A DNA stretch of 12,134 bases from the NCBI GenBank assembly GCA_048884785.1, contig JBHLQM010000038.1, positions 21,037 to 33,170 of the forward strand, written 5' to 3'. Positions 1-12,134 of this stretch are shown here, piece after piece. Under the pieces are notes generated by a model. The model saw nothing but the letters and a program-made list of their open reading frames with translations, did not search any database and was not told the DNA's origin. This DNA is from Candidatus Thorarchaeota archaeon (GTDB lineage: Archaea > Asgardarchaeota > Thorarchaeia > Thorarchaeales > Thorarchaeaceae). Made by a program: the position numbers and the translations under genes. Within the stretch, counting starts at the first letter, position 1; each line of letters begins with the position of its first letter.

Positions 1-153
1 AGACTTCTATTGAATCCTGATCTGCTCTCTGAGATTGGGAGAAATGCCCGAAGAACTGTTGAATCCAATTTCAGTCTACAGAAACACAACCAAAGGCTCA
101 TGGCACTCTACACAGAGCTGATTCGCTCTAAGTCATCAAAAGAAATAGTGTAG
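1..153 (+). CDS. C-terminal fragment of probable GT-B/GT4-family glycosyltransferase (partial, 5' end outside window)
   Basis: Frame +1 is open from base 1 to TAG at 151-153: RLLLNPDLLSEIGRNARRTVESNFSLQKHNQRLMALYTELIRSKSSKEIV*. This resembles the typical GT4 C-terminal pattern 'll.dp.l...lg.nar..v...fs......l..ly..l'. Confidence 0.65.
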   Translation, partial: RLLLNPDLLSEIGRNARRTVESNFSLQKHNQRLMALYTELIRSKSSKEIV

Positions 154-173
154 GGGTAGAACCCCCTACCACT
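147..173. terminator. GC-rich hairpin between convergent genes (candidate bidirectional terminator)
   Basis: GTAGGGG (150-156) pairs with CCCCTAC (163-169) around a 6-nt loop, extendable by AGT/ACT with one bulge. It lies at and between the convergent stops at 153 and 177. Confidence 0.5.
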
Positions 174-176
174 GAA

Positions 177-794
177 TTAGTCAGTTTTCGCAGGTGCCAT
201 ATATCGCATCTTGAGGACATGATACAATTTGGCAAAGATTGGTGTCAGGAAGAGGATGGTAGGGATTCCTGTAGTTAGCAATGGTAGTATAGCAAATCCA
301 ATCCCAGCCAGCATCGAATAGCCTTCAACAGTAATTCCGATTACAAAGAGAAGCAGACCTGTGATGAGAAAGCCAATTACTGAGAGGGAAGAGAGCTTGG
401 CTAAAGATCTGCCGCTCTCGAAATCGTATCTCTTCAACCCTGCAATGAGTCCTAGTACTCCATACGCAACTGCGGGTAATGTCATTGTTACTAGAACATT
501 GTAGGCAACTAGTCCGTACAGGACTACTCCAAAGTATCCAGCAATGAAACCTGCAAATGATCCTCGAATTCCACCTGTGGCCGCAATAATCGCGACTCCA
601 GGTAGAAGTCCGAATTTCAGTATGCCCACCATAGTGAAGGGCATTGGAATAAGCGAAATACCAACGTAAAGAACCGCACCAATAGCTCCAAAGAGTATGG
701 TCCTGAGAATCATATTCCTATTTTGAAGGCTGAATCTCCGCACTTGAGAGGAGGGAGTGTCTGTTTGGGCTGTTTCCATTGTAACTTCGTTCAT
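177..794 (-). CDS. ECF-transporter S-component-like membrane protein (about 5-6 TM)
   Basis: 205 aa, hydrophobic and Gly/Ala-rich. N-terminal helix 'ILFGAIGAVLYVGISLIPMP' carries an AxxxA motif, followed by 'PGVAIIAATGGIRGSFAGFIAGYFG', matching the S-component (DUF1393/RibU-like) pattern. RBS GAGGTG (803-808) overlaps the upstream gene's TGA. Confidence 0.65.
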   Translation of the reverse strand: MNEVTMETAQTDTPSSQVRRFSLQNRNMILRTILFGAIGAVLYVGISLIPMPFTMVGILKFGLLPGVAIIAATGGIRGSFAGFIAGYFGVVLYGLVAYNVLVTMTLPAVAYGVLGLIAGLKRYDFESGRSLAKLSSLSVIGFLITGLLLFVIGITVEGYSMLAGIGFAILPLLTTGIPTILFLTPIFAKLYHVLKMRYMAPAKTD

Positions 795-806
795 ACTTCT
801 TCCACC

Positions 807-2435
807 TCACATAATTACGAGTTGGTATGTACCGGGATTAAGAGTGAGTATGTAGTTGCTTCCTACAGCAACAAGATCACCCAGACTTATACCGGCGGCA
901 TAGGCTGTGGGAGTTTCATCAAAATTGCTGAATGTGAGAGTGGCATGTTCATCAACCTGTATATTCAGGATGAAGGCATCTTTCTCGGCATCCCACTCTG
1001 CCTGATAGACCCAGATTTTTTCGTCATCCGCTGCACTAATGTACGGATAATCCCAAAACTCAGATGGACGGGCACTGGCCATTTCTTTCACGGTGACAGG
1101 AAGTGTGCTCCATACCGAAAATCCGCCAACAACTGGGGCTAAGAAGGGCTCCAATGATGATGTGTCGTAATGCATCATTCGGCCATCTTGAGACCAGACC
1201 TTATTGTAAAGGTCCTGTAGAAAATTCAATACACGATCCCGGGTAGCATAATCGCCCCTCTGATTTGCCAAGACTGTCGTGAATACATTTGCAAGCATCC
1301 CGTTGACATCCCCAAATACTGATGGATTCCGGTACGAGCCCATCATGTACATCACGTCGTTGGAGAGGTCCTTGCCATAGATGTCGATGAAATCTGAGTA
1401 TCTGGGTATGATTTTGTCAGGGATTGTATATTCAAGAAAGGTTAACGCCCATGCTAGTCCATACCCATTCACCCTTGGGAGACCTAGCTGCCGATTGAGA
1501 GCGGGTCCAGGGTATTGTTGTGGTTGTGTTTCGGGGAAGGGGGTGAGTCCCATGGGCTCTTGGACAAAGTAGCCATCAATGAATAGTCCATGCTCATCTG
1601 TCATTTCAGATTCAATAAAATCTAGACCAAAATCCCAAAGACCTGTTTCCATCCAACTTTCGTTGTACAAATTATCATACAGCTCAGTTGTAAAGATAGG
1701 GATGCTATTACACTGAGCGAATACAATATACGGCTCACAGGGAATGAGTCCTGCACCCCATATTCCACCCTCTTTTGGATTTGAAAATCCATCTGTCGTC
1801 AGTGAGTTGTTCCAGTCTTCAATGAACCAAGTGACCTCATCGGTCATTTCGCTGGTGTGGAAGTTTCTCTCATAGAGAAGCATCATCAATGCATAATGGC
1901 CTGTCCACATGATATTGGCTGGCCCACGAAAGCCACCAGTATAGAGATCGTCTTCGTTTGGATGGGTTGCGTTTGGATAGTAGTAGTCACGAAACTGGTA
2001 GTTATCCCACTCAATGTGCTCAATGGAATCATTACCATATTCAGCATTAGTTGTATTCATGCTCTTGATAAGAGAGTAGACAAAATTCCGGTACTGTTCA
2101 GTACGATAGCCTGATGTTACTTCAAACATCGATTCAAACACATAACTCGTGAATGCTAACATGTAATGTAGAGTCCCTCGGTACCTATTGGCGTTCCACC
2201 CTTCAAAATCATTGTAGGAACTTCCTACAACGAAGTCATTGAAATAGTTGAAAATGGCTAGTTGTTCCTTCGTCAAAGACTTGTAGTCAGAGAAATCATA
2301 GATGACTCCGTTGATTACTTGCCTGCCAGAAGGTGCAGTGGCTCCAGGCAAATTACTGAATGTCATACCACCAAGGATGATGGCAAATGTCAGCGATACT
2401 AGAATGAATTTGTTGGCTTTTGCGGAAATTCCCAT
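807..2435 (-). CDS. Exported linalool dehydratase/isomerase (LinD/Ldi)-family protein with C-terminal beta-rich extension
   Basis: N-terminal signal/anchor (KANKFILVSLTFAIILGG). Motifs FEGW...HYMLAFTSY, NIMWTGHYALMMLLYE and IPCEPYIVFAQCNS...LYDNLY match, as recalled, Castellaniella LinD FEAW...KYSIAFYAY, NIMYKGHLNLMYGLYQ and IVCEPDNYFVQCNS...VYDRLH. Several N-x-S/T sequons (NTT, NDS, NAT, NNS, NES). Confidence 0.85.
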   Translation of the reverse strand: MGISAKANKFILVSLTFAIILGGMTFSNLPGATAPSGRQVINGVIYDFSDYKSLTKEQLAIFNYFNDFVVGSSYNDFEGWNANRYRGTLHYMLAFTSYVFESMFEVTSGYRTEQYRNFVYSLIKSMNTTNAEYGNDSIEHIEWDNYQFRDYYYPNATHPNEDDLYTGGFRGPANIMWTGHYALMMLLYERNFHTSEMTDEVTWFIEDWNNSLTTDGFSNPKEGGIWGAGLIPCEPYIVFAQCNSIPIFTTELYDNLYNESWMETGLWDFGLDFIESEMTDEHGLFIDGYFVQEPMGLTPFPETQPQQYPGPALNRQLGLPRVNGYGLAWALTFLEYTIPDKIIPRYSDFIDIYGKDLSNDVMYMMGSYRNPSVFGDVNGMLANVFTTVLANQRGDYATRDRVLNFLQDLYNKVWSQDGRMMHYDTSSLEPFLAPVVGGFSVWSTLPVTVKEMASARPSEFWDYPYISAADDEKIWVYQAEWDAEKDAFILNIQVDEHATLTFSNFDETPTAYAAGISLGDLVAVGSNYILTLNPGTYQLVIM

Positions 2436-2564
2436 GCTGAAAGACTCAACTCCGAGGAATTGACTCCGACATGACTTGCGTACCTAGTTATATAGCTTCC
2501 ATTAGGATTACCTGCAATGCAAACGAGACCATGGTCTGTGGTTAGACAGGTTCCGAATTCGGAA

Positions 2565-2581
2565 ATAAAAAGAATAAGAAG
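2565..2581 (-). terminator. U-rich tract downstream of the small membrane-protein gene (archaeal-type terminator candidate)
   Basis: The minus strand reads CTTCTTATTCTTTTTAT shortly after the TAA at 2595-2597, and is followed by the palindrome TTCCGAATTCGGAA. Confidence 0.35.
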
Positions 2582-2594
2582 AGGGGCAAGTTCG

Positions 2595-2759
2595 TTACAA
2601 CAATACAATCGCTGCAACGAAGCTCACAGCATAAACAAGATGAATCAGTATGAGGGTCATTCTTGTAAGCTGGATACCTCTTCTTCGGACTAATTCGCCG
2701 CCAAGCCAGCACGTAATAATCGATGCAAGAAATAGGGCTCCAATCATTGAAATATCCAT
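2595..2759 (-). CDS. Small 54-aa two-TM membrane protein (not in the ORF track)
   Basis: ATG at 2759-2757 to TAA at 2597-2595: MDISMIGALFLASIITCWLGGELVRRRGIQLTRMTLILIHLVYAVSFVAAIVLL*. GGAGG RBS at 2772-2768, 8 nt upstream. Starts 3 nt after the upstream stop. Two hydrophobic helices, and it shares a CWL-x20-HxxY motif with the upstream gene. Confidence 0.75.
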   Translation of the reverse strand: MDISMIGALFLASIITCWLGGELVRRRGIQLTRMTLILIHLVYAVSFVAAIVLL

Positions 2760-2762
2760 AGA

Positions 2763-3026
2763 TTAGCCCTCCCATGCTTCGATTGCCTTAATGCGACGGG
2801 CCGAGCGGTAGTATACTACAAATAGTATCCCTAGGTATGAAACGTGAAATACCGCCCATACATAGTCAGACACCGATTGCACAAAATCCGGCAATGCCGC
2901 TGGAACCAGCCAACAGAGAAACAGCGAGAAAAGCAGCACAAGGACTAGCTTTTTCCTAATGCTTCGTCCATTGTAATGGTCCGGAACGACCGGAATTGAT
3001 TTAGAAAGACTTTGATTTTCCATCAT
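2763..3026 (-). CDS. Small 87-aa two-TM membrane protein
   Basis: Two hydrophobic helices (LVLVLLFSLFLCWLVPAAL; VWAVFHVSYLGILFVVYY) flanked by basic residues (RSIRKK; RSARRIK). First gene of the cluster divergent from the Lrp regulator. Confidence 0.75.
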   Translation of the reverse strand: MMENQSLSKSIPVVPDHYNGRSIRKKLVLVLLFSLFLCWLVPAALPDFVQSVSDYVWAVFHVSYLGILFVVYYRSARRIKAIEAWEG

Positions 3027-3166
3027 TGTTGTTCAATATATTGTCATGAAGCAAACTACTAGAAACCTAGGCAAGCAAAGGCTTCAGAAATCGAGCATAT
3101 TTTCAAGTAAAAGGTACCATTTTTGAGGAGGAAAACTCAAAGTTGATAGCTAATAGGTGAAAACAT

Positions 3167-4099
3167 ATGGACTCCTTCGATCGGATTCTCTTGGCTGAAT
3201 TGGCTGCTAACTGCCGTGTGTCCTTCACTGACTTGGCAGAGAAATACAGTTTTTCTGTTAATACAATCAAGAAGAAGGTAGAAGACCTGGTTCAAGAAGG
3301 TGTGATTCATGCCTTTGATGTTCAAATTTCGCTTCGGTCAGTCGGAGCCAGTTTCGCGGTGACCATGATAGAATTAAATTCCGATTGGTCTGGAGACCGT
3401 CTGAAAGAACTCGGAAAACATCCGAATATCTACAGTATTGCGTCAGGAATACGGTCAGAAGCATTGGTCCTAGTAATCTATCGAAGCAATCAGGAGCTCA
3501 CTGAAGTTGTTGACTTCCTCCAGTCTACTCCAGGAGTCTCGAAGACCGAAACAGTCCCTTTGCTGTATCCCCTTTCAGCAGGTGAAATGCCTCCATCGAA
3601 GGGTCTTGAGGATCTAAAGAGAATTGACTGGATGATCTTGCAGAAATTGAAATGGAATGGACGAATGCAACTTGGAGAATTGGCCAACGTTGTTGGAGCC
3701 TCACCTGCCAGCGTACGAAAACGCCTTCAGTTTATGCTGAAAAATGGTCTAATCAATCAGACTATTCTTGTCAATCCGAGCTTGACCAAAGGATTGGTAG
3801 TAATGTATGCTCTCAGTATAGAAGAGTTATCTTCCGAGATTCAGCATCGTCTAGATTTGCTACTTGCAGAAACGTTTCCAGACAATTATTGGTTGAGTTG
3901 GAGAGTTGCAGACCGATCGCTTTTACTCTTGACATTTCAGGTTCAGAGCACAAAGGATGCTCTTGAAATCAGAGATAGATTATTGGAACTTATACCAGAT
4001 TCATCCATAGCAAAACAGCTCCTGGTTGGTGTGTGGGAGTATTTTCCGGACTTCCGAGATGATTTGATTGCTTCCCGTTTAGAATCATACAAGAAATGA
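3167..4099 (+). CDS. Tandem (double HTH + RAM-like) Lrp/AsnC-family transcriptional regulator
   Basis: Two AsnC-type wHTH units (MDSFDRILLAELAANCRVSFTDLAEKYSFSVNTIKKKVEDLVQEGVI; LKRIDWMILQKLKWNGRMQLGELANVVGASPASVRKRLQFMLKNGLI), each followed by a beta-alpha-beta ligand-binding-like domain. RBS AGGTGA upstream. Confidence 0.9.
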   Translation: MDSFDRILLAELAANCRVSFTDLAEKYSFSVNTIKKKVEDLVQEGVIHAFDVQISLRSVGASFAVTMIELNSDWSGDRLKELGKHPNIYSIASGIRSEALVLVIYRSNQELTEVVDFLQSTPGVSKTETVPLLYPLSAGEMPPSKGLEDLKRIDWMILQKLKWNGRMQLGELANVVGASPASVRKRLQFMLKNGLINQTILVNPSLTKGLVVMYALSIEELSSEIQHRLDLLLAETFPDNYWLSWRVADRSLLLLTFQVQSTKDALEIRDRLLELIPDSSIAKQLLVGVWEYFPDFRDDLIASRLESYKK

Positions 4100-4147
4100 A
4101 CATCGCCTTAGATTCGATCGGGGCTGAGTTCAGTTCATGCGGAATTC

Positions 4148-4630
4148 TCAATCAACACTAAAATACTCTCGAATTGCTATTGCATGCCCACCCTCATGTC
4201 CTTCGCCACGGTAACGATAACCAAAGATAGAGGAAACGGATACTTTGCCGCCTTCGGGCCACATTTCGTCAAGTTCAAAATTCCATTCATTCTCGGATAA
4301 GCTCCTTATCCTATCCACTAGAGCATTATAGGACTCTTGCCATTCAGTGATGACCTTCTCCAAGGACCAAGATGCACGAGTTTCGACTGCAATCCGATTG
4401 AACTCAGCTTCAGTAATGTATGTGTGCCAAGGAGGCTTTCCGGAAAGAACAAGATTCGCTTGAGTGATGATTTCCCAGTTCCAAGCAGATATGTGTGCAA
4501 TGATTTCCTTTGCTGTCCAGGTGCCTTGGACTTGCTCAAATATCATCTGCTGCTCGGTGAGCTTGGAAATGGCTGTTTCTAGTTTATGATGATCGTTTTC
4601 GAAGAATAGGATTGCCTCCTCTCGATTCAC
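4148..4630 (-). CDS. DinB-superfamily / ClbS-DfsB-like four-helix-bundle protein
   Basis: WTAKEIIAHISAWN and C-terminal HEGGH give the DinB-type His triad. 160 aa, GTG start. Confidence 0.8.
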   Translation of the reverse strand: MNREEAILFFENDHHKLETAISKLTEQQMIFEQVQGTWTAKEIIAHISAWNWEIITQANLVLSGKPPWHTYITEAEFNRIAVETRASWSLEKVITEWQESYNALVDRIRSLSENEWNFELDEMWPEGGKVSVSSIFGYRYRGEGHEGGHAIAIREYFSVD

Positions 4631-4773
4631 TTATCCCTACCTCGACAAACTAATGCCTATTTACTAGCAACTCTGGATTCTACCAAAGCCTTCGGGCTTC
4701 TATGTTTTTGAGGTGGCATATCTCTAAATATGCATTTGGCAACTACGAGTTTTGACTAGACAGGTGTGAAACA

Positions 4774-5832
4774 ATGGACTCCAGAGTAATCAAACATGCT
4801 GAAACTCTTGTGAATTGGAGCACCTCTGTGTCGGAGGGAGATATGGTTCTAATTCGTGCCTATCCAGAAGCACATGATTTGGTTGTGGCAATTACTGGAG
4901 AAATCGCGAAGAGAAGGGCTGGCTATATGATATTGATGGAAAATGATGAGGCTCTTCGCACATATCTTGAATATGCGGACGATACAACTCTGTCGCTCTT
5001 TCCTAGACAGTACAAGTCAGCACTTGAAGAGAGTGATGTAGTGATTCTGATTACCGCGCCCAATAGGATTGATGTTCTAGCTGAATCGGACTCAGAGAAG
5101 CTTGCATTACGGTCTAAGACAAGAAAACCACTCTTTGATTTGATGATGAGCAAGAGATGGTGTGATACTCTACATCCTTGCTATGCTTTGGCCAAACAGG
5201 CAGGAATGAGCCTCGAAGAATACAGAGATTTTGTATACAATGCGATTCTCATAGACTGGAATGAAATTTCAAAGGAAATGTCGATTTTGAGAGATAATCT
5301 GAACCGGTTCAAGGATATTCACATTATTGGACCTGAAACTGATCTCTATGCAGAAACTGCAGGAAGATCATGGATGATGGAAGATGGAAAACACAACATG
5401 CCTAGTGGTGAAGTCTATACTTCGCCTCTCGAGGATTCTGTTGAGGGGAGAGTATACTTTGATATCCCCTTCTTGTATCAGGGCAATATCATCGAGGGAG
5501 TTAGATTGAGGTTTGAAAAGGGATCTGTTGTAGAATATTCAGCAGAACGAGGAGAACAGACCCTCAAGTCAATTCTTAATGTTGATCCTGGTTCGAGCCG
5601 GCTTGGAGAGATAGCAATTGGCATGAATAGAGGAATCAAGAAGCACAGTATGACAATGCTCTTCGATGAGAAGATGGGAGATACAATTCACTGTGCTTTA
5701 GGAAAGGCACTTGGAGAGTGCAATGGTACAAACGATAGTGCTATTCATGTCGATATGATCAAGAGTATGCACAAGGGCAAGATACTCGCAGGTAGTGAAA
5801 CCATCTACAACCAAGGAGAGTTTGCCTACTAA
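4774..5832 (+). CDS. M29-family aminopeptidase (AmpS/AmpT/PepS-like)
   Basis: Motifs NMPSGEVYTSP, LGEIAIG, LFDEKMGDTIHCALG and SAIHVDM supply the Glu/Glu/Glu/His/His/Asp metal ligands. RBS AGGTG upstream. Confidence 0.92.
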   Translation: MDSRVIKHAETLVNWSTSVSEGDMVLIRAYPEAHDLVVAITGEIAKRRAGYMILMENDEALRTYLEYADDTTLSLFPRQYKSALEESDVVILITAPNRIDVLAESDSEKLALRSKTRKPLFDLMMSKRWCDTLHPCYALAKQAGMSLEEYRDFVYNAILIDWNEISKEMSILRDNLNRFKDIHIIGPETDLYAETAGRSWMMEDGKHNMPSGEVYTSPLEDSVEGRVYFDIPFLYQGNIIEGVRLRFEKGSVVEYSAERGEQTLKSILNVDPGSSRLGEIAIGMNRGIKKHSMTMLFDEKMGDTIHCALGKALGECNGTNDSAIHVDMIKSMHKGKILAGSETIYNQGEFAY

Positions 5833-5938
5833 CTAAGACTTGTCCGGGCAATTAGAGACTACTATTTTTGGCGCACGTCGCAATATATTAAGGAAAACTC
5901 CAGTTGCGTGTTTTGCATTCTAGGCGAGATGGTCCCAA

Positions 5939-6844
5939 GTGAAATCAGATACACATGAAAATCGGTTCACCATTATCACAGATCCAACTGATGATGAAGT
6001 GCAGAAGTTCCAGAGTGGCTTCGAAGAGGACAATATGCGCAGGACAAATCGTGAATACAATTGTCCTGAAGAATGGCTTAGTCTTATTCTTAGAGATCAT
6101 GATGGAAATATTGTTGGAGGCATAATGACCAGCACTCTGTTTTGGGTTCAGTACCTTGAGGTGCTGTGGGTGGACGAAAGGTATCGAGGGCTTGGCTATG
6201 GAAAGGATCTCATCCTAGAGGCAGAACGGATGGCGAAGGAGAACGGATGCCGAGCATCCCACACCTACACCTTCTCATGGCAAGGAGGTGATTTCTACCA
6301 GGCAGTGGGATATGACCTCATAGCAACTTATGATGGATTTGTAGATGGAGTTAAAGAATACATTCTGATGAAGTCCTTAGACTCCATTAAAGAGGTTCCA
6401 TCTCAAGATACAGACCCCACTCGATTCACAATCTCTAAGGACTCAAGTGAGGAATCACAGCTCGTTGTACGTAGAGGGCTCGGGAGAGATTTCGAGGATA
6501 ATGTCAGCGAGCTGCTAAAGAGATATCCGCATATCAAAATCCAGTTGATTATCAAGAATGAAAAAGAACAAGTGATTGGAGGACTGTGCGGTTATTCACT
6601 GCTTAGGACTGTGAATATCGGAGAATACTGGGTTGATGAGAGGTATCGTGGACAAGGCTATGGGAAAGATCTCTTGATGCTTGCTGAGAAAATTGCCAAA
6701 GAGAATGATTGTATTGCTTTTCAGACGCACTGTTTTTCGTTTCAGGAGATTAACTTCATGAAAAATCAAGGCTTCGCGGTATATGGGCTGTCGGATGCAT
6801 ATCCCAGAGATGTGAAGGAGTATTATCTTATCAAGAGATTATAG
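5939..6844 (+). CDS. Tandem two-domain GNAT N-acetyltransferase
   Basis: Two acetyl-CoA-binding motif A copies: LWVDERYRGLGYGKDLILEAE and YWVDERYRGQGYGKDLLMLAE. Similar C-termini (VKEYILMKSL / VKEYYLIKRL). GTG start. Confidence 0.9.
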   Translation: MKSDTHENRFTIITDPTDDEVQKFQSGFEEDNMRRTNREYNCPEEWLSLILRDHDGNIVGGIMTSTLFWVQYLEVLWVDERYRGLGYGKDLILEAERMAKENGCRASHTYTFSWQGGDFYQAVGYDLIATYDGFVDGVKEYILMKSLDSIKEVPSQDTDPTRFTISKDSSEESQLVVRRGLGRDFEDNVSELLKRYPHIKIQLIIKNEKEQVIGGLCGYSLLRTVNIGEYWVDERYRGQGYGKDLLMLAEKIAKENDCIAFQTHCFSFQEINFMKNQGFAVYGLSDAYPRDVKEYYLIKRL

Positions 6845-6865
6845 GATTTGGGAAGCAAAAATCAC

Positions 6866-6892
6866 GATTATGCAAGAAGATTCCGCATAATC
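6866..6892. terminator. Inverted repeat between convergent genes
   Basis: GATTATGC (6866-6873) and GCATAATC (6885-6892) form an 8-bp stem with an 11-nt loop, in the gap between stops at 6844 and 6899. Confidence 0.45.
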
Positions 6893-6898
6893 CATTCT

Positions 6899-7852
6899 TC
6901 AAATGAATTCGATATTCTTTGTAGCGTTCTCAACATATCTCCTCTTTTCGCCATACTGTCTTGATGACTTTATCAGAAATAATCCCACAATGAAGAGCAA
7001 TGGAAACGGAAGAAACATCATGAAGAAGAGAAAAAGAAACATTGAAAACGCTAATCCTGACACAAGACTAACTATCCCTATTAGAATGGTTGTGGTTTCT
7101 TTTGCCAAGCCCCTTGTGTACATCCAGACTTTATAGGCAAAAACAAAACCCGGGATATAGATAATTGAAAAAAATATTAGAAACCCTACGGGATATATTA
7201 GAAACCAGAACTCGAAGTCTAAGCCATAAGACAAATAGAACATCCAAGTTGGTGCGTGTAAGGAAAAGGTTGACCAAGAAAATGCGATGTTTTGAGGAGA
7301 AAACAGAGCTAGATAGAGCATAATCAGTCCTGTTCGACTTGATTCGTTGCTAGTGCGTACTTGAGATTTCGATTCTTGGTACCAAATATCAGCTCTTTCA
7401 TACTCTTTACGCTCAAGTTCCCATCTAACATAAGGAATCAAAACAAAGGCCATGAAAACTGGATAAGTCACTGAAATGCCAGTATAAACGGCCATAGTGA
7501 GTATTCCAAAAGCTGGAAAAAACACTATTGCAGCAATGTGGAGAAAGAATATCAACAAGGATGCTACGATTGCCTTATCAGATAGTGGAGTATAATGTGG
7601 TGTCTGATCCTTGAAATACAGGAATACAAAGCAAGGAAGACTTGTCAAAACAAAAAGAATGACTAGGGGAAGGGATGGCACCACAATTAAACCGGAATGT
7701 GGTTCGTAGTTAGAGAACGACCAGAGAATTGATTCTAACCCCCTGACCCCTGATTCAGGAGAAATGTCAAGGAAGAAGCTGTATGGAATTATCATCAGTG
7801 CGATATACAGAAGTATTCTCTTAATCCACCGCCTTATTACTCCATCCTCCAC
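6899..7852 (-). CDS. Hypothetical polytopic membrane protein with internal two-fold repeat
   Basis: About 7-8 hydrophobic segments in two blocks separated by a hydrophilic linker (ELERKEYERAD...SSRTG). Start codon uncertain: the GTG overlaps the upstream gene by 32 nt. Confidence 0.75.
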   Translation of the reverse strand: MEDGVIRRWIKRILLYIALMIIPYSFFLDISPESGVRGLESILWSFSNYEPHSGLIVVPSLPLVILFVLTSLPCFVFLYFKDQTPHYTPLSDKAIVASLLIFFLHIAAIVFFPAFGILTMAVYTGISVTYPVFMAFVLIPYVRWELERKEYERADIWYQESKSQVRTSNESSRTGLIMLYLALFSPQNIAFSWSTFSLHAPTWMFYLSYGLDFEFWFLIYPVGFLIFFSIIYIPGFVFAYKVWMYTRGLAKETTTILIGIVSLVSGLAFSMFLFLFFMMFLPFPLLFIVGLFLIKSSRQYGEKRRYVENATKNIEFI

Positions 7853-9551
7853 AGGTTTTCCCTCTTTCTCGAATAGTCATCATTCTGATTCTCCTTTTGA
7901 GCAGGATAGAGATTGTTATGACTGATACTCCCACTAGAGCACAGATAATGACTATATGTATTTGAAAAGGCGTGACACTACCGTTTGGGAGAATACTTGG
8001 ATAGTGGTCTATGCTAGTCCATTCAATCTCATATACTCCTATTCCATAGTAATCGCTCCAACTGTTCCCAACGCTTGAACCGTCATCCCAAGAGTTAAAG
8101 CGGCCATAATCAATGGCGTTTGAATACCCATTCCAACCTATGCTATTGTTGTAGATTCGATTGTATGCAGCAAACCCTTCGTAATATCCATACCATGGAT
8201 ATTCAATAAGAACACCTGTGGAATTGTTATACGTGATCGTGTTATTGTATACGAAGCAGTGTGACCCAAAGATATTGATCCCAACATAGTTTCGTGTTAT
8301 AGTGTTACCAATTGAAGTCGAATTATCAGAAAGGTAGAGCCCTGTCCAAAGGTTCCCTCTGATAATAGAACGAATTACAGTTTCGCTGCTGGAATTATAA
8401 GTGGGATTTATGCCATTGTGCAGATTATCTTCAATGACACAATCCACAGCTGTGAAGAATGGAGAGAATGCTAGAGATACTCCGTTGCCCGAGCAACTAA
8501 CGACATGGCACGCTCGAAGAGTAATACCGGTGGAGTCCTCAGCATAGACTCCGTTGTAATGACAATGGGTTATGAAGCAATTTTCAAGGGTGATATTAGT
8601 TGAGTCCTGAATATGTACTCCGCCCCAATAGCACTCAGAAACATTGGAGCTTTCAACTGTACAATTGTTACTATGTATAATTTGAATGCCTGTGGAGCAG
8701 TTCTGAAAATCCCCACCACTGATGAGTGTGTCATTGCAGCTCAGAAGGATAGCCTGACCGTACTGAGCAAGGTTCACTTCCGCACTTGATAGGCTTTGAA
8801 AGAAACCAATATCCTTTCCATTTACGAGGTTATTTGTGATATTGTATGGCAGCCTCACAAGCTCTTGGTATGAATAGAAGAGGCTTTGCGGGTAATTCCA
8901 GAACTGCATCTCTAGTCCGCAGTCCGTGAATTCGTTCCCGATAACTGTGACATAAGCTGAAGAATCCAAAATAAGGCCAAGATTATCATTGATGAAGTGA
9001 TTATCCGAAATGATTGTGTTGTTGCATATCTCTAGAGTCAGACCAGTATCACTAGATAGGAATTCGTTCTCACTAACTATGGAATCCCTACAATCACCCA
9101 TCCACAGGGCTTCGGGGAGCTCGGAGCTACTGAACACGTTTTCATTAACAATTACGTTCTCTGAGCTAAGAATATATAACGCAGCAGTTGATGCAAAGCT
9201 ACATTCTTCTATAACCCCATTTGATATCCACTCACAAGCGAGATTTTCAAACGATATGTTGCAGTATCTGATGACGAAGTACGCTGAAGTATTGTGAATG
9301 TATAGACCAAGGTCGATATCCTGATTCTCCAATAGATATGGACTAAATATTGAGCCATTTCCTGAGAAGCCGTACAGCGTGAAGTCGCTATTGTCGCTGA
9401 TTTCAATAGGTGTATCATATCCGTTCCTGTGAACGGATGCTGTTGTCGCCAAAGCGGGCAACTCGAAATAATAAGCCATGGAAGGCAATCCTGGTTGTGC
9501 AAGTCCCAGTAGAACCATGTTCACGAGAAGGAATACGAAAAATCGCTTCAA
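7821..9551 (-). CDS. Secreted right-handed parallel beta-helix (NosD/pectin-lyase-like) surface protein with C-terminal TM anchor
   Basis: Signal peptide MKRFFVFLLVNMVLLGLA; N-cap PIEISDNSDF..GFSGNGS..PYLLEN; about 22-23-aa Asn/Cys-rich repeats; C-cap WDDGSSVGNSWSDY...DHYP; TM followed by KRRIR; many N-glycosylation sequons. TTG start. Confidence 0.88.
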   Translation of the reverse strand: MKRFFVFLLVNMVLLGLAQPGLPSMAYYFELPALATTASVHRNGYDTPIEISDNSDFTLYGFSGNGSIFSPYLLENQDIDLGLYIHNTSAYFVIRYCNISFENLACEWISNGVIEECSFASTAALYILSSENVIVNENVFSSSELPEALWMGDCRDSIVSENEFLSSDTGLTLEICNNTIISDNHFINDNLGLILDSSAYVTVIGNEFTDCGLEMQFWNYPQSLFYSYQELVRLPYNITNNLVNGKDIGFFQSLSSAEVNLAQYGQAILLSCNDTLISGGDFQNCSTGIQIIHSNNCTVESSNVSECYWGGVHIQDSTNITLENCFITHCHYNGVYAEDSTGITLRACHVVSCSGNGVSLAFSPFFTAVDCVIEDNLHNGINPTYNSSSETVIRSIIRGNLWTGLYLSDNSTSIGNTITRNYVGINIFGSHCFVYNNTITYNNSTGVLIEYPWYGYYEGFAAYNRIYNNSIGWNGYSNAIDYGRFNSWDDGSSVGNSWSDYYGIGVYEIEWTSIDHYPSILPNGSVTPFQIHIVIICALVGVSVITISILLKRRIRMMTIRERGKTCGGWSNKAVD

Positions 9552-9758
9552 CTGGAAATGCCCCTCTTCTCACACCTGATTAGTAATCCTGCTCCTCTTC
9601 TTTTATCCTTTGAGTATGAATTGTGCACCAGAAGGAGCTAGGACTAGTCGGATGAAATTTGAGTGACTCCAAATTATCGAGCCTACAATAATTGTTCTAC
9701 CATAGAATGGGATTTATCTGTGAGAATCTAGTCAATGACTGGCATATTGGTGAGTTCA

Positions 9759-10733
9759 ATGATAAGAACAAGAGTAACAGAGATGTTGGGATGCAAGTAT
9801 CCGATTATAGCAGGTACTATGGCTAGGATTTCTAATCCTGAGTTTACTGCAGCAGCCAGTAATGCTGGTGCCTGTGCTGTTTTAGCAAGTGCGAACTTCA
9901 AATCACCTGATGAGCTACGTGACGCAATCAAGAAGACGCGGTCACTCACAAATCAACCATTTGCAGTAAATATCAATCTGTTCCCTGCCTTGATGCCTCA
10001 AGATAAGTTGGAGGATTATGTTGATGCCACACTGGCCGAGGGTGTGAAGATCATTGAGACCAGTGGCCACAAGGCTCCAGAGGCGTTGATCCCCAAATTC
10101 AAGAAGGGAGGCGTTATCTGGATTCACAAGTGTGCTGGAGTAAGATATGCGATAAAGGGAGCGTCCTTGGGGGCTGACATCATAACGGTCGTCGGTTATG
10201 AGAATGGTGGAGCTACTGGAATCTTAGATATTGGAACGATGGTGATGACACCATCTGTAGTTGATGCGGTGAATGTCCCTGTGATTGCAGGAGGTGGCAT
10301 ATCAGATGGTAGAGGTATCGCCGCAGCCTTGGCATTGGGTGCCGAAGGAGTAATTATAGGCACACGAATGATGGCTACGAAGGAGTGCCCCATTCATGAC
10401 AACCTTAAACAAGCATTCATTCAGGCTGCAGAAACTGACACAGTTCTAGCTTTACGATCGGTTGGAAATACACATAGAATATGGAACAATAAGGCTGCAC
10501 AGCACCTGCTCGAACTGGAGGGACAAAAAGCACCTCTATTTCAGCTCATTCAAGCTGCCTCTGGAGAAAAGGCTCAGGAGATGTATAGGAACGGAGATAT
10601 TGACATTGGGGTTGTAAGCTGTGGACAAGGTGTAGGCTTGATTAAAGATATTCCCACTGTCAAGGAGTTGTTGGACCGGATAATGACTGATGCAGAAGAA
10701 GTAATCTCACGCCTTAGGGGATTATCCAAGTAG
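9759..10733 (+). CDS. Nitronate monooxygenase / FabK-like FMN TIM-barrel oxidoreductase
   Basis: TRVTEMLGCKYPIIAGTM, TNQPFAVNINL, VPVIAGGGISDGRGIAAALALGAEGVIIGTRMMATKECPIH and CGQGVGLIKDIPTVKELLDRI. Start placed at ATG 9759 because GGTGA lies at 9749-9753; the ORF-track start at 9735 is also possible. Confidence 0.9.
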   Translation: MIRTRVTEMLGCKYPIIAGTMARISNPEFTAAASNAGACAVLASANFKSPDELRDAIKKTRSLTNQPFAVNINLFPALMPQDKLEDYVDATLAEGVKIIETSGHKAPEALIPKFKKGGVIWIHKCAGVRYAIKGASLGADIITVVGYENGGATGILDIGTMVMTPSVVDAVNVPVIAGGGISDGRGIAAALALGAEGVIIGTRMMATKECPIHDNLKQAFIQAAETDTVLALRSVGNTHRIWNNKAAQHLLELEGQKAPLFQLIQAASGEKAQEMYRNGDIDIGVVSCGQGVGLIKDIPTVKELLDRIMTDAEEVISRLRGLSK

Positions 10734-11144
10734 CATGAGGTCAATAGATGCGAAAACCTAAAGAAATGTCATGCGATATTGTATATGTGGTAGAATGGCT
10801 AGAAAACGAAAATTGGAAAGGAAGAGGTTCTTGCTGTTTCTTTACCGTTCCAGCTGGTCCAAATTCCTTAGTATCTGGCAAGGGAGTGAACGCCCTGGGA
10901 TAATGCCATGGATGATTGATGACGGTTATCCACCAAGACCTCTCAGAAAGAAACGCAAGGAACCGAGAATTCTAAGAAAAAACCATTACAGGTAGTTCAA
11001 AGAAGCAGATGCCGGACCAGCTGTGATCAAGATGGCAATTAGATATTCCAAGTATTCACAAGTTCCGGGATAGTTCGCTCTGATTCAAAGCATTATTATT
11101 CAGATGCGTCCTATGGATTCGGAATAATCGGAGTGAGATTCTAA

Positions 11145-11981
11145 TTGACAGATAGAGAGAGTGATTACGTGGGTCGGGGTACTGAAGAGGAAGTCATGCG
11201 ACTAGAACTTCAGGCGGCTGCGCTCAGTGATATCATCGATCAGGAAATAGATGCGTTGGATATACGGTCAGGAATGTCAATTCTGGATGCTGGATGTGGA
11301 TCCGGTGCTATTACTCGCAGGTTTGCCCGTAAAGCGCATCCAGCAAAGGTTGCGGGTGTTGACTTTGATGAGATATTTCTTGAATACGCCAAGTCCATTG
11401 CTGAAGATGAAGGTATAAACAATGTAACATATGAATTGGGAGATATAGACAACCTCGCATATCCAGATGATTCCTTTGACTTGACCTATTGCAGGCTGGT
11501 TTTGATGCATGTCAAAGATCCCGTGAAGACTGTAAAAGAACTCAAGAGACTGACTCGGAAGGGGGGCGTTGTTGCTATATCTGACCAAGATGATGATGCT
11601 GTAATTCTATATCCATATCTTCCCAAAATGATGGACTTGTGGAGAAGGTATGGACAGTGGGCGAAGAAGATGAATATGGATCGGCATATCGGAAAAAAAC
11701 TATTCTCAATCCTCTCTCAGGCGGGACTTAAAGAAATCAAGATATTTCTCTTCTCTATTTATGAAACTCAGGAAACTCCAGAAAAACTGAAGATGTTTGT
11801 ATCAGTTCCAGTACAAATAGTGAAAATGAGTAAAGAAGATTTGCTGACGGATGGAGTATTCACTGAAGCCGAGTATTATAGTGCCTTGCAAGAAGTTGAA
11901 TCATTTGAGAACCATCCAGGCGCCTTTGTCATGAGCACATTCTTTCTTGGAGTTGGGTATGTTCCACAAGAAGAAGAATGA
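11145..11981 (+). CDS. Class I SAM-dependent methyltransferase
   Basis: Motif I ILDAGCGSG, post-I VAGVDFD, motif II FDLTYCRLVLMHV and motif III LTRKGGVVAI. N-terminal 'YVGRGTEEEVMRLELQA'. TTG start. Confidence 0.9.
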   Translation: MTDRESDYVGRGTEEEVMRLELQAAALSDIIDQEIDALDIRSGMSILDAGCGSGAITRRFARKAHPAKVAGVDFDEIFLEYAKSIAEDEGINNVTYELGDIDNLAYPDDSFDLTYCRLVLMHVKDPVKTVKELKRLTRKGGVVAISDQDDDAVILYPYLPKMMDLWRRYGQWAKKMNMDRHIGKKLFSILSQAGLKEIKIFLFSIYETQETPEKLKMFVSVPVQIVKMSKEDLLTDGVFTEAEYYSALQEVESFENHPGAFVMSTFFLGVGYVPQEEE

Positions 11982-11988
11982 GGTGAAA

Positions 11989-12014
11989 TGGCGGGCCAGA
12001 CGGGATTTGAACCC
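11989..12014 (-). pseudogene. Isolated 3' fragment of a tRNA gene (part of the T-arm, 3' acceptor strand, G73, CCA); att-site-like
   Basis: The reverse complement reads GGG-TTCAAAT-CCCGT-CTGGCCC-G-CCA. The sequence 5' of it (..TAGTTT) neither completes the T-stem nor supplies D or anticodon arms or a 5' acceptor strand. Confidence 0.8.
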
Positions 12015-12061
12015 AAACTATTTCAGAGTGTTAGAGGAAGTTAGGATTCTTGGAGCCAGAG

Positions 12062-12134
12062 ATGATGGATAAATGGAAGTACTTTGATATCACACATAAG
12101 CATCATTTGATATGCAATGTTCTAAACGAAGAGA
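12062..12134 (+). CDS. N-terminus of probable SAM-dependent methyltransferase (YjhP-like), partial
   Basis: MMDKWKYFDITHKHHLICNVLNEE runs off the window. It resembles the 'F.I.h..H.icNP..eek' N-terminus of YjhP-like methyltransferases. GGAG lies upstream at 12052-12055. Confidence 0.55.
   Translation, partial: MMDKWKYFDITHKHHLICNVLNEE

Follow-up and report, generated by a model that had tools for sequence, protein, structure and literature searches.

Organization of the locus

The window analysed here, a stretch of 12,134 nucleotides from the genome of a Candidatus Thorarchaeota archaeon, contains five open reading frames between positions 177 and 4099. They fall into two modules, A (177-2435) and B (2595-4099):

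1-153, plus strand: 3' end of a convergent GT4 glycosyltransferase (context only)
177-794, minus strand: module A partner, an S-component-fold membrane protein of 205 aa (ORF and structural matches)
795-808, minus strand: 12-nt enzyme-partner gap with the ribosome-binding site GAGGTG (808-803) over the TGA stop codon (sequence)
807-2435, minus strand: module A enzyme of 542 aa (ORF, Pfam Ldi and model)
2488-2500, minus strand: BRE/TATA-like promoter GGAAGC-TATATAA, with the ATG of the enzyme about 53 nt downstream (motif in homologous upstream regions)
2562-2580, minus strand: T-rich run directly behind the stop codon of the 54-aa gene (sequence only)
2595-2759, minus strand: module B microprotein of 54 aa (two transmembrane helices, homologues, alignment)
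2763-3026, minus strand: module B microprotein of 87 aa (homologues, alignment)
3167-4099, plus strand: module B double-domain Lrp/AsnC-type regulator of 310 aa (HTH_24/AsnC profile matches)

The first-pass annotation had described four co-oriented minus-strand genes (87, 54, 542 and 205 aa) diverging from a double Lrp/AsnC regulator, and the reading frames are indeed arranged in this way, with hydrophobic helices in all four minus-strand products and 140 nt between the start of the Lrp-type gene and that of the divergent 87-aa gene. The short distance between the enzyme and partner genes was also reported correctly; GAGGTG is located 8 nt before the partner ATG, and its overlap with the stop codon of the enzyme suggests translational coupling. 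The 54-aa gene is separated from the enzyme gene by a 159-nt spacer, which harbours both the T-rich run (2580-2562), a possible archaeal terminator of module B, and the BRE/TATA-like element, and the four minus-strand genes thus probably represent two transcription units. The promoter motif recurs in 36 of 45 homologous enzyme upstream regions compared with 2.8 in shuffled sequences (at most 9 in 1000 shuffles), using a pattern written post hoc after inspection of the sequences. On this sequence evidence, the element at 2500-2488 is module A's own promoter.

A LinD-fold enzyme with a conserved catalytic core

The proposed LinD-like identity of the 542-aa protein is well supported. It reaches 55.7 bits against Pfam Ldi (curated cut-off 26.1) and matches LinD chains at E 2e-8, and its model (pLDDT 92) superimposes on LinD 5i3t with a Z of 38.9 and an rmsd of 2.2 Å over 341 aligned residues at 21% identity, the second-best fold reaching a Z of 21.4. 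An N-terminal membrane helix (residues 9-26) following a conserved Lys precedes a LinD-type (alpha/alpha)6 barrel (about residues 30-460) and a C-terminal beta domain (residues 465-541), for which no Pfam match was found. The catalytic set (M176, H180, C233, E234, Q241 and C242 plus Y91, Y98, Y325 and W329) is intact. M176, H180, C233, C242, Y98, Y325 and W329 align with the LinD motifs and are invariant in all 86 enzyme homologues; E234 is found in 76 of them and replaced by Q in the remaining 10. The Asgard enzymes form one clade (support 100/98).

Isoprenoid-type chemistry is plausible because this catalytic core is conserved, in partial support of the surface conversion of isoprenoids put forward in the first-pass annotation. 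The disulfide Cys48-Cys101, which caps the substrate channel of LinD and was reported to be essential (PMC6600392), has no counterpart here, C233 and C242 being the only cysteines of the protein. The segment aligned to Tyr44/45, active-site residues of LinD (PMC12455561), is variable; within an alignment of uncertain register, Y74 is present in 60 of the 86 homologues (Thorarchaeota) and absent in other Asgards. Sequons are only slightly enriched in the enzymes (5.1 versus 4.2 per protein), so that an outward orientation of the enzyme is putative.

The enzyme and its S-component-fold partner form a conserved pair

The 205-aa partner alone has no significant Pfam match. Its resemblance to S components, noticed earlier, was nevertheless confirmed by structure and by its relatives: the model comprises six helices, S components account for all of its top 15 structural matches (highest Z 15.5, with an rmsd of 3.3 Å over 162 residues) and all of the top 18 Foldseek matches, and 30 of 41 members of the partner family match PF07155 at E<=0.1, with some distant members above the cut-off. 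Conserved polar residues are few in this family. S components dock EcfT through an AxxxA motif in helix 1 (PMC11109136). In the partner, helix 1 carries G36-x-x-G39-A40, so that the docking motif reads GxxxA; among the Thorarchaeota partners AxxxA is strict in 10 of 41, and small residues (A/G/S) occupy both positions in 26 of 41, whereas the positions are bulky in all seven partners from outside this group. These sequences suggest that the motif for EcfT docking has become degenerate and, beyond Thorarchaeota, has disappeared. A stand-alone EcfAA'T module (A-A'-T) is encoded elsewhere in this genome (contig C21, 26483-28918).

The enzyme has a patchy distribution (46 of 87 genomes), yet the partner gene accompanies it in 45 of the 46 enzyme-positive genomes, the exception being truncated by a contig end. 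It abuts the enzyme gene in 50 of 50 distinct Thorarchaeota junctions read, with a gap between -4 and 13 nt in 47 of these 50 homologous junctions, and the two genes are duplicated as a pair in two genomes (G055 and G066). In Asgard archaea other than Thorarchaeota, the pair is retained at 7 of 7 loci (26-36% identity); it is also found on a Helarchaeota contig. A small sample of distant non-Asgard enzyme homologues showed no adjacent S-fold partner in five informative contigs, a sixth being too short. Within the Asgard genomes, conservation of gene order indicates that enzyme and partner are a strictly conserved two-gene unit. A mirror-tree correlation of 0.62 was set aside as evidence because it is confounded by shared ancestry.

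In Thorarchaeota, module A usually sits beside a housekeeping block that starts with the GT4 glycosyltransferase. A prenol-kinase-like gene (a name resting on Atlas features and motifs, as the protein has no Pfam match) and a second isopentenyl phosphate kinase (IPK) lie within 2 kb downstream of the pair in 19 distinct junctions. The kinase pair shows no co-occurrence with the enzyme (36 of 46 genomes with versus 28 of 41 without it; p 0.34); it occupies the same position in genomes that lack the enzyme, relocates on its own and lies on another contig in this genome. A four-gene salvage operon of both pairs was thus rejected, as the pairs are lost or moved independently, their direct gap measures 93-162 nt and co-occurrence is lacking.

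Predicted heterodimer

Complex prediction, suggested in the first-pass annotation as a check, supported an interaction of the two proteins: based on alignments custom-made in this analysis, the enzyme-partner model scored 0.74 compared with 0.00 for the best control. In a benchmark of this score, the mark was reached by 58 of 80 solved pairs and by 2 of 110 mismatched pairs. The model runs agree in at least 88% of contacts, and the pLDDT of the partner is at least 81. In the model, the anchor helix of the enzyme packs on the S-fold protein and the barrel docks on loops L1/L3/L5, which face outward in S components (PMC4820897), while helix 1 of the partner is left free. According to these predictions, enzyme and partner probably form a physical membrane complex.

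Possible function of the enzyme-partner pair

In our main reading, which we consider about even odds (a probability of roughly 0.5), an outward-facing heterodimer acts on a lipophilic allylic alcohol of the isoprenoid type, which it isomerises or (de)hydrates while the S-fold subunit keeps the alcohol in the membrane. The two predicted subunits would form a membrane heterodimer in which the barrel sits on L1/L3/L5, the side on which the pocket of S components faces outward, and the enzyme would face outward. LinD-type Cys/His/Glu acid-base chemistry would shift or remove the hydroxyl group, converting a tertiary to a primary alcohol or to a 1,3-diene; candidate substrates would be C10-C20 compounds such as nerolidol/farnesol, geranyllinalool/geranylgeraniol or isophytol/phytol. 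The S-fold protein would be the enzyme's dedicated membrane subunit and keep substrate or product within the bilayer. It may also take the place that an adjacent subunit has in the LinD pentamer, as the LinD active site is located at a subunit interface (PMC6600392) and yet the Tyr44/45 segment is variable here. A primary alcohol could then reach the cytoplasm with help from the shared EcfAA'T module or through flip-flop and enter salvage or catabolism; both ECF-driven import and the identity of the substrate are steps that we infer. More tentatively, Asgard archaea might employ the S fold as the dedicated membrane subunit of an outward LinD-type enzyme, in a heterodimer for the capture and conversion of isoprenoid alcohols or dienes with long chains, such as sediment phytol-derived compounds or ether-lipid chains; the S fold would then have a lipid ligand and carry an enzyme on its pocket.

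A less probable alternative is envelope or lipid remodelling: the complex would act at the outer leaflet on isoprenoid chains of the cell itself, and nothing would be imported. The S-fold protein would present the lipid, and the enzyme might hydrate a double bond, cleave an allylic ether or dehydrate membrane-toxic prenols. The LinD equilibrium favours dehydration, which argues against salvage and has been read as detoxification; the loss of the EcfT motif outside Thorarchaeota and a tightly docked ectodomain, which would hinder toppling (as deduced from PMC4820897), point in the same direction. Moreover, a six-gene MacB/FtsX (MacB/LolCDE-type) ABC cluster, which would serve the same process, co-occurs with the pair in 28 of 31 Thorarchaeales genomes (within-genus permutation p 1.5e-4; kinase control 0.23), a sample of related, non-independent genomes and incomplete MAGs, and abuts the pair in five Thorarchaeales genomes and in three from another Asgard family. 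However, with the query used the cluster was not found in 18 enzyme-positive genomes, including this genome, and the patchy presence of the enzyme fits less well with a core role in lipid metabolism.

Less probable still, the S-fold protein would be an ordinary S component of a group II ECF transporter that takes up a soluble micronutrient, and the LinD-fold protein a surface enzyme that frees or tailors this non-isoprenoid nutrient. The S fold with its PF07155 matches, the small residues retained in most Thorarchaeota motifs, the free helix 1 of the complex model and the EcfAA'T module of this genome are consistent with such a carrier, but a search for a riboswitch found none, no vitamin-pathway gene is consistently linked to the pair, and neither the scarcity of conserved polar residues in the S-fold protein nor the intact LinD catalytic set is in its favour. 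Riboflavin, a ligand suggested by the Pfam name, was rejected: the riboflavin kinase encoded nearby is part of the housekeeping block, which is present without the pair too, and no riboswitch was found.

The regulator and microproteins represent an independent cassette

The regulator of module B contains two HTH_24/AsnC stretches and is oriented divergently to the two microprotein genes at all cassette loci read. Homologues of the 54-aa and the 87-aa microprotein were detected in 16 and 12 of 87 genomes, respectively. Both share a Cys...His motif in which Cys and His are invariant; BLASTP yields no alignment between the two, and the family alignment identifies them as paralogues. Module B is present in about 16 genomes and adjoins module A in 2 of 46 enzyme-positive genomes, which belong to a single genus. 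A single Lrp-regulated operon of all four minus-strand genes (87 aa, 54 aa, enzyme and S component), suggested by their shared orientation in this genome and by their being adjacent in the congener G018 as well, is highly improbable, since in G018 a 146-aa opposite-strand ORF lies between cassette and module A, seven genomes carry enzyme and cassette on separate contigs, seven more have the cassette without the enzyme (co-occurrence p 0.79), and the enzyme has a promoter motif of its own. The gene distribution thus indicates that the Lrp-type regulator and the microprotein pair are an independent cassette whose adjacency to the enzyme here is chance. Of the single module envisaged in the first-pass annotation, and in the archaeal/Asgard neighbourhood survey it called for, only the enzyme and its S-fold partner hold together; the Lrp-type regulator and small-protein pair are not conserved beside the enzyme.

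Comparison with known systems and implications

LinD (Ldi, EC 4.2.1.127; Castellaniella defragrans; PF18566; PDB 5I3T, 5G1U) shares with the Asgard enzyme the (alpha/alpha)6 fold (Z 38.9), the NIM..GH and CEP......QCN motifs with two active-site Cys and, presumably, an exported location. LinD is a soluble periplasmic homopentamer; the Asgard enzyme, at 21% identity, lacks the capping disulfide and a conserved Tyr44/45 segment and adds an N-terminal membrane helix, an acidic insertion, a C-terminal beta domain and the S-fold partner of the predicted complex. Linalool isomerase Lis of Thauera linaloolentis (PMC4791888) likewise places a LinD-like domain at the membrane and acts on a hydrophobic substrate, but possesses a cytoplasmic domain and a fused anchor of four helices, whereas the Asgard enzyme has one helix and a separate six-helix S-fold protein and probably faces outward. 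The partner resembles ECF S components (ThiT, RibU, FolT, PanT; PF07155) in its six-helix fold (Z up to 15.5), in the helix-1 small-residue motif (in Thorarchaeota) and in the presence of EcfAA'T in the genome; it differs in its fixed 1:1 gene coupling, the enzyme predicted to dock on its pocket face, the degenerate AxxxA and the lack of a detectable riboswitch. For ECF S components, we found no isoprenoid ligand or enzyme partner in the literature searched (mostly outside subscription journals), which also yielded nothing relevant on archaeal linalool dehydratase, Asgard linalool, or ECF S components in combination with isoprenoids.

LinD-type enzymes are valued as alkene (de)hydration biocatalysts and, to our knowledge, have been characterised in only two bacteria; the anchored Asgard clade, which lacks the disulfide, may act on longer isoprenoids. 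Known roles of the S fold comprise vitamin and metal carriers, sensor domains and MreD (PMC11109136), and a membrane subunit of an enzyme would, if true, be a further one. Should the substrate prove to be an isoprenoid from the sediment, the pair would offer a two-protein handle on isoprenoid lipid scavenging or remodelling in Asgard archaea.

The conserved gene pair

The window (G000:C38:21037-33170) comes from a Thorarchaeota (Asgard) MAG with a completeness of 91%, an assignment drawn from the 542-aa protein, most of whose named homologues are from Candidatus Thorarchaeota. Five of its genes are considered here, and their ORFs, strands and lengths in the first-pass annotation were all confirmed when re-read from the sequence:

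177-794 (-), 205-aa S-fold protein (the partner)
807-2435 (-), 542-aa LinD-like protein (the enzyme)
2595-2759 (-), 54-aa microprotein
2763-3026 (-), 87-aa microprotein
3167-4099 (+), Lrp regulator, with the microproteins termed the cassette

The same holds for the 12-nt gap between enzyme and partner, with GAGGTG overlapping the enzyme stop, and for the double Lrp/AsnC regulator (two AsnC-type HTH stretches in the protein). The 159-nt gap 5' of the enzyme contains a T-run and a BRE/TATA-like element; of 45 loci, 36 have a TATA-type motif ahead of the enzyme, versus 2.8 in shuffles, the pattern having been set once the loci had been inspected.

Among 87 genomes of the order, the enzyme is encoded in 46, the partner in 48 and both in 45, the lone enzyme-only exception being truncated by a contig end. 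The partner lies directly 3' of every enzyme copy with downstream DNA, tandem duplicates of the pair among them; 47 of the 50 distinct junctions have a gap between -4 and 13 nt. This adjacency is kept at 26-36% identity in 7/7 loci of three other Asgard families, and also in two further contigs, one with a Helarchaeota protein. Asgard enzymes of pair loci form a single clade, and the partner gene is absent beside five distant non-Asgard enzyme homologues. Each protein has a known fold, but the literature searched yielded no paper on the pair and no description of such fixed coupling or of the predicted docking.

The closest homologues of the enzyme are from genus g11 (61-62%), whereas those of the partner are from the genus of this genome itself; recombination inside the pair is possible. 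At L034 and L047 (G055, G066) the pair is tandemly duplicated, and the divergence of the copies (enzyme 51-58%, partner 40-42% identity) suggests different substrate ranges. Truncated partner remnants (G081:C137:3989-4471; G072:C164 and C43; G046:C31) occur where no enzyme was found, consistent with decay following enzyme loss. Window positions 4148-11981 encode DinB, an M29 peptidase, a double GNAT, a NosD/beta-helix protein, a FabK/NMO-like flavoenzyme and a methyltransferase, several of which recur in varying order 5' of the enzyme in other Thorarchaeota; this suggests a variable region adjoining a GT4 housekeeping block. A 26-nt tRNA 3'-end fragment at 11989-12014 (-), identical to G000:C49:789-814, is possibly an integration scar.

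The enzyme, its partner and their predicted complex

The enzyme scores above the Pfam Ldi cut-off, and LinD is its sole PDB match by sequence. Its model (pLDDT 92) superimposes on LinD with Z 38.9 and an rmsd of 2.2 A over 341 residues at 21% identity, far above the next-best barrels (Z 21). Across 86 Thorarchaeota homologues M176, H180, C233, C242, Y98, Y325 and W329 are invariant and position 234 is E or Q. The segment aligned with LinD Tyr44/45 is variable. LinD is a pentamer with its active site between subunits and requires a capping disulfide (PMC6600392); the enzyme here, in contrast, has just two Cys, both catalytic, and its additions are a membrane helix, an acidic insertion and a beta domain of 80 residues. 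It is best described as a LinD-family relative and need not be a linalool dehydratase. The membrane helix (residues 9-26) is preceded by a conserved Lys; the positive-inside rule and the complex model suggest an outward-facing enzyme, as do sequons conserved at four positions, although sequons are only slightly enriched overall (5.1 vs 4.2). Distant LinD homologues that are long and extended at the C-terminus (P0184, P0187, P0190, P0192, P0198), probably bacterial and some annotated MYXO-CTERM, make up a putative surface-anchored branch.

The partner itself has no significant Pfam match, and 30 of 41 relatives match PF07155. Its resemblance to S components, noted initially, was borne out by its structural model, the best 15 matches all being S components (Z up to 15.5). 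The complex prediction proposed earlier, run on enzyme and partner, scored 0.74 against 0.00 for the best control; 58 of 80 solved pairs attain the mark for this score, as do 2 of 110 mismatched ones. At least 88% of contacts were common to the runs, with partner pLDDT of at least 81. In the model, the enzyme uses its anchor helix (8-30) and three segments of its barrel (355-375, 397-411 and 424-428) to contact partner residues 50-63, 90-107, 126-135 and 157-189, including loops L1, L3 and L5, which are the outward pocket face of S components (PMC4820897). The model supports binding without demonstrating it, and a physical complex is likely.

Genomic context and possible function

The genome encodes a stand-alone EcfAA'T, and partner helix 1 is left free in the complex model. 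With the register set against a canonical S component of this genome, its helix-1 motif is GxxxA; among 41 sequences it is strictly AxxxA in 10 and small-small in 26, and outside Thorarchaeota these positions are bulky. ECF-driven import is a doubtful addition to the pair's function.

A MacB/LolCDE-type cluster of six genes co-occurs with the pair: 28 of 31 genomes have both (p 1.5e-4 within genera; kin are included, so genomes are non-independent, and MAGs have gaps). The cluster encodes a MacB/FtsX permease, a LolD-type ATPase, two small proteins, one of them Cys-rich, a TM+Ig-like protein and a membrane protein of 324 aa in which a GAMCAYG motif occurs. It abuts the pair in two distant Asgard lineages (L003:18-5854, L015, L021, L037, L040; L105:9443-15238, L106, L109) and was not found in the genome under study. 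Envelope or lipid remodelling without import is the strongest alternative, albeit an improbable one. Ordinary micronutrient uptake is less probable still; a search for a riboswitch gave none.

A single five-gene Lrp-linked module, as originally proposed, is very improbable. In the neighbourhood survey, the adjacency of enzyme and partner is conserved and that of enzyme and cassette is not: the cassette adjoins the enzyme only in this genome and its congener G018, where another ORF intervenes. In 7 genomes the two are on separate contigs, in another 7 the cassette occurs without the enzyme, and co-occurrence is not seen (p 0.79). The cassette (2595-4099) is separate from the pair. Homologues of the 54-aa protein, the 87-aa protein and Lrp occur in 16, 12 and 24 genomes, and in the cassette loci (L151-L163) Lrp is divergent from the microproteins, often with an aldo/keto reductase nearby (7 loci). 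The microproteins are paralogues with two TM each and invariant Cys and His, possibly a metal or heme site.

Two genes lie within 2 kb 3' of the pair in 19 distinct junctions: one is polyprenol-kinase-like (Atlas features, RKxxH and GDG motifs), the other, usually a second copy, encodes isopentenyl phosphate kinase (177 vs 120 bits for NF040647); here they are on another contig (G000:C55:15591-17235, L083). The kinases hold the same locus in enzyme-less genomes, move independently of the enzyme and do not co-occur with it (p 0.34). The former gene is always paired with the latter in about 60 Thorarchaeales genomes (also L006:9505-11145). The kinases are probably a prenol salvage unit in their own right; prenol salvage is probably available, and a single pathway with the enzyme-partner pair is not indicated.

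For the pair itself we favour, at a probability of about 0.5, an outward-facing heterodimer in which the S-fold subunit would hold a lipophilic isoprenoid allylic alcohol while LinD-type chemistry would isomerise or (de)hydrate it. Because the LinD equilibrium lies on the side of dehydration, salvage would need a downstream pull; the product would enter salvage or catabolism.

Follow-up and report, generated by a model that had tools for sequence, protein, structure and literature searches.

What does a relative of linalool dehydratase/isomerase do in an archaeon? The only characterised enzymes of the Ldi family, LinD of Castellaniella defragrans (EC 4.2.1.127; PDB 5g1u, 5hlr, 5i3t) and Lis of Thauera linaloolentis, both come from monoterpene-degrading Betaproteobacteria, and LinD has attracted industrial interest for its cofactor-free hydration of alkenes and its formation of dienes. 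The question is raised by a gene on the reverse strand, at positions 807-2435, of the window analysed here (the whole stretch of 12,134 nucleotides from a Candidatus Thorarchaeota genome), which an earlier note had taken to encode an archaeal LinD homologue with its catalytic set conserved.

The gene at 807-2435 encodes a distant relative of LinD

The gene is an open frame without internal stops, whose translation gives a protein of 542 residues (the coordinates include the stop codon). The Pfam Ldi model (PF18566), a search suggested in the earlier note, matches this protein with 55.7 bits (E 7.4e-15; gathering cut-off 26.1), the best stretch covering residues 229-293 only. Searches of PDB sequences with phmmer and with a profile return LinD chains and nothing else, and a family profile built from 50 sequences aligns to LinD in three blocks within residues 57-406 (E 1.6e-15). 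NCBIfam has no match for this protein or for the product of the gene that follows it. The homologues number 214; identity is 51-63% among the 120 listed, almost all of them from Thorarchaeota MAGs; automatic annotation at NCBI already gives orthologues the name "linalool dehydratase/isomerase domain-containing protein".

The fold agrees with the sequence matches. In the AF2 model (pLDDT 90.9, pTM 0.90), residues 28-461 (1053-2354, reverse strand) form the (alpha/alpha)6 barrel that the note had expected from a structural comparison with LinD. Foldseek pairs the model with LinD at an E value of 1.5e-13 and a TM score of 0.75-0.81, and VIA-align superposes residues 24-461 on LinD residues 3-366 with a Z score of 39 and an rmsd of 2.5 Å over 350 residues, out of about 363 in LinD; the second-best fold reaches a Z of 21.6. 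Like LinD, the protein has no detectable cofactor-binding domain. Among the secondary matches are the barrels of GH105, GH76, GH127, GH88 and cellobiose 2-epimerase, a barrel followed by a beta-sandwich is a layout resembling that of many glycosidases, and weak Atlas leads connect the C-terminal domain to HepII_C and GH38 C-terminal domains. One might suspect from this that the Ldi label misleads and that the substrate is a glycan, handled by a six-hairpin enzyme of glycoside hydrolase or lyase-like type. We find this reading highly implausible, as those barrels score only about Z 20-21 at 6-12% identity against 39 for LinD, sequence searches match Ldi only, and the conserved residues are those of LinD and not a glycosidase acid/base pair. 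The Thorarchaeote protein is a genuine but distant relative of bacterial LinD, and its catalytic residues are kept.

Catalytic motifs are kept and the LinD channel cap is missing

The NIMWTGH motif (residues 174-180; 1896-1916, reverse strand) and the CEPYIVFAQC motif (residues 233-242; 1710-1739, reverse strand) lie exactly where the note had placed them. The correspondences with LinD given in the note are reproduced by alignment: phmmer against the PDB pairs C233, E234, Q241 and C242 with LinD C171, E172, Q179 and C180, and the 50-sequence profile sets N-I-M-W-T-G-H opposite LinD N123-I124-M125-Y-K-G128-H129, with M176 and H180 at the places of M125 and H129. C171, C180 and M125 are among the residues mutated in LinD studies, as the titles of PDB entries tell. 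In 50 orthologues M176, H180, C233 and C242 are invariant, whereas position 234 varies between E (42 sequences) and Q (8), and position 241 among Q (43), N (5) and H (2). The second motif extends to C-E-P-x5-[QPE]-C-N (residues 233-243), both of its cysteines being invariant, and they are the only cysteines of the protein. NIM[YW]xGH is invariant in all 50 orthologues and also unchanged in 10 distant Asgard and bacterial members, and the catalytic residues persist in Asgard clades that are only 31-35% identical. A single motif pattern search recovered the same motifs in about 150 bacterial genes of many phyla. As the set is common to the whole, mostly bacterial, Ldi family, it speaks for Ldi-type chemistry rather than for linalool.

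Not every other feature of LinD is retained. LinD is a cyclic homopentamer with its active site at the subunit interface, where D39' and Y45' come from the neighbouring protomer, and an essential disulfide, C49-C102, caps its substrate channel (PMC6013536). N75 and T128 occupy the positions aligned with the two cap cysteines, and the disulfide is necessarily absent, the protein having just two cysteines; no cysteine beyond the catalytic pair is conserved in the family. The note had tentatively equated D67-F68...Y74 with LinD D39, F40 and Y45, a match that the alignments do not favour. D67 is an aspartate in 5 of 50 sequences (Y74 is a tyrosine in 31), and in the weak N-terminal profile alignment (8.5 bits) D39 falls opposite position 66, which is D in 22 of the 50, N in 18 and N in this protein, and Y45 falls in a LinD-specific insertion. 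The LinD-like relative P0157, about 45-50% identical as estimated by eye from aligned residues, also lacks equivalents of D39 and Y45.

The insertions relative to LinD are as the note described. The first, of about 25 residues (profile 119-172, 54 residues, against LinD 94-122, 29 residues), includes residues 151-172 (1920-1985, reverse strand) just before the NIMWTGH helix and is modelled with a pLDDT of 86-90. The other, of about 22 residues (profile 280-317 against LinD 217-232), is apparent from phmmer gaps and profile blocks and includes a proline/glutamine-rich loop at residues 299-311 (1503-1541, reverse strand; pLDDT 81-82). Beyond the LinD alignment, residues 462-542 (810-1052, reverse strand) form an eight-stranded beta-sandwich of about 80 residues in the AF2 model, which LinD does not have. 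According to the Atlas, long bacterial and fungal proteins with an Ldi domain end in the same domain (TM 0.79-0.83), and many bacterial Ldi proteins of 520-640 residues match the family HMM as far as positions 490-540. The extra domain is usual in long bacterial Ldi proteins and is no archaeal novelty. These long proteins, found in Pseudomonadota, Myxococcota, Desulfomonilia, Acidobacteriota, Bacteroidota and others, are all uncharacterised. They share NIMYxGH and CEPxxxFxxCN with the Asgard proteins, yet the identity is only 22-30% and the Asgard proteins form a clade of their own.

A probable export signal at the N-terminus

The note had further suggested an exported glycoprotein. The first half of this proposal is plausible. 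Residues 1-27 (2355-2435, reverse strand) have the makings of an export signal, with K6 and K9 in the n-region and a hydrophobic h-region at about 10-24 followed by T-F-S, and in the family this segment conforms to the motif K-x-N-K-[FY]-h15-G-[ML]-T-F-[GS]-N-L-P-G-P. The structural alignment sets in at residue 24-28, against residue 3-7 of mature LinD, which places the predicted signal at the same N-terminal position as that of LinD, and bacterial Ldi relatives, the long forms included, carry signal or lipoprotein signals too. Judging by these features, the N-terminus is probably a Sec signal peptide, which would be cleaved, and possibly an uncleaved anchor. The second half fares less well. 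The five N-x-S/T sequons of the protein compare with 4.6 +/- 1.9 expected from shuffling, and N127-T-T is the sole invariant one, which gives the glycoprotein idea no statistical backing.

This layout differs from that of Lis, another distant member of the family, which is about 20% identical to LinD, membrane-associated and dependent on reducing conditions, and which has four N-terminal transmembrane helices and a predicted cytoplasmic catalytic domain (PMC4791888). The Lis gene is more than 150 bp away from its neighbours and was described as isolated (PMC4791888). In the Asgard protein the N-terminus contributes a single hydrophobic segment, the predicted location is outside, and the membrane partner is a separate protein.

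The Ldi gene is paired with a gene for a putative ECF S component

Downstream of the Ldi gene, on the same strand, lies a gene (177-794) for a polytopic membrane protein of 205 residues resembling the S components of ECF transporters. The spacer of 12 nt between the Ldi stop codon (TGA) and the start of this gene (795-806, reverse strand) contains a Shine-Dalgarno-like GGTGG. Across 301 Asgard genomes, 53 Ldi copies have their 3' end within a contig, and every one of them is followed by the S gene in this orientation. The copies come from Thorarchaeota and from another Asgard clade, about 35% identical, with relatives that the databases name Hodarchaeales; two other families of the phylum contribute 6 of them. 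Ldi and S matches end no more than about 75 nt apart, tandem duplications copy the pair as a whole, and elsewhere the S subfamily turns up only at contig breaks or as fragments. From the spacing and the conservation, the two genes probably form an operon. No other neighbour gene is conserved across the Asgard clades. The family itself is patchy: present in Thorarchaeaceae and two other families, it is lacking in 27 of 30 sampled Asgard families and in about 45% of the sampled Thorarchaeaceae genomes.

The pairing has no bacterial counterpart in our sample: no S-component gene lies within 6 kb in any of the 80 bacterial Ldi loci. These loci, gathered with an alignment query (the single-protein queries P0135 and P0148 gave none), include LinD-like short forms, other than the loci of LinD and Lis themselves. 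What is new here is this conserved genomic pairing of the Asgard Ldi gene with an ECF S-component gene. The partner, in our view the most informative feature of the locus, did not figure in the earlier note's finding.

These data bear on the simplest answer to our question, namely that the protein is a functional orthologue of LinD, a catabolic or detoxifying dehydratase-isomerase of linalool, myrcene and geraniol serving monoterpene use as in Castellaniella. The fold, with LinD as best structural match, the retained M/H/C/E/Q/C set and a predicted location outside the cytoplasm, like that of periplasmic LinD, would all suit such a role, and in a quick FastTree tree, with SH-like supports only, the Asgard clade falls within the same major branch as the LinD-like short forms. 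We nonetheless think it very unlikely. In that same tree the Asgard proteins are a separate, well-supported clade, identity to LinD is only about 20%, and the kept residues are family-wide. The cap disulfide is missing and so, on a weak alignment, are equivalents of D39 and Y45; the protein has an extra domain and, relative to LinD, two insertions, each of about 22-25 residues; and none of the bacterial loci examined shows the strict pairing with an uptake component. The constant presence of an S gene next to the Asgard gene makes processing for import likelier than degradation of linalool, and linalool itself is unlikely to be the physiological substrate.

Identity of the membrane partner

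The S protein of the window has no Pfam match of its own at E <= 0.01. The assignment comes from its orthologues, 9 of 12 of which match PF07155 (best E 1.5e-8) and 4 PF12822. Precomputed PF07155 matches were counted by eye on about half of the 120 database orthologues listed, and several of the latter bear the name "ECF transporter S component" at NCBI/JGI. By these sequence matches, membership in the S-component family holds at the level of the orthologous group. The Atlas points the same way, with feature scores of 0.93-0.95 to S-component clusters and, for the Atlas model of the S protein, a TM score of 0.72 over 169-172 residues with these clusters. The AF2 model is poor (pLDDT 57); six helices are discernible in the low-confidence model and five or six hydrophobic segments in the sequence. 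A search of the PDB with the S-protein profile gave nothing significant, and comparison by hhalign with an unambiguous S component from this genome gave a weak match (E 0.006). Helix 1 of the consensus carries an AxxxA-like motif, which reads A..V in the window's copy.

A module with which such a component might work is present in the genome, an EcfA-EcfA'-EcfT locus on contig 21 with a pair of ABC ATPase genes and, after them, one for CbiQ/EcfT; a CbiM-CbiQ fusion is found together with an ATPase on contig 3. The arrangement recalls group II ECF transporters such as RibU and ThiT (PF07155/PF12822), whose scattered S components share one EcfAA'T module, and the partner, at about 200 residues with six helices and PF07155 at family level, likewise lies away from the EcfAA'T genes. 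It differs in that the Asgard subfamily occurs essentially only directly downstream of the gene for a predicted exported enzyme. S components typically import vitamins and micronutrients, vitamins above all, and those known act without an extracytoplasmic partner. That one of them should transport a hydrophobic alcohol or alkene would be, to our knowledge, without precedent.

Some Ni/Co ECF systems do have extracytoplasmic accessory proteins. By this parallel, the barrel might be a non-enzymatic capture protein outside the membrane that delivers a hydrophobic ligand to its S partner in the manner of a substrate-binding protein, as the obligate pairing of the genes would allow. The hydrophobic segment and the adjoining G-x-T-F-G-N-L-P-G-P, unusually conserved for a signal peptide, would fit the membrane anchor of such a protein. 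We hold this to be hardly probable, since the invariance of both catalytic cysteines, H180 and M176 in clades with as little as 31% identity is more easily explained by catalysis, and since a non-catalytic member of the Ldi family is not known.

A possible role in processing for uptake

On balance we think it somewhat more likely than not that the Ldi protein is an exported thiol acid/base (de)hydratase or isomerase acting on a hydrophobic allylic alcohol or alkene and coupled to ECF uptake. The first gene of the conserved two-gene Asgard cassette would provide a Sec-exported LinD-type barrel with its beta-sandwich, in which C233 and C242, together with H180, M176, E234 and Q241, would make up the thiol/imidazole acid-base set. 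With the LinD set kept, the protein most likely protonates the allylic hydroxyl or the alkene of a hydrophobic substrate, probably an isoprenoid-like one. The reaction, presumably taking place outside the cell, could be elimination of water, its addition or a 1,3-shift of the hydroxyl. The product, or else the substrate, may then be bound by the S component and brought into the cell through the shared EcfA-EcfA'-EcfT module. Adjacency of the genes speaks for a functional link; it does not tell which molecule moves, or in which direction.

The opposite emphasis, on the cell's own envelope, deserves weighing here. The enzyme could work at the membrane's outer face, for instance hydrating or isomerising unsaturated isoprenoid chains, polyprenol carriers or quinones, with the S-like protein presenting or flipping the lipid instead of importing a nutrient. 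LinD acts on the allylic systems of isoprenoids, and archaeal membranes are built of isoprenoids; an uncleaved N-terminal helix would keep the barrel near the membrane; and in some loci of the second clade the pair lies beside lipid-type exporters (MacB/FtsX, ABC-2/DrrA) or ICMT-like or Rce1-like membrane enzymes. Such neighbours are not conserved across loci, however, the patchy distribution of the family (27 of 30 Asgard families and about 45% of Thorarchaeaceae genomes lack it) is not what one would expect of a core function in lipids, and S components are known as importers. We regard this explanation as quite unlikely.

Returning to an exported enzyme coupled to uptake, a bolder and more specific form, which we consider unlikely, would make the pair the first enzyme-coupled ECF uptake system, converting isoprenoid alcohols of the environment, outside the cell, to a form that a dedicated S component recognises. 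Candidate pairs of tertiary and primary allylic alcohols are geranyllinalool/geranylgeraniol, nerolidol/farnesol and isophytol/phytol. If this were true, sediment-dwelling Asgard archaea would salvage ready-made isoprenoid chains for their membrane lipids. An exported enzyme feeding an S component may represent a new mode of ECF transport, and the processing and uptake of hydrophobic compounds is a testable trait for the little-known physiology of Thorarchaeota and Hodarchaeales. The pairing also gives a concrete starting point for working out what the large, uncharacterised Ldi family does physiologically, and its Asgard members are new scaffolds for biocatalysis, probably of different substrate size.

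Surroundings of the gene pair

Several wider associations were considered and set aside. An Lrp/AsnC regulator adjoins the pair only in a genome of the same genus, a small ORF at 2763-3026 has no tblastn match in 21 other loci, and the downstream GT4-unknown-Trm5 block is common to Thorarchaeota only. A gene for a CTP-dependent riboflavin kinase about 5 kb away hinted at riboflavin uptake, an idea dropped because this gene is not beside the pair in other loci. Rfam gives no RNA element in the window. Upstream, a TATA-like box, CTATATAA (2488-2495, reverse strand), recognised by its sequence, lies 53-60 nt from the Ldi ATG and is a possible archaeal promoter of the two-gene operon.

The Thorarchaeota gene encodes a member of the Ldi family

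The ORF at 807-2435 (-) translates without stops into a 542-aa protein, P0001, which almost certainly belongs to the Ldi family (Pfam PF18566). P0001 scores 55.7 bits against the family HMM, the cut-off being 26.1, and linalool dehydratase/isomerase chains were its only matches in a phmmer search of all PDB sequences (E ~2e-8). A profile of 50 orthologues matched LinD, the Castellaniella defragrans enzyme, more strongly (E 1.6e-15). A position script placed the motifs NIMWTGH (residues 174-180; 1896-1916 (-)) and CEPYIVFAQC (residues 233-242; 1710-1739 (-)), as well as two insertions (1920-1985 (-) and 1503-1541 (-)), where the earlier note had located them. The insertions, of ~22-25 residues, are real relative to LinD in both the phmmer and the profile alignments. 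The LinD equivalences proposed in the note were also borne out: phmmer aligns C233/E234/Q241/C242 with C171/E172/Q179/C180, and the profile sets N-I-M-W-T-G-H opposite N123-I124-M125-Y-K-G128-H129, pairing M176 and H180 with M125 and H129.

Among the 50 orthologues (52-63% identity), M176, H180, C233 and C242 do not vary; position 234 carries E (42 sequences) or Q (8), and position 241 carries Q (43), N (5) or H (2). Against this pattern, a role for P0001 as a non-catalytic capture protein seems rather unlikely. Since both motifs persist in Asgard clades at just 29-35% identity and in bacterial family members at 22-30%, the catalytic set is a hallmark of the whole family; the pattern NIMY[STR]GHL alone picked out 148 Ldi genes across many bacterial phyla. 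The set argues for LinD-type chemistry without pointing to linalool. That P0001 catalyses such chemistry is fairly probable; that it is a true linalool enzyme is improbable.

Some LinD features are missing. LinD has an essential disulfide capping its channel (PMC6013536), which cannot form in P0001 because C233 and C242 are its only cysteines. Lack of the cap, together with the two insertions, points to a substrate size or access route other than LinD's. Counterparts of LinD D39 and Y45, proposed previously, do not appear to be conserved in the orthologues or in the profile alignment, which is weak at the N-terminus, and are absent even from one LinD-like protein (~45-50% identical, estimated by eye).

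The barrel is specifically LinD-like

An AlphaFold2 model of P0001, built with a 50-sequence alignment, was confident (pLDDT 90.9, pTM 0.90). LinD chains topped its Foldseek ranking (E 1.5e-13, TM 0.75-0.81), and VIA-align superposed model residues 24-461 onto LinD 3-366 with Z 39 and an rmsd of 2.5 Å over 350 residues. The next-best folds, GH105/YteR, cellobiose 2-epimerase and GH76, reached only Z 20-21.6, so the modelled barrel is specifically LinD-like, beyond a generic six-hairpin fold. A glycosidase-like activity, which these secondary matches might bring to mind, is accordingly rated as very improbable. Residues 462-542 form an additional beta-sandwich in the model. Because Atlas, a feature and structure cluster resource, places the same domain behind the barrel in long bacterial and fungal Ldi-domain proteins, and the family HMM match reaches it in many 520-640-aa bacterial members, barrel plus beta-sandwich is the usual long form of the family and LinD a short one.

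Within Asgard archaea the Ldi gene occurs in a few lineages

The best 120 of 214 homologues are 449-585 aa long and 51-63% identical to P0001, and nearly all of these 120 come from Candidatus Thorarchaeota MAGs. An exhaustive search over 1.8 billion cluster representatives gave 39 matches only. In a phylum survey of 301 genomes, the Ldi gene was found in 42 of 76 genomes from the family to which the window belongs, in 2 of 3 and 4 of 21 from two others (34-37% identity), and in none of the 27 remaining families. In the databases, the distant forms have named relatives from Hodarchaeales and Helarchaeota, several of them already called "linalool dehydratase/isomerase domain-containing protein" at NCBI. 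In a quick, provisional FastTree tree all Asgard sequences form a single clade (SH-like support 98-99), which is nested in one of the major branches together with LinD-like short forms and a group from proteobacteria.

The Ldi homology itself is not new, because the domain annotation is already in public records. Full-text literature searches found no paper joining linalool dehydratase with archaea, and none joining ECF transport with the Ldi family; Lis, the Thauera linaloolentis linalool isomerase, is still the only characterised LinD relative in the review literature (PMC6013536). What is new is a strict cassette of enzyme and S component, and its restriction to a few Asgard lineages.

The Ldi gene is paired with an ECF S component

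The next gene (177-794 (-)) starts 12 nt past the Ldi stop, behind a GGTGG motif, and encodes a membrane protein of 205 aa. The window's own protein falls below Pfam significance; PF07155 (ECF S component) matches 9 of 12 orthologues (best E 1.5e-8) and PF12822 four of the 12. By a count made by eye, PF07155 is annotated in about half of the listed database orthologues; several bear the name "ECF transporter S component", and Atlas supports this identity by features and structure alike. At family level, the partner is clearly an ECF S component.

Every fetched locus contained the pair, in a first set of 11 and again in a second set of 10. When the places of both genes were compared over the same 301 genomes, every Ldi copy with its 3′ end within a contig, 53 in total, had the S gene after it in the same orientation; the four copies without it all end at contig edges. 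Apart from these cases the S subfamily turned up solely as fragments or where contigs break, and tandem duplications carry the pair as a whole. A search within 6 kb of 80 bacterial Ldi genes turned up no S-type gene. A functional link between the two proteins is very probable. Contig 21 of the same genome carries an EcfA-EcfA'-EcfT cluster, and three more clear S components are encoded in the genome, the arrangement of a group II ECF system, in which the module is shared.

P0001 is predicted to be exported

The P0001 N-terminus has K6 and K9, followed by ~15 hydrophobic residues, T-F-S and then N-L-P-G. LinD carries its Sec signal at the same place (PMC6013536), the structural match to mature LinD begins at residue 24-28, and bacterial relatives have signal or lipoprotein signals. 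On these grounds export is likely. The segment would be either a cleaved signal or a membrane anchor; its unusual conservation is compatible with an anchor. Of the "exported glycoprotein" in the earlier note, export is thus likely and glycosylation gains no statistical support: sequons are at chance level (5, vs 4.6 ± 1.9 in shuffles). One of them, N127-T-T, is invariant in 50/50 core-family orthologues, persists as N-S-[ST] among the aligned distant Asgard sequences except the Helarchaeota representative, and lies roughly at the position of LinD C102.

Taken together, a LinD-type barrel whose catalytic residues are intact is encoded obligately alongside an ECF S component, and the genome also encodes an energising module. 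We propose that P0001 would be exported and kept reduced, which fits anoxic sediment; that C233 and C242, with H180, would protonate an allylic hydroxyl or alkene; that water would be eliminated, added or shifted on a hydrophobic, probably isoprenoid-like substrate; and that the S component would bind and import the product. Modification of the cell's own envelope lipids by P0001 seems unlikely. The composite of exported Ldi enzyme and product uptake is somewhat favoured overall, uptake through the S component, taken by itself, being plausible but short of probable.

Other neighbours of the pair

Besides the S gene, no neighbour of Ldi was conserved across clades in the loci compared. A 310-aa Lrp/AsnC regulator with two winged-helix (HTH_24/AsnC-type) modules (3167-4099 (+)) diverges from the operon; it was rejected as a cassette member, since it adjoins the pair only in one same-genus genome (L011). 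Small membrane-protein ORFs (2595-3026 (-)) lie between it and the Ldi gene; tblastn did not find the 87-aa ORF among them beside the pair in 21 other loci, so this ORF seems to lie outside the cassette. Convergent with the S gene is a GT4 glycosyltransferase gene (its end at 1-153 (+); 6784-8190 in the fetched locus L109), which with a 406-aa uncharacterised protein and a Trm5/TYW2 gene forms a synteny block common to Thorarchaeota and not shared with the distant clade.

ABC exporters, peroxiredoxin and Fur each stand beside the pair in some loci only. A 1-Cys peroxiredoxin (AhpC/TSA) gene lies just past the S gene in five Thorarchaeota loci (L018 4559-5224; L019 7811-8458; L021 4013-4702; L022 4006-4695; L023 8928-9608), adjoined in four by a Fur-family gene. 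Tandem Ldi-S-...-Ldi-S arrays occur in at least two Thorarchaeota genomes (L019, G176:C16, 5373-11297; G296:C361:7242-11880), and in L019 the Fur-family and peroxiredoxin genes lie between the two copies. Atlas also holds fungal proteins fusing AhpC-TSA/SCO1-SenC domains to an Ldi domain. The peroxiredoxin may reflect a redox link to a thiol-dependent enzyme, or mere shared synteny.

In the distant clade, exporter-type ABC systems flank the pair. In two loci (L016 8289-10650; L017 2972-5303) the genes immediately downstream, in the same orientation, encode a small uncharacterised protein, a MacB/FtsX permease and an ATPase; in two others (L014 2304-4907; L015 7700-10329) a DrrA-like ATPase stands beside a 561-aa protein that matches ABC-2 permeases in L014 and no Pfam family in L015. 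One genome has an ICMT/PEMT-family methyltransferase gene nearby (L014 8298-9077) and another an Rce1-like CAAX-protease-family gene (L017 9156-10034); both families are tied to prenyl-protein processing in eukaryotes, and their presence here may be coincidence.

Farther along the window, one gene (7821-9551 (-)) encodes a 576-aa NosD/right-handed beta-helix surface protein that has a signal at its N-terminus, numerous sequons and a hydrophobic anchor at its C-terminus. It shares ~30 nt with the beginning of a second gene (6899-7852 (-)), for a 317-aa polytopic membrane protein without family match; the two look like a second pair of surface protein and membrane partner. A 301-aa protein of two tandem GNAT acetyltransferase domains (5939-6844 (+)) adjoins genes for an M29 aminopeptidase and a DinB_2 protein.

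Follow-up and report, generated by a model that had tools for sequence, protein, structure and literature searches.

We found that a 12,134-nt stretch of a Candidatus Thorarchaeota archaeon genome (the window) carries two adjacent genes on its minus strand, gene A (2763..3026, 87 aa) and gene B (2595..2759, 54 aa), whose products make up a new family. It follows a known design, the pair of opposite-facing membrane paralogues, on a smaller scale, with two helices per subunit versus three to six in the examples that we found. Judged from the homologous loci, A and B are a two-gene unit that faces its regulator gene across a conserved DNA motif. The architecture of A/B is much more secure than its function.

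The first-pass annotation had pointed to these two open reading frames, and both are present where it placed them. It had also described B as hidden and unannotated, which turned out to be wrong because B is already called as a 54-aa gene in the NCBI and Logan records of the source organism, although the gene caller missed it at the homologous locus L033. In the window, A and B share a reading frame and are separated by TAA and a single further codon, and their pairwise similarity is not significant, so that they might be taken for one 143-aa gene with a stop, for a read-through product, or for hydrophobic reading frames that resemble each other by chance. We regard this as highly improbable. 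Five other assemblies have the stop between A and B as well, the A-B gap across loci varies from −1 to 12 nt, one overlap of 65 nt apart, and occurs in each of the three frames, and a purine-rich GGAG-type ribosome site precedes B in nearly all loci; these observations refute read-through or an assembly error. A direct fusion would in addition join the predicted C-in end of A to the N-out start of B, and a chance likeness is contradicted by the strong homology of the two profiles described below. In the window, the ribosome site of B is a Shine-Dalgarno-like GGGAGGG (2767..2773, minus strand) inside the end of gene A, suggesting translational coupling. The variable gap in three frames and the ribosome site of B itself mark A and B as two real, separate and coupled genes and not as a broken or read-through one.

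The coding sequences point in the same direction. In the homologue alignments, 170 of the 313 changes in A and 104 of the 179 changes in B are at third codon positions, and synonymous codons are used at the invariant residues of both, indicating that A and B are under selection as proteins. The length of A ranges from 79 to 109 aa across homologues, and B is 54 aa long in 20 of 21. A T-rich tract directly past the B stop (2563..2582, minus strand) is the probable end of the A-B transcript; many loci show such T-tracts past B, frequently preceded by a stem-loop, as judged by eye and without control scoring. Both window proteins contain two hydrophobic helices, in agreement with the two transmembrane helices that had been assigned to each, and AlphaFold2 models them as hairpins. 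The model of B contains helices H3-27 and H33-53 (mean pLDDT 83.6), and the model of A contains H20-44, H46-51 and H54-86 (pLDDT 76.8), the hairpin of A being preceded by an N-terminal tail that is predicted to be cytoplasmic.

The relationship between A and B rests on their homologues since the window pair itself is not beyond chance overall. BLASTP gives no alignment of window A with window B, and their 7/54 identities correspond to a shuffle p of 0.06-0.08; four rare-residue matches between them have p values of 5e-5 to 2e-4, with a statistic that was picked after the matches had been seen. At the profile level, hhalign aligned A with B at 98.1% and E 1e-13 over 49 ungapped columns, while an unrelated four-transmembrane (4-TM) family, taken through the same test against A/B as a control, reached 0.2-1.0%. 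The B profile, built without A, also matched the adjacent A in 8 genomes (E 2e-10 to 1e-4) and otherwise gave one spurious match in the genomes searched. By these profile comparisons A and B are homologous, so that the paralogy proposed from the window alone is upheld. B forms one clade apart from A in the tree (UFBoot 79), and the core identity averages 26% between A and B of the same locus, which fits one old duplication.

We scored 40 proteins (19 A and 21 B) for the shared motif and for charge. The spacing between Cys and His is exactly 23 without gaps in 40/40, Ser is found at four residues before Cys in 39/40, and Tyr at three residues after His in 37/40. Trp directly follows Cys in 23/40. 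Of the CWL-x20-HxxY motif in the first-pass annotation, Cys, His and largely Tyr were therefore confirmed with their spacing (His 23 and Tyr 26 residues after Cys), but Trp and Leu are not conserved; in these alignments the signature is S-x3-C-x22-H-x2-Y rather than CWL. On the minus strand of the window, it corresponds to S34 (2925-2927), C38 (2913-2915), H61 (2844-2846) and Y64 (2835-2837) of A, and to S13 (2721-2723), C17 (2709-2711), H40 (2640-2642) and Y43 (2631-2633) of B, with Cys and His being invariant. We also considered a lipoprotein Cys and rejected it; a lipobox, [LVI][ASTVI][GAS]C, after a signal helix occurs in just 4/19 A and 3/21 B.

The two proteins have opposite distributions of basic residues. 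Window A has 5 and 4 Lys/Arg on its flanks and none in the loop; in window B, 4 are in the loop and the flanks have none. Across the homologues, subtracting the K/R of the loop from those of the flanks gives a bias of +3 to +9 in 19/19 A and −3 to −5 in 21/21 B with no exception. These counts were made over kin and are not independent samples, but the core identity within each family averages only 32-40%. Provided that the positive-inside rule holds in Asgard archaea, A is very probably N-in/C-in and B N-out/C-out, the basic loop of B being cytoplasmic. The inverted charge bias and the opposite orientation that had been predicted for the window pair thus recur in every pair, and the K/R predictions gave no pair with the same orientation. 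The charge bias described for the window was correct. The acidic loop of A is not conserved in the homologues: the near-absence of K/R from this loop is conserved, and its acidic residues vary between 0 and 2 D/E.

The A/B family is narrow in range and patchy. Profile searches found the A-B pair in 16/86 genomes of the archaeal family, in 4 genera, and there are ~21 adjacent A-B pairs in Thorarchaeia, at which B is conserved together with A; two further A-B loci are from metagenomes. One A homologue is recorded under the name Ca. Thorarchaeota archaeon, in line with the origin of the window. A and B are always adjacent; two loci look like exceptions, but L042 is cut by a contig end and L044 has a shortened A. 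At L044:1323-1500, the second half of A directly abuts the beginning of the regulator gene, head-to-head and without an intergenic region, which is a deletion or an assembly misjoin. Single-sequence searches with A or B returned only the proteins of the source genome itself, and the relatives came via phmmer and profiles. A phmmer search against 1.8 billion 50% representatives, which was the single search that covered bacteria and other archaea, gave four A-like and two B-like proteins, and their contigs carry A beside B. A/B was not found in other Asgard families among 400 genomes searched, many of which are incomplete, and a merged A+B profile revealed no singleton, dual-topology or fused form in the 400 Asgard genomes; its weak matches were without the motif or out of frame. 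No Pfam, NCBIfam or PDB family fits A or B, no plasmid match was found for B, and our searches of the accessible literature, which is not all of it, found no paper on the family.

Wherever a locus extends far enough, the gene opposite A is of the double Lrp/AsnC type. In the window, this regulator (3167..4099, plus strand, 310 aa) is divergent from A and matches the Pfam HTH_24/HTH_AsnC type twice. The regulators of the cassettes are 40-66% identical to that of the window, compared with 22-28% for its paralogues in the source genome, and they form a clade with a support of 100; from this conservation, the regulator is a dedicated partner of the A/B cassette. The source genome (G000) contains an expansion of ~17 tandem double-Lrp/AsnC genes, and the divergent neighbours of these genes vary, including a PLP-dependent enzyme, a methyltransferase and membrane proteins.

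Between the regulator and A, we found a non-coding motif (3056..3090, minus strand) that consists of a T-tract/TG(C/A)A, a spacer and TGCC(A/T)(A/T)G-N6-(T/A)GTA. Each of the 17 distinct loci has it 46-64 nt upstream of A, and the window site scores 30.7 bits, the highest in the genome, with a matrix trained without the window. The motif is a putative operator or promoter element. A wider regulon was not established, as the next sites in the genome reach 21.6 and 20.2 bits, near the shuffled maxima of 17-19 bits obtained with a similar matrix. A second element, an 18-bp imperfect palindrome TTG(C/A)A-N8-T(G/T)CAA, is located near the regulator start at L030, L036, L043, L045 and L047; it recalls Lrp-type operators and is degenerate in the window. 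The genes downstream of B vary among loci. An aldo-keto reductase gene converges on B across a stem-loop at L030, L033 and L036-L040 and not in other groups.

The position opposite the regulator can be occupied by other membrane proteins. A regulator orthologue is present in 24/86 genomes of the family, and opposite these 24 orthologues we found A/B in 15, a CPBP/Rce1-like protease in 6, a 139-aa 4-TM protein in 2 and a contig end in 1. The same DNA motif is found upstream of A/B and of the CPBP and 4-TM genes in this slot. The slot protease is Rce1-like (PF02517, E 1.8e-7; loci L116, L117, L118, L120, L122, L123 and L133). The regulators linked to CPBP branch from within the A/B regulator clade, so the protease displaced A/B in place and kept the N-terminal peptide of A. 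Among the family genomes searched, the CPBP subfamily and A/B co-occur only in the source genome. That genome has two further CPBP copies, one (C45:24588-25493) with the DNA motif and no adjacent regulator and the other (C100:6235-7167) at a contig end. The 4-TM protein was ruled out as an A/B homologue by the profile test given above. Its family has no Pfam match and shows invariant Asp108, Asn126 and Trp128 and an acidic, predicted cytoplasmic PDDEF-type loop. It faces a sister group of the regulator in two Thorarchaeia genomes and in five of another Asgard family (L124, L125, L139-L143), and the DNA motif is recognisable at some of these loci.

These three types of protein share a short peptide. 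Pro15-Asp16 of the N-terminal tail of A (2979..2984, minus strand) is invariant in 19/19 A, all four Pro codons and both Asp codons are used for it, and its distance from the DNA motif varies from 86 to 112 nt, indicating that it is conserved as protein and not as DNA. An x-P-(D/N)-(D/E)-type peptide is found in a predicted cytoplasmic segment of each type, in the N-tail of A, the N-tail of CPBP and loop 1 of the 4-TM family, where Pro is invariant in 7/7; it is the only piece common to the 4-TM family and A. Among membrane ORFs of the source genome, PD occurs in the first 50 aa in 7% and [DEN]PD[DE] in 0.2-0.35%. The profile of the A N-tail matches the CPBP tails weakly (best E 0.023). The peptide may possibly dock on a common partner such as the regulator, a lead that stands on two independent cases.

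The remaining genes of the window include that of an exported Ldi-like protein of 542 aa (807-2435, minus strand; PF18566, E 7e-15), which has close relatives in Thorarchaeota records, and 12 nt downstream of it that of a 205-aa membrane protein (177-794, minus strand), which resembles an ECF S-component by eye, although Pfam did not confirm this. We rejected the ideas that A and B together provide a divided membrane anchor for the Ldi-like enzyme and that they belong to one module with the Ldi-like gene and the 205-aa gene. The latter two genes are not part of the A/B unit since they are kept as a pair in ~20 Thorarchaeia loci without A/B upstream, often by peroxiredoxin-like and Fur-like genes, and since A/B loci have varied downstream genes. 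At L047, an Ldi-like gene is located ~700 nt past B. The window also contains a tandem double-GNAT acetyltransferase (5939-6844, plus strand), a 317-aa membrane protein with no Pfam match (6899-7852, minus strand) and a NosD-like beta-helix surface protein (7821-9551, minus strand). A double GNAT and a nitronate monooxygenase-like gene are also near the cassette in L029 and L031.

From these data, our best reading of A/B, which we put forward tentatively, is an antiparallel A:B heteromer with a Cys/His metal site in the middle of the membrane that serves as a conduit for a small ligand. The parts of this reading differ in strength: hetero-assembly of A and B is likely, metal binding by Cys/His is slightly favoured, and transport as the job of A:B is a possibility that we would not yet call probable. 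One duplication would have produced A and B, which were then fixed in opposite orientations by their K/R distribution and would be made together from one transcript. The two may assemble into an antiparallel (A:B)n helix bundle, whose stoichiometry probably exceeds 1:1 and in which the Ser/Cys face of helix 1 and the His/Tyr face of helix 2 would point inward; in both A and B, each helix has its conserved positions on a single face. Each subunit would then provide one Cys and one His near the mid-plane, resulting in a pseudo-symmetric Cys2His2 set that could bind a transition metal. Relative to the centre of helix 1, Cys has median positions of +2 residues in A and +5 in B, and relative to the centre of helix 2, His is at −2 in A and −5 in B. 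These offsets toward the loop would place Cys/His of A just outside the mid-plane and those of B on its inner side in an antiparallel bundle. By a crude estimate, the Cys/His pairs of A and B are ~10 Å apart along the membrane normal, so that a single shared ion is unlikely unless the helices shift. The set could instead hold two metals in one site or consist of two serial sites; Ser and Tyr would lie between the pairs. As the output of the double-Lrp regulator divergent from it, the bundle would let a small ligand through the membrane, a soft metal ion being the most likely one.

Several observations speak against this reading. No metal-related gene is conserved nearby, and the downstream neighbours vary. 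Lrp/AsnC regulators usually sense amino acids, not metals. The sub-lineage in which the pair is replaced in place by the CPBP protease argues against simple metal export, and a transporter reading needs a higher oligomer, given that A:B offers only four helices. Structural comparisons were neutral: prediction of an A2B2 complex, with a score of 0.01 and a mark of 0.32, gave no verdict; a fold search with the B model gave generic hairpin matches to many unrelated helical pairs (best Z 6.9, 54-aa hairpin), and ESM Atlas feature matches stayed below 0.9.

The shared peptide offers a different view of the pair. A:B might be a membrane sensor for its own regulator, where the Cys/His site detects a metal, an oxidant or a thiol-reactive molecule and A, through its Pro-Asp peptide, retains or frees the double-Lrp protein, thereby closing a feedback loop. 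We consider this less probable than a conduit but worth keeping in mind, because a Pro-Asp-type peptide is found in all three unrelated types of membrane protein opposite this regulator group, is rare in the background in its [DEN]PD[DE] form, and is conserved as protein. Against it, the peptide of CPBP is explained by descent through displacement in place, leaving only two independent cases, and the motif is two to four residues long and was spotted post hoc, with a weak N-tail profile match on CPBP. A broader version is a modular Asgard signalling system in which a double-Lrp protein works with an interchangeable membrane partner docking by Pro-Asp, A:B being the partner with an intramembrane Cys2His2 centre; this is rather unlikely on present evidence.

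The like-for-like position of the CPBP protease also raises the possibility that Cys-His is an intramembrane catalytic dyad, making A/B a miniature protease or acyl-transfer enzyme, or a protective or immunity unit, for which CPBP is an equivalent substitute. The same regulator and DNA motif do serve the protease that replaces A/B in 6 genomes, and the two were not found together in the family genomes searched, the source genome excepted. However, gene replacement need not preserve function, opposite-facing paralogues are typical of transport and not of catalysis, two helices leave little room for a substrate, and there is no adjacent toxin or substrate gene; an enzyme is thus improbable. A redox conduit is equally improbable. 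In this case two Cys and two His would hold a [2Fe-2S] cluster or heme, as in a miniature NqrD/NqrE or RnfA/RnfE, which would agree with there being exactly four possible ligands near the mid-plane, arranged about a pseudo-twofold axis, and has a precedent in NqrD/E, inverted paralogues with an intramembrane [2Fe-2S] (PMC10643135). On the other hand, the loci have no conserved gene for an electron donor or acceptor, the distribution is patchy (16/86 genomes), and no match to Rnf-Nqr or cytochrome families was found. Export of an amino acid or a similar metabolite, by analogy with the small exporters opposite Lrp genes, would agree with the fixed divergent Lrp/AsnC-type regulator and with the antiparallel organisation, which suits transport. 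We think that it is improbable as well, and if anything marginally more so, since an invariant Cys/His would be unexpected, there is no similarity to the BrnFE, AzlCD or AlaE families, and ~16 other double-Lrp genes in the genome face varied genes, so that the label says little about the ligand. The metal-binding conduit formed by A:B remains the reading that we prefer.

Among known systems, A/B has in its sequences the features of an antiparallel paralogue pair, namely adjacent genes, homology and opposite K/R bias. The first-pass annotation had likened it to paired SMR or Fluc proteins, and this holds for the paired, opposite-facing organisation but not for membership in either family. Like the paired SMR genes of the YdgE/YdgF (MdtI/MdtJ) type (PF00893), which are read as antiparallel heterodimers (PMC3962082; bioRxiv 10.1101/133298), A and B are adjacent coupled paralogues with opposite K/R bias. 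SMR proteins, however, have 4 TM in about 100-120 aa, while A and B have 2 TM in 79-109 and 54 aa and invariant Cys/His, and no member of the A or B alignment matches PF00893 in Pfam or NCBIfam searches. Paired Fluc/CrcB proteins (PF02537) are likewise opposite-facing paralogues with a polar track across a pseudo-twofold axis, as would be the case in A:B, but they have 4 TM and a Gly-rich TM3 motif that is absent from our alignments; the CrcB model touches one of 19 A (E 0.056, 13.8 bits versus a cut-off of 103), with no Pfam match.

The UPF0016/Gdt1 and DUF606 pairs also consist of adjacent opposite-facing paralogues, and UPF0016 pairs work only when both partners are expressed (PMC4067407). 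Unlike A/B, UPF0016 has 3 TM and an E-phi-G-D-K/R-T/S motif, which is absent here, DUF606 has 5 TM per subunit, and singleton and fused forms exist, none of which we found for A/B in the 400 Asgard genomes. The paired opposite-facing paralogues of SMR, DUF606 and UPF0016 are transporters (PMC3962082, PMC4067407). In NqrD/NqrE and RnfA/RnfE, each of the inverted-topology paralogues gives ligands to a metal centre in the membrane; in NqrD/NqrE, the Cys that bind a metal cluster are supplied by the two inverted halves (PMC10643135). The Rnf-Nqr D/E proteins (PF02508) have ~200 aa and two Cys per subunit (four ligands) within a large respiratory complex, whereas A and B have one invariant Cys and one His per subunit and no rnf/nqr neighbours.

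With respect to genomic setting, A/B resembles BrnFE, AzlCD and AlaE, small bacterial exporters whose genes are placed opposite Lrp genes. A/B has no sequence similarity to them, their subunits are not opposite-facing Cys/His paralogues, and the regulator of A/B, a tandem double-Lrp, belongs to a group specific to Asgard archaea. A/B defines a protein family of Asgard archaea that has no name yet and combines a rare Cys/His signature inside the membrane with a regulator and a candidate operator, so that the system can be rebuilt in a laboratory host. Inverted repeats of transporters are thought to be derived from small opposite-facing paralogues, and a natural two-helix pair, with 54 residues in its smaller partner, would make a minimal, easily synthesised test case for the fixing of orientation after duplication and for how small an antiparallel functional unit can be. 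The paired examples that we found in the literature, UPF0016, SMR, Fluc, DUF606 and NqrD/E, have 3 to 6 helices per subunit; a two-helix pair, if true, would be the smallest antiparallel heteromer among them.
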